Source: Bacteroidota bacterium (GTDB lineage Bacteria > Bacteroidota > Bacteroidia > B-17B0 > Aurantibacillaceae). From it: a DNA stretch of 64,000 nucleotides. Location: NCBI GenBank assembly GCA_048498515.1, contig JBEHXV010000020.1, positions 5,474 to 69,473 on the forward strand, given 5' to 3'. Below the pieces are notes generated by a model. The model saw nothing but the letters and a program-made list of their open reading frames with translations. It was not told the DNA's origin and searched no databases. Position 1 is the stretch's first letter. Each line of letters begins with the position of its first letter. Positions 1 to 64,000 of the stretch are shown here, one piece after another. The translations under genes were made by a program, and so were the position numbers.

Positions 1-2
1 TC

Positions 3-1214
3 ATTCCTTACCGCAGCGATTTTTCATCCTTGTGCTTTTTCATTAATACCTTCGACGACCTTGGCCCAAAGAACCTGCCTACCATGCCCATTAACAGTAA
101 CCCCTTAAGCCGTAGCGAGGTTGAAACTATAAAAAACTGGATAGATGCCGGTGCACCAGATATTAATGGCAATGTGATGTGGGCCGATAACCCGGCACGA
201 AAAAAATATTATGTATTGAACCAGGGCTGCGATGTGGTAACCGTTTTTGACGCCGCCACCCAATTACCCATGCGTTACATTACCGTTGGCAGAAGCTCCG
301 TTCTGAATAAAATTCCACACCGGATCGAAGTATCGCACGACGGGCAATACTGGTATGTGATCTTTACCGGCGACAGCGTTATGCAAAAATACCGCAGCAG
401 CGACGATAGCTTTGTAGCGGAGGTAAGTCTCGGCGGGTATATAAACTGGAGTTCCCTGGTTATTAGTAATGATAACAAATGGGCTTATTGCATTTCCTGG
501 CAGCTTAGCAGCCGTTTAGCCGTTGTTAACCTGGAGAACATGACACTTAAAGCGAATATGGGTGGGGGTAATTTTACACAAGGGCATGGCGTTACATTAA
601 ATAAAAACAACGATACCCTTTACATTACCAATCAATATGGAAATTACATTTATAAGATCGATACCGCACTCAATGGTTTTAATGAAGTAATCATTGATCA
701 TAATCCTGGTCTTATTACAAACTCTCTTATCGACCCTCACGAAATCATGTTCTCGCCCGATGGTTCAAAATATTTTATTACCTGCCAGGCCACAGGCGAA
801 GTAAGGGTAATGAGCACACATGGTGATCATTTATTACAGGTTATCAATGTCGGTAGCAACAGCTTTCCACAGGAAATGGTAAAAAGTGTGGCAAAGAACA
901 AACTGTATGTCTCTTGCTCGGAAGGTGTAACGGGAAATAACACAAGGGGATCGGTAGCTGTCATTGACATGACAAGCTTAAGCGTCAGCACATATCCTGT
1001 TGGTTATCAACCCCACGGCATTGCTTTGGATGAAACCAATGGTTATGTGATTGTTGCCAGCAGAAATATAGCCAGTACAGGTCCGGTGCCACATCATACA
1101 AGCGTGTGCGGCCGAAACGGTTTCGTCAATTATTTCGACATCAATACCATGCAGTTGCTGAATAAGAAAACCGAAGTGGCTTCCGACCCTTATTCTGTAA
1201 GCATGAGACCTTAA
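3..1214 (+). CDS. beta-propeller repeat (YVTN/YncE-like) protein, 5'-truncated by the window edge
   Basis: The frame is open from nt 3, with no stop before the TTG at 30, so the N-terminus lies upstream of the window. Blade-like segments recur (DGQYWYV, NDTLYITN, DGSKYFIT, NKLYVSC, NGYVIVAS). Confidence 0.6.
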   Translation: MPYRSDFSSLCFFINTFDDLGPKNLPTMPINSNPLSRSEVETIKNWIDAGAPDINGNVMWADNPARKKYYVLNQGCDVVTVFDAATQLPMRYITVGRSSVLNKIPHRIEVSHDGQYWYVIFTGDSVMQKYRSSDDSFVAEVSLGGYINWSSLVISNDNKWAYCISWQLSSRLAVVNLENMTLKANMGGGNFTQGHGVTLNKNNDTLYITNQYGNYIYKIDTALNGFNEVIIDHNPGLITNSLIDPHEIMFSPDGSKYFITCQATGEVRVMSTHGDHLLQVINVGSNSFPQEMVKSVAKNKLYVSCSEGVTGNNTRGSVAVIDMTSLSVSTYPVGYQPHGIALDETNGYVIVASRNIASTGPVPHHTSVCGRNGFVNYFDINTMQLLNKKTEVASDPYSVSMRP

Positions 1215-1276
1215 AGCAGGTTAAAAAAACAAAAAAACAGGTCCATAGTGATAGAATCTGTAAATTTGTACCGGAA

Positions 1277-1687
1277 ATGAACGAGGCTTTGCAACATAAA
1301 ACCATACTGCTGTTTGACGGTTACTGTAATTTTTGCAGCAATACGGTTCAGTTTATTTTAAAGCACGAAAAAAACAACGCGCTTTTTTTTGCCTCTCTTC
1401 AATCGGAGACGGGTGTAGGCTTGTTGAATCATTACCATATTGATCCGGCAAAAACCGACAGCCTTGTGTTGGTTGAAAATGACAAGGCCTATGTTAAATC
1501 ATCGGCTGCCTTAAAAGTATCAACCTATTTAAAAGGCTTATACCCTTCTTTATTTGGGTTTATGATTATTCCGGCCTTTATCAGAAACTGGGTCTATGAT
1601 TTCATTGCCCGTAACCGCTACAAATGGTTTGGCAAATCAGACAGCTGCATGTTACCCGATCCTTCTGTAAAACAACGTTTTTTATAA
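1277..1687 (+). CDS. DCC1-like thiol-disulfide oxidoreductase (DUF393 family)
   Basis: The N-terminal '[10 protein letters not shown]' is the CxxC signature of the DCC family. The size (136 aa) fits. Confidence 0.75.
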
Positions 1688-1694
1688 TCTTAGT

Positions 1695-2411
1695 ATGACA
1701 AAGCTTTCTGTTAATATCAATAAAATTGCCACCATCAGAAACGCCCGTGGCGGTAACACCCCCGACCTTTTACAAATGGCTGTTGATGCCGAGCGTTTTG
1801 GAGCACAGGGCATCACCGTGCACCCAAGACCCGATGAACGGCATATCCGTTACCAGGATGTGTATGACCTGAAGCCTTTATTAAAAACAGAGTTCAATAT
1901 TGAAGGAAATCCTAAAATTCAAAAATTTGTGGATCTTGTTTTGGACGTAAAGCCTGAACAGGTGACACTGGTACCGGATGGCGATAACCAAATTACTTCC
2001 GATCATGGCTGGGATACTGTTGCCAATAAAGATTACTTAACCGATATTATTGCAACTTTTAAAAAAGCCGGGATCCGTACTTCTGTTTTTGTGGATGCAA
2101 ATTTGAAAATGATAGAAGGCGCCCAAGCAACAGGTACCGACCGCATTGAATTGTACACCGAAGAGTATGCCCGCTTTTATGATACAAAACGGGAAGAAGT
2201 GATGAAACCCTTTACGGAAGCCTCGAAGCTGGCAAACAAGCTGGGCTTAGGTGTCAATGCAGGGCACGACCTGAGCCTGCAGAACCTTACCTATTTTAAA
2301 CAGCATACCGAAAATTTATTGGAAGTTTCCATTGGTCATGCACTCATCAGCGATGCCTTGTATTATGGTTTAGAGAATACCATACAGCTATACTTAAGGC
2401 AATTGAAATAG
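1695..2411 (+). CDS. pdxJ: pyridoxine 5'-phosphate synthase
   Basis: The N-terminus '[19 protein letters not shown]' and '[12 protein letters not shown]', 'ELYTE.YA' and 'NAGHDL' are characteristic PdxJ blocks. Length is 238 aa. Confidence 0.9.
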
Positions 2412-2446
2412 AAGATTCATAAAACATCCTTATTAAAGCTTCTTAT

Positions 2447-2992
2447 ATGGGAAGAAAAATCCAAATAATTGCAAGTTTAATAATGTCACATTATTTTTCA
2501 ATTTCTCAAACTTTTTTTAATAAGCCCATTTATGTCAGCCCGGGTCTGTCTATAGGCTATACCTTTGATGCGAAGATCAATTATGGTTTTACTTTAGATG
2601 TAGGCCTACTGTCAAACAATAGCAACTTACACGACCGTTATGGTTTTTCGTTTTATCAATATTATGTCCATACGGGCAAGCATGTTCACCGGCTACGCTC
2701 ATTCAGTGTGATGTACCAAAACGACTATGTGGATTTTAAAATTGGAAGAGGGCGTGCCCGTAATCCCTGGGGCTATACAAACAGGAATAAATGCATTGTT
2801 CACGGCTTAACTCTTGATGTAAGCGCTTCTTATCCTTCCAAATACAGTCCGTGGATAGGTTACAGGCTTTTTACATTTAACCGTGCCGACTGGGCATGGT
2901 TCATGCACCCTTATAACTCTATTTACCTCAAATACAAGTATGATGTCATTCAGAATACAGAACTTCGGAAAACAGTAACTCTTGAAAAATAA
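2447..2992 (+). CDS. hypothetical protein
   Basis: 181-aa ORF with a hydrophobic N-terminus in a coding-dense region. No family recognised. Confidence 0.4.
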   Translation: MGRKIQIIASLIMSHYFSISQTFFNKPIYVSPGLSIGYTFDAKINYGFTLDVGLLSNNSNLHDRYGFSFYQYYVHTGKHVHRLRSFSVMYQNDYVDFKIGRGRARNPWGYTNRNKCIVHGLTLDVSASYPSKYSPWIGYRLFTFNRADWAWFMHPYNSIYLKYKYDVIQNTELRKTVTLEK

Positions 2993-3002
2993 ACCCTTAT
3001 TC

Positions 3003-3398
3003 TTAGCCTAAAATATCTTTAATATTTGGTTTAAAATACAGATTGCTTTTCATGATCTTGCCATCTTCCCTGAAGATGGGATTTCCCTGCTCATCAAGCT
3101 TACTCATGTTGCTGCGCTGAATTTCATCAAACACTTCTTCAATCTTGTGCTGCAGGCCATGTTTTAAAATGGTCCCGAATAAGATATAGAGCTGGTCACC
3201 CAGGGCATCAGCAATCTCAATCAAGTCGCCTTTTTGGCAGGCCTCCAGATATTCTTCGTTTTCCTCTTTAATTAAATTATAACGCAGTGTATAATTTCGT
3301 TCATCAATCAGCGTGGGAGCGTCAGCATTTCCTATTTTAAACGTTTCATGAAACTCATGCACGTGCATGATCTTATCTAACAATCCTTTCTTTTCCAT
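3003..3398 (-). CDS. MazG-like nucleoside triphosphate pyrophosphohydrolase family protein
   Basis: Small all-helical protein with 'EENEEYLEA' and 'IADALGDQLY' acidic motifs typical of MazG-like/HisE-like NTP-PPases. Its start overlaps the stop of the upstream gene by 1 nt. Confidence 0.6.
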   Translation of the reverse strand: MEKKGLLDKIMHVHEFHETFKIGNADAPTLIDERNYTLRYNLIKEENEEYLEACQKGDLIEIADALGDQLYILFGTILKHGLQHKIEEVFDEIQRSNMSKLDEQGNPIFREDGKIMKSNLYFKPNIKDILG

Positions 3399-4042
3399 TA
3401 TTTCTTCTTTTTTGCGTTATACTCCTCGTTTAAGATCTTAATGATGTCGCTGCTGATATCCAGTTTTTTGTTTTTAAATACCAGGATAGGAAGGGTTTCG
3501 GAATAAGAGAAAACATAATCAAACCTTCCGTTATTGTATTGATCCACTACCTGCTGCAATTTTTCATTCAATTCCAATACCTTATCCTGTTCATCGTACT
3601 GCAGGTTTTGTAATTGCAATTGCTTGTTTTTTATTTCCTGTTCTTTTCTTTTCAGGTTTTCTTCCATGGTAGCCATCTGGCTTTGAGGAGCGATGCCTGT
3701 TTGTGCCGATTGCTGATAAGCTTCATAATCAGCCTGGAACGATGCCGTAAGGCTTTCCAGTTGGTTTTGAATGGCCTGCGCCTGTCCTTTCATTTTTTTC
3801 GAATAATCGGCAATAAATAAATACTTTGAGTTAATAGAGTCGATATTAACAAAGGCCATTTTTGCATCGGCCAGGCTTGTAGGCCCAACTTCGTTAATGA
3901 TAACTTTGGCTTTAGTGCTATCTGTTGAAGAAGATGTTGCCGTTTCAGGAAGGCCATTTTGTTTTAAAGAATGTACCTGGTAAAATAAGATAGCCACCGC
4001 AACTGCCAATACGCCATTAATAATCAGAGAAATATGTTTCAT
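3398..4042 (-). CDS. OmpH/Skp family periplasmic chaperone
   Basis: Signal/TM N-terminus followed by a long Q/E/K-rich coiled coil. The size and composition are typical of Bacteroidota OmpH. Confidence 0.7.
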   Translation of the reverse strand: MKHISLIINGVLAVAVAILFYQVHSLKQNGLPETATSSSTDSTKAKVIINEVGPTSLADAKMAFVNIDSINSKYLFIADYSKKMKGQAQAIQNQLESLTASFQADYEAYQQSAQTGIAPQSQMATMEENLKRKEQEIKNKQLQLQNLQYDEQDKVLELNEKLQQVVDQYNNGRFDYVFSYSETLPILVFKNKKLDISSDIIKILNEEYNAKKKK

Positions 4043-4141
4043 AGAGTTTTAAATTAATGGAGTAAATATAAATATTAAAGAAGCAATTAAACGGCGACCT
4101 TTGGCAGGACTTATTAAATTTTATTAAATAATTATGTTTTT

Positions 4142-4208
4142 ATTAAACCCCTTCAGGGTTCGTTTAAATTTGTGCAATAATCTATTCACATTAAACCCCT
4201 TCAGGGTT
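4142..4208. repeat. two perfect 19-bp direct repeats, each with a small hairpin
   Basis: ATTAAACCCCTTCAGGGTT occurs at 4142-4160 and 4190-4208, with an AACCC/GGGTT stem. The repeats lie immediately downstream of the last gene of the glycan locus. Confidence 0.8.
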
Positions 4209-4214
4209 TTAAAA

Positions 4215-4805
4215 CTATTTTATGATTTTTGCAATGGTATTGAAAATGATCTTCAGATCAACTCCGAGTCCCTGCTGCTGAATGTATTTCATATTCAGGG
4301 CAAGCTTGGCAGGCATAATTTCCTGGATGTAAGTCTGTTCAGGATCAGTGGATTTTGCCAGGAGTTCATTTTCGTTAATGTACTCCAGCGAAGCAAAATC
4401 GGTAATACCTGGTTTTGCCTGTAAAACCTGCTGCTGCTCTTTGGTATACATGTCTACATATTTTCTCACCTCAGGGCGCGGCCCAACCAGGCTCATGGTT
4501 CCAAGCAGTACATTAACTAATTGTGGCAGCTCATCCAGCTTATACTTACGCAGGTAATAACCAATGGCGGTTACCCGCGGATCACGCCCTCCAACAGTAA
4601 GTAACCCTTTTTTATCCGAGTCCTTGTGCATGGTACGGAACTTAAACAATTTAAAATCCCTCCCATGAAGGCCAACCCTGGTTTGAAGATAGAATATGGG
4701 AAAACCGCAGGAAACGATCATCATAAGGCTAATAACCAAAAAAAACGGGAACAGAATAATGATCCCTGTTAGTGAAGCCAGTATGTCGAATAAACGTTTG
4801 AGCAT
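4215..4805 (-). CDS. small (PglC/WbaP C-terminal-type) undecaprenyl-phosphate sugar-phosphate transferase, initiating enzyme
   Basis: 'KRLFD...SL..II...P' membrane hairpin, 'GR.GK.F...KFRTM' and '[18 protein letters not shown]' are hallmarks of the bacterial sugar transferase family. Confidence 0.85.
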
Positions 4806-4808
4806 TTG

Positions 4809-6020
4809 TTATTGGTGAAGCACTTTGTTTACAGAACCGATAACCGCTTTAATAACCGTTTGCAATTGCTCCTCTGTCATATCATAAAAAACAGGCAGCG
4901 AAATTTCACGGCTGAAGTTATCATAAGTTACCGGGTAATGCTTAAGATCGTAGCCAAGGTTTTTATAATACGACATGGCAGGTACAGGAATAAAATGAAC
5001 ATTTACAGATACATCCCGGTCAAAGATCTCTTTCATAATGGCGTCGCGTTGCTCCTCGCTAATACCATTAATCCTTAATGGATACAAATGATAACAGCCC
5101 AGCTTTGAAGCGGTTTGGTATACCGGCACCTGGAAACGCGCGTCTTTTGAAAATGCTCCCTGGTAGGTTTCAAAAATATGTTTTCGTTTTAGTTGTGTAT
5201 CGCTATCATAACGCTCCAATTCCACCAAACCAATAGCGGCCGAAATATCAGTCATGTTGCATTTATAACCCGCTTCCACAATGTCATACTTCCAGTTTCC
5301 TTTCTGGGTTTTTGCCAGTGCATCCTTATTTTGGCCATGCAATGTCAATACGCATAAATAGTTATAGATCTCGGTGTTGTCAAAAGGGGCAGGAAAGTTT
5401 AAAGCTATAGAACCTCCTTCGGCAGTGGTTAAATTTTTTACGGCGTGAAACGAAAACACCGATACATCCGTCAATGAGCCGCATTTTTCACCATTGGCAC
5501 TGGCGCCAAACGAGTGTGCCGAATCCGATAGTACCATCACCCTGCCAAGCAATTCCTGGTTCTTTGAGTTGGGTCTGAAGGTGTTTTTATGCTTTATTAC
5601 CAGTTCATTGATCTCCTTGTAATCACAGGGAAAACCGGCAAAATCAACTGGCATAATCACTTTGGTATTTGGCGTAATGGCTTTCTCAATAGTGGAAACA
5701 TTGATGTTGAAATCATCGGCATTCACATCCACAAAAACCGGTTTGGCTCCGCAATGAATCACTACGTTGGCGGTTGCCGAATAAGTATATGCCGGTAAAA
5801 TAACTTCATCGCCCTCACCTACTCCAAACCAGCGCAGCATAATTTCAAGTCCGGCTGTTGCCGAGTTCAGGCAAAGCGTTGCCTTATTTCCGCAATAGGC
5901 CGTTAGTTTTTTCTCAAAATCTTTAGTTCGGGGGCCTGTTGTGATCCATCCTGATTTTAAAGCAGCCGTTACTTCTGCAATAATTTTATCGTCTATACGT
6001 GGCGGTGAAAAAGGAATCAT
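4809..6020 (-). CDS. DegT/DnrJ/EryC1/StrS family sugar aminotransferase (PglE/EpsN-like)
   Basis: PLP-lysine context 'FSFHAVKNLTTAEGG' and N-terminal 'IPFSPP.I'. The gene lies next to the initiating transferase. Confidence 0.85.
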   Translation of the reverse strand: MIPFSPPRIDDKIIAEVTAALKSGWITTGPRTKDFEKKLTAYCGNKATLCLNSATAGLEIMLRWFGVGEGDEVILPAYTYSATANVVIHCGAKPVFVDVNADDFNINVSTIEKAITPNTKVIMPVDFAGFPCDYKEINELVIKHKNTFRPNSKNQELLGRVMVLSDSAHSFGASANGEKCGSLTDVSVFSFHAVKNLTTAEGGSIALNFPAPFDNTEIYNYLCVLTLHGQNKDALAKTQKGNWKYDIVEAGYKCNMTDISAAIGLVELERYDSDTQLKRKHIFETYQGAFSKDARFQVPVYQTASKLGCYHLYPLRINGISEEQRDAIMKEIFDRDVSVNVHFIPVPAMSYYKNLGYDLKHYPVTYDNFSREISLPVFYDMTEEQLQTVIKAVIGSVNKVLHQ

Positions 6021-6025
6021 TTTTG

Positions 6026-7261
6026 TTATGAGTTATGAGTTGAAAGCTTATGCAAATTATAATGGATTAAAAGGCAAAAGAAAAATACAAAGAAAATAAA
6101 TCCCGCCTGCGCCTGCAACATCGACTCGACAAGGAAATTAAAAATGCAAAGCAAACTGAACAGCACCAGGATATAATTCTTTTTCACAAAGCCGTACATT
6201 GCCACGCCAAAGGTCATTATTAGTAATAGCACAATACCAATAATACCAGTTCCGATAAAGGTTTGCAGAAACTGGTTATGGGCATTGAGCTTTTTCCGCA
6301 AAGCACCTGCCAATCCTTCGCGTGTATAGGCTTCCACTAATTTATCATTCGCGTCGCCCGCTGTTGTACCAAATACAAAGTTCTGTTCAATAAGCTTAAC
6401 CGACTCTTTCCATATCAGGATCCTCACAGCGGTGCTTTCGGCATCGGTTTTATCAATGGTTTCAGTAGATTCTGTTACCCTGACGGCAGTTTTAATCCGT
6501 TCAAAAGGCGTAGGGAAAAACTTATAGGCCATGAAGATCCCGGCAAAAAGCGCAACGATTAAACCAGCAATGGTCTTTTTGTAGCCTTTGTTAAACAGAA
6601 TAGTACCAAGGGTAACAGGCAACAATAAAAAAGCGGTAATGAGCCCCATTTTTGAAGAGCATAAAAAGATGGAGATTAAGAAAACTACTGTCATAAAACC
6701 TATCTTAACAGTGAGATTGGATAAATGCGATAACCATTTAGGATAGAACAACATGATGACGAATAGCGAAAAAATAAGGTACATGGCAAAATAGCTGGGA
6801 TGCATAAAATAGCTGAATTCTGTATAAAAAAAGGCATTAAAATCTTCGAACAGGTATAAATAAAAAGCCCTGAAAATATCTATCACCGAAACCAACAAAC
6901 AACCGGATACAAAAGAGATCACGATCTTTTTGACTTCCATTTCTTTGTAATTAGTAGCGAATAGTAATAAAGGAAAAGCCAGGAAACTCAGCTTGATCTC
7001 AATAGCGGATAATGCCCCCGCTTTATCTATTGAAAAGAAATAGCCAATGGCATGAATAAAAAAGAAAGCTAACAGTACGTAGCTCCATTTATTTTTTAAT
7101 ACCCGGTTAATGCCGGCTTTTACATCGTCGAATAGGAAAAAGCAAACCGCCCAGGTTATGATAAAAATAGCGTAGTTGATGCCAAAAGGCAGGAAAAAGG
7201 CAATAAGCAATGGTAGGTTATAACCAAGCTGCAAATAAGTATGTTTAAGCTTTGCCAACAT
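6026..7261 (-). CDS. O-antigen ligase (WaaL)/Wzy_C family polytopic membrane protein
   Basis: About 10-12 predicted TM segments, a large loop, and a 'NAHNQFLQ' motif typical of O-antigen ligase-family proteins. Co-occurrence with Wzm/Wzt favours a ligase role over a polymerase role. Confidence 0.7.
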   Translation of the reverse strand: MLAKLKHTYLQLGYNLPLLIAFFLPFGINYAIFIITWAVCFFLFDDVKAGINRVLKNKWSYVLLAFFFIHAIGYFFSIDKAGALSAIEIKLSFLAFPLLLFATNYKEMEVKKIVISFVSGCLLVSVIDIFRAFYLYLFEDFNAFFYTEFSYFMHPSYFAMYLIFSLFVIMLFYPKWLSHLSNLTVKIGFMTVVFLISIFLCSSKMGLITAFLLLPVTLGTILFNKGYKKTIAGLIVALFAGIFMAYKFFPTPFERIKTAVRVTESTETIDKTDAESTAVRILIWKESVKLIEQNFVFGTTAGDANDKLVEAYTREGLAGALRKKLNAHNQFLQTFIGTGIIGIVLLLIMTFGVAMYGFVKKNYILVLFSLLCIFNFLVESMLQAQAGFIFFVFFFCLLIHYNLHKLSTHNS

Positions 7262-8477
7262 CGTTCATTAAGGTATGATAAAATTTTTGAGCAATGGTGT
7301 CACGGTTAAAATGTTGTTCCACATAAGCCCTTCCCTTTTTGCCAAGTTCTTTTCTCAATTCAGGGTCGTTTGCCAGTAACAAGACATTTTTAACCAATTC
7401 TTCTGCGTTTTCAGGTTCTGAATACAAGGCGCATTGCCCCTGGTTAACGAACAACTCCCTTGCTTCCCCATCAACAGCCAGTATCACCGGTTTTTCCATA
7501 GCCAGGTTCTCAAAAATTTTAGAAGGAATAGCGCCCAGGAACAGGTCGAGCTTGCGCAACGGAATAACCGACACATCGCTGGCCATGACTATTTGTGGCA
7601 TTTGGGTTTTAGAAACAGCATCGAAAAAATACACATTACTGAGTTCCTGCTCCTGCTTTATGGCCTGAAGCTTTTCTTTTTCGGGGCCGCTGCCCAATAA
7701 AATAAATTTAATGCCCGGCTGGTCTTTTAGTTGAGCTGCCGCCTGTAATATGATCTCTAACCCCTGGGCCAAACCAATAATACCCGCATACAGGAAAAAA
7801 ACATCGCTTTGGCTAAAACCATGTACTTTACGCCAGTCGCTGGTAATTGCCTGGGGATTGTAATAAGATACATCTACCCCATTTGGCAGCCAAAATGTTT
7901 TTACAGCTGGAAAACGCTCGTTAATGCTCTTACAAATTCCCTGCGTTTGTCCTGTTACCAATACCGATTTACGGTACAATTTTGCTTCTAAATTATACGC
8001 TAGCCGCAGCATTTGTTTATTGGTCACCACACCCAGTTTTTCAGCACTTTCGGGCCAAAGGTCGGATACGTTAAAAATAAGCTTTGCTTTCTTTTTACGT
8101 TTCAGATACATGGCCGAATATCCTAAAAACAAGGGGGGTGATTCGCAAAGGATCACATCCACCTCACCAATTTTACGGTTCCCAATTTTTGCAGAGGAAT
8201 ACACAAAGGAAAAATAATTAAGCAGGCGCTGCACAATGGATTTACTTTTTGGCAAAACAATGGAAGCACGGTGCACAGGAATTCCTTCCATCTCTTCATA
8301 CACATAGTCTTTCCCTTCATATCCCGCATAAATTTTCATTTGCGGGTAATTGGGCATGGCAGTTAAAACCGACACCTCTATTCCCAGTTTTTTCAAACGC
8401 ACTGCCAGCTCAAACAATCGGTTTTGAGGCGCACCAACTTCGGGTGGAAAATATTGGGTTAGGATTAAAAGTTTCAA
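7245..8477 (-). CDS. glycosyltransferase family 4 (WbuB-like)
   Basis: 'MKLLILTQYFPPE.GAP..R..EL...L...G.EV.VLT..PNYP' N-terminus and a C-terminal GT-B 'E..G....EA.A.GKPV' type block. Confidence 0.8.
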   Translation of the reverse strand: MKLLILTQYFPPEVGAPQNRLFELAVRLKKLGIEVSVLTAMPNYPQMKIYAGYEGKDYVYEEMEGIPVHRASIVLPKSKSIVQRLLNYFSFVYSSAKIGNRKIGEVDVILCESPPLFLGYSAMYLKRKKKAKLIFNVSDLWPESAEKLGVVTNKQMLRLAYNLEAKLYRKSVLVTGQTQGICKSINERFPAVKTFWLPNGVDVSYYNPQAITSDWRKVHGFSQSDVFFLYAGIIGLAQGLEIILQAAAQLKDQPGIKFILLGSGPEKEKLQAIKQEQELSNVYFFDAVSKTQMPQIVMASDVSVIPLRKLDLFLGAIPSKIFENLAMEKPVILAVDGEARELFVNQGQCALYSEPENAEELVKNVLLLANDPELRKELGKKGRAYVEQHFNRDTIAQKFYHTLMNDVGKA

Positions 8478-8490
8478 GTTCCTTATTAAT

Positions 8491-8515
8491 TACGAATTTT
8501 TACGAATGTACGAAT
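8491..8515. repeat. three direct TACGAAT heptamers in the intergenic spacer
   Basis: TACGAAT occurs at 8491-8497, 8501-8507 and 8509-8515. The same heptamer forms the inverted arrays at 40921-41000. Confidence 0.6.
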
Positions 8516-8553
8516 CTGGGTTTGCTATGTTTACTATTCTGTTCATTGTCTGA

Positions 8554-9372
8554 TTATCTCATCGTTGAATTGTCTAATTCAGAAATGGCTTGTTTAAAGT
8601 TAAGGAATTCAATATTTTGTCCTTCAAGGTATTCAATGAGCCACATGTACCAGTCTTTCCAGGTTTTATGGGCATCTGAAAAATACCGGTCATGAAAATC
8701 AATTCCTAAATATGGCAAGTTCAGCTCTGACACTTTATCAATGATCTTCTTTGTTTCCTCGCAGCTTTGAAAAAAATTTTTGCTTTGCCACTGTTTCGGC
8801 TTTTCAATAATATACCCGTCCATAACCTGGAAAGGAAATTCCCACATGCTATCAATCTTATACGGCGCCTTAAAACTCATTTCACTGCTATCGAAAGCAT
8901 AGCCGGCTTTGGCCATATTGGTAAAGGTGTGGTCATTTTTACGAATGTAATGCATTCGTGTGCCAAAAACAGTTTGTCCCGACAGTTCTTTAAACAAAGA
9001 ATATTCCGCGTTTATTTTTTTAAAGCTTTCAAATTCAATTCCGTGGATGTTCACATCACAACCCATTTGCTGCATTTTTTTGATCCATAAAGCCGCCTGC
9101 TCTTTTGAATAGGAAAGCCCTACGCCGTTGTTAACGCCAATAAAATAGGTTGTTGGTACCTTGTGTTTTTTATTAAACGCATGAAGCTCTTCAATGTGCT
9201 GCCACTGATTTTTGAAAACATCACCCAGCCTTAAAAAAAATTCTTTTAGCGAAATTTTACCCGTCAATAATTCTATTTTGCTTCTCACAAAATATTTGGG
9301 AACCACCAGGTCTTTCAGATAATGTTCCGAAAGGGTAAGGTGATCGATATCATGGGAAACAATGGCTTTCAT
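8554..9372 (-). CDS. hypothetical protein, possibly polysaccharide deacetylase-like
   Basis: 'SHDIDH' near the N-terminus and the size resemble deacetylase-like proteins found in exopolysaccharide loci. The assignment is weak. Confidence 0.45.
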   Translation of the reverse strand: MKAIVSHDIDHLTLSEHYLKDLVVPKYFVRSKIELLTGKISLKEFFLRLGDVFKNQWQHIEELHAFNKKHKVPTTYFIGVNNGVGLSYSKEQAALWIKKMQQMGCDVNIHGIEFESFKKINAEYSLFKELSGQTVFGTRMHYIRKNDHTFTNMAKAGYAFDSSEMSFKAPYKIDSMWEFPFQVMDGYIIEKPKQWQSKNFFQSCEETKKIIDKVSELNLPYLGIDFHDRYFSDAHKTWKDWYMWLIEYLEGQNIEFLNFKQAISELDNSTMR

Positions 9373-9403
9373 TTGAAGCCTAAAAATAACAAAAAAGCCC
9401 TGT

Positions 9404-10309
9404 TTAGGTTTTGTTTTTAAGGATTTTAATTAACCGCGGAAGGTTGTTAACCTGTAAAAAGCTGTAAGTCATGGCATGTCCGCCAAAACCCATGTAAAAA
9501 TTGGCCAGCCCTTGTTTTGAACCGCCACCAAAATCAAAGAGCTCAGCTTTGTCCGAAAAAAACTCAATGGCGTGTTTCATCAACAGGTGCATGCTTCCCG
9601 AATTGTCAGCTTTATCAAAATTGGTACCTTTAAGATACAGGACATGTTTGCCATTGCAAATGAAATGGCCAATGGCTTTTAATACATTCCCTGAATCGAC
9701 AACCTTAAACGTATGCAGGTAATTTTGCTGACGTGCATTTATCAACAGCTGATCTAGTCGGGAAACAATTTGCGGGCTTAAGCCCACTTCCGTTTCTAAA
9801 AAAGGGTTCAGGTATTTTTGGGAAAGCGGCAAAATTTCTGTGCTGGCAACCTCTTCGACCTTAAAATTACCGTCCTGCGCCCGTGCTATATTTCGTTTGG
9901 TGTTCTGATTAAACTTATAGCCATCTTTATAATGAAAGGTGTAGGTGTTTTTTGGACTAATAAATTCCGAGCTGATCTTATTGGTTACATTTAATTCCAA
10001 ATCAATGAGCTTATAATTTTCAAGGATATAGTTATAGAATAACCACTCTGTTTCCGGACTTACTTTTCCATAAACACCTAGTTGAGAAGTAAATGGAGGC
10101 TGTGGCAAATAGGTAAAACCAAATTTGCGTTTTGCGGTTACAGGGAATACACTCTCATAATTGCCTATTACAAGGGCATCCCAGGCAGGACAAGTAGCAT
10201 TTAAATAAAAGGATTGAGCAAATACAAAAGGGATCTCCGAACTCAAAATGGTAGCATCCCATTTTTTAAGGTCAATATCGGCATGTTTAATGTAACGTAA
10301 CTGGCTCAT
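9404..10309 (-). CDS. FemAB-like/GNAT (Acetyltransf_6-type) acyl- or aminoacyl-transferase
   Basis: The C-terminal block 'LYLKGTN.........HLLMKHAIEFF..KAELFDFGGGS..GLANFY.GFG' resembles the FemAB/BioF2-like GNAT family. Confidence 0.55.
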   Translation of the reverse strand: MSQLRYIKHADIDLKKWDATILSSEIPFVFAQSFYLNATCPAWDALVIGNYESVFPVTAKRKFGFTYLPQPPFTSQLGVYGKVSPETEWLFYNYILENYKLIDLELNVTNKISSEFISPKNTYTFHYKDGYKFNQNTKRNIARAQDGNFKVEEVASTEILPLSQKYLNPFLETEVGLSPQIVSRLDQLLINARQQNYLHTFKVVDSGNVLKAIGHFICNGKHVLYLKGTNFDKADNSGSMHLLMKHAIEFFSDKAELFDFGGGSKQGLANFYMGFGGHAMTYSFLQVNNLPRLIKILKNKT

Positions 10310-11271
10310 TAAAACAATTCCCTTTTTTTGAACTTCAGCAAGATCTCTAAAGGAAGACTTGCTTTATTAACTGTAAAATAAGGTACCAGCTCAGGACCAA
10401 AGCTTCTGAAGAATTTTTCAACTCCCTTGAGCATGGAGCCTTCAAAATCAAAAGTAGTACAGTCCAGGGTTTTCGCTTTTTCAATGCTTTTTTGAACCAG
10501 CAGGTTATTAACACCCTGCACTCCCGACTTTTTATTAACGCCTCCCAACAGGTAGTAACAATTATGCGCGTCATACACACAAAACACAACTCCCAGTAAT
10601 TCATCGCCTTTCTTTGCTACCACACTAAAGGAATTACTTTCATCCGAAAACTTCATGAAGATGTTGTTCAATTCCTGCTCATAAATATTAGCATCGGTTG
10701 TGTTCAATGAATCCATAAAGAATTTAAATAACTCTTCCTTGCCAAGCGCGTTCTCAGTAACAACAACATCTTCTTTAATGGCTTTATTGATCGCATTCCG
10801 GTTTTTGGAATCAAAATTGGATTTGATCTCCTCTATTGTTCTTTGCAGATTAATGCGGTAGGTATAGTTTGGAACAACCTTGTATTTGTTCCAGATGAAA
10901 GGTTGAAAATCGATGATACTTGTTGGAAAGGCCAAAACCGTTAAGGCACTTTTTTGAGCGTTAAAGAAATCACACACTTCAGTCATGATCTCTTTGGAGA
11001 AATTATTGGCGGAAGAATTGTTCTTGCTATCCGATGTAAAAAATAAGCCGCAATGAGGTGTGTAAGGCGGTAACTTTAAAAAAGTGAAGCCATATTTTTT
11101 GGTGTTTAAAAAATAAAACCCGCCAATAAGTTGGTGTTCATCTTTATAAATACCAATCAGCGTTAACGCATCTTCATACACCGACAGCCATTTTTTACTG
11201 GCAAACACACCAATAGCGGGTTCCGCTTTTTCACAGAACACATCAAGACTATCTATTTGTTTTAAGATCAC
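10309..11271 (-). CDS. FemAB-like/GNAT (Acetyltransf_6-type) acyl- or aminoacyl-transferase, paralog of the neighbouring gene
   Basis: 'YYLLGGVNKKSGVQGVNNLLVQKSIEKAK.L.C..FDFEGS...GVEKFFRSFG' has the same architecture as 9404-10309. The start/stop overlap indicates translational coupling. Confidence 0.55.
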   Translation of the reverse strand: MILKQIDSLDVFCEKAEPAIGVFASKKWLSVYEDALTLIGIYKDEHQLIGGFYFLNTKKYGFTFLKLPPYTPHCGLFFTSDSKNNSSANNFSKEIMTEVCDFFNAQKSALTVLAFPTSIIDFQPFIWNKYKVVPNYTYRINLQRTIEEIKSNFDSKNRNAINKAIKEDVVVTENALGKEELFKFFMDSLNTTDANIYEQELNNIFMKFSDESNSFSVVAKKGDELLGVVFCVYDAHNCYYLLGGVNKKSGVQGVNNLLVQKSIEKAKTLDCTTFDFEGSMLKGVEKFFRSFGPELVPYFTVNKASLPLEILLKFKKRELF

Positions 11272-12395
11272 GCGTTATATTTTAGAATCCGGTTATAAAC
11301 CCCGATCATTTGTTTCACATTATTGGCCCAATTATATAATTCAACCGCCCGTATTCTTGCCTTACTTACTTTTTCCAATGCCTGCTCCGGGTGATCTATC
11401 ATGTGACACATTGCTTCTACCGCTTCACTCACCGAACCTTTAGCGACAAGGATCCCACATTCGTTATTTCCTCCCAACACTTCGTTAAACCCTGCCACGT
11501 TGCTGGCTATCACACAACTTTTTGATGCCATAGCCTCCACCAGCGATACACCAAAGCTTTCGCTGTCCAAAATGGAAAGGCTTACAAAAATATCTATTTT
11601 TTTATGGTAATCCGCTATCTCGTTGTAAGCGATCCTTCCGGTAAATACAATATGTTGTCTTACTCCCAGGTGCTCAGCCAGGCGTTCAGAATTTTCTTTT
11701 TCGGAGCCCTCGCCTACCATATGCAAAACAATACGTTTGTTGGGATACTTTTTTACAACTTCACTAAAGGCATTGATTAAAATACTGACACCATACTTTG
11801 TTTCCAAAGGTTTAATATTTCCAATAACGATCTCATCCCGGTTCGTAAACGGAAGCTGTTCCTCCGAACGGTTAAAGGTATTCACATCTATGCCAAAAGG
11901 TACCACTTCTATGCTGTTCCGGGTATAATTCAATGCCTCGTCTTTCATGCAAATGCTGGTTGATGTGACCATCGTCGCTTTCCTCAGCACATACTTCAAA
12001 ATACGTTTATAAATGAAGTTTTGTTTCGGAAAGTCAAATACATCCGAACCCCAGACAGAAACAACAAATGGCGTAAAACCCGATAAAGCCGCAATAAGTC
12101 CATAACTGGTGGCGTAATGCGCGTGCAAAATATCAGGGTTAAATGCTTTGATCTTTGTTTTTAAAACAGGCAGGTATTTGAAATAACCCAGCTTTTCATT
12201 GATCCCCGAACCGGAGATCACCTCTGCCGGTTCAAATAAGAGTTCAATATTTGGCACACCGGCATACCATTGATAGGATGCTTTGTTAAAAGAGAACAAT
12301 CCAACCTGAACTCCCGACGCGGCAAGGCTAAGAGCCCATTTTTCAGTATGCTCAGAGTAAGTATCGGATAGTAACAAAACACGCATTAAAGCCAA
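11268..12395 (-). CDS. glycosyltransferase family 4
   Basis: GT-B fold pattern: N-terminal 'MRVLLLSD.YS...' and C-terminal 'SESFGVSLVEAMASKSCVIASNVAGFNEV'. Confidence 0.8.
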   Translation of the reverse strand: MALMRVLLLSDTYSEHTEKWALSLAASGVQVGLFSFNKASYQWYAGVPNIELLFEPAEVISGSGINEKLGYFKYLPVLKTKIKAFNPDILHAHYATSYGLIAALSGFTPFVVSVWGSDVFDFPKQNFIYKRILKYVLRKATMVTSTSICMKDEALNYTRNSIEVVPFGIDVNTFNRSEEQLPFTNRDEIVIGNIKPLETKYGVSILINAFSEVVKKYPNKRIVLHMVGEGSEKENSERLAEHLGVRQHIVFTGRIAYNEIADYHKKIDIFVSLSILDSESFGVSLVEAMASKSCVIASNVAGFNEVLGGNNECGILVAKGSVSEAVEAMCHMIDHPEQALEKVSKARIRAVELYNWANNVKQMIGVYNRILKYNA

Positions 12396-12526
12396 AATTA
12401 AACTATTATGCCAGAGTAACGTAAAAGAGCTGATTTTGTTATAAACATGATGCTATTAAAAAACAACCGCCCTATAACTGGTTCTTTGCCTGATTTCAGT
12501 TACTTTTAAAGAAACAAAGCACCAAA

Positions 12527-13693
12527 TTGCTTAGTATATTTGCAGCGTTGAAAACCCTTAAAATAGCCTATATTACCGAAACCTCACCAGATGATAAACA
12601 CGCCTGGTCGGGAACAGCCCACTATGCTTACGAAGCCTTAAAACAATATGGGCACACGGTTTACGCACTCGGGCCAAAAAAGCCAGGTTTTATTGGTTTT
12701 GCATGCAAAGTTGTCAATCAGCTTTCGTTGGCAATTTTAAAGAAGCGCTTTGATTACAGGCATTCCACTATGTATTCAAAAGCATTCGGAAGGCTTTTTG
12801 GCAAGGAGCTGAAAAAACTGGATTGTGACGTGGTAGTGGTATGCGGAGGTACAGAATATGGTGCTTATCTTGACACACATAAACCTGTATTTTATATTTT
12901 GGATCGTACCATTGAAGGCGCTCTGAATTATCATTCAATTTTAAGTAACCTATTGGAATTCTCTAAGCGTCAAAGCATTGCAACCGATAAACGGGCCATG
13001 CTCCATTCAACAAAAACAGTTTTTTCATCGGAATGGGCCGCTACACATGCTAAAACTTATTACCACTTGCCGGATGCCAAAAGTATGGTATTGCCCTTTG
13101 GCGCTAACCTGGATGCTGTTCCCGACAGAGAAACAGCTCTTACACCCAAAGACACTAAAACCTGGAAATTATTACTGATAGGTACATCATGGAAAAATAA
13201 AGGTGCCGATATTGCCTTTAACACGCTGCTTTATTTGCTGGAACAAAATGTTGACGCACATTTAACCGTTGTTGGTTGCACCCCACCGGAAGAAATAAAA
13301 CACGACCGCCTGACCATTATTCCATTTGTAGATAAAAATTCAGAAAATGGCATTAAGCAATTATGGCAACTGTTTTTAAGTCACCACTTTTTTATTTTAC
13401 CAACGCGGTTTGATTGCACCCCTATTGTGTTTTGCGAAGCCAGTTCCTTTGGCTTGCCAATCCTGTCGAGCGATACAGGTGGTGTACGGGGTCATGTGAA
13501 AGAAGGGATAAACGGTTTCCTGATCCCGTATGAAGACAAGGGTAAATTGTATGCGGAAAAGATCATGGAAATTATCAATTCAGCGACTTACCCTGATCTG
13601 TGTAAAACAACAAGGTTATGCTACGAAGAACAATTAAATTGGGAAAGCTGGGCTAAACGATTTACTCAAGAAGTTATTACCTCTATTTCCTAA
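12527..13693 (+). CDS. glycosyltransferase (GT-B, family 4-like); start codon uncertain
   Basis: C-terminal 'FDCTPIVFCEASSFGLPILSSDTGGV...V.EG.NGFL'. This is the only plus-strand gene in the locus. The track start is TTG, and an alternative in-frame TTG lies at 12548. Confidence 0.7.
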   Translation: MLSIFAALKTLKIAYITETSPDDKHAWSGTAHYAYEALKQYGHTVYALGPKKPGFIGFACKVVNQLSLAILKKRFDYRHSTMYSKAFGRLFGKELKKLDCDVVVVCGGTEYGAYLDTHKPVFYILDRTIEGALNYHSILSNLLEFSKRQSIATDKRAMLHSTKTVFSSEWAATHAKTYYHLPDAKSMVLPFGANLDAVPDRETALTPKDTKTWKLLLIGTSWKNKGADIAFNTLLYLLEQNVDAHLTVVGCTPPEEIKHDRLTIIPFVDKNSENGIKQLWQLFLSHHFFILPTRFDCTPIVFCEASSFGLPILSSDTGGVRGHVKEGINGFLIPYEDKGKLYAEKIMEIINSATYPDLCKTTRLCYEEQLNWESWAKRFTQEVITSIS

Positions 13694-14708
13694 ATTGCCT
13701 TACGATACATTTTGCCAGTAATTTTAGTGCAGAGCCTTTGTAAAGGATTTTAAGATGCGATTTGAAATAAGCTGAAAAAGCCTTTAAACCAAGGTTTGTA
13801 TTCCCGCAACTGTCGAACCATTGCTTGCCAACAATCTTTTCAAAGACTGGCTCAGCAATTAATTTCAAATGCCTGTTTTGGCTAAGAAGGCTATTCAACC
13901 ATTTTTCGGCCTGTTGCAACTCCTCAACAGATCGTAGTAATTGAGAACTACCCATGGCATTATGAATATAAAGCTCAGGTTCTGAAAACGAAAAGCCGGC
14001 CCTTGACAGGATATTTTTACGGATGTGGTTGGCAGATATGATCTGTTCATGACGATGAACTTTTGTCACCTGCCCACTGTGTTCTCTATATTTAAAGAGT
14101 GTTTCATTCACCGCTCCAAAACGACATGTAAATAATAAACGGCTCCATAGGTCATAATCCTCGGCATGTTTAAATTCGGCATTAAAAACAGGAACTTGTT
14201 CTTTTAAAACGCTTGTTCTTATCATTAAGGAAGGATGTGCTACCGAGGCATTGAACAGCATCCAGCCCAGTATTTCATCCTGGGTTTTAAACGCCTCTGA
14301 ATAAGTTTCTCCTTTTTCTGAAAATTCAATGTAATTGCAGCCACAAACACCAAGCCCGGGATCAGCTTCTAAAAAGGCAACTTGTTTTTCAAAACGTTTT
14401 GGCAGGCTTAGATCATCCGCATCCATGCGGGCCACATATTTTCCGTTTGCTACTTCAATGCCTTTATTCAACGAATAGATCAAGCCTTTATTCCCGCCAT
14501 TATCAATCAGTTTTATTCTTGAGTCGTCGTAGGAACTAATAATGGGTAGACTCTCATCCTTAGAACCATCATTAATGATAATAAATTCGAAATGTGCATA
14601 CGACTGGCTTAAAATACTATCCATAGCCTGCTTCAAATAGGCTGCGCCATTGTACACCGACATGACAACAGAAACCAAAGGCAATGATGTATTTACAGTC
14701 GTATCCAT
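13683..14708 (-). CDS. glycosyltransferase family 2
   Basis: 'VSVVMSVYNGA.YL..A.DSIL.Q....FEFIIINDGS.D' and 'ARMDADD' are the classic GT-A/GT2 N-terminal domain. Confidence 0.85.
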   Translation of the reverse strand: MDTTVNTSLPLVSVVMSVYNGAAYLKQAMDSILSQSYAHFEFIIINDGSKDESLPIISSYDDSRIKLIDNGGNKGLIYSLNKGIEVANGKYVARMDADDLSLPKRFEKQVAFLEADPGLGVCGCNYIEFSEKGETYSEAFKTQDEILGWMLFNASVAHPSLMIRTSVLKEQVPVFNAEFKHAEDYDLWSRLLFTCRFGAVNETLFKYREHSGQVTKVHRHEQIISANHIRKNILSRAGFSFSEPELYIHNAMGSSQLLRSVEELQQAEKWLNSLLSQNRHLKLIAEPVFEKIVGKQWFDSCGNTNLGLKAFSAYFKSHLKILYKGSALKLLAKCIVRQFRK

Positions 14709-15577
14709 TCTTTCGGGATCAGGTCGTAGGTTTTAATAGTTGTATCGTTGAACCATTTCAATGGCGCGATCACTATTTTTTCGTTATTACGGTTAAGCCA
14801 GGCCGCCCACCAGCTAAAGCTGCTATTGGCAATAACATTATGCCTGCAATGGCTCATTAAAAACATATCCAGGTGTAAGTTCTCTTTTTGGTTTGCATCA
14901 ACAAAATGAAGCGTTTCCTGCATTTTCAAATTGGCTTTACACCATTCCAGGTCATCGGAAAACACAAAGATCTCAACTTTTTTATGCTTCTCTTTTATAT
15001 ATTCCAATGCTTTTTTATAATAGTCCGGGCTGCAAGAACCGTGGTGCGATTGCGCGCTGGCGTTGGAAATATAATCTCCCCGTCTTATATGCATTGAAAC
15101 AGACTCGCAGCTTTCAATTTTCTTTAACCATTCCTTATTATCCTTGTTCAAAGGATCCTTCAACACAAAATCGTTGACAAGAACAGACTCTATAGGCTTA
15201 AAATACAATTCGCTTTGCCAAAAGCCATCCAGATAAGTATTAGCCGGATAACTTAAAAACTCCCGGTGGTAAGTCGTTCCGCTTTCGGCAACATAAAGGT
15301 TTTTAAATAAAATAGGCAGCTTACGCTGAAACATCCTCAAAAACTTATTAGCGTTTTTTATCTTAAACCGTTCAACATCTGCTAGTGTCGCAATTTTAAG
15401 ATCAATATGAAAGACATCCAGTTCCAGTTTACGCTTGGTATAATTACCGGCCGGGTCTTTTTCAAGATATGACGTATCCATCAACAGTTCGGTTTTATGC
15501 AACCAGGCAAGGTATCTCCCTGCAGCATATTGAAACATCTGGTTCCCCAGTCCGCCTATTAATTTTACAACGATCAT
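14693..15577 (-). CDS. alpha-1,2-fucosyltransferase (GT11)
   Basis: 'GGLGNQMFQYA' N-terminus, the 'HIRRGDY' motif, and the C-terminal 'SNSSFSWWAAWL' motif of GT11 enzymes. Confidence 0.85.
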   Translation of the reverse strand: MIVVKLIGGLGNQMFQYAAGRYLAWLHKTELLMDTSYLEKDPAGNYTKRKLELDVFHIDLKIATLADVERFKIKNANKFLRMFQRKLPILFKNLYVAESGTTYHREFLSYPANTYLDGFWQSELYFKPIESVLVNDFVLKDPLNKDNKEWLKKIESCESVSMHIRRGDYISNASAQSHHGSCSPDYYKKALEYIKEKHKKVEIFVFSDDLEWCKANLKMQETLHFVDANQKENLHLDMFLMSHCRHNVIANSSFSWWAAWLNRNNEKIVIAPLKWFNDTTIKTYDLIPKEWIRL

Positions 15578-16518
15578 AAAAACTGCTCCAGTTTAAAGAT
15601 ATAATTATTGTAACGGCTTTCAAAAAACCGTTTTTTGAAGGTTTTAAGACTGCGGCTTTTAGGCAACTGATTGATGACCTGCGTAAAGAATTCCGCATTT
15701 TGTTTCGCGGCAGGAACTATGGCTAACAACTCATCAAAGGTTAAAATGCCGTATTTAAAGAACAGATAATCGAAAAAAGAATTGAATTTTTTACCTGGAA
15801 CAATTTTAGACCGGATTTTATTGAATAACAAAACATGTTCCCTGATCTGGATCTCTTTATTATGTTCCACGCTTCCCGTTACCTGCCCTTCAATTTCGTG
15901 TGAGGTAGACACCAGGGCTTGATTTATAAAAGCAATATGCCGGTTATGGTAGAGCTGTTCAATATAAAGATCAACATCTACCAGCCACTTAAATACCGGG
16001 TCGTATAATACCGATTTATCATTTACATATAAGGTAACGGATGGGGCGCCAATGACGTTTTTAAAAAATAAGAATTCCGGTTTTTGTTTAATAATAGCCA
16101 ATTGTTTTTGAGTAATGGTATGAACGCGATGCTCATTGGTTTTAGGATACCATACATCTGTCTGACAGAATAAAAAAGAAGCCTGCCGCCTTTCAATTTC
16201 TTCTACCATTAACCTCAAACTGTAAGTTTCAGTAAAAAAATCATCATGATGCATGATCTTAAGATACTTGCCGGTTGACCTGGCAATAGCCGAGTTCCAG
16301 TTTTGCGGGTTCCCCAATGCAGGCTGGTTTCGCTGGTAGGCATATGCCCGGTCTTTTAAAATACCCTTTATAAATAATTCCAGTGAATCATCCGGCGTAT
16401 CATCAGAAATGATCAATTCAAAATCCGTAAAATCCTGTTTCAAAATCGAAGCCAGGCATTTTTCGAGATAAGTTTTTTGCTTATACACAGGAACGCATAT
16501 GGATACCAGTGGTTTCAT
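15574..16518 (-). CDS. glycosyltransferase family 2
   Basis: 'VSICVPVYKQ..YL..CL.SIL.Q.F.DFELIISDD.P.D', a GT2 N-terminal domain. Confidence 0.8.
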   Translation of the reverse strand: MKPLVSICVPVYKQKTYLEKCLASILKQDFTDFELIISDDTPDDSLELFIKGILKDRAYAYQRNQPALGNPQNWNSAIARSTGKYLKIMHHDDFFTETYSLRLMVEEIERRQASFLFCQTDVWYPKTNEHRVHTITQKQLAIIKQKPEFLFFKNVIGAPSVTLYVNDKSVLYDPVFKWLVDVDLYIEQLYHNRHIAFINQALVSTSHEIEGQVTGSVEHNKEIQIREHVLLFNKIRSKIVPGKKFNSFFDYLFFKYGILTFDELLAIVPAAKQNAEFFTQVINQLPKSRSLKTFKKRFFESRYNNYIFKLEQFL

Positions 16519-17297
16519 TTAACGCTGTATACAGAGGTGTCTTTTTTAATGGATTTTTTATAGAACAGTTCTTCTTCGGGCAGGTTTGCCGAATCGAAGT
16601 ACCAGGTGAGATGTTGCGCCGCCAGTTTGCCTCCCACCCTTATGGCTTCGCATTCTTCGGCATTGCCAAATGCCAAGGGCCTGTATAAGGCCAGGGTGGT
16701 ATCAACCGGGGCGTCGTATACGTCCTTTTCCAATTGTTTTTCCCAAAAGATCTTTTCGTTATTAATTGCTTCCTGTTTATGTGAATAATGATCGGGCAGA
16801 TCATCTATCTTTAAAGCCACGCCGGCCTTTTCCTTAGCGGGATATTTTATCAAACAGGAATACAACTTATAGACAAAATCCTTCGGACAATCGGGCTGCA
16901 ATAAAATGTCAGGGTCGGAATACACGTAATAGTTACTCTTAAATTGCTCAAATACATTGCTTTCCCAAAGCGCTTTATAGCCAATATTTTCTTTCAGAAA
17001 AATAACGGTTGCGGGAATGGTTTTATAATATTCCAATAAAGGCGGATAAGCGCTGTCGTTATCCAGCACATAAATATGCTTGTACCCAAATGCCTGCAAC
17101 TGATCGACCATCATTTTTAAAAACGTATAACGGTTGCGGTTATTAATGATAATGGGAATTTCAAAACAATTATCAGAGGTAATAACCTGCTTAGGCAATA
17201 AAAGGCGTTTCAACTGCCTGCTTTGTTTTGCCAATGACGCTTTGGTTTGCTTTTTAACAGCAAATAAAAACTCTTTTATTGCGTTGTCCTTTGCCAT
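16515..17297 (-). CDS. GT-A-like glycosyltransferase (uncharacterised subfamily)
   Basis: 'PIIINNRNR...L..MV..L......IYVLDNDS.YPPLLEYY' resembles the nucleotide-binding half of a GT-A fold. There is a 4-nt overlap with both neighbours. Confidence 0.5.
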   Translation of the reverse strand: MAKDNAIKEFLFAVKKQTKASLAKQSRQLKRLLLPKQVITSDNCFEIPIIINNRNRYTFLKMMVDQLQAFGYKHIYVLDNDSAYPPLLEYYKTIPATVIFLKENIGYKALWESNVFEQFKSNYYVYSDPDILLQPDCPKDFVYKLYSCLIKYPAKEKAGVALKIDDLPDHYSHKQEAINNEKIFWEKQLEKDVYDAPVDTTLALYRPLAFGNAEECEAIRVGGKLAAQHLTWYFDSANLPEEELFYKKSIKKDTSVYSVK

Positions 17298-18067
17298 TAA
17301 AAGTTTTGTTTCCCTCTTAATTTCTGCAAGGAGTTTATGAGTGAAGCATATTTACTTCTTGAAAAAGCATTTTGTTTCTTCAGGCTTTCGTAGGTCATTT
17401 CAGAAACATTTAGCTTCCAGGCCTTTTCGCGTTCCTGCAATTGCAGTTCGTCTTTAGTAGCGTCGTTACTGATCCCGTTACCATCGAACAGTGTAATGAA
17501 CTCCGGAATATGCTCCGTTGTGATCCCCGGTTTTAAAAGGCAGCGGATAAAAAATTCATAATCGCCGGCAATTTTAAAATCGGTATTATACAAACCATAA
17601 TTCCTAAACAGTTCTGCTTTTATAAATACGCAGGGGTGCCAAAACGTGCTATTCAACATAAAATCAGTATCAATCTCATTGGGAGCCAAATGTTTTTCCT
17701 GGCGGTTGTTTTTTTCCAAAACCAGGTCGCCATAATAAATTGATTTATCGCTACCCAAAAAATGACTGACTTTTTCCAGAACGATCCGGTTAACCAAGGC
17801 ATCCCCACTGTTTAAAAACAACAAATAGTTGCCGGTGGCTTTTTCAATTCCTTTGTTCTGAGCATCATAAATGCCTTTGTCTTTTTCGCTAAGCCAATGG
17901 TTGATTCGTTGGTTTTGCTTAATGACCTCAACGCTAGTGTCTGTTGAGTTCCCATCAATCACAATAAACTCAAAGTCCTGAAAAGTTTGATCAACAACGC
18001 TCTTAATGGTTTTTTGTAAGCCATTGGCATTGTTATAGTTTATTGTTATGACGGATATTAAGGGCAT
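17297..18067 (-). CDS. glycosyltransferase family 2
   Basis: 'ISVITINYNNA..L..T..SV..Q.F.DFEFIVIDG.STD' and 'FLNSGD'. Confidence 0.85.
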   Translation of the reverse strand: MPLISVITINYNNANGLQKTIKSVVDQTFQDFEFIVIDGNSTDTSVEVIKQNQRINHWLSEKDKGIYDAQNKGIEKATGNYLLFLNSGDALVNRIVLEKVSHFLGSDKSIYYGDLVLEKNNRQEKHLAPNEIDTDFMLNSTFWHPCVFIKAELFRNYGLYNTDFKIAGDYEFFIRCLLKPGITTEHIPEFITLFDGNGISNDATKDELQLQEREKAWKLNVSEMTYESLKKQNAFSRSKYASLINSLQKLRGKQNF

Positions 18068-18068
18068 G

Positions 18069-19154
18069 TTAAAACGCGTTCATTACCTCAACCACTTTTG
18101 CTACCGCATCTTTTGTGTGGAAATATGAGATTGGCAGGCTCAAAGTGGTTTGGTGAATTTCTTCGGCAATTGGTGTAGCTTGTTGGTCGAGGATCCCCTT
18201 CATGGCTTTTTGCTTATTTGGAGCAACAGGGTAATGAATTTCCGTTTTAATATCATGTTTGGTCAAATGATCCCTTAAGGCATCGCGTTTAGGGTGACGT
18301 ATGTTGAAAATATGATACACATCATAATAATCGGCATGCACCTGTGGTTTAATGAAATCCGATTTGAGGCCTTTTAAATACACGTCGGCCAGTTCACGCT
18401 TGTGAAGAGTGATCTGTTCCATATATTTTAACTTTACCAGCATTAAGGCTGCCTGCAGTTCATCAAGGCGTGAATTAACGCCCACCACTTCGTTATAGTA
18501 TTTCACTTCGGAACCGTAATTTCTAAGGACCTTTATTTTACCGGCCAGTGTTTCATCATTGGTAGTAACAGCTCCCGCGTCGCCTAAAGCGCCCAGGTTT
18601 TTGGTAGGATAAAAGCTATGTGCCGCGTAATCACCAAAACTACCCGATAATTTTCCTTTGTATTTTGCGCCATGCGATTGCGCGCAGTCTTCAATTACTT
18701 TTAAATTATGTTTTTTAGCAATCGCCAGGATCGGATCCATCTCACAAACCTTACCATACAAATGAACGACCATAATAGCCTTTGTTTTTGGCGTAATAGC
18801 CTGTTCCAGCAACTTTGGATCGATGTTGTAGGTAGTCATATCCGGTTCAACCAAAATTGGCTGCAAGCCATTATCTACAATGGATAAAATAGTAGCGATA
18901 TAGGTATTGGAAGGCACCAACACTTCGCTGCCTTTTTCAAATCCAAAGGTGCGTAGCGACAGGTTCAGGGCATCAAGGCCATTAGCCACGCCAATACAGT
19001 GAGGGGTGTGGCAATAAGCGGCAAACTGCTTTTCAAATTCTTTTACTTTGTTTCCCAAAATATACCAGCCGCTCTCCAGTACTTCGTTAAAAGCCGTACG
19101 GTATTCATCAAATAAAGTATTATTCAGTTTATTAAGGTTCTCGTATTCAATCAT
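18069..19154 (-). CDS. DegT/DnrJ/EryC1/StrS family sugar aminotransferase (WecE/FdtB-like)
   Basis: 'W.ILG..V..FE..FA.YC....C.GV.NGLDAL' and the PLP-lysine context '[16 protein letters not shown]'. Confidence 0.9.
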
Positions 19155-19163
19155 AAAACAAGT

Positions 19164-20204
19164 TTAAAATTTAATATAATGATGGTGTTTTTTTCGGTTC
19201 AATGTTTTTTGGCCATTTATGTTTTTAATGTCCTGACGGATATCATAAAGATACCATCTTAGCAAAGATAAAAAATTAAAAGGTTTTTGGGGCGAATTAT
19301 CATGGGCGCCATTTGAGTTAAAGGCGTTTCCTGTATGTTGATGTATTTTGTAGGAGGCCCTGAATAATTCATTGACATAAGGCAGGTAAAATAACTCGAG
19401 GGCCGATGGGTTCATTTCGTAAGCCTCGCCGGTAAGCGATACGATGTTGTCTTTAAAGATCTTCAAACCATGAAAATGGAAAAATACCGCTGTAAACTCC
19501 TTACCTGTAGCGTTCTCTTTCCCAATAATACTGCCGTTTTCTTTCCTGAAATTATATTGCTGCATATTCCATGGCGCTAAACCTCCGCCCAGATGCTGCA
19601 ATACATGTACATTGTTAAAGCGTGTTGGCCAGTCGTCGAGGTATTTCTGATCGCCAAATTTACCATCCTCTGCCCTGGCATAACACCAGGTGATACAGGA
19701 TTCACGCCAGTAATTCAGAGCCTCCATGCCATCTTTATCATTTTTAAAGCCAACAAATTGCACACAGTAAATTCCACTCATAAGGCTTTGATCGTATTCG
19801 GGTGTGTAACGGTGTTCTGTAATTAGTACCGACCTGCTCCCCCACTCATCAAACAGCGATTGGGGATTTGAATAAAAGCGCATATCGGCATCCACATACA
19901 CACAATGGTCGAGGTTAAAGGTGTTAATACTATATAAAACGGTAGAGGCTGTGCAGGTCCAGCAATACTCGCCCGCCGAACGGGTATTTTTTATAGCCAG
20001 CAATTTTGGGTCTTCGAACTGAGCCAATGAAATGGCCGTTAAATTCTTTTGTGGGAATTTCTGAAAATAATCATAGGTAAGGTCATCGAAAGCAACGACA
20101 TACAAATGAAAATCAGGGCAGTGTTTTTGCAACGACTCATACATCACCAGTCCGCGCGACAGGTAATTGGAGTTGAAAAGAGTTACAAAATTCAATGTTT
20201 TCAT
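19164..20204 (-). CDS. hypothetical protein, possible GT8-like nucleotide-diphospho-sugar transferase
   Basis: 'FVTLFNSNYL.RGLVMY.SL..H...F.LYV.AFDD' and a later 'DAD' resemble GT8-type GT-A proteins. The assignment is weak. Confidence 0.4.
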   Translation of the reverse strand: MKTLNFVTLFNSNYLSRGLVMYESLQKHCPDFHLYVVAFDDLTYDYFQKFPQKNLTAISLAQFEDPKLLAIKNTRSAGEYCWTCTASTVLYSINTFNLDHCVYVDADMRFYSNPQSLFDEWGSRSVLITEHRYTPEYDQSLMSGIYCVQFVGFKNDKDGMEALNYWRESCITWCYARAEDGKFGDQKYLDDWPTRFNNVHVLQHLGGGLAPWNMQQYNFRKENGSIIGKENATGKEFTAVFFHFHGLKIFKDNIVSLTGEAYEMNPSALELFYLPYVNELFRASYKIHQHTGNAFNSNGAHDNSPQKPFNFLSLLRWYLYDIRQDIKNINGQKTLNRKKHHHYIKF

Positions 20205-20206
20205 AT

Positions 20207-21031
20207 TTATTTTCTTGCTTCCATAAATAAGGAATCAGGCTTACGCACCAGGTTATTTTTGCCATCCAGTTCAAAACTGTTCCAATTGGGAATGCTACTT
20301 GTAAATGCCGTCACAACCTGCACATCTTTAAAGCCACAATTCTGTAACAGTAGTTTTAAAGAATAACGGTCATACATCCACTGGTGAATCTCGCCTTCGC
20401 TCCTGAACTGGGCAATTTTCAATTTCTTATAATCGTCTTCCAGCAACATACGCTTCAGTTTTTCTTTGATCCTGTTCTTTAAATTGTATGTAAACGCCCG
20501 TTTAGGCTGTGGCTGAGGAACTGTTGGTTCGCTTTTAATCCTTAAATTATCGATCAATAATTGTACTTCATGACCGTTTCTTTCCAGCAAAAAATCATCC
20601 ACCTGTTTGCTTTCGTCTTGTATAAAGCCAATCATTTCTCCACCCGATTCGGTCCTTACTACCTGGTCATACATTTCAAGCAATGACCATTCGTACTTTT
20701 CGGCCGCTTTGGGAACATTGTTCAGGCTTTCTTCCAGGTATTTTAAATAGTTTTTGGCAATACGTTCCAAATCGGGAATTGCCACGCGAATAATGCCGTC
20801 TTTCTTTAAAACCCGGTAACATTCCTTAATAAAATGAACGGCTCTGTCTTTTGGAAAATGTTCCAGCACGTGAGAATGGTAAACCACATCAAAGCGGTTA
20901 TCCTCAAAGGGAACACCGCTTAAAAGATTATGCGCCATAACACCTTCGCCGGTTGATACAAAATCAACATTCGTCCAATCTTTATGAAAAGTGGCTCCGC
21001 AGCCAAGGTTAAGATAATTTACGTTGCTCAT
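20207..21031 (-). CDS. class I SAM-dependent methyltransferase
   Basis: Motif I 'LNLGCG' and post-I/II elements ('FDVVYHSHVLEH', 'LKKDGIIRVAIPD'). Confidence 0.8.
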   Translation of the reverse strand: MSNVNYLNLGCGATFHKDWTNVDFVSTGEGVMAHNLLSGVPFEDNRFDVVYHSHVLEHFPKDRAVHFIKECYRVLKKDGIIRVAIPDLERIAKNYLKYLEESLNNVPKAAEKYEWSLLEMYDQVVRTESGGEMIGFIQDESKQVDDFLLERNGHEVQLLIDNLRIKSEPTVPQPQPKRAFTYNLKNRIKEKLKRMLLEDDYKKLKIAQFRSEGEIHQWMYDRYSLKLLLQNCGFKDVQVVTAFTSSIPNWNSFELDGKNNLVRKPDSLFMEARK

Positions 21032-21046
21032 ACTATTATTTTTTTA

Positions 21047-22018
21047 TTACCAATAACATCCATCCTCAACTTTTGAGTGATTGGCTGGTATCTCACTTTG
21101 TGCTGGTCTTACCCAATATTCATTCATTAATTTGGAAATATAGTCATGTTCCTCCCATCGCTTACCCTTTATACCAAATAAGATCTGGGTAGAGCCTCCT
21201 AAATGAACCGCCTTTTTTCCAAGGCGCTTAACATGGGCTGCCAGCGGGAATCCATAGGCACCGCAGCCAATGATGGCCACATCAAAATTGGTTTGAGAGA
21301 TCTGCCGGCACATATTTTCATAGGCCTCAAACCAGTTGTTGTAACCGGTTTGGTTATTGGCAATGGATTGCACTGCTTTTATAGTTTTTAATTCAAATTC
21401 AGGAAGGATATGCTCGTTAGCAAAAATATGCTTCCGCCTGGCATATTGCTTTATGATACTTTCCGTATAAGGATGGATAACCAATACGGTTTTTCCTTTT
21501 AATGCTTCTGTCCAGGGATGTTGATGATAATAGGGCTCAAGGTCGGGCAATCTTACTTTTACGGCTTTTTCAAGGTAGGCATCCAGTAGTGTTTCTTCTT
21601 TTAGCCATGAGCCTAATACGTCAACATATTTCAGATCATCCAGCATCAGTTCGCTGAATTTCTCGAGCAATGAGACCGATGGAGGAAAAAAACCGGCATT
21701 ATTGCACATCGACCTTATGGTTTCTTCTTCCCACCAAAAAGCAGTTGATCGTCCTTTAATATAATTGACGGATTTAGCAATGAGCGATTTATGCTGATGC
21801 ATGAAATAATAATTCAATACACAATTCAATTCTACCGAACCAAAACGGCAGATCATGACAGGGTCATTGCTATTAAGCTTATCTTTTATAAGATCGGATG
21901 CTGCCTGATGGCTTAACATGGCATGATCGTAAGTAGTTCCAAAAAAAACGGAAGACGGATGCTTAACCTGGTATTTTCTTTTCAGGTAATTTAATATTCT
22001 TATATAAGAAGCATTCAT
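21047..22018 (-). CDS. hypothetical protein (possible non-classical glycosyltransferase)
   Basis: 323-aa ORF embedded in the glycan operon. 'ICRFGSVE' is reminiscent of the GT-D/DUF1792 'RxGDGE' motif, but the match is loose. Confidence 0.35.
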   Translation of the reverse strand: MNASYIRILNYLKRKYQVKHPSSVFFGTTYDHAMLSHQAASDLIKDKLNSNDPVMICRFGSVELNCVLNYYFMHQHKSLIAKSVNYIKGRSTAFWWEEETIRSMCNNAGFFPPSVSLLEKFSELMLDDLKYVDVLGSWLKEETLLDAYLEKAVKVRLPDLEPYYHQHPWTEALKGKTVLVIHPYTESIIKQYARRKHIFANEHILPEFELKTIKAVQSIANNQTGYNNWFEAYENMCRQISQTNFDVAIIGCGAYGFPLAAHVKRLGKKAVHLGGSTQILFGIKGKRWEEHDYISKLMNEYWVRPAQSEIPANHSKVEDGCYW

Positions 22019-22019
22019 C

Positions 22020-22937
22020 TTATCTTAATATTCTTTTTATACAATTGATAAACCTCCTGGAAAAAGGCAGGGGTGGTGTTTTATAAATATCAGTAAAATA
22101 ATCGGCTATTATTTTTTTTGCTTTGGTATCTTCAATGACCTCTATTTTTTTAAGCGGTATTTCCTTTCCATAAAATACCACATCAAAGTTGGTACTTATA
22201 GCGCTGTGTATGCCCGACCCATCCACACCAATATTTTGTATCAATGACTTTCCGGGATACAGGATATGCTTATTTTTTAAATAGGTAGAAGCATACCAGA
22301 GTATGGCCCACGAATTATTTTTTTTATCGATCTGGTCCTGCAGCATTTCCATATAGGGATAGGAATTGTAAATGCTAAAGTCGTAACCGAGGTTTTTATC
22401 TTTTAATTCCTGTAGTAAGGCTTTTCCATCCGAATCAAACAGGTCCCATCCCCTTTTCCATGTTGCCCAGCCCCAGCAATCGGCCCCTTTCAAAAAAAAG
22501 GTTTCGGGCAAGGGTTCTTTTACCGGGTAAATGTAACCCGAAATACAGGCCACATCAACATCATGCTCATACATGTTTAAACTATCGTTCATGAACTTCA
22601 GAAACCACACATCGGGTAAAAGGTCATCTTCGAGCACAATTACTTTACCATATTTTTCTACAGTATGGGTTACCCCTTCTGTTACCGAGCGTGCCAAACC
22701 TTTATTTACGCCCGATTCAATAATTTCAACGTCCTTGCACCAGGCTTCTTCCCGAATCACTTCTCTGACCTTGGCGATCTTTTGCTTTTGCTCTTCACTG
22801 GCATCAGGTTTAGGCCCGTCGACATAAATAATCAATTTTGACTGGTCGGCCAAATGGTTTTGTTTTAATGCCGACAAGGTTTTACGCGTATGCTCAGGCC
22901 TGTTGTATGCAAATATGATAATGGGCGAAAGTGACAT
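22020..22937 (-). CDS. GT-A-type glycosyltransferase (GNT-I-like/GT2-like)
   Basis: 'PIIIFAYNRPEHT.KTL.AL' N-terminus and an 'EDD' motif ('VIVLEDDLL'). Confidence 0.6.
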   Translation of the reverse strand: MSLSPIIIFAYNRPEHTRKTLSALKQNHLADQSKLIIYVDGPKPDASEEQKQKIAKVREVIREEAWCKDVEIIESGVNKGLARSVTEGVTHTVEKYGKVIVLEDDLLPDVWFLKFMNDSLNMYEHDVDVACISGYIYPVKEPLPETFFLKGADCWGWATWKRGWDLFDSDGKALLQELKDKNLGYDFSIYNSYPYMEMLQDQIDKKNNSWAILWYASTYLKNKHILYPGKSLIQNIGVDGSGIHSAISTNFDVVFYGKEIPLKKIEVIEDTKAKKIIADYFTDIYKTPPLPFSRRFINCIKRILR

Positions 22938-22952
22938 CTTACAAAATCTGTC

Positions 22953-23675
22953 TTAAACGTTGCTAGTATTCTTAGGTTTAACCTGTGAGGGATTACCATA
23001 AGCTATATGATGGGCAGGTACATCTTTGGTTACAACGCAACAGGTCGATACGGTGGTATTATTCCCAATAGTACATCCTTTTAAAACAACCGCGCGTTTT
23101 CCGAGCCAGCAATCGCTTCCTATGGAAACAGGTTTTGTGACCGGTTTTTCATACTCCATGCCTATATCCGGAAAATCCCTCACGGTCATTTCCCTTCGTT
23201 TTTCGGGCGGATAGGAAACATGTGTATTGGTATCGTAGATCATGCATTCATAAGAGATCATGTTAAAATCGCCTATGGTGATGCTTTCATCACAACGCAC
23301 CTCGGTTTGTTCGTTTAAGCAATTGTAATTCCCTATGTTGCATTGTCCGCCATACCTGACACTAAAGTCTGCCCTGATGACATTATGGTTCCCAATGTTT
23401 AAAGAACCTTTGGAAATATGCAATACCGGTACCATGCTGTTGTTTGCCTGATGGAGCATGGAGCCATCGCCAATAATGAGTTCTCCCTCAATTACAGAGA
23501 TGCGGTAATTGAGTATTTTAACCCCTTTGCCTAAAACCACTTTGGCTTTTGGCCCAACCCTGATATGTACATTTTCTAAAACACAATCGTCAGCCTTTTC
23601 AAAAATGCCATCAACATCAATGTTTGAGGGACCTGAAAATAACCGCCTGAGCCTGCTTTTTATAGTGTATAACAT
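22953..23675 (-). CDS. hexapeptide-repeat (LbH) acyl/acetyltransferase
   Basis: Repeated [LIV]-G-x4 hexapeptide turns through the central region and the C-terminus ('IGSDCWLGKRAVVLKGCTIGNNTTVS'). Confidence 0.75.
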   Translation of the reverse strand: MLYTIKSRLRRLFSGPSNIDVDGIFEKADDCVLENVHIRVGPKAKVVLGKGVKILNYRISVIEGELIIGDGSMLHQANNSMVPVLHISKGSLNIGNHNVIRADFSVRYGGQCNIGNYNCLNEQTEVRCDESITIGDFNMISYECMIYDTNTHVSYPPEKRREMTVRDFPDIGMEYEKPVTKPVSIGSDCWLGKRAVVLKGCTIGNNTTVSTCCVVTKDVPAHHIAYGNPSQVKPKNTSNV

Positions 23676-23684
23676 ATACTAAAG

Positions 23685-24590
23685 TTAATATTCAAAAATC
23701 TTATATCCTAATCGCCTGAAAACCCTGAGTAAGGTATAATTCCTCATCAAAAACAGATCGAGAGCTACCTTTCTTTTTAATTGATTTAAGTTATACCCAG
23801 TATAATACCTGTAAATGTATTTTTTAGCCGGTCCCTGGAAATGGAGGTTGTTGAATTTTATATTTTCATGGGTTGCCAAAAACTTCCCATAAGGAAAATT
23901 GTTATTCATGATGATCTTTTTTCCAATGCCTCCCATCTCAAAACCATCCGAACAGTTAAAGTTGTCATCAAACACCTCACCATGTTCAATATTACTTAAA
24001 TCCTTTGCAGCATTCGGGTAATCAACCTGGTATTCAAGGAATGCTGTCATATCGCAAACACCACCGTTAAGTTTTTTTTCGAGATGCGTTTTATGTTTTT
24101 CCTCAAAACGGCACTTATATGCCGGATCATTGTACATCTTTATCATAAAATCACAAAAATCATCCAGGTAATGCAACGCCGAAAAATAACAGCACTGAGG
24201 TCCTTGCCTGTTGGTAATGGTGAATCTGTATTGATTGTATTTATTAAAAGTAGCTTCTATATCACAGTAAAGCATCACATCCGAATCGAGGTACAGAAAA
24301 TTTTTGAGCTGTTGTTGCGCGCAAAATTCTTTTAAGATAAACCACCTTTGAAAACAAAACAATTCGCCCTGGTAAGGGTTGGTTGACATGTGCTTATAAA
24401 CGCTTTTAAACTTATCTGCCTCGGTTGTTAATGCCTTAATATCAATGTATTTCACAAAATCATATTTGTGGCTAAGGCAATCTGTTATCAGGTAGATTTG
24501 ATTGCGGGGATTTGATACATGTGCCTGGTTGAGGGAAAAATCTAAATAATAAGGATCGCCGGTATGTATAAAAATAACAGGAATATTCAT
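23685..24590 (-). CDS. hypothetical protein (glycan-locus associated)
   Basis: 301-aa ORF abutting wzt with no gap. No family recognised. Confidence 0.4.
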   Translation of the reverse strand: MNIPVIFIHTGDPYYLDFSLNQAHVSNPRNQIYLITDCLSHKYDFVKYIDIKALTTEADKFKSVYKHMSTNPYQGELFCFQRWFILKEFCAQQQLKNFLYLDSDVMLYCDIEATFNKYNQYRFTITNRQGPQCCYFSALHYLDDFCDFMIKMYNDPAYKCRFEEKHKTHLEKKLNGGVCDMTAFLEYQVDYPNAAKDLSNIEHGEVFDDNFNCSDGFEMGGIGKKIIMNNNFPYGKFLATHENIKFNNLHFQGPAKKYIYRYYTGYNLNQLKRKVALDLFLMRNYTLLRVFRRLGYKIFEY

Positions 24591-25844
24591 TTACATACTA
24601 AAACTATGATTGATATAAAAATTCCCCTGGCTTTCTTCAGGAAGTTTTCCTGTTTTAAAAAAATCGCCTGCTTCAACCGGAAGTACTGTAGCTTCCTGGA
24701 TCCAATCGGCCACTTCGCCATTTACAGAAGCAAAAATGGCAATGGTATAGGTCCCGCCTTTTAAGGGCACAACCGGAATATGAATATTCACCACAAAGGT
24801 GCCGGCATTAAATTTTTCAAATACCTGGTTGGTGTTATTATTGTTCAATTGCGTAATTCGCTGGCCATTCTCATCATCAATACCAACTGAAACGTTGAGA
24901 TAAGACAGGTCGAACTTGGGATCGGCCAGCATTGTAAACACAATATTTAACGCGGAGCCACATTGCGCATTATTAATCACATTACCTACAGCATCTTTAT
25001 AAACAATGGATTGAAAACGCACAGCGCCGTTCCCCATCCTGTCGGTCCTGTCGGCCAGCACAATAGTGCTCGATGCCTGTGAGGACATGAGGTATTTGGG
25101 AATGACCAGCTCAGTGGCATTATAATCGATCAATTGCCCGTTTTTCATATATATGCACTTATCGCAGATGTTTTGTATGGCTGCCATGTTATGGCTCACA
25201 AATAAAATGGTGCGTCCTTCATTGGTACTCACATCCTTCATTTTACCAATGCATTTTTTTTGAAACGCGATATCGCCCACAGCCAATACCTCATCCACAA
25301 TCAAGATCTCCGGTTCCAGGTGCGCCGCTACCGCAAAGGCAAGGCGGACGTACATACCGCTGCTATAACGCTTAACAGGTGTATCCAAAAAACGCTCTAC
25401 TTCGGCAAAGGCTACAATTTCATCAAACTTCCGGTTAATCTCCTGCTTGGTCATGCCAAGTATGGAGCCATTGAGGTAAATGTTTTCCCGACCCGAAAGA
25501 TCACCATGGAAACCGGTACCAACTTCCAGTAAAGAGGCAACTCTCCCTGTAACCTCTATACGTCCTGTGGTTGGTGGTGTTATGCGCGATAATATTTTCA
25601 GCAGGGTCGATTTTCCTGCACCGTTTCTCCCAATAATACCTACCCTATCGCCTGCCTGAATTTCAAAAGATACATCCTTTAAGGCCCAAAATTCCTCCGT
25701 TTCTTTTTTCCTGGCAATGTTCTTTACATTTTTTAGTCCGCTCAAAAAACTTCCGTAAAGCGTATCGCTCTTTTCCACGGCATTTTTATTAAGCATATAC
25801 TGTTTGCTTAAGCCTTCAACTTTTATGATGGAATTGCCACTCAC
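24591..25844 (-). CDS. wzt: polysaccharide/O-antigen ABC exporter ATP-binding protein with a C-terminal Wzt_C-like domain
   Basis: Walker A 'GRNGAGKST', signature 'YSSGM' and Walker B 'ILIVDE', plus a beta-rich C-terminal extension of about 170 aa beyond the NBD. Confidence 0.9.
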   Translation of the reverse strand: MSGNSIIKVEGLSKQYMLNKNAVEKSDTLYGSFLSGLKNVKNIARKKETEEFWALKDVSFEIQAGDRVGIIGRNGAGKSTLLKILSRITPPTTGRIEVTGRVASLLEVGTGFHGDLSGRENIYLNGSILGMTKQEINRKFDEIVAFAEVERFLDTPVKRYSSGMYVRLAFAVAAHLEPEILIVDEVLAVGDIAFQKKCIGKMKDVSTNEGRTILFVSHNMAAIQNICDKCIYMKNGQLIDYNATELVIPKYLMSSQASSTIVLADRTDRMGNGAVRFQSIVYKDAVGNVINNAQCGSALNIVFTMLADPKFDLSYLNVSVGIDDENGQRITQLNNNNTNQVFEKFNAGTFVVNIHIPVVPLKGGTYTIAIFASVNGEVADWIQEATVLPVEAGDFFKTGKLPEESQGNFYINHSFSM

Positions 25845-26872
25845 TAGATATAATCAACAAAATTACGTTCGAACTTATAAAAATACCTGAAACCAATGAA
25901 CAGGAATAAAAATGATACCGCTACCGACAGGATAAAATAATTCATATCGTAAATAGCATCTCCGCCAAACAGGCAATACTTAAACCCATCAATAGCGCCT
26001 ACCATTGGGTTAAGGCAATAAAGGCATTTCATCCATTCGTAAGGCAATTTATTAAGGTATTTTTCTGTAGAAACAATAACGGGAGTTACATACATGCCAA
26101 ACTGCAGGATAACCGGTACAATAAATTTAACGTCACGGTATTTAACATTAATGGTGGCAAAATACAGGCCTATTCCAAAACCATTGATAAGCGTTAGTAT
26201 AACAAACAAAGGGGCTAAGATAATTTGCCAATGAATTGTTTTTCCGGCAAGGATAAATAATACAATAAGAATGACGAGCGAGATCAAAAAATCGATTAGG
26301 CAAACCAATAACGTACTGATGGGAATAATGATCTTTGGAAAATAAACCTTGGAAAACAAATTGGAATTACCGACAATTGAGTTACTCACATCATTGAACA
26401 CATTTGAGAACAATTGCCATAAAACCATGGCGGCCGCAACATATACAAAACTATCAAGCGTGCCACCTCCGGTTATCTTGCTCGAAATATAGCCAAATAC
26501 GAGTATACTCATGAGAGGCTTAATGAGCGCCCACATAATACCGGCAAATGCCTGCTTGTACCTAACCAGGAAATCCCGTTTTGCAAGGTTATTCAGCAGG
26601 CTTTTATACCTTAAGATATCCCTGAGCGAAAAAAAGGAACTTAAATTAGAGTCGATGACTATTTTCTCTTTATTCAATGGATCACAAAGATATAAAATCC
26701 CGCGGGATAGCTTATCAATCCAACTGAAAGATATTGACTTTATACCCTTAATAATTACCTGGTTTTTAAATAATTTAAGTATTTTAGTTCTACTGTAATT
26801 TATTAACCCTAAAACCTTTATTATGGATTTAAAAGTAGCCCTTAATAACATCTGTGAACGATGGAAATACAA
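25844..26872 (-). CDS. wzm: ABC-2 type polysaccharide exporter permease; start uncertain
   Basis: 'L..YK.LL..L..RDF..RYKQ...G..W....P' Wzm N-terminal block and about 6 TM segments. The 342-aa ORF is about 60 aa longer than typical, and an in-frame TTG at 26677 would give 277 aa. Confidence 0.8.
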   Translation of the reverse strand: MYFHRSQMLLRATFKSIIKVLGLINYSRTKILKLFKNQVIIKGIKSISFSWIDKLSRGILYLCDPLNKEKIVIDSNLSSFFSLRDILRYKSLLNNLAKRDFLVRYKQAFAGIMWALIKPLMSILVFGYISSKITGGGTLDSFVYVAAAMVLWQLFSNVFNDVSNSIVGNSNLFSKVYFPKIIIPISTLLVCLIDFLISLVILIVLFILAGKTIHWQIILAPLFVILTLINGFGIGLYFATINVKYRDVKFIVPVILQFGMYVTPVIVSTEKYLNKLPYEWMKCLYCLNPMVGAIDGFKYCLFGGDAIYDMNYFILSVAVSFLFLFIGFRYFYKFERNFVDYI

Positions 26873-27260
26873 GATGGATGAAGTATCGCCAGGCGTTTTC
26901 AGGATCGATGTTTCTGTACCTTATAAAGATAATACAGTAAGGTACCAGTATGTATATGCCTGGATCATTAAAGAACGCTATTATGGGAAAGATGTCGTGT
27001 ATATGAACAGCCGCTGCGGTGAGTTTAACCTGCATTTAAACCTATACCAAATCCTGAAAGAAAGCGGTTATGGTAATTATTGTTCAGTAACCGTAACCAC
27101 CGATAAACGTCCGGATGGTTCGCCATGCGAAACAGTGGTGGTACAGGCTGTGCAACCCATTGAATTTACCAGCGAAACTATTTTGAACCAGGTAATTTAT
27201 GATGTAGCTGTAAATGCCGATTTTATTGAAAAAACCTATTTTGGCGGCGACAACAACTAA
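26823..27260 (+). CDS. hypothetical protein (start possibly at ATG 26874)
   Basis: 145-aa ORF divergent from wzm and followed by a strong terminator. No family recognised. Confidence 0.45.
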   Translation: MDLKVALNNICERWKYKMDEVSPGVFRIDVSVPYKDNTVRYQYVYAWIIKERYYGKDVVYMNSRCGEFNLHLNLYQILKESGYGNYCSVTVTTDKRPDGSPCETVVVQAVQPIEFTSETILNQVIYDVAVNADFIEKTYFGGDNN

Positions 27261-27332
27261 AGCTCAGCTTTCAACCAAAGATCACAAATCATTGCTTTTC
27301 AGTAAATTATCGTCCAAAAACACCTAGTATAC

Positions 27333-27369
27333 AAAAAAGGACAAAGCCTCCCAGGCTTGTCCTTTTTTT
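27333..27369. terminator. bidirectional rho-independent terminator
   Basis: AAAAAAGGACAAAGCC-tccca-GGCTTGTCCTTTTTTT: a GC-containing stem flanked by an A-run and a T-run, between convergent genes. Confidence 0.75.
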
Positions 27370-27401
27370 AATTTTATTACATACAGATCTTAACATACGT
27401 A

Positions 27402-28256
27402 CTAATGTTTATCGACAATTAATTTCATTAATTCATCCAGTTTTGGAGAAAGAACCACTTCTGTTCTCCTGTTTTTGGCTTTTCCTTCGGTAGTACTGTT
27501 ATCTGCTACAGGAAAGTATTCGCCCTTGCCGGAAGCCGTTAACCGACGGGCATCCATGCCGTATTCAACCGATAAAAGTCTCACAACATTAGTAGCCCTG
27601 GCCGCGCTTAAATCCCAGTTATCCTTATACAAGGCTGTTTTAATAGGTACATTATCAGTATGGCCTTCAATGGCAATGCTTACATCGGTGTTTTTATTCA
27701 ACACCTCGGCCAGTTTTTTCAACGCTTCTTTCCCTTTAACCTCTACATTGGCATCCCCCGATTTAAATAATAGCTTGTCTGACATGGAAACGTAGACTTT
27801 TCCATTCTTCATTTCCACGGTCAATTCATCGGGGCTAAAGCCCAATAGAGCGTTTTTTACAGAAGTGTTCAATAAATTAAGCACAGAATCCTGTCTTCTT
27901 AAAATGGACTCCAGTTCCCTTAACCTGGCTTCTCTTTGCTGTAATTTGGCCTGGTTACTTCCCAAATCGGCACTTAATTTATTAAGTTGCGAGCCGGCAT
28001 TTTGTTGCAGGTTATTATACTCTGTCATCAGGTCATCATAGCTTTTTGTTAATCCGGTTATCTTATCGGCCTGCGTCTTGGTTAAATTACAAAGCGAATC
28101 ACGCTCATGCAGGGCTTTTGTATATCGTTTTGAACTATAGCTTTTTTTAGCACCAGGTTCGCCGCAGTTTTTATGGGCGGCACATGAACTGATGAAAACC
28201 ATAACTGCGCCGGCTATAAAAGCAAGCTTTAAAATATGTTTGAAGAAGTATAACAT
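27402..28256 (-). CDS. OmpA-family lipoprotein with coiled-coil linker
   Basis: Lipobox-like 'VFISSC' after the M at 28256. C-terminal OmpA domain 'GHTD..P......NW.LS..RA..V...L' and 'NRRTEVV'. Confidence 0.8.
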   Translation of the reverse strand: MLYFFKHILKLAFIAGAVMVFISSCAAHKNCGEPGAKKSYSSKRYTKALHERDSLCNLTKTQADKITGLTKSYDDLMTEYNNLQQNAGSQLNKLSADLGSNQAKLQQREARLRELESILRRQDSVLNLLNTSVKNALLGFSPDELTVEMKNGKVYVSMSDKLLFKSGDANVEVKGKEALKKLAEVLNKNTDVSIAIEGHTDNVPIKTALYKDNWDLSAARATNVVRLLSVEYGMDARRLTASGKGEYFPVADNSTTEGKAKNRRTEVVLSPKLDELMKLIVDKH

Positions 28257-28528
28257 GATGATAGGATTTAATATTTGCCAAAATGCTAGCAAACTATATG
28301 CAACCTGGAACGGGACAACGATCCGTTAGTTAACAAACCCAACTATATGGCAGGCGTCGCAAAGCTGGCCGAATAATCAGCGGCTTGAACTTAAATGAAT
28401 AAAATCCCGATCTGAGGAAACAAGTCCACATAATTTGCTTTTAGGTTTATGCTTATGTTAATCACGCGCTTTAAAGAAAGCCTTGGTACGTTATTTTAAG
28501 ACATTGGTTATAATCAACATGTACCTTT

Positions 28529-29134
28529 ATGAAAATACTTACTCTAACAGCAGCATTACTTATAACCGTAATTGCTAATGCTCAAACCAACAACGATAAA
28601 ATTCCTGCCGAACCTATCAAGCAATCCATTTTTTCCATTGGCTTAAAAGGCAGTTTTGGTCACTCCTACATCATGCCTTATAAAGATTACACCTTTAATT
28701 CATCATGGAATGCCGGTATAGCAGCTACCTATGCGCCATGGGCTCATTGGGGCCTTGGCCTTGACGCCATTTATTCATCTGAAGGGGCTTCGTTTAATTA
28801 CATGGATGATGTTTTAACCACAAAACTGGACTATGTGCGTGTACCGGTAAAAGCCATTTACTTTTTCAGGACCTATGAAAAGGATTTTAGGCCAAAAGTT
28901 ACCCTTGGGCCAAGTGTTGGTTTTTTAGTTAACCAAACTAACACTGCCAATGCCAATTTTATTGACCTGGGAGCAAATGTTACCGCAGGCTTTAATTACC
29001 GTTTACTGCGAGCGGTTTGGCTAAACGCTGACCTCTCCTACTACCAGGGATTTTTAGATGCCTATTCCGGCAATAATGAAACCGATTTGAATGGGAATGT
29101 ACGTCTTGACCTTGGAATTTGTGTAGGTTTTTAA
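28529..29134 (+). CDS. outer-membrane beta-barrel (porin-family/OmpW-like) protein
   Basis: Signal peptide 'ALLITVIANAQ', alternating aromatic/aliphatic beta-strands, and a C-terminal 'GICVGF'. Confidence 0.65.
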   Translation: MKILTLTAALLITVIANAQTNNDKIPAEPIKQSIFSIGLKGSFGHSYIMPYKDYTFNSSWNAGIAATYAPWAHWGLGLDAIYSSEGASFNYMDDVLTTKLDYVRVPVKAIYFFRTYEKDFRPKVTLGPSVGFLVNQTNTANANFIDLGANVTAGFNYRLLRAVWLNADLSYYQGFLDAYSGNNETDLNGNVRLDLGICVGF

Positions 29135-29157
29135 TAGTAAAAGTCATTGTTTAAAAA

Positions 29158-29180
29158 GGCGGGCTTCCCGCCTTTGTTTT
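29158..29180 (+). terminator. rho-independent terminator
   Basis: GGCGGG-ctt-CCCGCC followed by TTTGTTTT. Confidence 0.7.
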
Positions 29181-29221
29181 ATATAGCAGGCTTTGCGTAT
29201 CTTTAAGCCAAAACAGTTACA

Positions 29222-29692
29222 ATGAACGCTAACGAACAATTAATCACAGGCTTTTATACCTGCTTTCAAAATAAAGACTACAAAGGCATGCAGGATTGTT
29301 ATGCTGATAATGCCACATTTAATGATGCTGTATTTTCAAACCTTAACGCCAAACAGGTAAAGGTCATGTGGGAAATGCTATTGAAAACTGGGAAAGACCT
29401 GCGTTTAGAATTTAAAAACATAAAGGCTGACGATAAAACAGGAAGCGCTGAGTGGATAGCCTATTATACATTTTCAAGAACCGGCAACAAAGTCGTAAAC
29501 CGCATTAAAGCCGGTTTTGTTTTTGAGAATGGGAAGATTGTAAAACATACCGATGACTTTGATTTTTATACCTGGGCCAAACAATCGTTAGGAACAACAG
29601 GACTTTTATTAGGCTGGACACCCTTTCTGAAAAATAAAATAAGGTCCACTGCCATGCAAAATCTGAATGATTTTATGAGATCAAACCCATAG
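29222..29692 (+). CDS. NTF2/SnoaL-like family protein
   Basis: 'FY..F...DY..M..CY.....F.D.VF' is a typical SnoaL-like N-terminus. Length is 156 aa. Confidence 0.65.
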   Translation: MNANEQLITGFYTCFQNKDYKGMQDCYADNATFNDAVFSNLNAKQVKVMWEMLLKTGKDLRLEFKNIKADDKTGSAEWIAYYTFSRTGNKVVNRIKAGFVFENGKIVKHTDDFDFYTWAKQSLGTTGLLLGWTPFLKNKIRSTAMQNLNDFMRSNP

Positions 29693-29702
29693 CCTGCCGT
29701 AA

Positions 29703-29742
29703 AAAAAAGCCTCGTCACGGTTAACTGTGACGAGGCTTTTTT
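29703..29742. terminator. bidirectional rho-independent terminator
   Basis: AAAAAAGCCTCGTCAC-ggttaact-GTGACGAGGCTTTTTT, a 10-bp perfect stem between convergent genes. Confidence 0.8.
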
Positions 29743-29762
29743 AGTGACTATTATATATCAAT

Positions 29763-31124
29763 TTATTGCAATACAATACGTTTTACTTTTGAGCCTGCTT
29801 TTGATTTAAGGGTCACAAAATAAACACCGTTGTTTTTATCAGACAGGTCGATCTTTATTTTTCCACCGTTTGACTGAACCTGTTTCACTTCCTTTACGGT
29901 TTGTCCAAGCGTATTAACTACTGAGATGGTAAAATCCTGTGCATCCAGGGTTGTTACATCCACAAACAGCTCACCGTTTGTAGGATTAGGATACACGCTC
30001 ATTTCCACATTGGATACTGTTTCCTCAATACCGGTTACAGAGCATACCGTGCTTGTTGCTAATGATAAACGCCTTACGCAATTAGCCATTACCGCCTGCA
30101 TACGTGCTTTTTGACCGGCAGTAAACATTGCCATGCATTTGTCGTCGCTATAATCCATGTAGTTCTGGTAATTAACTCCCGGAGAAGTGGCAGTACACTG
30201 ATCCGTAACAACAGCCCCCGCTGTAGTTGGACAGGTATAATTCTCTGTTTTTTGGTTTGGCGTATCCGCCACATAATCGCTACCGGAGCAATTGCTGTCA
30301 TCGCCCCATATGTGCCATAAACCTAACCAGTGGCCCGATTCGTGCGTCAGAGTCCTGCCTTTGTTGTAAGGAGCTGATGAAGCATTTAAAGCTGTTCCCG
30401 TATTACCAATGTAATGATAATCAATCACAACCCCATCGGTATTGGCAGCACCACCCTGGCCAACCATATCGGTAATTGGTGTTGTACCTGAAGGGATAGT
30501 TGGAAACTGTGCATAACCTAATGTTCCAAGGTCGGAACCACCAAACTCAAGCACCCAAACATTAAAGTATTTGGTAGGATCCCATGAAGAACCAGGTTTT
30601 ACAGTTGATTCGATATAAGCGGTAGCATAAGGCAGAGAGTTCCAGCCTTTGGCCACTGTACTGATACGGTCAATTCCCGGTTCGGCCATCACGGCACCTG
30701 TAGGGTCTACTTTAGCCGCGCAAAAATTAATTTCCACATCAGCTGCTATCGACGAAAGGCCGGCTTGAGTGACATAAGTACTAAAGTTGCTGTTGGTTTT
30801 CCGGTAATCCTCATTTAATATGGCGATCTGGGAATTGATCTGGGCGGCATTTAAATTACGCCCAGTGGTTGCACTGGTAGAATTTACCGCTACACCCGAG
30901 TGAATGATATGAAATACGATAGGAATGGTATAGATCGTAGAGGTTGTTCTGGCATTGGCAAATTGCTGGTGCTTCAGCATCATTTGCTGGAAATATTCTT
31001 CATAAGAAGGATTTACCTTTGGCGAAGCGCATTTACGCACAGGTTGTTGTACTTGATTGTTTTGAGCCACTGAGCTGCAAAAAAACAAAGCCGATAGAGA
31101 TAAAGTAGTAAAGATTTTTTTCAT
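29763..31124 (-). CDS. M43 (pappalysin/cytophagalysin-type) zinc metalloprotease with T9SS type A C-terminal sorting domain
   Basis: Metzincin motif 'HESGHWLGLWH', signal peptide after the M at 31124 ('MKKIFTTLSLSALFF'), and a C-terminal 'VYPNPTNGELFV...GVYFVTLKS......KRIVLQ' sorting domain. Confidence 0.85.
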   Translation of the reverse strand: MKKIFTTLSLSALFFCSSVAQNNQVQQPVRKCASPKVNPSYEEYFQQMMLKHQQFANARTTSTIYTIPIVFHIIHSGVAVNSTSATTGRNLNAAQINSQIAILNEDYRKTNSNFSTYVTQAGLSSIAADVEINFCAAKVDPTGAVMAEPGIDRISTVAKGWNSLPYATAYIESTVKPGSSWDPTKYFNVWVLEFGGSDLGTLGYAQFPTIPSGTTPITDMVGQGGAANTDGVVIDYHYIGNTGTALNASSAPYNKGRTLTHESGHWLGLWHIWGDDSNCSGSDYVADTPNQKTENYTCPTTAGAVVTDQCTATSPGVNYQNYMDYSDDKCMAMFTAGQKARMQAVMANCVRRLSLATSTVCSVTGIEETVSNVEMSVYPNPTNGELFVDVTTLDAQDFTISVVNTLGQTVKEVKQVQSNGGKIKIDLSDKNNGVYFVTLKSKAGSKVKRIVLQ

Positions 31125-31216
31125 GGGAGCAAATTTATACACATAGTTACAAATTAATTTCCAAAAAATCAATGTTCATTGCGACTTTTGAGGTAAATTA
31201 GACCTTTTTATAGATC

Positions 31217-31903
31217 ATGCCTCATAAGATTTTAGTCATAGAAGATGAGCAAGCATTGCAGGAAACGCTGAAGCTGAACCTGGAACTTGAGGGCTATGAA
31301 GTAGATGCCTTAGGTTCGGGAGAAAATGCCTTAACTCATATTAAATCAACAAGGCCTGATCTTATTTTACTCGATATCATGCTGCCTGCCTTAAGCGGAA
31401 TGGAAATTTACAGGCAATTAAAAAGTGCGGATATAACAACACCCATTATTTTTTTAACCGCTAAAAACAGCGTGCAGGATAAAATTGAAGGTTTAAAGCT
31501 TGGCGCCGACGATTATATTACCAAGCCTTTTGATCTTGAGGAGTTGCTGCTGAGAATATACAATGTTTTAAAGAGGAATCATCCTCAAAAACAGGAAACG
31601 GGAATCTTTAAATTTGATAATTGCGCAATCAATTTTTCAACCTTCCAGGTGGTTGGACGTGACGGCAAAACAGAGGACCTTTCGAAACGGGAAATGGCCT
31701 TGTTAAAGTTACTGACCGACAACCTGAATAATGTCGTTTCAAGAGATGAGATCCTGGAAAAGCTTTGGAATAAGGATGAAAATCCGTCGTCAAGAACCAT
31801 TGACAATTACATCTTAAATTTCAGGAAATTGTTTGAAGCCAACCAAAAAGAACCCATTCATTTTTTATCGATAAGAGGAGTTGGGTATAAGTTTACGGTT
31901 TAA
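31217..31903 (+). CDS. OmpR/PhoB-type response regulator (no cognate kinase adjacent)
   Basis: Receiver 'ILVIEDE...LLDIMLP' and winged-helix C-terminus 'R.ID.YI...RK......IRGVGY.F'. Confidence 0.9.
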   Translation: MPHKILVIEDEQALQETLKLNLELEGYEVDALGSGENALTHIKSTRPDLILLDIMLPALSGMEIYRQLKSADITTPIIFLTAKNSVQDKIEGLKLGADDYITKPFDLEELLLRIYNVLKRNHPQKQETGIFKFDNCAINFSTFQVVGRDGKTEDLSKREMALLKLLTDNLNNVVSRDEILEKLWNKDENPSSRTIDNYILNFRKLFEANQKEPIHFLSIRGVGYKFTV

Positions 31904-31909
31904 GAGCAA

Positions 31910-31949
31910 GTCATGTTGAACTTGATTCAGCATCTCACGAGCCCCTGAA
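31910..31949. repeat. partial copy of a REP-like intergenic element (see 62901-62957)
   Basis: GTCATGTTGAACTTGATTCAGCATCTCACGAGCCCCTGAA matches 62901-62940 at 37 of 40 positions, then diverges. Confidence 0.7.
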
Positions 31950-31982
31950 ACGTCGCAACCTGTCCTGAGAGTCGGGAACAAA

Positions 31983-32189
31983 TTATATTTTCTTAAACCG
32001 CTCCACCTCTACTCCATCTACCATAACCCTTTCAGTAAACATGGCCAACGGCCTTACCCACAAATTTTCCCCTTCGGGTTGGTAGGTGGCTTTGTAAACA
32101 ACCAGTTCTTCAAGGGTTTCGCTATGGCGGGCAATACCAACCACTTCATAAATTTTACCCTTGTAATGTTTATATAGCCCGATTTCCAT
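31983..32189 (-). CDS. DUF1653 family protein
   Basis: 'YKHYKGK.YEV.G.ARHSETLEELVVY......E..LWVRP..MF' is characteristic of DUF1653. Length is 68 aa. Confidence 0.7.
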   Translation of the reverse strand: MEIGLYKHYKGKIYEVVGIARHSETLEELVVYKATYQPEGENLWVRPLAMFTERVMVDGVEVERFKKI

Positions 32190-32231
32190 TATTAATAATG
32201 TCTCTTACGTCCCCTTAAATCCCTTTGTCTC

Positions 32232-32657
32232 TTAGCTGGTATGATCTGCCACAATAACCCATTTCCCTTCTATCTTTTTCCAGAGCAAGGTAAAATGGCC
32301 GCCGGCCGGTTTATCCTTTGCCAGTTCCCATTTGCCAATCACATAAATGCTGTTTTCCGACAGCTGGGTACATTCCAAAATGGTAAAGGTCAATTGCCCC
32401 ATGGCCTCTTTATCAGGATAACCTTTTATGTAATTATCCAGCGTTTTTTGCCAGCCGTAGGTAATGCCTTTACTACCAATAAACTTAAGGCTATCGCTCT
32501 TCCAGTAATAAGCCATAAAACCTTTAATATCGCCGGCATTCCAGGCTTTTTGCTGAATCATCATGCTTTCCTTTACAATACCAACGCCAGAGTTTACCTT
32601 TTGAGCACGAACACCAACAGCAAAAAACAAACACATTAACAGAATAATCTTTCTCAT
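32232..32657 (-). CDS. DUF4440/NTF2-like protein, secreted
   Basis: Signal peptide from the M at 32657 ('MRKIILLMCLFFAVGVRAQ') and a 'W..GD...F...Y' motif of DUF4440/SnoaL-like proteins. Confidence 0.6.
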   Translation of the reverse strand: MRKIILLMCLFFAVGVRAQKVNSGVGIVKESMMIQQKAWNAGDIKGFMAYYWKSDSLKFIGSKGITYGWQKTLDNYIKGYPDKEAMGQLTFTILECTQLSENSIYVIGKWELAKDKPAGGHFTLLWKKIEGKWVIVADHTS

Positions 32658-32720
32658 ATAACTTTCAATTGTTAATAATTTCAATCGTATAAATATCCTG
32701 TAAAATTACATAAAATGTTA

Positions 32721-32728
32721 TATCTTTG
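32721..32728 (+). promoter_or_regulatory. putative Bacteroidota -7 promoter box (TAnnTTTG)
   Basis: TATCTTTG lies about 20 nt upstream of the riboswitch P1 helix. No clear -33 element was seen. Confidence 0.35.
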
Positions 32729-32745
32729 TCCCACGTTCTTTAATA

Positions 32746-32932
32746 CACTTATTAAGAAAAGCAGAGGGATACGCCCTGTGAAGCTTTACCAACCCTTGAT
32801 GAAATGTAAAATGTAAAATGCTAAATTTTAAATGTTCCATTTATAATCTGTCATCTAACATTTATCATCTCTCGAAGAAGGTGGGAACTCGTTCCCGAAC
32901 CGATAGCTATCGGGATCGGGAGAAAATAAGTC
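32746..32932 (+). promoter_or_regulatory. SAM-I-like riboswitch aptamer with an enlarged P3
   Basis: P1 CTTATT (32748-53) pairs with AATAAG (32925-30). The core reads 'AAGAAAAGCAGAGGGAUACGCCCUGUGAAGCUUUACCAACC', compared with the SAM-I consensus 'AAGAG.GGC.GAGGGA.UGGCCC.AUGAAGCC.GGCAACC'. 'GGUG..AA' follows P3. The element sits upstream of metH. Confidence 0.7.
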
Positions 32933-32972
32933 GGAATACATTAGTAAAACATAATTAAAAAAATAAACGCTA

Positions 32973-33013
32973 ATCCCTTCTGACTATAAACAGCAGAAGG
33001 GATTTTTTATTTT
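32973..33013 (+). terminator. riboswitch expression-platform terminator
   Basis: ATCCCTTCTG-actataaacag-CAGAAGGGAT followed by TTTTTATTTT, ending 1-2 nt before the ATG at 33015. Confidence 0.75.
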
Positions 33014-33014
33014 A

Positions 33015-33782
33015 ATGACCAGGGAAGTAACACATAGATTTTCAGACAGAGTTGATAACTATATCAAATACCGTCCACATTATCCGCAGGATGTATTTGA
33101 TTATCTGAGTTCTTACAACATCATCAACCAAAGTTCTGTAATTGCCGATATTGGATCAGGGACCGGCATTTCGTCAGAACCGTTTTTAAAAATGAACCTG
33201 ACCGTTTATGCCGTTGAACCTAACACGGAAATGAGGCTTGCCGCCGAAGATCTATTAAAGAATTATAAAAATTTCAACAGTGTTGATGCTACTGCCGAAA
33301 ATACCGGTTTAAAAGACCAGTCGGTTGATGTGATTATTGCGGGACAAGCATTTCATTGGTTCGACAGGGAGAAAACCAAACAGGAATTTAAGCGCATTTT
33401 AAAACCCGGCGGTTATGTTGTTTTATTATGGAATGACCGGCAGACCGATAGCAGCGATTTTTCAAGATCATACGAAGATTTTTTACAGGCTTGTGGAACC
33501 GATTATAAAGCGGTTAATCACAAAAACGTACAGGAAAAGGAAATATTTGACTCCTTCTTTGGTGAAGGAAACTACACCGAAAAATGGTTTTACAATTACC
33601 AGGATGTTGATCTTACCGGGTTAAAAGGCCGCGTTCTCTCATCATCCTACATGCCTAACGAAGGGCATACCGATTATGAATACATGATGTACTGTTTAAA
33701 AAAAGTATTTGCAAGGTATCAGCAAAACAACACAGTACGCCTGGATTATGATACCAAAATTTATTACGGAAAATTACATTGA
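33015..33782 (+). CDS. class I SAM-dependent methyltransferase
   Basis: Motif I '[10 protein letters not shown]', '[13 protein letters not shown]' and '[12 protein letters not shown]' (Methyltransf_11/25-like). Confidence 0.8.
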
Positions 33783-33795
33783 AATAAAAACTTAT

Positions 33796-36700
33796 ATGAC
33801 CTCCGACATTAAACAAGAATTGGAAAAAAGGGTATTGGTGATTGATGGCGCCATGGGCTCCATGATACAACAATATAAACTCACTGAAAAGGATTTCAGA
33901 GGCAAACGCTTTGCCGACTGGCATAAGGACCTGCAAGGCAATAACGACTTGCTGTCTATTACGCAACCACAGATCATTAAAACCATTCATAAAGAATATC
34001 TAAAAGCGGGCGCCGATATTATTGAAACTAACACCTTTAGTGATACAACCATTGCCATGGCTGATTATGACATGCAGGAGTTTGTATACGAACTGAATTA
34101 TGAATCGGCAAAAATTGCCAAAGAGGCCATTGCTGAATTTAAAATTGAATTCCCGGAGTTTGCTTCCGTTCCCAAATTTGTGGCCGGAGCCATCGGGCCA
34201 ACCAACCGTACCTTGTCTTTATCACCAAATGTAAACGATCCCGGTTTCAGAGCTATTACCTTTGACGAGCTGGCAGAAGCCTACACGGAACAGGTTCGTG
34301 GATTGATTGATGGTGGTGCCGACCTGTTATTGATTGAAACTATTTTTGATACCCTGAATGCCAAAGCCGCCTTATACGCCATACAAAATTACTGTCAGAA
34401 AATTGATAAGAAAATGCCGGTTATGGTTTCGGGAACCATAACCGATGCCAGCGGAAGAACCTTATCGGGCCAAACTACCGAAGCCTTTTTAAATTCCGTA
34501 TCACACGTTGATCTGCTAAGCGTTGGTCTGAATTGTGCCCTGGGCGCTAAGGACATGCGTCCTTACCTCGAAGAACTTTCGAATAAAGCGCCATTTTATG
34601 TCAGTGCATACCCTAATGCCGGCTTGCCCAACCAATTTGGCGAGTACGACCAGGACGCACATGAAATGGGCCACCAGATAGAGGATTTTTTAAAAGCGGG
34701 ATTTTTAAACATTGTTGGCGGCTGCTGTGGCACTACACCGGCACACATTAAACGCATTGCCGAAATTGCCAAAGATGCCAAGCCCCGTAAAAAACCTCAG
34801 CCTGATACGCTAATGCATTTAAGTGGTTTAGAGCCCTATACGCTAACGCCTGAAAGTAACTTTTTAAATGTAGGCGAGCGTACCAATGTAACCGGTTCTA
34901 AAAAATTTCTGCGCTTAATTAAAGAAGGTAATTTTGAAGAAGCCCTATCCATTGCCAAAGAACAGGTTGATGGCGGCGCGCAGGTCATTGATGTGAACAT
35001 GGATGAAGGGATGCTGGACAGTGAACAATCCATGACCACTTTTTTAAACCTGATAGCCTCTGAACCTGATATTTCAAGGGTACCAATCATGATCGATTCC
35101 AGTAAATGGACGGTAATTGAAGCCGGGTTGAAATGCGTGCAGGGAAAAGCAATTGTAAACTCTATTTCCTTAAAAGAAGGCGAGGAAAAATTTATTGAAC
35201 AGGCCCTGAAAATAAAACAATACGGCGCAGCTGTTATTGTGATGGCCTTTGACGAAGTTGGACAGGCCGATACCCTGGAGCGCAGAAAAGAAATTTGTAA
35301 ACGTGCCTATGACATTTTAGTTGATAAAGTAAATTTCCCGGCACAGGATATTATTTTTGATCCTAATATTTTCCCTGTAGCCACAGGAATGGAAGAACAC
35401 CGCTTAAACGCGCTCGATTTTTTCAATTCTACCAAATGGATCAAAGAAAATTTACCACATGCCAAAGTGAGCGGTGGCGTGAGTAACGTATCGTTTTCAT
35501 TCAGGGGGAACGACCATGTGCGTGAGGCCATCCACGGCGCTTTCCTGTACCATGCTGTAAAAAATGGCATGGACATGGGAATTGTTAACCCGGCACAATT
35601 GCAGGTTTACGATGATATTGACAAAACTTTGCTGGAACTGGTAGAAGATGTGTTACTGAACCGCAGGGACGATGCCACTGAACGCCTGGTGGAACACGCC
35701 GAATCGTTAAAAGGCATTACCAAAGAAAAAACGGAGAAAGATGAGGAATGGAGAAAAGGAACGGTTGAAGAGCGCTTAAGCCATGCCCTGGTAAAAGGTT
35801 TGGTAGAATACATTGATAGTGATACCGAAGAGGCACGACAAAAATTAGGAAGACCATTACACGTGATTGAAGGGCCGTTAATGGCCGGCATGAACGTAGT
35901 TGGCGACCTGTTTGGCAGCGGAAAAATGTTCTTACCGCAAGTGGTAAAAAGTGCCCGTGTAATGAAAAAAGCGGTAGCTTACCTGGAACCTTACCTATTG
36001 AAAGAAAAAGAAGAAAATGCCAAAGCCGGAATTGTGAGTGCCGGAAGAACCAATGCCGGCAAGATTTTAATGGCAACCGTAAAAGGCGATGTGCATGACA
36101 TTGGCAAAAACATTGTGGGCGTTGTGCTGGCCTGTAACAATTACGAGATCATTGACCTTGGCGTGATGGTAAGCTGTGACAAAATTTTAGAAGAAGCAAA
36201 AAAACACGAAGTGGATGTTATTGGCCTGAGTGGCTTAATTACGCCATCGCTTGATGAAATGGTGCATGTAGCCAAAGAAATGGAGCGGTTAAATTTCAAA
36301 ACCCCCTTATTAATTGGTGGCGCTACAACCTCTAAGGTGCATACAGCCGTTAAAATTGCGCAAAATTATTCGGGGCCGGTAGTGCATGTAAACGATGCCA
36401 GTAAATCGGTACCTGTTGCCAGCAGCCTCATCTCACGGGAATTACGCGATGCATTTATGTCCGACGTAAATAAAGATTATGAGCGTGTGCGTGAACAAAA
36501 TAAAAATGCGCAATCGCAAAACAAGCTGATCTCATTGGCGGAAGCAAGAGAAAATAAATTTCCGATTGACTGGGCTAAAACAGAAATCGTAAAACCAGCC
36601 TTCACAGGCAATAAAGTATTTGACAATTACGATCTGAGCGAAATTGCCGAATACATTGACTGGACCCCCTTCTTTCACAGTTGGGAAATGAAAGGTTCTT

Positions 36701-37950
36701 ATCCTAAAATTTTAAAAGATCCTGAACGTGGTGCTGAGGCCAATAAATTATTTAATGACGCACAGCAAATGCTAAAAAAAATAATTACTGAAAAATGGCT
36801 GACAGCAAAAGCAGTCATTGGCATCTATCCTGCCAATACAGTAAACCACGATGACACGGAAGTATATGATGAAAGCGGAAAAACCATTACCACATTCTAT
36901 TCGTTACGTCAGCAAAGTAAAAAACCGGCCGGACAATACAACGTGGCTTTGTCGGATTTTATAAAACCAAAAGACCTCACCCCTAACCCCTCTCTAAAGG
37001 AGAGGGGGACCGGATACAACTCCGGTCGGTTCTCGTCGGCACCGAACTATTTTTTAAGTTCAGAGGCAGACTGGGCTAATACAATTGATTATGCAAAAGA
37101 AAACAGAAAAAACCCTACAAAAGCAGAAGGCATATTATGGGATGCTTTAAGGAATAAAAAGCAGAATTACAAATTCAGAAGACAACACCCGATCAAACAA
37201 TTCATTCCTGACTTTGTGTGTATTGAAAAACGTCTGATAATTGAAGTTGATGGTTCCATTCATTTAAAGCAAAAAGAGAAAGACGAGAACCGGACCACAG
37301 AATTAAATAATCTCGGTTTTGATGTTATACGATTCACGAATGATGAAGTTGAAAATAACCTGGATAAAGTATTGGAAACAATTACAGAAGTTCTAAACTC
37401 CCCCCTCTCCTTTGGAGAGGGGCCGGGGGTGAGGTCCACCGACTACATAGGCGCTTTTGCCCTCACCACCGGGATTGGTATTGATGAGCACGTGGCCCGT
37501 TTTGAAGCCGACCACGATGATTACAGTGCCATTATGCTAAAAGCCCTGGCCGACCGTTTAGCAGAAGCCTTTGCGGAATTGATGCATAAAAAAGTACGTA
37601 AAGAGTTTTGGGGCTACGCCAAAAATGAGGATCTGAAAAATGAAGAATTGATTAAGGAAGAATATGCCGGTATTCGTCCTGCACCGGGCTACCCTGCCCA
37701 GCCCGACCATACCGAAAAGAACACGATCTGGAAATTGCTGGACGTGGAAAAGAACGCCGGAATTATTTTAACCGAAAGCCTGGCTATGGTGCCTACTGCG
37801 GCGGTAAGCGGCTTGTATTTTGCCCATCCCCAATCGCACTATTTCGGGATTGGCAAATTAAATAAAGAGCAGATTGAAGATTATGCCAGACGCAAAAACA
37901 TGAGTGTGGAAGCGGTTGAACGCTGGCTGGGAAGCGTATTGGCTTATTAA
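33796..37950 (+). CDS. metH: cobalamin-dependent methionine synthase carrying a 155-codon in-frame DUF559 cassette
   Basis: Hcy-binding N-terminus '[11 protein letters not shown]', pterin-binding region, B12 motif '[11 protein letters not shown]', and reactivation-domain 'DYIGAFA', '[22 protein letters not shown]' and 'IRPAPGYPA'. The ATG at 33796 is preferred over the track start at 33709, which overlaps the upstream gene. Length is 1384 aa against about 1227 aa for a typical MetH. Confidence 0.95.
36973..37010 (+). repeat. left terminal inverted repeat of the DUF559 cassette (contains hairpin 36987-37007)
   Basis: GACCTCACCCCTAACCCCTCTCTAAAGGAGAGGGGGAC. It matches the reverse complement of 37399-37437 at about 32 of 36 aligned positions. 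Confidence 0.85.
37399..37437 (+). repeat. right terminal inverted repeat of the DUF559 cassette (contains perfect 9-bp hairpin 37402-37422)
   Basis: TCCCCCCTCTCCTTTGGAGAGGGGCCGGGGGTGAGGTCC. CCCCTCTCC-TTT-GGAGAGGGG is self-complementary. Confidence 0.85.
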
Positions 37951-37958
37951 CAGATGGT

Positions 37959-38459
37959 ATGACAGTAGAAACTCTTGTTAAAACGCTTGATTTATTGCCC
38001 CATCCGGAAGGTGGGTATTATAAGGAAACGTACCGTTCGCCTCTGAAATTGTCGGCGCAATGTTTGCCGTCTGATTTTAGCGGAGAAAGAAATATTGCCA
38101 CGGGCATTTACTTCCTGATTGAAAAAGGAAACTTCTCCGCTTTACATAAAATTAAAAGCGACGAAACCTGGCATTTTTATTTTGGCGACGCGCTTGATGT
38201 TATTGAGATTGACGAAACAGGGAATTTAAAAATAACGGCTATTGGTTCGGATCTTTTAAAACGAGAATCGTTTCAATATACCGTAAAAGCCAATACCTGG
38301 TTTGGGTCGAGAGTGAGATCAGGCGGCAATTTTTCTCTCGTTGGTTGTACGGTTTATCCCGGCTTTGATTTTGCTGATTTTGAAATGGCCAAACGATCCG
38401 TCCTCATCAACCAATTTCCTCAACACACAAGCATTATTACCGAATTAACAAGGATTTAA
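37959..38459 (+). CDS. cupin (DUF985) family protein
   Basis: The 'L.PHPEGGYYKETYRS' N-terminus is diagnostic of DUF985 cupins. The gene starts 8 nt after the metH stop. Confidence 0.8.
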   Translation: MTVETLVKTLDLLPHPEGGYYKETYRSPLKLSAQCLPSDFSGERNIATGIYFLIEKGNFSALHKIKSDETWHFYFGDALDVIEIDETGNLKITAIGSDLLKRESFQYTVKANTWFGSRVRSGGNFSLVGCTVYPGFDFADFEMAKRSVLINQFPQHTSIITELTRI

Positions 38460-38516
38460 GAATTATAGCAAATTAATGTAATTTTGATTTGCTATATTTA
38501 CTCATCCTAAACTGTT

Positions 38517-38900
38517 ATGAAGACTTTTGAGACCAATGCATACACCATGAATGTTCATGATGATTTGTTGATTGAATTTAAAGTTAAAAAAAATGTTACC
38601 CTGCAGGCTAGTGATGTATGGGAATCGAGGGACCAATCCGTGAACCACATTCCGGGTAAAAAATTCATGGTTTTGTTTGAAGGCGACGATAACTCCGATG
38701 TATCAGGCGATGCACGCCGTGCCGGCGCTTCGCTGGAATATACCAAACACGTAGCAGCCTTGGCTTTATACAGTAACAAGTTTCATGAGAACATCATTGG
38801 CAATTTATTCCTAAAGATCAACAAACCCCTTGTTCCTACCAAATTTTTTGACGACAGGAACAATGCGATTGCCTGGCTAAGAACCTTTCAAAAACCTTAA
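38517..38900 (+). CDS. hypothetical protein
   Basis: 127-aa ORF with clean intergenic spacing. No confident family. Confidence 0.45.
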   Translation: MKTFETNAYTMNVHDDLLIEFKVKKNVTLQASDVWESRDQSVNHIPGKKFMVLFEGDDNSDVSGDARRAGASLEYTKHVAALALYSNKFHENIIGNLFLKINKPLVPTKFFDDRNNAIAWLRTFQKP

Positions 38901-38983
38901 TAAAATGCTTATTTGTTAGCATTTTTTAGCGACACTATTTTATAATATATCGTTATATTTATACGACTACTATCTTATAAAAT

Positions 38984-40921
38984 ATGAAACACTTCCTTAT
39001 CCTATTCATTATACTTTTCACCCTTTTTTCCGCTTATTCTCAAAGCTTGCCACCAGGTGCTTACACCAGTACCAACAAAAAAGCAATTGCCTCCTACCTG
39101 GAAGGCAGAAAATACCTGGATGTGAGGAATTACGAAAAAGCCGAAGATAAATTTCAGGATGCCTTATCAAAAGACCCTGGGTTTATTGAGGCTCATACCC
39201 TAATGGGAACAGTGTACATGGAACAGGATAAACTGAAAGAAGCGATTGAAAGTTTTAAGAAAGCTCTTTCTCCCTATTTTGTAAGTAATTACTCCCAGCT
39301 TGGGGAATTGCAGTTTTATGCCGGAAGTTATTCAGATGCTAAAGTAACCCTCGAAAAATACCTTTCTTTCCCAAGAATTAATCCCAATACCAAAGAAAAA
39401 GCCGAATTTTTACTTAAATGTGCAAAGTTTGGGGAAGCTCAGTTGGCTTCTCCGCAAGCCATCAAACCCGTAAACATGGGCAGCAATATTAACTCCGAAA
39501 ACAGCGAGTATTTGCCCAGCATTAGTGCCGATATGAAATACTTTATGTTTACCAGGCAGTTCGTTAATCAAAAAAATTGCGGGGTTCAGGATGGACAGGA
39601 AGATTTTTACATTTCAACCGATGGTAAGCCGGCTGTACCTCTTCTTGAATTGAACTCCAAATGTAATGAGGGAGCGCCAGCCTTATCGGTTGCCGGCGAC
39701 TTTATGTTTTTTGCAGCCTGTGGCGAGCAGGATAATTCCTACATGGGAAATAATAACGGCTACGGAAGCTGCGATATTTTTTATTCTCAAAAAGTAAACG
39801 GCAAATGGACCAGGCCGGTGAATGTAGGCCCACCCATAAACACGGCCAACTGGGAAACACAGCCAAGTTTCAGCAGCGATGGAAAAACCTTGTATTTCAT
39901 ACGTGGTAGCACCAGGAATTATGTGGGTGATATTTATTACTCCGAAATAGGTGAAGATGGAAAGTTCCAGGAACCTGTTAGGCTTGGCAATACAGTTAAT
40001 ACCGACAAAAATGAGCAATCTGTCTTTATTCATCCTGATAATAACACACTTTACTTTACATCGAACGGAAGAGTTGGTATGGGTAAAACAGATATTTACC
40101 TGAGCCGCAGGCAAGCCGACGGTTCCTGGGGTGAAGCCATAAACCTTGGTTACCCCATTAATACCGTTGACCAGGAGTTTAAGCTGGTAGTAGGTCCTGA
40201 AAGTAAATACGGTTATTTCTCCAGCGAACGGGAAGGTGGTTTTGGTAACTCCGATATTTACCAGTTTGAATTGCCTGAATCCGTACGTCCCGAAAAAATA
40301 ACTTACGTTAAAGGGCATACCTTCAACGCAAAAACAAAAGAAGCCATCGACGCGTCCTTTGAATTAATTGACCTTGAAAGCCAGCAATCGGTTACCAAAT
40401 CCTTTAGCAACAACAAAGGCGAGTTCCTGGTAACACTTACCTCCAATCACAATTATTTGGTAAACGTGAGCAAGCCCGGTTACTTGTTTTACAGCGACAA
40501 CTTTTCACTAAAGGATAAAGAGGCCGATTATAATAAACCTTACCAGCTTGAAATTCCTTTACAACCAATTGATACAGGCATTATTGAATTGAAGAACATC
40601 TTTTTTGATGTGAATAAATGGGATCTGAAAAATGAATCCAAGGCTGAGCTTCAAAAGATCATCGCTTTCTTAAAGATCAATACCACTTTGAAAATAGAAT
40701 TTAGCGGACACACAGATAACAGTGGAGACAAGGCATTCAATAAAACCTTGTCGAACAATCGTGCAAAGGCTATTTATGATTATGTGATTGATAAAGGAGG
40801 AATCCCTGCCGCTCGCCTATCATACAAAGGTTACGGTGACACAAAACCTAAAGCGCCAAACGATACTCCCGAAAATAAAGCGAAAAACAGAAGAACAGAA
40901 TTGAAAGTATTAAGCAAATAA
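38984..40921 (+). CDS. OmpA-family protein with TPR and TolB-like (PD40) beta-propeller repeats
   Basis: Signal peptide, TPR-like helices, repeated 'E..PS.S.DG..L.F' PD40 motifs, and a C-terminal OmpA domain 'F....W.L........L..I...L.......I...GHTD..G....N..LS..RA..V..Y' with 'NRRTE'. Confidence 0.8.
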   Translation: MKHFLILFIILFTLFSAYSQSLPPGAYTSTNKKAIASYLEGRKYLDVRNYEKAEDKFQDALSKDPGFIEAHTLMGTVYMEQDKLKEAIESFKKALSPYFVSNYSQLGELQFYAGSYSDAKVTLEKYLSFPRINPNTKEKAEFLLKCAKFGEAQLASPQAIKPVNMGSNINSENSEYLPSISADMKYFMFTRQFVNQKNCGVQDGQEDFYISTDGKPAVPLLELNSKCNEGAPALSVAGDFMFFAACGEQDNSYMGNNNGYGSCDIFYSQKVNGKWTRPVNVGPPINTANWETQPSFSSDGKTLYFIRGSTRNYVGDIYYSEIGEDGKFQEPVRLGNTVNTDKNEQSVFIHPDNNTLYFTSNGRVGMGKTDIYLSRRQADGSWGEAINLGYPINTVDQEFKLVVGPESKYGYFSSEREGGFGNSDIYQFELPESVRPEKITYVKGHTFNAKTKEAIDASFELIDLESQQSVTKSFSNNKGEFLVTLTSNHNYLVNVSKPGYLFYSDNFSLKDKEADYNKPYQLEIPLQPIDTGIIELKNIFFDVNKWDLKNESKAELQKIIAFLKINTTLKIEFSGHTDNSGDKAFNKTLSNNRAKAIYDYVIDKGGIPAARLSYKGYGDTKPKAPNDTPENKAKNRRTELKVLSK

Positions 40922-41000
40922 TTACGAATCTATACGAATAGACGAATTTGTACTTTTCAGGATTTATACCATGATTCGTATATTCGTACCAATTCGTAAT
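40921..41000. repeat. inverted arrays of the TACGAAT heptamer forming a long imperfect hairpin
   Basis: Left arm ATTACGAAT-c-TATACGAAT-a-GACGAAT (40921-40947). Right arm ATTCGTA-t-ATTCGTA-cca-ATTCGTAAT (40974-41000). Three units face three units. Confidence 0.75.
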
Positions 41001-41006
41001 CAATAA

Positions 41007-41657
41007 ATGATAATAGGAAAAAACATAAAGAAACAGTACGGTCCTTTGGAGGTATTAAAAGGTGTAGATGTCCATATAGAGGCTTCCGAGGTAGTTTCGA
41101 TCGTAGGCTCGTCGGGAGCAGGAAAAACAACCTTGCTGACCATTTTGGGCACACTGGATAAAGCCAGTGCAGGAAACATTTCATTTAATGGCGTGGATAT
41201 TACGTCTTTGAATGAAAAAAAACTGGCTGCATTCCGAAACCAGCATATTGGGTTCGTCTTTCAGTTCCACCATTTGTTACCCGAATTTACCGCTTTGGAA
41301 AATGTCTGTATTCCGGCCTATATTAATAAGACGTCAAAAAAAGAAGCGGAACTAAAAGCGACCGAATTACTTGACCTTTTGGGATTGAAGCAACGTGCAG
41401 ATCATAAACCATCTGAATTATCGGGCGGGGAACAACAGCGTGTGGCTGTAGCCCGCGCTTTGATAAATAACCCAAAAGTTATTTTTGCCGATGAACCCAG
41501 CGGAAATCTTGACAGCGAGAATGCCCAAAACCTGCACCGCTTGTTTTTCAAACTACGCGACGAATTAAAACAAACCATTGTGGTGGTTACTCATAACGAA
41601 ACCCTGGCCGACATGGCTGATAGAAAACTAATGATGAAAGACGGTTTAATACAATAA
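41007..41657 (+). CDS. ABC transporter ATP-binding protein (LolD/MacB-type)
   Basis: Walker A 'GSSGAGKTT', signature 'LSGGEQQR', Walker B 'IFADEP', and 'VVTHN'. Confidence 0.85.
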
Positions 41658-41877
41658 TTAAAAACACATCAGCTTCTTCCCCAAAATATCCATCCCCGAA
41701 CTAAGAGCTATTATCCAACGAAGAAATGCTAAAAAGCTGTCAAAATTCAGCAAGCTTCTTCTGTGGATTAACTATGCCTTTATTATAAGCCTTATTGGCG
41801 CCATTGCCTCAAAGTATATCTCGCCCGACCACTTCTGGATCCTGGCATTTTTCGGATTAGGTTTCCCCGTTATTGTT

Positions 41878-42828
41878 TTGGCCAATATAGGCTTCTTTAT
41901 TTATTGGTTTGCCCAGTTTCGCATCCAGGCAGCTTTTTCGTTTGTAGCATTATTATTAAGCATTCAAACCTGCCTGGGCTTTGTGCAGGTCGACATTTCA
42001 AAACAAACCATTTCTAATAAAGACATTAAGATCATGAGCTACAACTCCATGTTGTTTGATTTGTATAACTGGACAAAAAACAAACAAAGCCGAAATATTA
42101 TCCTAACGACTCTTGCTGAAGAAAACCCTGACATACTTTGCCTCCAGGAATTTTACACCTCCGAGGAAAAAGGGGACTTTAACAATATTGACACTGTAAC
42201 GCACCTGCTGAACGCGAAAAATCATCACGTAGAGTATACCACTACTTTAAGAGGCAACGACCATTGGGGCATTGCCACTTTTACCAAATACCCTATTATT
42301 AAAAAAGGCAAAATAGAATTCAATACCAGCGCCAACAATATGTGCATTTATACCGACGTGGTGATTAAAGCAGATACCGTACGCATTTACAACATGCACC
42401 TGCAATCTATCCGTTTCAGCAAAGCCGATTATAAGTTCCTGGATGAAGTAAATAATGACACTACCGATACGAAAGACGAACTGGAAAAAAGCAAGAATAT
42501 TTTACGTCGCCTGAAAAGAGCATTCGTGAAACGGGCAACCCAGGCCGATGGCATAGCTGCTCATATTGAGAAATGTCCTTATAAGATCATTTTGTGTGGT
42601 GATTTTAATGACACTCCGGCTTCTTATGTGTATCACACTGTGAGAGGGAATTTAAAAGACGCGTTTATTGAATCAGGTTCAGGATTTGAGCAAACTTACA
42701 CTGGTAAATTTCCACGGTTCAGGATTGACTACATACTCCACAGTAAGGAATTCAAATCAAAGAACTACCATCACCTTTCCGAATCCCTGACAGATCATTA
42801 TCCGGTGGTAAGCTATGTTTCTTATTAG
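41878..42828 (+). CDS. endonuclease/exonuclease/phosphatase (EEP) family membrane protein; true start probably upstream
   Basis: 'D.LCLQEF', 'N.HL', 'GDFN' and 'SDH.P' type EEP motifs. The reading frame is open back to 41662 and encodes further TM segments but has no in-frame ATG. Confidence 0.7.
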   Translation: MANIGFFIYWFAQFRIQAAFSFVALLLSIQTCLGFVQVDISKQTISNKDIKIMSYNSMLFDLYNWTKNKQSRNIILTTLAEENPDILCLQEFYTSEEKGDFNNIDTVTHLLNAKNHHVEYTTTLRGNDHWGIATFTKYPIIKKGKIEFNTSANNMCIYTDVVIKADTVRIYNMHLQSIRFSKADYKFLDEVNNDTTDTKDELEKSKNILRRLKRAFVKRATQADGIAAHIEKCPYKIILCGDFNDTPASYVYHTVRGNLKDAFIESGSGFEQTYTGKFPRFRIDYILHSKEFKSKNYHHLSESLTDHYPVVSYVSY

Positions 42829-42947
42829 CTTTTGATTTTTATGGAACGCAAATAACGCTGATTGTTTATGCTAAAATAGGATGGCGAATACCCGAACTGA
42901 TTTAATCATTCAAATCATAACCATCTGTGTCATCAGCGTTCTATCCT

Positions 42948-44801
42948 TTAATCAAAAAACAACCAGTTCAATCCAAATTTAAAAGCCCTGTCGTTTTGCA
43001 GGTAGCCGGGTGTGAGCGAATAGTTTGTCCCCAGGAAACCCTGGGTAACATGGTCAATTTTCACAAAGAAACGCACCGGTTTTATACGCGCGCTCAAAAA
43101 GAAATCAATGAATGGGTAATTACCAACCGTTTTATCCGTTTGCACATAATATAAATTAGTAGCAGGCATGTAACCATAACCATAAAACTCGCTGTAATAC
43201 TGGCCCGAAAAACCAATTTGCAATTGCAAAGCTTTTTTAAATAAATTTCCCTGGAAGTACAAAGCGCCTGTAGCAATGTTATTGGGAACAGCTACAATGG
43301 TTTGATAAGAACTCGACTGGTAGGTAAAGCCCAAATTAATTCCCAGATGTTTAAATAGCAGCATGTCCTTTTTTACAAATAAGGCAATGTTTTGCACTGT
43401 TAAGGGCGTTTGCTGTGGGACAGCCATGTCGTCAAAATACAACATGTTCTTTACAGACTGGAATACCGCCCCTATTTCAAAACGTTTGTCCTGAGTGCCA
43501 ATGCTAAACAATCCCTGCATTTTTTCGGTTGGAACGAATGAATTGTTCCAGGCAAAATGATTGCTGTACCAGGTATTGTATATAAAATCGGGATGGCGTT
43601 TTTCAATTGCGGCATTCAATTTAACAACAAAGGGACTCTTAAATAAATTATAAGCAATTCTTTTGGTATAGCTATTATTGATCTCAATAGCATAATCACC
43701 GCTATTAGGCCCGCTGAAGATATAGTTCCCTTTTGCAAAACCTGTGTAGCCTTTTTTTGAGATATAAAATCCTGCATTTACCATTTGGTGGTTAAACGCT
43801 GAATCAAGGTATTGTTCTATCTGGTTCAACTCATGCTTATATCCTACCCTCAGTTTGGCATTAAGGGAGTTTAGTTTCAAGGTATAATTTACGCTGTTTG
43901 AAATGGTACGCCAGTGTGTAGAATCTTTTGTGGCATAAGGATCCATATAAAATACATTGTAAACACTGTCTGTATAAACACCATCATCCGTGTACTTACT
44001 ATAACTTCCTGAATAGTTGAACTGGTAATCAATAAAATGGGAAAGAACCGTGCTGCTGTCTTCTCTTTTATTGATCCGGAACCAGGGATTGATCTCGGCA
44101 TCTGTATGCCGCACTTCACGCCTGGCAGCGCTTAAATTAACCGGGAGCAATTGCTTGTTTACCCGTACATCTTCCAGGAACAGGCTGTCATCCGAAATAC
44201 CGCCGTTCTCATGGTGCTTTACCTTATTGAATAAAAAATAGGCATAATACCCAAACCTGCCATTAGTGGTTGTGTAATTGGTAGTGGTAAAGAAATTATT
44301 GGTAAAAGTTTGCTGGCGTTGGTAAAAGCCTAAACCACTATAACGGTTAAAACCCAGTGTAAGGTTCATTTTATTTTTAAAGGTATTCGAGAACAGCATT
44401 TTAAAACATTGCTCCTGCTTGCTGCCTGCAATACCGGTTAATGACGCGTAAGGGCCTTTGGTTTGATAATACTGAACGTTATCAGCGCTTATCATATCAT
44501 TGTCGTAAGGCGCATTGTATACATTAAAGCCTAACGCTTTAGGCTGGTAATTGATAAATAAAGGGGCCGAGGGCAAACCATAATTACCATTGGTATTCCT
44601 TGGAAAATAATTCTGGAAATTATTGATGGTCGTATCAATTTTGGAAGCTGAAAAGCCCTGCAAATTGCTTTTTTGGATGCCCGATAAGGTGCTGATGTAA
44701 TTGCTGTCGTTAGGATATTTTACCTGGGCAAAAGATGTAACATGAAATACAACCAGGCACAAAAATAGCCTGATACCAGAATTATATGTATGTGGTTGCA
44801 T
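42948..44801 (-). CDS. putative outer-membrane porin-like beta-barrel protein
   Basis: Signal peptide from the M at 44801 ('MQPHTYNSGIRLFLCLVVFHVTSFAQ'), a Y/F/N-rich beta-strand pattern, and a C-terminal 'FKFGLNWLFFD'. Confidence 0.55.
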   Translation of the reverse strand: MQPHTYNSGIRLFLCLVVFHVTSFAQVKYPNDSNYISTLSGIQKSNLQGFSASKIDTTINNFQNYFPRNTNGNYGLPSAPLFINYQPKALGFNVYNAPYDNDMISADNVQYYQTKGPYASLTGIAGSKQEQCFKMLFSNTFKNKMNLTLGFNRYSGLGFYQRQQTFTNNFFTTTNYTTTNGRFGYYAYFLFNKVKHHENGGISDDSLFLEDVRVNKQLLPVNLSAARREVRHTDAEINPWFRINKREDSSTVLSHFIDYQFNYSGSYSKYTDDGVYTDSVYNVFYMDPYATKDSTHWRTISNSVNYTLKLNSLNAKLRVGYKHELNQIEQYLDSAFNHQMVNAGFYISKKGYTGFAKGNYIFSGPNSGDYAIEINNSYTKRIAYNLFKSPFVVKLNAAIEKRHPDFIYNTWYSNHFAWNNSFVPTEKMQGLFSIGTQDKRFEIGAVFQSVKNMLYFDDMAVPQQTPLTVQNIALFVKKDMLLFKHLGINLGFTYQSSSYQTIVAVPNNIATGALYFQGNLFKKALQLQIGFSGQYYSEFYGYGYMPATNLYYVQTDKTVGNYPFIDFFLSARIKPVRFFVKIDHVTQGFLGTNYSLTPGYLQNDRAFKFGLNWLFFD

Positions 44802-44820
44802 TAAACGAATGGGTACAAAA

Positions 44821-45852
44821 TTACAATTTATCGAAGAAATGTTCTTCAACGTCAAAGGTAGATTTTATTCCGACTTGTTTATAATCTGTTTCCAGCCATT
44901 TTGATGCTGTTTGGCGGCCACGCTCCTTTAAATTGAGTAAAAATTCCCAGGAAGTATTCATTTTACTGCTGTAACTCAGCTGGCTCAGCGCATCGTAGCC
45001 CGAAATGGTATGTACAAAGATCTCACGATTTGTTTTATCATCCGATTTTAAGATCCCGTTTCGCAACAGTTCGTTGCGGTAATGGATCAGCTTCATTTCG
45101 TTGATAAGACTGCTGTTAAAGGATATCTCATTCACCCTGTCGGCAATATCGCGTGCCGTTGTTGGTACCGAATTAATGTTGACAGAGTTAATTTTTACTA
45201 AAACTATATCATGAATGGTTGTATTGGTAATGAGCGGAAAAATAGGAGGATTTCCCATATACCCGCCATCCCAGTAATATTCTCCGTCAATTTGCACTGC
45301 CTGGAAAAGAAAAGGCAAACAGGCCGAGGCCAAAACGGCATCTACAGTGATCTCTTTATTGCTGAAAATTTTTGCCCGGTTGGTTTTAACATTGGTGGCG
45401 CAAATGAACAACTTTTTCTTGTTATACATCTGCAACTCTTTAAAATCGATCAGGTCGGTTAAAATATCGCGTAAAGGGTTGTAGTTAAAAGGATTAAAAT
45501 TGTAGGGCGACATGTATTGTGTCATGTTATTGAACATCACATATCCGGGTGAATTATGAATATCGCCACCACTGAAAAAGCGGTCGAAACCACTGGGTTT
45601 AAAAAAACTACCGGTTTGGGCAATCCTGCGCCAAAGTTGTTCCATTAATTCCTTGGCTTTTTTAGGACCTCCAACGTGCAAACCATAGGCACAGGTTACG
45701 GCATTTACAGCCCCGGCACTGGTTCCACACATGGCTTCGGCCACAATATGGTCCACTTCCAATAGCCTATCTAAAACGCCCCAGGTAAATGCCCCGTGTG
45801 CGCCACCGCCTTGCAAAGCAATACCAACTTTCTTGATTTCCGATTCGCTCAT
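44821..45852 (-). CDS. patatin-like phospholipase
   Basis: Oxyanion 'GGGAHGAF', nucleophile elbow 'GTSAGA', and a later 'DGG' catalytic Asp motif ('YWDGGYMGNPP'). Confidence 0.85.
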   Translation of the reverse strand: MSESEIKKVGIALQGGGAHGAFTWGVLDRLLEVDHIVAEAMCGTSAGAVNAVTCAYGLHVGGPKKAKELMEQLWRRIAQTGSFFKPSGFDRFFSGGDIHNSPGYVMFNNMTQYMSPYNFNPFNYNPLRDILTDLIDFKELQMYNKKKLFICATNVKTNRAKIFSNKEITVDAVLASACLPFLFQAVQIDGEYYWDGGYMGNPPIFPLITNTTIHDIVLVKINSVNINSVPTTARDIADRVNEISFNSSLINEMKLIHYRNELLRNGILKSDDKTNREIFVHTISGYDALSQLSYSSKMNTSWEFLLNLKERGRQTASKWLETDYKQVGIKSTFDVEEHFFDKL

Positions 45853-45984
45853 TTAATATATTATAATTCAGGGTTAGTACAGACTACCAAATATAATTAA
45901 ATAACCGAATTAATAAAATAAATTAAGACGAGATAGGCTTTTATTGGGATAAAACTTTCATTTTTTTAACGATTGTTTTAGAAA

Positions 45985-46012
45985 TAAAAAATGCCCCGGG
46001 ATCGGGGCATTT
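45985..46012 (-). terminator. rho-independent terminator of the S9 peptidase gene
   Basis: On the minus strand: ATGCCCCG-atcc-CGGGGCAT followed by TTTTTATTTCT. Confidence 0.7.
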
Positions 46013-46035
46013 AAGAAATTGAAAAATAACAAAGA

Positions 46036-48210
46036 CTATAAATTCTCTTTCACGAATTTCAGCATTTTATTGTACAAATGGGTACGGGTGTAACCGCCAT
46101 AAATGCCATGGTTTCGGTTAGGATAGGCCATAAACTCGAAAGGAATGTTATACCTAACCAGTGAGTTTGCGAGCTCCATGGAGTTTTGATAATGCACGTT
46201 ATCATCACCACTACCATGTACTAATAAGAACTTGCCGGTAATTTTTTTGGTAAAATTAATCGGTGAGTTGTCTTCGTAGCCACTTTTGTTATCGGCCGGT
46301 TTGCGTAAAAAACGCTCGGTATAGATATTATCATACCATTTCCAATTGGTTACCGGGGCAACCGCAATAGCCGCTTTAAAATAGTCAGCTCCTTTGCTAA
46401 TCAGTAAAGAAGCCATATAACCACCATAGCTCCAGCCCTGGAATCCAATGCGGCTCTTATCCACATAAGGCAAACTTCCTAGGTATTTGGCGGCATCAAT
46501 CTGGTCAAGCGTTTCCAGTTTACCCAGCTGCATATAGGTACAGTGTTTAAATTCACGGCCTCGACCATAAGTTCCCCTGCCATCCACACAAACCACCATA
46601 TACCCTTCCTGGTTCAATAAGGAATGCCACCAAAAATCGAAGGTTTCCCATTGGTTGTTGCACTCATTAGCACCCGGGCCATTGTAGGCAAACATATACA
46701 CCGGGTATTTTTTATCGGGATTAAAATTTTGCGGTTTCATCATCCAGCCGTTCAACTCTACCCCATCGGTATTTTTAAAGGTAAAGAACTCTTTGGTAGA
46801 TAGTTTATATTCCTTCATTCTGGTTTTCAGATCGGCATTATCTTCCAGCACTTTAACCAATTTTCCATCGGCGCTGTGCAGTTCATAAACCGGTGGTGTA
46901 TTGGCGTTTGAGTAAGTGCTCACATAGTATTTTAAGCCTTTGCTAAATTCAGCTTCAGAGGTTCCTTCACTTGTAGATAAGTGTTTTTTAGCGGTACCAT
47001 CCAGTTTAATGCTGTAAATGTCGCGGTTAATTTGTCCTTGCTCGGTTGAAATGTAATACAGCGTATTCAGTTTCTCATCGTAACCGTTAAAGGAAATAAC
47101 ATCCCAGTTTCCTTTAGTGATTTGGTTTATCAGCTTGCCGGTATTGTCATAATAATACAAGTGGTTATAGTTATCCTGCTCGCTGCTCCATATAAAACCT
47201 TTGTTGTTTGGCAGGAACGTTAAATTATCGGTAATGTCAATATAGGTTTTTGCCTCTTCCGACAGGATCGTTTTTGTAGAACCATCAGCGGCGTTGGCAT
47301 ATAATAACTCTACCTTGTTTTGTAAACGGTTCATACGCTGTAGCGACAATACGTTTTTATCTGTAGTCCATTGAATGCGTGGAATGTAAATATCGGTTTC
47401 CTTTCCAATATCAACCAATGTTGTTTTGCCAGTTGCCAGGTCGTAAATATGAACCGAGAGAATGGAATTATCTTCGCCGGCTTTAGGGTATTTAAAGGTT
47501 ACTTTGTCGGGGTAAAGGTTATTGTTGTAAGTATCAAAGCTGTATTCCTTGACTTTAGTTTCATCAAAACGTACAAAGGCCAGTTTACTACCGTCGGCAT
47601 TCCACTCAAAATAATTGGCTTTACTAAACTCTTCTTCATACACCCAATCAGCCCAGCCGTTTTTAATCTCATTATTCTTTCCGTCGTTGGTTACCTGTGT
47701 TTCTTTATTCCCATCAAGATCTTTAATAAACAGGTTGTTATCGCGAACAAACGCTACTTTATTCCCGCTTGGCGAAAATGTGGCGAACATCTGGTTCCCG
47801 TTCTCCGACAATTCCATTGTTTTGCCGGTTTTAATATCGTATACATAATTTTTTTCAACCGACGAACGGCGGTAAATAGGCTTTGCCTCGGTAGAAAAAA
47901 ACAATTTTGTTTCGTCAGGACTGAAGGAATAGCCGCTTACATCAATGGCTTTATCTCCTACTTTAACGGCAGAGCCTTTTACAAGTACAGCTACTTTTTT
48001 ACCACTTTTAAGTTCGTATTTTACAATATTCATAAAATCGCCATCCTGTTCCAGGTCGGTGTAGTGCATGCCGTCTTTCATGGCATTGAAGCCCCCGGCC
48101 GATTTGGGCATAAAGGCATATTTACTCCACATATCCTCTACGGTAATGGTTTTTTGTGAAAATGCCGTAATAGCAATAAAAAGAACAAAAATTGTAACAA
48201 ATGGTTTCAT
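46036..48210 (-). CDS. S9B family peptidase (dipeptidyl-peptidase IV-like)
   Basis: N-terminal DPPIV beta-propeller region and catalytic 'GWSYGGYM', with a downstream 'GSGDDNVH' (Asp/His region). Confidence 0.9.
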   Translation of the reverse strand: MKPFVTIFVLFIAITAFSQKTITVEDMWSKYAFMPKSAGGFNAMKDGMHYTDLEQDGDFMNIVKYELKSGKKVAVLVKGSAVKVGDKAIDVSGYSFSPDETKLFFSTEAKPIYRRSSVEKNYVYDIKTGKTMELSENGNQMFATFSPSGNKVAFVRDNNLFIKDLDGNKETQVTNDGKNNEIKNGWADWVYEEEFSKANYFEWNADGSKLAFVRFDETKVKEYSFDTYNNNLYPDKVTFKYPKAGEDNSILSVHIYDLATGKTTLVDIGKETDIYIPRIQWTTDKNVLSLQRMNRLQNKVELLYANAADGSTKTILSEEAKTYIDITDNLTFLPNNKGFIWSSEQDNYNHLYYYDNTGKLINQITKGNWDVISFNGYDEKLNTLYYISTEQGQINRDIYSIKLDGTAKKHLSTSEGTSEAEFSKGLKYYVSTYSNANTPPVYELHSADGKLVKVLEDNADLKTRMKEYKLSTKEFFTFKNTDGVELNGWMMKPQNFNPDKKYPVYMFAYNGPGANECNNQWETFDFWWHSLLNQEGYMVVCVDGRGTYGRGREFKHCTYMQLGKLETLDQIDAAKYLGSLPYVDKSRIGFQGWSYGGYMASLLISKGADYFKAAIAVAPVTNWKWYDNIYTERFLRKPADNKSGYEDNSPINFTKKITGKFLLVHGSGDDNVHYQNSMELANSLVRYNIPFEFMAYPNRNHGIYGGYTRTHLYNKMLKFVKENL

Positions 48211-48369
48211 AATCGGTTTGTTTGGTTAAAAGGTATTTTTGATTTAAAGCATGAAGATAATCATTACTCCCTATTACCAAACACTATTTTACTCAAACGG
48301 TAAGTATGTTAAATAAATGAGTTGAATCTTATTTGAATTTTCACTAGATTTAGCATAAAAATCCACCTT

Positions 48370-49113
48370 ATGCAAACTTTTAAAACGATCATTATAGATG
48401 ATGAAGAAAACAGCCGCAGTAATACTAAAAATATGCTGGCTAACTATTGCCCTGAAATAGAAGTTATTGCAGAAGCTGCCAGTGGTATGGAAGGCAAAAA
48501 ACTGATCCAGGAACTAAAACCCCAGGTTGTGTTTTGCGACATCAATATGCCAGGCATGACAGGTCTTGAAATGATAGATGGTTTGGTACACCGTGATTTT
48601 TGCCTTATTTTTTTAACAGCCTACAGCGAGCATGGCATCAATGCTGTAAAAGCAGGGGCTATTGATTATCTTTTAAAACCATTATTGTTAAGTGAATTAC
48701 AGGGAGCCATAAAAAAAGTGGTTCAGCATTATGAGCAAAAAGGAGGCGTCAGCGCTACAGGCAGTAATGATAAAAATTTAGTGCTCATTAATCACAGCAA
48801 AGGTTTTACGCTCATTGATTATAAAGACATTGTTTGGCTCGAGGCCTCTGATAACTATACAAACCTGTACTTAAATACCGGCAAAAAAATTGTAGCCTCA
48901 AAAACATTAAAAGAGTTTGAGGCTATTTTACCAACTAATGTATTTTTCCGCATTCACCGCTCTTCTTTAATTAATATCGACTTCATTAAGGAATACTCCA
49001 ATGCCGAGGGTGGTACCATTATCATGTCCGACGGTACCAGCATACAGGTATCAAAAGCACGCTCCCAGGAATTTGGTGAGTTTATTAAAACACGGGCGGT
49101 TACACCAAAATAG
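48370..49113 (+). CDS. LytR/AlgR (LytTR) family response regulator
   Basis: Receiver 'IIIDDE....VFCDINMPGMTG' and a LytTR C-terminal domain ('.........FFRIHRSSLIN'). Confidence 0.9.
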   Translation: MQTFKTIIIDDEENSRSNTKNMLANYCPEIEVIAEAASGMEGKKLIQELKPQVVFCDINMPGMTGLEMIDGLVHRDFCLIFLTAYSEHGINAVKAGAIDYLLKPLLLSELQGAIKKVVQHYEQKGGVSATGSNDKNLVLINHSKGFTLIDYKDIVWLEASDNYTNLYLNTGKKIVASKTLKEFEAILPTNVFFRIHRSSLINIDFIKEYSNAEGGTIIMSDGTSIQVSKARSQEFGEFIKTRAVTPK

Positions 49114-49151
49114 CCAAACATCATAGCTTTTTCCTAAAATTCTATCCGGCA

Positions 49152-51089
49152 ATGCCAGGCAAGTATCTCATTAACCTGCTTTTTTTATGTACAGTATGGT
49201 TTGTGCCTTTTAATACCTATACCCAAAATAAGGCGCCCGATTACCTTAATGAAATAAAAAGCAAACAGGATTTCGATCTGTTAAAAGGAAAACCCTTATC
49301 AAACAACTACAATGGGATTGAGTGCGTTAAAATCGTTTATGTTATTGCCACCAAAAAACTCTACTACCTGCAATCGGTAAAATACGTGTGGCATTACCGC
49401 TTTACCAGCGAAATTTTGTATGACCAGGACGACCTTAATTGGTTCAACACCATTAATTATGGACAAAACCCCGGGCGAAAATACATTTTAGCAACCTTTA
49501 ATTTTAACACAAATACCAAAAATTACTTCCTTCAGTTTGCTCCGCCCGATGATATTAGTAATGAACTCATAGCCACCCTCACCCATAAAGTTGCCGAAAC
49601 ATTTTATAAAAAAGAGCAGTTTAAAATATTGCTCAACACTACTACCCTGCTCCGTCGTAAAAAAGAACTGGCCAACCAACATGAAGTTATGACGGGTGAT
49701 GAACTTTACAAAAGCCAGAAATACCAGTTTATTTATAGGGGAAAAGCAAAAGGAACCCTTACTTTTATTAATGCCGATTCCATAAAGCAATCTACCGACT
49801 ATAGCAATTGTATCCTGGTTATTGACGGCAATTCGAATAACATACCAGTGTGTAAAGGCATTATAACCAATCAATTTCAAACACCATTGAGCCACATTTG
49901 TTTGCTCACCCAAAACAGAAAAACGCCCTGTGCCTATATAAAAAACTGCTATGCTAACGATTCTTTAAAAAAATTAAACAATGCTTATGTGGAAGTATCG
50001 ATTGGCGAAACAGGCTACAACTATAAAAAAATTGATGAACCCGTAGCAGGTCCCAAAAACCGTAAAGTAATAAACCTCCCTGGAGATACCCTGTATAAAA
50101 ACATTAGCTACCTCAATTATTTAAGTTATAAGAACAGGTATGCCTTTGGCTCAAAAACCTGCAACCTGGCAGAGTTACAGAAACTCAGTAAAAAGAATAC
50201 TCAGATCCAAACACCGGAGCACGCCTTTGCTATTCCTTTTTATTATTATAACCGGCACGTAAAAGTCAATTATGTTTCCGATAAAATAACCGCTTTACTG
50301 GCAGAAAGAGCTATGCTAAAAAATGATACTGTACTCTCCGTAAAATTAAAAGAGATAAGGAAAGCCATTGCTTTGGCCCCTCTTGATACCGCACTGCTAA
50401 ATACAGTGAAACGTTTTTGCGAAAAAAACTTTGGTTCAAAAAAAGTACGTTTCAGGTCCTCTTCCAATTGCGAAGACGGCAACGAATTTAATGGCGCGGG
50501 GCTATATACATCAGAAACAGGAATTTTTAAGGACTCTCTGAAATCATATGAAAAAGCTATAAAAAAAGTATGGGCCAGCCTTTGGTCGGTAAGGGCTTTT
50601 AAAGAACGTGAGTATTTTAATATTGACCATTCACAGGTATTGATGGGAATTCTGATACACCAGGTATTTGACAATGAATTGGCAAATGGTGTTGCCATTA
50701 CTAAAAACCTATACAGAAATTACGATGCAGGTTTTATTATTAATCTTCAAAAAGGTGAAAATGAAGTGGTATCGCCAAAAGAAGGAGTGATCTCGGAACA
50801 GGTTATTTCTTATATGAACTCTGGCAGTACCTTTTACGATGCATCACGCTCGGCCGATTGGCTAAGCTATTCGAGCCTTAATACAGGAGGTTCGTTACTA
50901 AGTATTGAAGAATTATACCAACTTACCCGGCAGCTCGAAGCAATCAAACGCTATTTTTATGAACTATACCATAAGTGGCCAAATACCGAGTACAGGGATT
51001 TTGCGATGGACGTGGAATTTAAATTGATAGAAACGGCTGATAAAAAGCGAAAATTCATTATCAAACAAGCCCGGCCTTATAACAATTAA
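49152..51089 (+). CDS. PEP/pyruvate-binding (PPDK_N ATP-grasp) domain protein with an N-terminal signal-like sequence and an unknown ~300-aa N-domain
   Basis: 'FRSSSNCEDG..FNGAGLY.S', 'KKVWASLWS.RAF.ER' and 'ANGVAITKN' match the nucleotide-binding domain of PEP synthase/PPDK. No swivel-His or PEP/pyruvate TIM-barrel domain is present. Confidence 0.65.
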   Translation: MPGKYLINLLFLCTVWFVPFNTYTQNKAPDYLNEIKSKQDFDLLKGKPLSNNYNGIECVKIVYVIATKKLYYLQSVKYVWHYRFTSEILYDQDDLNWFNTINYGQNPGRKYILATFNFNTNTKNYFLQFAPPDDISNELIATLTHKVAETFYKKEQFKILLNTTTLLRRKKELANQHEVMTGDELYKSQKYQFIYRGKAKGTLTFINADSIKQSTDYSNCILVIDGNSNNIPVCKGIITNQFQTPLSHICLLTQNRKTPCAYIKNCYANDSLKKLNNAYVEVSIGETGYNYKKIDEPVAGPKNRKVINLPGDTLYKNISYLNYLSYKNRYAFGSKTCNLAELQKLSKKNTQIQTPEHAFAIPFYYYNRHVKVNYVSDKITALLAERAMLKNDTVLSVKLKEIRKAIALAPLDTALLNTVKRFCEKNFGSKKVRFRSSSNCEDGNEFNGAGLYTSETGIFKDSLKSYEKAIKKVWASLWSVRAFKEREYFNIDHSQVLMGILIHQVFDNELANGVAITKNLYRNYDAGFIINLQKGENEVVSPKEGVISEQVISYMNSGSTFYDASRSADWLSYSSLNTGGSLLSIEELYQLTRQLEAIKRYFYELYHKWPNTEYRDFAMDVEFKLIETADKKRKFIIKQARPYNN

Positions 51090-51100
51090 GTAAAGGCAGC

Positions 51101-51517
51101 TTAAAACACATGGTTCTCCAGGAATTGTTTGCTGGTAAGTACTTCGATCTCTGAAAAATAAAAATCGTTACGATCCTCTGTAACAATACATTTACAGCCA
51201 CTGTGAATAGCTGAATAATACTGCAAGCCATCCTCAAAATCATGGATCTTTTTATTGGCACAGGTATCTTTCACGGTGATATCGTTTACAGTGGTTACCT
51301 GGAGTTTAGACACCAATAAGTCAATTTTACGCCGGGCCTGTTCGTTACTACATTTTTTTTCGGCAAAATAATACGCAATTGCCAAACAAATAGGCGATGT
51401 ATAAAATTTATATTTCGGGATCTCGGCTAAACTTAAGACCCTTGAACTATAGGTAAAAACAGGATATTCCTTATTCAATACAGAAACAAGGACATTAGCA
51501 TCTAAAAAAACCTTCAT
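51101..51517 (-). CDS. PIN-domain toxin (VapC-like)
   Basis: 'VFLDANVL' N-terminal acidic motif and C-terminal 'IVTEDRNDF'. There is a 4-nt overlap with the upstream small gene. Confidence 0.7.
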   Translation of the reverse strand: MKVFLDANVLVSVLNKEYPVFTYSSRVLSLAEIPKYKFYTSPICLAIAYYFAEKKCSNEQARRKIDLLVSKLQVTTVNDITVKDTCANKKIHDFEDGLQYYSAIHSGCKCIVTEDRNDFYFSEIEVLTSKQFLENHVF

Positions 51518-51771
51518 TTTTTACGGTTTCGGTATTCGGTTTTTAAAGAAGCGCGTTTTTTTGAAGGTGTGGCATATTCGGCTTTACCTTCGGCTACCAT
51601 ATTTACCCAATCTGCTACCGGAAAATCTTCGAGTGATTTGTATTGATTGGAAGTGATCTTATCGAGCAAATGCTCCATTAGCCTTGACAAGCTGATGTTT
51701 TGCGACTCGGCATAGCGTTTTGCTTTTTCTATGATTTGCTTATCAAAAGATAAGGTGATCTTGGCATCCAT
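51514..51771 (-). CDS. putative antitoxin (small helical, DUF6364-like)
   Basis: 85 aa. 'KITLSFDKQIIEKAKRYAESQNISLSRLMEHLL' is typical of small antitoxins paired with Bacteroidota PIN genes. Confidence 0.55.
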   Translation of the reverse strand: MDAKITLSFDKQIIEKAKRYAESQNISLSRLMEHLLDKITSNQYKSLEDFPVADWVNMVAEGKAEYATPSKKRASLKTEYRNRKK

Positions 51772-51909
51772 ATTACTTAAATTATACTACAAAGATAAAA
51801 AAACTATACGTATAATCCAAAATCTTCCTTTAGTAAAAACTACTACATTTTACCAGGCATTATAAACAGCGGTTTATTTCATATATTTTGCTATTTTTAT
51901 GTACCAAGT

Positions 51910-54840
51910 ATGAGGTTTAAACATCTGTATAGCTTATTTTTTTGTCTTCTTTTTGCGGCATTCAGCATACAATCGCAAAACAGGAGCTTCTCATTCCAGC
52001 ATTATGGCCCTGAGGATGGTTTGAGCAATGCCAATGTGTTTGCCATAAAACAGGACAAAAACAACATCCTGTATTTAGCTACCGAAAACGGCGTGTATAA
52101 TTTTGATGGCTATGATTTTTCAAAAATAAAGCCCAAAACACCACTTAAATCAAACTATATAAGAAACATTGGGTTTAATGATAATAATAACCTTATTATT
52201 ATTAACCGTAGAGAAGGCATTTATGAATACAATAAGAACAACAACGATGTAGCCTTAATAAAAAACCTGAATTTCAAAAATTCTGTTGACGAGATCATTC
52301 TTGGCAGCGATTACAATTATTCATTGACCGACCAGATTGAGGTTAATGCCATTGAAACTGCAACCGGTAAAGTAATAGGAGACGAAATAAGAAAAAAGGA
52401 TGAATCTAACCAGGCTTTTGCTTTTTACAAAACAAAAAACAATAAAGTTATTGTTGGCCGGGTTGATGGTTTGTACCTGTTTGAAAATGGCCGGCAGGTA
52501 AAACTAAATTTAGGGAAATCGTTTCCGGTTTATTCAATTACCGAGGATGCAAAGGGGATATTATATTTAGGAAGCGACAATTCCATTATATGCGTTAAGG
52601 ACAATCAGATTACCCAAACCATCCCGGTGAGGACACAGAAAACAAACAGCTTTTTTGGTGCAAATAATTATGCACATGTTAGTAAGCTTATTATAGATAA
52701 ATACCAACGCATTTGGTTTACCAATACCCCTGATGACAACCTATATCTTATAGAAAATAACATTACCTACGATGCGTTTGATTTGCTTGGAATTGATAAG
52801 GTTTTGATTAATTGCATTTATAAAGATACGGATGACCATATTTGGATAGGAACATTTAACGACGGCGTTTATTTTATTCAAAACCCACAATTAAAAAACA
52901 TTTCGTTCACCTCGGGGCGGAAGATCCTCCAGGTAAACTGTGCCGCTTTTATTGAAAACAGCATCGCGGTTGGTACCCGAAACGGCTTGTTTATATATGA
53001 CAATAACAATAACACTCAGAATGTGATTTTGCCGGATGAGCTGTTTGAAGAAACTGTTTTTGGGATTTACCGCGACCAAAAAAACGTCATGTATTCTAAA
53101 ATAAATTCCATTTCCAACGAACATAAGATCTTTTTCATCAGTTCTAATTATTATAATTTTACCCCCATTGCTTCTAGACTTTTTAGTTATTGCAAAACTC
53201 CCGGCGAAGCCTACCTGGCCGATGGAACGGCAAGCCTGTTGAAAATAAAAGATTATACCAGAGAAAAATATACGGTGCTCGATACCCTGGTTTCTTTCCC
53301 CGATTACAGAACCCGGATCAACACTTTGCATGATACCAAAACAGATTTATTTATTGGCACATCCGACGGGTTAAGTATTTATTCACATTCGGCAAAAACA
53401 TACAGGAATTACCATAACCAGTTGTTCAGTTTTGGCATGAACCATATTGAGAGCCATAACTCTAAAACATACCTGGCCCACGAAAACGGGATCACTGTTT
53501 TTGAGGATTCTACCCTCCTGCAGCAATTAGGTGAACACCGGCTGACGGCAGTAAAAAAAATAAAGTTCTATCAAAATAAAGTATGGATAGCAACCCTTGA
53601 CGGCTTGTTTATTTGTGATGAAAAATTTCAACCCATTGTTATTTACAACAAATCAAATGGCTTGCTGTCAAATACCATCAACGATATTATTTTTGATAAG
53701 AACAATTGTTGCATTTGCAGCGACAAAGGAATTACGCTTTGCAGCATAGATGATCTGTTATTACAAAAACGCATTGCCAATAAGCTATTTGTAACTAATG
53801 TGACCGTAGACAATATTCCTGTCAAAATAAATGGAAATACGCTGAACTTAAACAGTAACCAATCCGACATTATTATCGATTTTTCGAGCCCCTTGTTTGT
53901 TAAGCCTAATAAACAATTTTTTAGGTACAAATACGACAAAGGTACCTGGTCTTCTATCGAAAACCGATCGGTGCATTTAACATCCATAGATGGCGGAACC
54001 CATAAAATAGATATTGTTTGTTCTTACGATGGCATTAACTGGTCCGATCCCGTATCTATAGTGCTTAAAAAAGAAATTCCTTTTAAACAAACTCCCTGGT
54101 TTTTAATCAGCATTCTTATTGGTTCGCTTATTCTGATACTATCTATTGTTTATGTATGGGTAAAAAACGTTAGGCAAAAAGCCACAAAACGTGTACAGGA
54201 AGAACGCCAGGTTAATTTATTAAAACATCAGGCCATGAACTCATTAATGAGTCCGCATTTCATTTTCAATTCATTAACTTCCATCCAGAATTATATTAAC
54301 TCTAACGACTCATTAAAAGCGAGCGAATACCTGGCTAAATTCTCAAGGCTGATACGGATGATTATTGAAAAGGCCTCACAGGGCGACATTAGCCTTCATG
54401 AAGAACTGACTCGTTTAAACTATTACCTTGATCTTGAGAAAGAGCGCTTTAAAGGTAAATTTGATTTTTATATTGAAGTTGAAGATGGTCTGAATACCTT
54501 TGATATAAAAATCCCCAATATGATCATTCAACCTTATGCCGAAAACTCGATCATTCATGGCATTTTACCAAAACATGAACATGGGAACTTATTTATCCGT
54601 TTCAAAAAAATAAACGATAAAACCTTGTCAATTGTTATTGAGGATGATGGCATTGGTTTTAATAAAGCCAAAGAAAATGCTAAAGCCGGGCACAAATCAC
54701 TTGGTACAAAAACCATCGAAAACATACTTGAGCTCAATACCAAGCTGACAGGCAAACATCAAAAAGTTGAGATTATTGACAAGTCCGAATTGACATCTCC
54801 TTCAAACGGAACACTTATAACGATCACATTACAAGTATAA
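51910..54840 (+). CDS. sensor histidine kinase (two-component regulator propeller + Y_Y_Y + LytS-type His_kinase/HATPase)
   Basis: Repeated propeller blades ('G.....D..G..W.GT..GL'), a single TM near aa 735, 'PHFIFNSL..I' (His_kinase, PF06580-like), and a C-terminal ATPase 'I.D.G.G'. Confidence 0.85.
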   Translation: MRFKHLYSLFFCLLFAAFSIQSQNRSFSFQHYGPEDGLSNANVFAIKQDKNNILYLATENGVYNFDGYDFSKIKPKTPLKSNYIRNIGFNDNNNLIIINRREGIYEYNKNNNDVALIKNLNFKNSVDEIILGSDYNYSLTDQIEVNAIETATGKVIGDEIRKKDESNQAFAFYKTKNNKVIVGRVDGLYLFENGRQVKLNLGKSFPVYSITEDAKGILYLGSDNSIICVKDNQITQTIPVRTQKTNSFFGANNYAHVSKLIIDKYQRIWFTNTPDDNLYLIENNITYDAFDLLGIDKVLINCIYKDTDDHIWIGTFNDGVYFIQNPQLKNISFTSGRKILQVNCAAFIENSIAVGTRNGLFIYDNNNNTQNVILPDELFEETVFGIYRDQKNVMYSKINSISNEHKIFFISSNYYNFTPIASRLFSYCKTPGEAYLADGTASLLKIKDYTREKYTVLDTLVSFPDYRTRINTLHDTKTDLFIGTSDGLSIYSHSAKTYRNYHNQLFSFGMNHIESHNSKTYLAHENGITVFEDSTLLQQLGEHRLTAVKKIKFYQNKVWIATLDGLFICDEKFQPIVIYNKSNGLLSNTINDIIFDKNNCCICSDKGITLCSIDDLLLQKRIANKLFVTNVTVDNIPVKINGNTLNLNSNQSDIIIDFSSPLFVKPNKQFFRYKYDKGTWSSIENRSVHLTSIDGGTHKIDIVCSYDGINWSDPVSIVLKKEIPFKQTPWFLISILIGSLILILSIVYVWVKNVRQKATKRVQEERQVNLLKHQAMNSLMSPHFIFNSLTSIQNYINSNDSLKASEYLAKFSRLIRMIIEKASQGDISLHEELTRLNYYLDLEKERFKGKFDFYIEVEDGLNTFDIKIPNMIIQPYAENSIIHGILPKHEHGNLFIRFKKINDKTLSIVIEDDGIGFNKAKENAKAGHKSLGTKTIENILELNTKLTGKHQKVEIIDKSELTSPSNGTLITITLQV

Positions 54841-54916
54841 CATTTAGATGAACGGCATAATAATTAATATTAATTAACTGGAAAGAACAATTAAACGCAT
54901 TAATTTTACTTTTTAC

Positions 54917-55915
54917 TTGAGAACTAAACGCTACATACTTTTTATTCTATTCAGCTTATTATTTCGGGTTTTTCATGCCCAAAGTAAACTTAATTTGTTA
55001 ACCGATACGATAGCTGTATGCGCGGGCGATTCTTTCCTTATTAAGTTTCCTGAAGATCTCGTAAGCAAATCGGCAACTTATCAATGGGCAACCCCTTATA
55101 AGATTATTGACCACGCCAAACAACTTTATGTAAAACAAAAAGGAAAATACACCGTAAAGATCTATGATGGCAGTAGAGTAATTACAGATACTACTTATGT
55201 AAAAATAAACGACATGCCAAAATTGGTAATAAGAGATACCGTTGTTTGCAGTGGGAACCTTATTACCATAAACCCAAAAACAAAATACAGGTACACATGG
55301 AGTACGGGCGAAAATAGTGAAATATTAAAAATTGATAAGCCTGGAAAATACTGGATAAAAACAAATAACAAAGGTTGTTTTTATACCGATACCTTCCGCG
55401 TTTCTTCTGCCGTTGGTACGATTCCTAATTTCGGAAAAGAATTATTGGTTTGCGAGAGCGATGCTAACAAGATTCTATCGGTAAGGGCGCCGGCCGATGT
55501 GAAATTATACTGGAATACAGGCGCCAATACACTGAATATTAATGCAACAAAGGAAGGCATATACTGGGTAAAAAGCGTTTCAAAAACATGCGGCAGTAAA
55601 ACCGATAGCGTATATGTAAAATACAAGAACTGTGATTGCGATATTTATATACCAAACAGTTTTACGCCAAATGATGATGACCGGAATGATGTATTTGCTC
55701 CTGTGTTTCAATGCGAGTATAATTATTTCGTCATGACCATATTTGACCGGTGGGGAAACACCGTGTATATAAGTAACAATGTAAATGGAAAATGGGATGG
55801 CCGTTTCAAAAATAACCCATGCCCCGACGATGTATATGTTTACCGGATCGAAGCCATTCAAAAAAGTACCGACAAAAAGATCATAAAGAATGGTCATATT
55901 TCTCTTTTCAGATAA
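54917..55915 (+). CDS. T9SS type B sorting domain (gliding-motility-associated C-terminal domain) protein
   Basis: C-terminal 'IPNSFTPN.D..ND.F.P......Y...IFDRWGN.V.......WDG.......P...YVY' is diagnostic of CHU_C/type B sorting domains. Confidence 0.8.
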   Translation: MRTKRYILFILFSLLFRVFHAQSKLNLLTDTIAVCAGDSFLIKFPEDLVSKSATYQWATPYKIIDHAKQLYVKQKGKYTVKIYDGSRVITDTTYVKINDMPKLVIRDTVVCSGNLITINPKTKYRYTWSTGENSEILKIDKPGKYWIKTNNKGCFYTDTFRVSSAVGTIPNFGKELLVCESDANKILSVRAPADVKLYWNTGANTLNINATKEGIYWVKSVSKTCGSKTDSVYVKYKNCDCDIYIPNSFTPNDDDRNDVFAPVFQCEYNYFVMTIFDRWGNTVYISNNVNGKWDGRFKNNPCPDDVYVYRIEAIQKSTDKKIIKNGHISLFR

Positions 55916-55922
55916 CCCCTCT

Positions 55923-57413
55923 ATGAAAAAAATCCTCGTATTATTCTGCCTGCTATCCACTACTCTCTCCACTTCAGCACAAACATTCACCAAAGAAGGC
56001 GAGTCAATGGAAATAAAATCAAAATATCCCAATGCCGATTTTTTGGGTTCCGATAACGAAAATTACTATGCTGTTTCCTATAACCTGGATAATAAATTCA
56101 TATTTGATTTTTTAAAAGTCAATAAAAACTCATTGTCAAAAGTTTCGCAACAACAATTAACGGTTGAATTTCAAAAATTTCATTACCTGCAGGAAACAGG
56201 AGCATGTGACCTCAATGTGTTTTTCAGGCAGGATAAAATCTATATTATATATGGGTTACTTGATACTGAAGGGAGTACTGCCGACTTTAGGATTTACATG
56301 AAAGTCCTCAATAAAAATTTTGAGATCATAAGCGATGAACAAATAGGACATATTGTTGATACCGGTTATGAAAAGCAAGGATCTTATGAAGTGGTGCTCA
56401 GTCCAGATGGCAAAACAGCCTTAGTTGTCATGAAAAATCTGTGCGAGAAAAAGAAAGCATTTGGTTATAACATGATCGTTTTTGAAAACACAGAATTAGT
56501 ATGGATTGATCTGGCAAGCGGAAAAAAGACCTTCTCGAAATTTTTACCTATTGAAGATGGCGATAAACGAATTAAAACCTCGCAATACAAATTGGCAAAC
56601 AATGGCAACCTTACATTCATCTTAATGCATTATCCTAAAAGCGACCATAGAACAACCTTTGCTTCGTATATTGGCATTAACAAATTTAAAAAAGAGGACA
56701 TTGAGGTTAATGAAATTAAATTTAATAGTACAGACAGTATCGTTTCCAATAGCCTGACACAATTGCCAAACGAAAAAGTCATTTATTTATTTAAAACAAA
56801 AAACAGGTATATCTATAAGATCATTAATGTATCTGATGGCAAAGTTGAACTTGAAAAAGAATATTCGTTACATAAATCAAAAGACGGTGAGCTCGAAACG
56901 GATGTAAAGGAAATTTTTGAGTCGGATAAACACTTTTATTTTTTGAGCCTGGGGCATATATCCACCCCTTTTTACTACGAAGAATATATGACAGCATACA
57001 AGCTAACCAAAGAAGGAGAATTTGTATGGGCACGCGTTATTCCTAAAAAAACCGCTAACCGAAAAGCTTACAGGCATATCTATTCAAAAGACTATTTTGA
57101 TGTGAAGGCGGTGCTGGAAAAAGACACATTGAAGCTTGTGTTCCTGGAACATATGGATAAACAACCCATTCAAACCGGCAATACCTTTGATTGCAGCAAA
57201 CAAATTTATACCGATGGCAATCCCATTGTAAAATCAAATGTGGTATCCTATAACCTTTCCCCGGCAGGTAATGTTTCCAAAAAAATAATTATCGCTAATA
57301 CAAAAGACCTGGGCATATCGCCCTATAATGGGTACCCTACATTACCCGATAATACTATCTTATTGAATTTCTGTGGTCCAAAAACCCTGAAATTTGCCAC
57401 TTTAAAATTGTAA
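55923..57413 (+). CDS. hypothetical secreted protein
   Basis: Signal peptide 'MKKILVLFCLLSTTLSTSAQ' at the internal ATG 55923. No family recognised. Confidence 0.5.
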   Translation: MKKILVLFCLLSTTLSTSAQTFTKEGESMEIKSKYPNADFLGSDNENYYAVSYNLDNKFIFDFLKVNKNSLSKVSQQQLTVEFQKFHYLQETGACDLNVFFRQDKIYIIYGLLDTEGSTADFRIYMKVLNKNFEIISDEQIGHIVDTGYEKQGSYEVVLSPDGKTALVVMKNLCEKKKAFGYNMIVFENTELVWIDLASGKKTFSKFLPIEDGDKRIKTSQYKLANNGNLTFILMHYPKSDHRTTFASYIGINKFKKEDIEVNEIKFNSTDSIVSNSLTQLPNEKVIYLFKTKNRYIYKIINVSDGKVELEKEYSLHKSKDGELETDVKEIFESDKHFYFLSLGHISTPFYYEEYMTAYKLTKEGEFVWARVIPKKTANRKAYRHIYSKDYFDVKAVLEKDTLKLVFLEHMDKQPIQTGNTFDCSKQIYTDGNPIVKSNVVSYNLSPAGNVSKKIIIANTKDLGISPYNGYPTLPDNTILLNFCGPKTLKFATLKL

Positions 57414-57424
57414 GATCAGAGCAG

Positions 57425-58639
57425 ATGCTTATGCAGAAAATAACACATATTGTATTATGCATATTATTTTCTATTTCTGTATTCTCTCAAACCGAACTTC
57501 AGCAAATTCGCCCGTTTGGGACTAACCCTGGCAACTTAAAATTGATGTTTTTCGACCCGGGAAACATCACACAAAAAGCTCCCTTGGTTGTGGTCCTGCA
57601 CGGCTGCACCCAAATGGCAAGTAGCTGTGCCGAGCAAACAGGCTGGAACAAGCTGGCGCAAATGCACGGTTTTTATGTGCTGTATCCGGAGCAAATCATT
57701 TTAAACAATCCTGAAAATTGTTTCAACTGGTACCGCGCCGCCGACCAGGAAAGAGACAAAGGAGAACCAGGCTCAATTATGCAAATGATTGATTATCTGA
57801 AAAAACATAAAAACATTGACAGCACACGAATTTATGTTATTGGCCTTTCGGCCGGCGGAGCCATGAGCAGTATTATGATGGCAGTATATCCTGAGGTGTT
57901 TGATAAAGGAGGCGTAATGGCAGGAGGTCCTTATAAAGGAGTCGAATCGGTTGTGAAAGCAGGACTCGGCATGTTAGGCATGATCTCTAAATCTCCTGAA
58001 GAATGGGGAGATTTGGTACGGCAACAAAATCCAAACTATAAAGGAACCTACCCCGAACTGGTAGTCTTTCATGGAGGAATTGATCCTGTTGTAAGTACCA
58101 ACAATTCTAACCAGCTTATTAAGCAATGGGTAAACATTCATCATACTGATTATGAAGAAGACGAACATTATCCCTATTTTCGAAATAATGAAGAGATTGA
58201 AGTAACCATTTATAAAAACAAACAGGAACAGGAAGTTATATGCTATTACAGAATAAGAGGAATTGGTCATGCCCTACCCGTTGATACAGGTAGCTGCTCT
58301 ACACAAGGAGGTAAAACAGGCTTATTTTCTATTAATATAGGCTTTCACAGCACCTTTTGGGCCGCTCACTTTTTTGGATTAATAAAACAACCTTACACCA
58401 TTGGGGGAGCTGCGAATGTAAAACCCGGCACAAGCGGCCTAACTTATTCCGTTCCTTACCATCAGGGATCTACTTATAAATGGACCTGCCCGGCAGGTTT
58501 CTGGATTACCGGGGACAGGAATTCCAATGCCATTACCCTTTCTGTAGATTATGAAAGCGGCTACCTGGAAGTGACAGAGGTCCTTGCCAATGGCTGTTCG
58601 CTGGAACCCTGCAGGCTTTGGGTTGACGTGAAGAATTGA
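57425..58639 (+). CDS. PHB-depolymerase-family esterase (esterase_phd/CE1-like) with a C-terminal beta-rich domain
   Basis: 'PLVVVLHGC.Q', 'NCFNW' and the nucleophile 'GLSAGGAM' are typical of the esterase/PHB depolymerase family. A signal peptide is present. Confidence 0.75.
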   Translation: MLMQKITHIVLCILFSISVFSQTELQQIRPFGTNPGNLKLMFFDPGNITQKAPLVVVLHGCTQMASSCAEQTGWNKLAQMHGFYVLYPEQIILNNPENCFNWYRAADQERDKGEPGSIMQMIDYLKKHKNIDSTRIYVIGLSAGGAMSSIMMAVYPEVFDKGGVMAGGPYKGVESVVKAGLGMLGMISKSPEEWGDLVRQQNPNYKGTYPELVVFHGGIDPVVSTNNSNQLIKQWVNIHHTDYEEDEHYPYFRNNEEIEVTIYKNKQEQEVICYYRIRGIGHALPVDTGSCSTQGGKTGLFSINIGFHSTFWAAHFFGLIKQPYTIGGAANVKPGTSGLTYSVPYHQGSTYKWTCPAGFWITGDRNSNAITLSVDYESGYLEVTEVLANGCSLEPCRLWVDVKN

Positions 58640-58761
58640 TTTTGATGAGAATGACCTGTATCATCAGGTAGCTTCCTAACGGATTGTAATAGCCCAAGTA
58701 AATCAAGAAATATTTCATTTTTTAACAAAAAGCCTTTAAATTCACCTAGTTATATTTTCAG

Positions 58762-59844
58762 GTGACCTTAAGAAAAATACTCCTCTTTCCATTCGCTGTT
58801 ATTTATGGCATCATTACCTCATTTCGTAATTTGCTGTATGATTGGAAGTTCCTGAAATCCAAGCCGGTAGATGTACAAACCATTTGCGTAGGCAACCTTG
58901 CTGTGGGTGGTACAGGCAAAACACCTCATGTTGAACATATCATACGTCTTTTACAAGCCGACTATAAGATGGCCACGCTAAGCCGTGGGTATAAACGAAC
59001 GTCATCCGGCTTTATGTTGGCTAACGAAAACAGCAAGGCAAGCGATATTGGCGATGAGCCATTGCAGTATAAAACTAAAAATCCGCAGCTTATGGTTGCC
59101 GTAGATGCTAACCGGGTTAATGGTATAAAAAAATTAACAGAGTTGCCCGAATCGCCACAAGTTGTAGTGCTCGATGATGCTTTTCAGCACAGGGCGTTGA
59201 AGTGTGAGCTGAACATTGTGGTAAGCGAGTACAACAACTTATACATTAACGATTGCATGATGCCCGCGGGTTATTTGCGCGAATCTAAAAAAGGCATTAA
59301 CAGGGCCGACATTATTGTGATAAGCAAAACGCCTGAAAAAACCACGGCAGTCGAGATCAGGAACCTTATCAAAGACCTAAAACCCCTGGCACACCAGCAT
59401 TTGTTCTTTACCTGGCTTAAATACGGGGAACTCTATGGCTTTCAAAATCCGTCCGAAACCATCGATACGCTTAACGACCTGTTCCGATACAGGATAGTTG
59501 CCTTTACCGGCATAGGAAACCCCGAGCCAATGATTACTTATCTGAAAGAGTATTCGTCAAGCGTAAGGCATATTCAGTATCCCGATCATCATAACTTTAC
59601 ATTACAAAACATAGTTGACATAAGAGCGGAACTTGACGCCATTGAAGGTGGTAATAAAATTGTGGTAACTACCGAAAAAGATGCCATGCGATTAAAGGGA
59701 ACAGATTTGGAGGATATAACAAATAGCTTACCTTTGTACGTTCTGCCGATTGAGGTGGATTTTAAAGATAAAACACAGGAATTTAACGATATTATATTAA
59801 ACTATGTTAGAACAAATAAATTTTACCACAAAAAGTATTCTTGA
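58762..59844 (+). CDS. lpxK: tetraacyldisaccharide 4'-kinase
   Basis: 'VGN...GGTGKTP' P-loop, 'LSRGY.R' and 'DD.FQH' motifs. GTG start. Confidence 0.85.
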   Translation: MTLRKILLFPFAVIYGIITSFRNLLYDWKFLKSKPVDVQTICVGNLAVGGTGKTPHVEHIIRLLQADYKMATLSRGYKRTSSGFMLANENSKASDIGDEPLQYKTKNPQLMVAVDANRVNGIKKLTELPESPQVVVLDDAFQHRALKCELNIVVSEYNNLYINDCMMPAGYLRESKKGINRADIIVISKTPEKTTAVEIRNLIKDLKPLAHQHLFFTWLKYGELYGFQNPSETIDTLNDLFRYRIVAFTGIGNPEPMITYLKEYSSSVRHIQYPDHHNFTLQNIVDIRAELDAIEGGNKIVVTTEKDAMRLKGTDLEDITNSLPLYVLPIEVDFKDKTQEFNDIILNYVRTNKFYHKKYS

Positions 59845-60619
59845 TAAAACAAATAACTTTCGTCCCGAAGTTGGGATCATTTTAGGAACCGGATTAGGTG
59901 GCTTAGTAAAAGAAATCAGCGCGGAGTTTGTAATACCTTACGAAGAAATTCCAAATTTCCCGGTTAGTACAGTTGAAGGACATAGCGGCAAATTAATTTT
60001 TGGTGAACTTGGGGGTAAAAAAGTAATGGCTATGCAGGGCCGTTTTCATTTTTACGAAGGCTACACCATGCAGCAAATAACCTTTCCTGTTCGTGTAATG
60101 AAAGCCCTTGGCATACACACCGTATGCGTATCCAACGCCAGTGGTGGCATGAACCCCGCGTTTGAGATTGGTGAGATCATGATCATTAACGACCACATTA
60201 ACTTATTTCCCACAAACCCGTTAATAGGCAAAAACATTGCAGAGCTGGGGCCCCGCTTTCCGGACATGAGTGAACCTTATGACAAAAAACTCATTGCATC
60301 GGCGCTTGAAATTGCAAAGGCAAACAACATCAGGGTAGCGCAAGGCTGCTATGCTGGCTTAACAGGCCCTTGTTTTGAAACACCGGCCGAGTACCGCTAC
60401 ATTAGCCGCATTGGGGCCGATGCCGTTGGCATGAGCACTGTACCCGAAGTAATTGTAGCCAAACATGGTGGCATGCGCGTATTTGGCGTGAGTATTGTAA
60501 CCGATTTGGGAGTGGAAGGAAAAATAATTGAAGTGACGCATGAAGAAGTTCAGCACATTGCAGCCGCAGCGGAACCTAAAATGAGTCTTATTGTAAAAGA
60601 AGTAATCCGTTCGATGTAA
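59804..60619 (+). CDS. purine nucleoside phosphorylase (trimeric PNP family)
   Basis: 'GIILGTGLG', 'GHSGKL.FG.L.GK.V..MQGRFH.YEGY' and 'GMSTVPE'. Overlaps the lpxK 3' end by 41 nt. Confidence 0.9.
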   Translation: MLEQINFTTKSILDKTNNFRPEVGIILGTGLGGLVKEISAEFVIPYEEIPNFPVSTVEGHSGKLIFGELGGKKVMAMQGRFHFYEGYTMQQITFPVRVMKALGIHTVCVSNASGGMNPAFEIGEIMIINDHINLFPTNPLIGKNIAELGPRFPDMSEPYDKKLIASALEIAKANNIRVAQGCYAGLTGPCFETPAEYRYISRIGADAVGMSTVPEVIVAKHGGMRVFGVSIVTDLGVEGKIIEVTHEEVQHIAAAAEPKMSLIVKEVIRSM

Positions 60620-60637
60620 AAAATATGATTACCGGTC

Positions 60638-60702
60638 ATTACGGATATACGAGCGTGTTTGCGTATAGTAATGGATTTGTAATTTCGTACAAAATTCGCA
60701 AT
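60638..60702. repeat. degenerate TACGAAT-like inverted heptamer cluster
   Basis: TACGGAT, TACGAGC ... TTCGTAC, ATTCGCA. It resembles a decayed version of 40921-41000. Confidence 0.35.
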
Positions 60703-60719
60703 CATTTAACAATCAAAAA

Positions 60720-62870
60720 ATGAAACAAACTCTACTGGCATTAACCTTAGTCATCTCTTTAATTTCAAAAGCCGATGAAGGCATGTGGCTTCCACAACTT
60801 TTAAATGCCATGAACATAAAAGACATGAAAAAAAATGGCTTAAAGTTAACGGCTGAACAAATTTACAGCGTCAACAAATCAAGCCTTAAAGATGCTATTG
60901 TTCAGTTTGGAGGTGGTTGCACTGCCGAGATCATTTCCAACCAGGGATTGATCCTTACCAATCACCATTGCGGATATTCTTCCATTGCATACCATAGCAC
61001 TGTGGAAAAAGATTATTTAACTCATGGCTTTTGGGCTATGAATAAGAACGAAGAAGTTTATACGCCAAATTTAACCGCCACCATTATCCAGCGCATAGAA
61101 GATGTAACCGCCAAAGTCATGAAAGGCATTACAGGCACCATGACCGAAACAAAAAAAGATTCGATCACCAAAGCAAACATTAAACAGCTTGAAAAAGATG
61201 CCGTAGCCGGTACACATTACGACTCCTTTATCCGTCCTTTCTTTTATGGTAACGAGTATTACTTATTTGTGGTTGAAACCTTCAAAGACGTTCGCATGGT
61301 AGGCGCTCCTCCATCCGACATTGGTAAATTTGGCGGCGAAACCGATAACTGGATGTGGCCACGACATAACGCCGACTTTTCGGTGTTTCGTATCTATGCC
61401 GGCAAGGATAACAAACCGGCCGAATACAGCAAAGACAATGTACCTTATACGCCAAAAAATGTGATCCCAATTAATTTAAAGGGCTATAAAGAAGGCGATT
61501 TTACCATGGTTTATGGTTTCCCCGGAAGAACACAGGAATACCTGTCGAGCTACGCGGTTGACATGATTATGAACGAAAGCGATCCTTTAAAAGTATCGTT
61601 ACGTGAAAAACGCCTTAATATTATGAATGTGGACATGCTGCAAAGCGATGCCGTTCGCATTGCATATGCCAGCAAATATGCCAGCGTTGCCAACTATTAT
61701 AAAAAATGGATGGGCGAAATGAATGGCCTAAAAAACTACGATGCCGTTACAAAAAAACAATTGTTCGAAAAACAATTCAACGAAGTCATTAGTACCGACG
61801 CTGCAAAAAAAGAGAAATACGGAAACATCTTTCCGCAATTGCAAAAAATATACGCCGAATACCGGGTACTCAACAAACAGGTTGATTATTATAGCGAATG
61901 CTTAATGGCTATTGACGCTTTTGTATACGCGCGCACGTACACTAACTTAATAGCAGAACTTAAGAAAAAGCAAAAAGGCCTCAGCAATACGTATGAAACC
62001 AGCTTAAGTGAATATAAAAAACTGGGATTCTTTAAAGGCTACAACAAACCTACTGATATTAAGATTTGTGAAGCCATGTTAACCGAATACATAAAAGGTG
62101 TACCATCCAATAACCGCCCTTATGTATTGGATTCGTTTATTGTAGCAAATAATAACGATGCCAAAAAGATCACTACTTTCCTTTTCAACAACACCAACTT
62201 TGTAGACAAAGAAAAGGCAGAAGTTATGCTGAATGATTTTGAAAAATACACCAATTTGTATGAAAGAGATCCCGTGTTTTATATCACCAGCGCTATTGTA
62301 AAATATTATTCGGTATCGGTGTTCCCTCAATTCCAATACGACGAAAGAGAAATTAACGAATTGCAAAAATTATACATCCAGGGGCAGCAGGAAATTTTTA
62401 AGGATAAAAAATTCTATCCCGATGCCAACTCTACCCTGCGGGTGGCTTATGGCAAAGTAAACCATTACAACCCGAAAGATGGGGTTGAGTACAATTACTT
62501 TACCACGCTCGACGGGATCATGCAAAAAGAAATTCCGGGTGACGAGGAGTTTAATGTTCCGCCAAAATTGAAAGAGCTATACGCTAAAAAAGATTATGGC
62601 CAATATGCCGATAAGGACGGAAAATTACACGTGGCCTTTACCGCCAGCAACCATACTACCGGCGGCAACAGCGGTAGCCCTGTGTTTAATGGCAAAGGCG
62701 AGTTGATAGGTACTAACTTCGACCGTAACTGGGAAGGCACCATGAGCGATATTATGTACAACCCTAACCAGTGCCGCAACATTACACTCGATGTGCGTTA
62801 CACATTGTTCATCATTGATAAATTTGCCGGCGCCGGTTATTTATTAAATGAAATGAAACTGGTGAAGTAG
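60720..62870 (+). CDS. S46 family peptidase (dipeptidyl-peptidase 7/11-like)
   Basis: 'ADEGMWLP' after the signal peptide, 'TNHHCG' catalytic His, and 'GGNSGSPV' catalytic Ser. Confidence 0.9.
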   Translation: MKQTLLALTLVISLISKADEGMWLPQLLNAMNIKDMKKNGLKLTAEQIYSVNKSSLKDAIVQFGGGCTAEIISNQGLILTNHHCGYSSIAYHSTVEKDYLTHGFWAMNKNEEVYTPNLTATIIQRIEDVTAKVMKGITGTMTETKKDSITKANIKQLEKDAVAGTHYDSFIRPFFYGNEYYLFVVETFKDVRMVGAPPSDIGKFGGETDNWMWPRHNADFSVFRIYAGKDNKPAEYSKDNVPYTPKNVIPINLKGYKEGDFTMVYGFPGRTQEYLSSYAVDMIMNESDPLKVSLREKRLNIMNVDMLQSDAVRIAYASKYASVANYYKKWMGEMNGLKNYDAVTKKQLFEKQFNEVISTDAAKKEKYGNIFPQLQKIYAEYRVLNKQVDYYSECLMAIDAFVYARTYTNLIAELKKKQKGLSNTYETSLSEYKKLGFFKGYNKPTDIKICEAMLTEYIKGVPSNNRPYVLDSFIVANNNDAKKITTFLFNNTNFVDKEKAEVMLNDFEKYTNLYERDPVFYITSAIVKYYSVSVFPQFQYDEREINELQKLYIQGQQEIFKDKKFYPDANSTLRVAYGKVNHYNPKDGVEYNYFTTLDGIMQKEIPGDEEFNVPPKLKELYAKKDYGQYADKDGKLHVAFTASNHTTGGNSGSPVFNGKGELIGTNFDRNWEGTMSDIMYNPNQCRNITLDVRYTLFIIDKFAGAGYLLNEMKLVK

Positions 62871-62900
62871 TTTTTATTATCAAATGTTCTAAATTTGAAC

Positions 62901-62957
62901 GTCATGCTGAACTTGATTCAGCATCTCATGAGACCCTGAATCAAGTTCAGGGTGACG
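62901..62957. repeat. REP-like intergenic element with a 14-bp perfect inverted repeat
   Basis: TGAACTTGATTCAG (62908-62921) and CTGAATCAAGTTCA (62936-62949) are perfect reverse complements. The left half recurs at 31910-31949. Confidence 0.75.
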
Positions 62958-62990
62958 ATTAATCTCATTTCCAGCGTTGTAAAAAGAGTT

Positions 62991-63395
62991 TTACTCCCTT
63001 GTGATCAACAAATGCCTTAAACTCAATACGTCGTTTTTATTGGAAATAAGCTGGATAAAATGAAACCCGTATTGCGTGTCAAAAACCTCCGAAACTTCAC
63101 CCGGCTTTAATTTAAAAGCCACTGCTTCAAACTCAGGCACCATTTGCCCGCGAACAATATTATTATATAACCCGCCGTTTGGCGCTGAGCCCGGGTCTTC
63201 GCTATACAATTTGGCAATGGAAGCCATGCTCTCCCCTCTTAAAACCCGTTGGCGGTAATACTCTGCCAGCTTCTTTGCATCTTTTTTCATGGCAACCAGT
63301 CTGGTTTCTTTAACCAAATTTCCGGCAAAAGGCCTGAATGATGCTAACAAGAGGCCCGATGCCGCCAAAAGAAGGATGTTTTTCATGCTTACCAT
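62991..63395 (-). CDS. PpiC/parvulin-type peptidyl-prolyl isomerase
   Basis: Signal peptide and 'G.M..EFE.VAF.LK.GE.S.V..T.YGFH.I'. Confidence 0.75.
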   Translation of the reverse strand: MVSMKNILLLAASGLLLASFRPFAGNLVKETRLVAMKKDAKKLAEYYRQRVLRGESMASIAKLYSEDPGSAPNGGLYNNIVRGQMVPEFEAVAFKLKPGEVSEVFDTQYGFHFIQLISNKNDVLSLRHLLITRE

Positions 63396-63463
63396 AGCTT
63401 AAATTTAAGCTAAAACCGGAAAATAAGGCCCATTTTTACACAATTTCTTCAAAAAACTTACCT

Positions 63464-63769
63464 ATGTGTGAATATCACGAAAGTCGGATTGTATGCGCCA
63501 CGCTTATGACCGAACTTTGTACCATGATAACAATTTACGATTACGCAAAACTTAGCGCAGAAGAAAAAGAAGAGCTGTTAAAAACCCAGGCCCTGTTTGT
63601 AGATCAGTATAATGATGACGAAGTCCTCATCCAGATCTATTTTTTAAATGATTTTTTTATTGAAGTAACCATTAAAGACGGAAAGGTAACCGATAATATT
63701 CCCTATCAACGGGGCTATAAGACTACAGATATTCTAAAGCTTCATCAAAAATACTGTTTGGCAGCGTAA
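63464..63769 (+). CDS. hypothetical protein (start possibly ATG 63524)
   Basis: Small ORF followed by a terminator. No family recognised. Confidence 0.4.
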   Translation: MCEYHESRIVCATLMTELCTMITIYDYAKLSAEEKEELLKTQALFVDQYNDDEVLIQIYFLNDFFIEVTIKDGKVTDNIPYQRGYKTTDILKLHQKYCLAA

Positions 63770-63780
63770 CGCTCCTCCCC

Positions 63781-63820
63781 AAACCTGCGGTACCTCCTGG
63801 GCCGCGGGTTTTTTGTTTTT
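63781..63820 (+). terminator. rho-independent terminator
   Basis: AAACCTGCGG-tacctcctggg-CCGCGGGTTT (one G-U pair) followed by a T-run. Confidence 0.6.
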
Positions 63821-63828
63821 ACAAGGTT

Positions 63829-64000
63829 TTAATTCGTTGCGTTATACAGATCAATGGTTTTGTCGTATAACTTATCGCGGCGGTTCTTTAAAATTTTTGA
63901 AGTAATGGGTAAGGTTAAGGTACCTAAAAAACTTAAACCTGCATTTACATACGAACCCGTGCTCACGCTCCCATTCTGTGCCTCCTTAAAGCAGGTAAAT
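63829..64000 (-). CDS. 3' end of an unidentified minus-strand gene running off the window
   Basis: Hand translation of the minus strand is open from 64000 to a TAA at 63831-63829 (...GSYVNAGLSFLGTLTLPITSKILKNRRDKLYDKTIDLYNATN*). It is not in the ORF track because no start lies in the window. Confidence 0.3.
   Translation of the reverse strand, partial: FTCFKEAQNGSVSTGSYVNAGLSFLGTLTLPITSKILKNRRDKLYDKTIDLYNATN

Follow-up and report, generated by a model that had tools for sequence, protein, structure and literature searches.

Inteins that carry a homing endonuclease are in-frame selfish elements of conserved housekeeping genes, patchily distributed, given to re-using the same sites and equipped with a nuclease as cargo. 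All of these properties recur in the insert described here, a cassette that interrupts metH, the gene for cobalamin-dependent methionine synthase, in a 64-kb stretch of Bacteroidota DNA (hereafter the window), and the gain, decay, loss and re-invasion of such cassettes resembles the homing cycle. In contrast to inteins, the cassette contains neither a Hint domain nor intein junction residues, its nuclease belongs to DUF559 rather than to the LAGLIDADG or HNH families, and it has terminal inverted repeats (TIRs) and cargo-free derivatives and seems to remain part of the protein. Rickettsia palindromic elements (RPEs) and intragenic REPs (PMC3733652) are short in-frame palindromes tolerated as extra peptide, a description that our cargo-free units match. 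However, RPEs and REPs are devoid of coding cargo, whereas the ends of the cassette bound a 100-residue nuclease under purifying selection; RPEs also come from a different phylum, and the likeness meant here is one of behaviour. The Vsr-like (EDxHD) homing endonucleases, represented by I-Bth0305I and the "fractured genes" (PMC2677866; 3R3P), share the fold clan of the cassette nuclease (PMC3424549) and its preference for conserved genes, and the hairpins noted adjacent to the endonuclease reading frames of fractured genes (PMC2677866) are a further likeness. These enzymes are encoded by free-standing reading frames in group I introns or between split-intein halves, with the host broken into two reading frames, whereas the host of the cassette is one continuous ORF, the cassette nuclease lacks a start and a stop codon, and the similarity between the two is weak (E=0.003).

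Two groups of transposable elements also deserve comparison. REPtrons and TIRtrons, like the cassette, hold a small gene between inverted palindromic units and occur alongside many cargo-free copies, and the outer arm of the cassette fits the GGGGWSAS motif reported for TIRs of RAYT-like genes. Their gene encodes an HUH/Y1 transposase and they are intergenic, whereas the cassette carries a PD-(D/E)XK nuclease and is mostly intragenic and in frame. Transposons with TIRs and their MITEs resemble our family in having ends common to long and short forms, a size series and many copies in some genomes, but no target-site duplication was seen, a DDE or any other known transposase is missing from the cassette, and DUF559 is its sole cargo. 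To our knowledge, a Vsr-like nuclease of ~100 aa is not known as a catalyst of transposition.

A literature search returned no publication on DUF559 cassettes in frame inside genes, and the family in Bacteroidota is apparently undescribed. If the reading developed below is true, a selfish nuclease gene would have a third way to live in an essential gene, namely as a tolerated extra domain, next to RNA splicing (introns) and protein splicing (inteins). A biological role would be found for a large part of DUF559, among the biggest uncharacterised nuclease families, and this very large family of unknown role would be offered a testable function. The cassettes would also explain unannotated inserts of ~150 residues in Bacteroidota enzymes such as MetH, LeuRS and chorismate synthase, which matter for gene calling, orthology and structure prediction. 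For protein engineering, they may provide natural maps of permissive loops together with ready Pro/Gly linkers and, were the nucleases site-specific, a new source of compact nucleases (~100 aa) with sequence specificity.

Anatomy of the metH insert

The public gene call for metH gives 1384 aa with an ATG at 33796 (GCA_048498175.1, JBEHYM010000004.1), and all five of the five Pfam domains of MetH are present. When the host part alone is compared with L005, pN is 0.042 and pS is 0.78, values that show purifying selection on the coding sequence of the host gene. The first-pass annotation of the window had described a continuous MetH frame in which two blocks of the reactivation domain are set apart by 155 codons (36973-37437), and this description was borne out: a single ORF spans the region, and 1229 aa of MetH are left once the insert codons are taken out. 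In a Pfam search the activation domain PF02965 is cut into two stretches by the insert, and in the alignment of insert-free orthologues the link between the same two blocks can be as short as "PK-GKQ-DY". The "DYIG" motif was considered as the holder of the AdoMet-site tyrosine, an assignment that was dropped, the RxxxGY motif lying ~80 residues downstream. The absence of stop and Met codons from the insert in the MetH frame, also claimed earlier, is set against 4-15 stops in the other five frames, and only 4 of 200,000 composition-matched shuffles were open, in agreement with the remark that an open insert of this length is rare by chance. Table 1 collects the features of the locus.

Table 1. 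Positions of metH, the cassette and its parts in the window
Feature	Position	Strand	Remarks
metH, cobalamin-dependent methionine synthase; host of the cassette	33796..37950	+	ORF of 1384 codons + stop
In-frame cassette	36973..37437	+	465 nt = 155 codons; 0 stops, 0 Met; missing in nearest orthologues
Left terminal inverted repeat	36973..37008	+	outer arm, spacer, hairpin; 12 residues when translated
Left repeat, outer arm GACCTCACCCC	36973-36983	+	
Left repeat, spacer TAA	36984-36986	+	3 nt
Left repeat, hairpin CCCCTCTC-TAAAG-GAGAGGGG	36987-37007	+	
Extra 7-bp hairpin GACCGGA-TACAAC-TCCGGTC	37008..37027	+	directly 3' of left repeat; not kept in L004
DUF559 (Vsr-like PD-(D/E)XK) nuclease domain	37084..37395	+	PF04480; insert residues 38-141
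Right terminal inverted repeat	37401..37436	+	hairpin, spacer, outer arm; 13 residues when translated
Right repeat, hairpin CCCCTCTC-CTTTG-GAGAGGGG	37402-37422	+	
Right repeat, spacer CCG	37423-37425	+	
Right repeat, outer arm GGGGTGAGGTC	37426-37436	+	

The cassette ends do form the inverted repeat that had been reported, with 36-nt arms that are 89% complementary. Beyond that report, each arm holds its own hairpin, CCCCTCTC-N5-GAGAGGGG, and the general form of an end, ~36 nt long and inverted, is [ACCTCACCCC]-N3-[CCCCTCTC-N5-GAGAGGGG]. The same architecture was found in L004, L126 and ~30 elements of other genomes. Within the 64-kb window there is no second copy of the ends (chance expectation, 0 matches), and no other repeat types were found there. 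Both repeats show constraint at the nucleotide level, judging by their conserved synonymous sites: divergence is 0.17-0.20 in the ends versus 0.72-0.87 elsewhere, and codons at conserved residues are identical in 20/24 cases in the ends versus 52/100 (p=0.006).

The interior of the insert had been read as a DUF559 nuclease from its motifs, and a profile search agrees, matching PF04480 with E=1e-35 and 122 bits (cut-off 20.6) over profile positions 4-108 of 109; DUF559 (and MTES_1575) are the only Pfam families within the insert. FRRQ, PDF, EVDG-x2-H and D-x2-R are all present in the window's cassette, and the active-site motif residues (D-F, E-x-D-G-x2-H, D-x2-R) are invariant in 65 embedded relatives. 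Among PDB entries, the nuclease domain matches 3HRL (E=8e-20) and, at the level given above, I-Bth0305I. AlphaFold predicts a folded nuclease domain (pLDDT 63-93) with disordered linkers; the segment encoded by the left repeat has a pLDDT below 50 and is therefore one such predicted linker. Between the window and L004 the nuclease domain has a pN of 0.11 and a pS of 0.72, and the dN/dS of the cassette is ~0.09-0.25; the value of ~0.09 shows purifying selection on the coding sequence of a nuclease whose activity is putative. At a threshold of E<=1e-3, the DUF559 family counts 22,274 cluster representatives, and among the 150 best matches in 1.84 billion representatives, 65 have their DUF559 internally in a protein no shorter than 250 aa. 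In vivo DNA damage caused by a DUF559 protein has been reported (PMC12907096).

Distribution among MetH orthologues and other genes

The 155 residues are missing from the nearest MetH orthologues, as the first-pass annotation had anticipated for most relatives. In its host part, the MetH of the window shares 95.7% identity with the insert-free proteins P0101 and P0102, whereas the 22 other carriers of an insert at the same loop are only 84-89% identical to it, and in the host tree the window's MetH is nested in an insert-free clade. This phylogenetic placement supports the conclusion that the cassette is not ancestral to the MetH of the clade, and the idea of a clade-wide ancestral segment without TIRs, which had been raised as an alternative, was tested and proved not to be the case. 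Synonymous sites are saturated, with a pS of 0.77 even between hosts 94-96% identical in protein, so the gains of the cassette cannot be dated, and for the window copy an ancient gain followed by many losses is formally conceivable.

The same site is occupied across taxa, with presence/absence polymorphism among close relatives. Three cassette lineages (A1, A2 and A3) were found at site A, the same MetH loop, and different lineages are carried by P0134 (A3) and P0118 (A2), the hosts of which are 97.2% identical. L126 has an A2 cassette and, directly behind it, what is left of an A3-type right end, namely its final ~12 nt. Cassettes at a further site, site B, are scattered over the host tree, and one of their hosts, P0103, is 97.6% identical to the insert-free P0109. 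As an indirect check on assembly chimeras, many independent assemblies were found to carry the same insertion, in some cases on long contigs. At the protein level the flank reads "DFIKPK" in carriers versus "DFVSPK" in the nearest empty alleles, a sequence difference that gives a hint bearing on co-conversion of the flanks. Extra residues (4-15) at site A of insert-free MetH were once taken for excision remnants; this claim was dropped because the DNA of the sole example, "DVTSSGVEKK" of L005, has no palindrome and no similarity to the ends.

The cassette and its TIRs do recur elsewhere, in frame in conserved genes, a point that the first-pass annotation had proposed to check. A scan based on the repeat unit only found 14 of 16 DUF559 copies embedded in conserved genes: LeuRS (10, in two loops), MetH (2, at other sites), an IcmF-like mutase and chorismate synthase. 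In a sample picked by protein similarity alone, two of six loci shared one of these LeuRS loops. Within the pre-editing loop of LeuRS the insertion points are a few codons apart, which is more in keeping with loose loop targeting or junction drift than with strict single-site homing. No target-site duplication or common target motif was detected in the flanks of ~30 elements. Other DUF559 lineages have different end sequences built to the same design, which suggests that ends and nuclease co-evolve.

The elements form a size series. Convergent end pairs (n=30) span 67-625 nt, those with DUF559 measuring 423-625 nt and those without cargo up to 270 nt. Cargo-free units, 49-270 nt in length, account for 149 of the 171 units and lie in frame in many further genes as well as in viral contigs. 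Forty-five lie within ORFs that run for 300 aa or more with no stop, with hosts confirmed by Pfam; NRPS, HsdR, DPP-IV and an ABC transporter are among the proteins with a cargo-free unit in frame, and such a unit was also found at the very LeuRS site occupied by cassettes in other taxa. The likeness to Rickettsia palindromic elements drawn in the first-pass annotation is apt in that cargo-free copies sit in frame in unrelated genes. In viral contigs the cargo-free units reach at least a dozen copies; none of 115 viral units has a DUF559 next to it, and no close relative of the cassette was found in these contigs.

Proposed life cycle and its alternatives

We regard the insert as probably one copy of a selfish cassette family that is widespread in Bacteroidota and that persists and spreads in the manner proposed here. 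The results above show how the cassette is built and to which family it belongs, that such cassettes are patchily distributed over several hosts and sites and have replaced one another at one site, and that the nuclease is under purifying selection and the ends under constraint at the nucleotide level; the reading builds on these results. A cassette is a DUF559 reading frame with neither a start nor a stop codon. With C/G-rich ends poor in stops, a unit length that is a multiple of three and landing sites in length-variable loops, the host gene remains one ORF, and the cassette would be translated as an additional, independently folded domain with Pro/Gly-rich linkers encoded by its ends. In essential genes, insertions that are out of frame or wrongly oriented would be lost, so the survivors would be in frame. 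The nuclease, produced within the host protein, may then cut cassette-free alleles or cargo-free palindromes, and repair would copy the cassette in by a homing-like process. Rare ectopic events would carry the cassette to other genes, and cassettes would turn over, give way to others at the same loops and decay to cargo-free palindromes. We give just under an even chance to the step in which the DUF559 nuclease itself drives mobility. The broader proposal is a tentative one, somewhat short of an even chance: DUF559 would be the mobility enzyme of a new class of element, bounded by TIRs and free of start and stop codons, that occupies the niche of inteins without splicing, is expressed through the host protein and spawns in-frame palindromic "MITEs".

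The main rival, unlikely in our estimate but to be taken seriously, makes the palindromic ends the true mobile unit (REP-, RPE- or MITE-like), mobilised in trans by some other enzyme, for instance a RAYT/TIRYT tyrosine transposase, with DUF559 as a passenger or as a homing endonuclease gene that secondarily shelters in the palindrome. In its favour, cargo-free units are far commoner than cassettes, occur in many genes and are multiplied on viral contigs that lack DUF559. The outer arm GGGGTGAG agrees with GGGGWSAS, which has been reported as a motif of the TIRs that flank RAYT-like genes (PMC3733652), and because of this fit and the viral units without DUF559, another enzyme may move the ends. 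Two single loci point the same way: L096 has two GTAG-tagged units, like REPs, and L058 has a different small gene (DUF2695) between two units. Yet a crude check of 120 loci found no tyrosine-transposase-like ORF between or beside unit pairs. A mere passenger should also decay, and DUF559 has instead kept its low dN/dS and invariant catalytic motifs. The repeat-associated copies lie predominantly inside conserved genes and not between them, and the lineages with different ends of the same design likewise argue against mobilisation of the ends alone. The DUF2695 gene of L058 was considered as an alternative cargo and rejected, as it is an ordinary gene that is probably just flanked by two solo units.

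It is very improbable that the segment is a lineage-specific accessory domain serving its host, for example as a MetH-tethered repair or regulatory nuclease, inherited vertically and repeatedly lost. Purifying selection as strong as that on MetH itself would suit such a domain, an old origin is possible given that synonymous saturation blocks dating, and DUF559 is also a genuine domain of restriction-modification proteins (e.g., Type ISP and Eco57I). However, the same cassette with the same ends resides in functionally unrelated enzymes, three unrelated lineages occupy one loop and have been swapped between hosts that are 97% identical, the closest orthologues lack the segment, and a plain protein domain gives no role for the conserved nucleotides of the inverted ends.

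Removal of the cassette before the mature protein, whether by RNA excision guided by pairing of the ends, by non-canonical protein splicing or by proteolysis, is equally hard to credit. We know of no such mechanism in bacteria, which counts against it. The ends can pair over 36 nt, which would bring the junctions together, and RNA excision triggered by inverted-repeat pairing is reported for animal transposons (PMC12779559), but excision from RNA or DNA needs no open downstream frame, and every embedded copy has an open frame to either side. Pfam detects no Hint domain, and the insert starts with DLTPN and ends with GVRS|T, with no HN. Rfam gives no match at E<=1 on either strand of 36300-38100, and a group I or group II intron was rejected on this result and on the frame being open on both sides of the insert. 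From the continuity of the frame, the absence of Hint domain and Rfam intron, and an AlphaFold model in which the nuclease appears as a domain on a loop, the cassette can with good confidence be expected to stay in mature MetH.

The cassette within metH

A single long open reading frame (ORF) in the window encodes the cobalamin-dependent methionine synthase (MetH), which a public gene call on the same contig (NCBI GCA_048498175.1, JBEHYM010000004.1) gives as 1384 aa starting at the ATG at 33796. The mechanical ORF start is a TTG 29 codons 5′ of this ATG (33709-33795); the ATG agrees with the N-termini of MetH orthologues. All five MetH domains were detected by Pfam, with the activation domain (PF02965) cut in two by a full-length match to DUF559 (PF04480; E=1e-35, 122 bits against a cut-off of 20.6). 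The first-pass annotation had described an in-frame DUF559 insert of 155 codons between terminal inverted repeats (TIRs), and its observation was confirmed in all respects: the insert has neither a stop nor a Met codon in the MetH frame, the other five frames have 4-15 stops each, and the bounding repeats are 36 nt long and 89% complementary. The frame stayed open in just 4 of 200,000 composition-matched shuffles of the insert. Absent from that description was the internal design of each end, composed of an outer arm, a spacer and a hairpin. The G+C content is 36% in the interior and 66% in the ends. A perfect 7-bp hairpin, GACCGGA-TACAAC-TCCGGTC (37008-37027), lies in the linker-coding part immediately 3′ of the left repeat and is not kept in the related cassette of locus L004. 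No further copies of the inverted repeats were found in the 64 kb window, for which the chance expectation is also none.

Features of the cassette, its sites and lineages in MetH, and its hosts
Feature	Position, size or number	Strand	Description
Extra segment in metH	36973-37437	+	155 codons separating 'ALSDFIKPK' from '[11 protein letters not shown]'
Cassette end, outer arm			GACCTCACCCC
Cassette end, spacer	3 nt		between outer arm and hairpin
Cassette end, own hairpin	8 bp		CCCCTCTC-N5-GAGAGGGG
MetH site A, the window's loop	22 proteins		with cassette, alignment of best 120 orthologues
MetH site B, cap/B12-domain linker	6 proteins		~310 residues upstream of site A, same alignment of best 120
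MetH without cassette	all remaining orthologues of best 120		site A joined by as little as 'PK-GKQ-DY'
Lineage A1 at site A	window and L004		82% core identity; nearest relatives are free-standing genes
Lineage A2 at site A			sister to LeuRS cassettes, 58-63% identity
Lineage A3 at site A			separate lineage; different end sequences, same arm/spacer/hairpin design
Host leucyl-tRNA synthetase (LeuRS)	10 loci		Pfam
Host MetH	2 loci		site B; new site between first two domains; Pfam
Host IcmF-like B12-binding/MeaB/mutase fusion	1 locus		Pfam
Host chorismate synthase	1 locus		Pfam
LeuRS loop 1	β-hairpin leading into CP1 editing domain		cassette between '...xF' and 'xxVFTTRPDT'; junctions shift by a few codons
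LeuRS loop 2	after editing domain		cassette between '...GEGPLANIxEW' and 'KRETSTMPG'

When the activation domain and its insert were modelled by AlphaFold (mean pLDDT 67), the DUF559 core came out as a folded α/β domain (pLDDT 63-93) and the translated ends as two disordered segments joining it (pLDDT <50). The cassette is probably translated as a tethered domain of its host protein. There is no sign of splicing as an intein or intron: Pfam found no Hint/intein domain in the insert, the residues at its junctions do not suit an intein, Rfam gave no match around the insert at E<=1, and all embedded copies are open on both sides.

Presence, absence and replacement in MetH

PF04480 is present in 28 of the best 120 MetH orthologues, a set from uncultured Bacteroidota/Bacteroidia. 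In the loci retrieved, gene order around metH is kept, which makes these genes orthologues. The site-A loop naturally varies in length across orthologues, with 3-18 residues from 'PK' to 'DY'. As the first-pass annotation anticipated, the segment is missing from the nearest orthologues and from most of the best 120. With inserts masked, the window MetH is 95.7% identical to the insert-free proteins P0101 and P0102 versus only 84-89% to every other site-A carrier, and a neighbor-joining host tree nests it within an insert-free clade and scatters the site-B carriers. These identities and the tree argue that the cassette is not an ancestral MetH segment.

Two metagenome fragments also have a cassette, which lies in or close to site B in P0045 (locus L002) and at a third site, ~25 residues upstream of A, in P0040 (locus L001). 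The metH fragment of L001 has an in-frame TAA at 856-858 where orthologues have Leu, which marks a pseudogene or stems from a sequencing error, and downstream of it (1255-1385) two cargo-free repeat units lie in inverted orientation ~70 nt apart. The sequence upstream of the truncated metH fragment in L002 (1-617) is unrelated and G+C-richer, the result of a chimeric assembly or of a genuine rearrangement.

Site A is occupied by three cassette lineages. Different lineages are found in P0134 and P0118, whose hosts are 97.2% identical, and insert-free P0109 shares 97.6% identity with the site-B carrier P0103. Directly 3′ of the A2 cassette at locus L126 stands '...GGAGAGGGGTGT|GAC', which matches the terminal ~12 nt of the A3-type right end at locus L127. 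One cassette has therefore inserted into an older one or taken its place. Replacement at site A, patchy presence and the same ends in other genes all support the earlier interpretation of the insert as a mobile element.

The same ends in other genes, with and without cargo

A scan for a single repeat unit (CCCCNNNCCCCTCTCNNNNNGAGAGGGG) in one genome per species gave at least 120 loci, those listed being nearly all from Bacteroidota, including cultured Hymenobacter, Segatella, Arcicella, Capnocytophaga and Flavobacterium, with unit-bearing contigs of up to 4.6 Mb. The many genomes, the cultured taxa and the long contigs therefore exclude an assembly artefact, indirectly, through independent assemblies; the finding is real and reproducible across many genomes. 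Among the loci listed, 16 have a DUF559 copy, within ~500 nt of a unit in 15 of them, and 14 of the 16 copies are embedded in long stop-free ORFs. Copies elsewhere were found, in frame in LeuRS, MetH, an IcmF-like mutase and chorismate synthase. Two loops of LeuRS are used, and the flanks of loop 2 are identical in L015, L098 and L057, with L104 at the same site by alignment. Five unit loci (L099, L006, L018, L037, L074) carry the labels Candidatus Nitrotoga, Betaproteobacteria, Deltaproteobacteria, Sphingomonas and Hyphomonas, which could reflect binning contamination or genuine wider spread; L099 (contig CALQCV020000062.1) holds a MetH cassette of the type in P0045 and P0040.

In a second sample of six metagenome loci, picked by protein similarity alone, two are in the LeuRS loop already known for cassettes, two (L132 and L133, identical in sequence) stand alone between 42-nt ends built to the same plan, and the other two are a free-standing copy that lacks clear ends and a decayed one. 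HMMER, run exhaustively against 1.84 billion representatives, gave 22,274 relatives at E<=1e-3. Among the best 150 of these, 65 have DUF559 in the interior of a protein of 250 aa or more, and their hosts include LeuRS, MetH, chorismate synthase, TsaD, RecJ, Lhr, glycosyltransferases and restriction-modification proteins. Taken together, the sequences show a cassette family with many hosts, many sites and a patchy distribution. P0222 (1214 aa, two DUF559 stretches) and eight other HMMER representatives have DUF559 fused to restriction-modification modules (Type_ISP_C, Eco57I, N6_Mtase), and these look like bona fide nuclease domains, not mobile inserts.

The TIR-bounded nuclease cassettes form a family with cargo-free derivatives: elements with the same ends make up a continuous size series, at 67-270 nt where cargo is lacking and 423-625 nt where DUF559 is present. 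The solo unit is a complete ~49-nt palindrome (arm-N3-hairpin-N3-arm), and spacer and loop bases vary between elements and are mostly equal at both ends of one element. Stop-free ORFs of at least 300 aa hold 45 of the 149 units not adjoining DUF559, and hosts of solo units confirmed by Pfam are an NRPS, an α2-macroglobulin, an FAD oxidase, HsdR, DPP-IV, a C39-ABC transporter and a histidine kinase. The LeuRS of L065 contains one cassette and three solo units, one of them exactly at the site occupied by cassettes in other taxa. The element is more general than first supposed, and its cargo-free units, in frame in unrelated genes, bear out the proposed likeness to in-frame palindromic elements with a nuclease cargo.

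Units also occur in 87 viral-contig stretches, with no DUF559 near the units across these stretches. Some of the viral contigs (L134-L213), for example IMGVR_UViG_3300049015_000086 and IMGVR_UViG_3300028586_000777, contain a dozen copies or more, and in L197 the units are spaced regularly every ~335 nt. In a Deltaproteobacteria MAG (L047:4904-5616) a 120-nt repeat with one unit per copy recurs 5.9 times in tandem, at 97% identity, in a 331-codon stop-free frame; this may be an array, a repeat protein or something else. In a Hymenobacter MAG (L058:2572-3056), a DUF2695 gene with its own start, stop and terminator-like hairpin lies between two inverted units, either as a different cargo or flanked by solo units by chance. 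Two cargo-free elements of a Prevotellaceae MAG (L096:6083-6166 and 7825-7909) are bordered by GTAGAG...CTCTAC, the GTAG tag characteristic of REPs that RAYT transposases recognize.

Mode of spread and constraint

Homing-type spread by the nuclease is a tentative proposal, to which we give slightly less than an even chance. The nuclease, presumably produced solely within its host protein, would cleave alleles that lack the cassette or solo palindromes, and the cassette would be copied into the break during repair. One precedent is the intron homing endonuclease I-Bth0305I, which falls in one clade with Vsr, DUF559 and DUF2726 (PMC3424549); the cassette matches I-Bth0305I (PDB 3R3P) at E=0.003. 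Others are the invasion of conserved genes by putative homing endonucleases of the Vsr-like type (PMC2677866) and the DNA damage that a DUF559 protein inflicts in Caulobacter (PMC12907096). The main rival to homing is that another enzyme, for example a RAYT-like one, moves the ends in trans. Intragenic REPs are known, TIRs around RAYT-like genes have GGGGWSAS in common (PMC3733652), and the cassette outer arm GGGGTGAG fits this motif. No RAYT-like gene was seen between units in a rough check of the fetched loci.

The first-pass annotation knew of no such case for DUF559, and the full-text literature searched, which lay mostly outside subscription journals, likewise held no description of in-frame DUF559 cassettes. 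In-frame palindromes and Vsr-fold homing endonucleases are already known, as are inteins in the same niche. What appears to be new is the combination, a nuclease cassette that is bounded by TIRs, lacks both start and stop codon and sits in frame in essential genes without splicing.

Substitution figures for the window and L004 pair
Region	pS	pN	dN/dS
Whole cassette	0.63	0.12	~0.09
Nuclease core	0.72	0.11	
MetH host	0.77	0.10	
Two ends	0.17-0.20	0.03-0.07	
Linker next to ends	0.87	0.22	

Constraint on the nuclease core equals that on MetH itself. At conserved residues, codon identity is 20/24 in the ends versus 52/100 elsewhere (p=0.006), so constraint on the ends extends beyond the peptide to the nucleic acid itself. 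Selection acts on both the nuclease and the ends. In the LeuRS cassettes dN/dS is 0.16-0.25, and the catalytic-type motifs D-F, E-x-D-G-x2-H and D-x2-R are invariant across the 65 embedded relatives.
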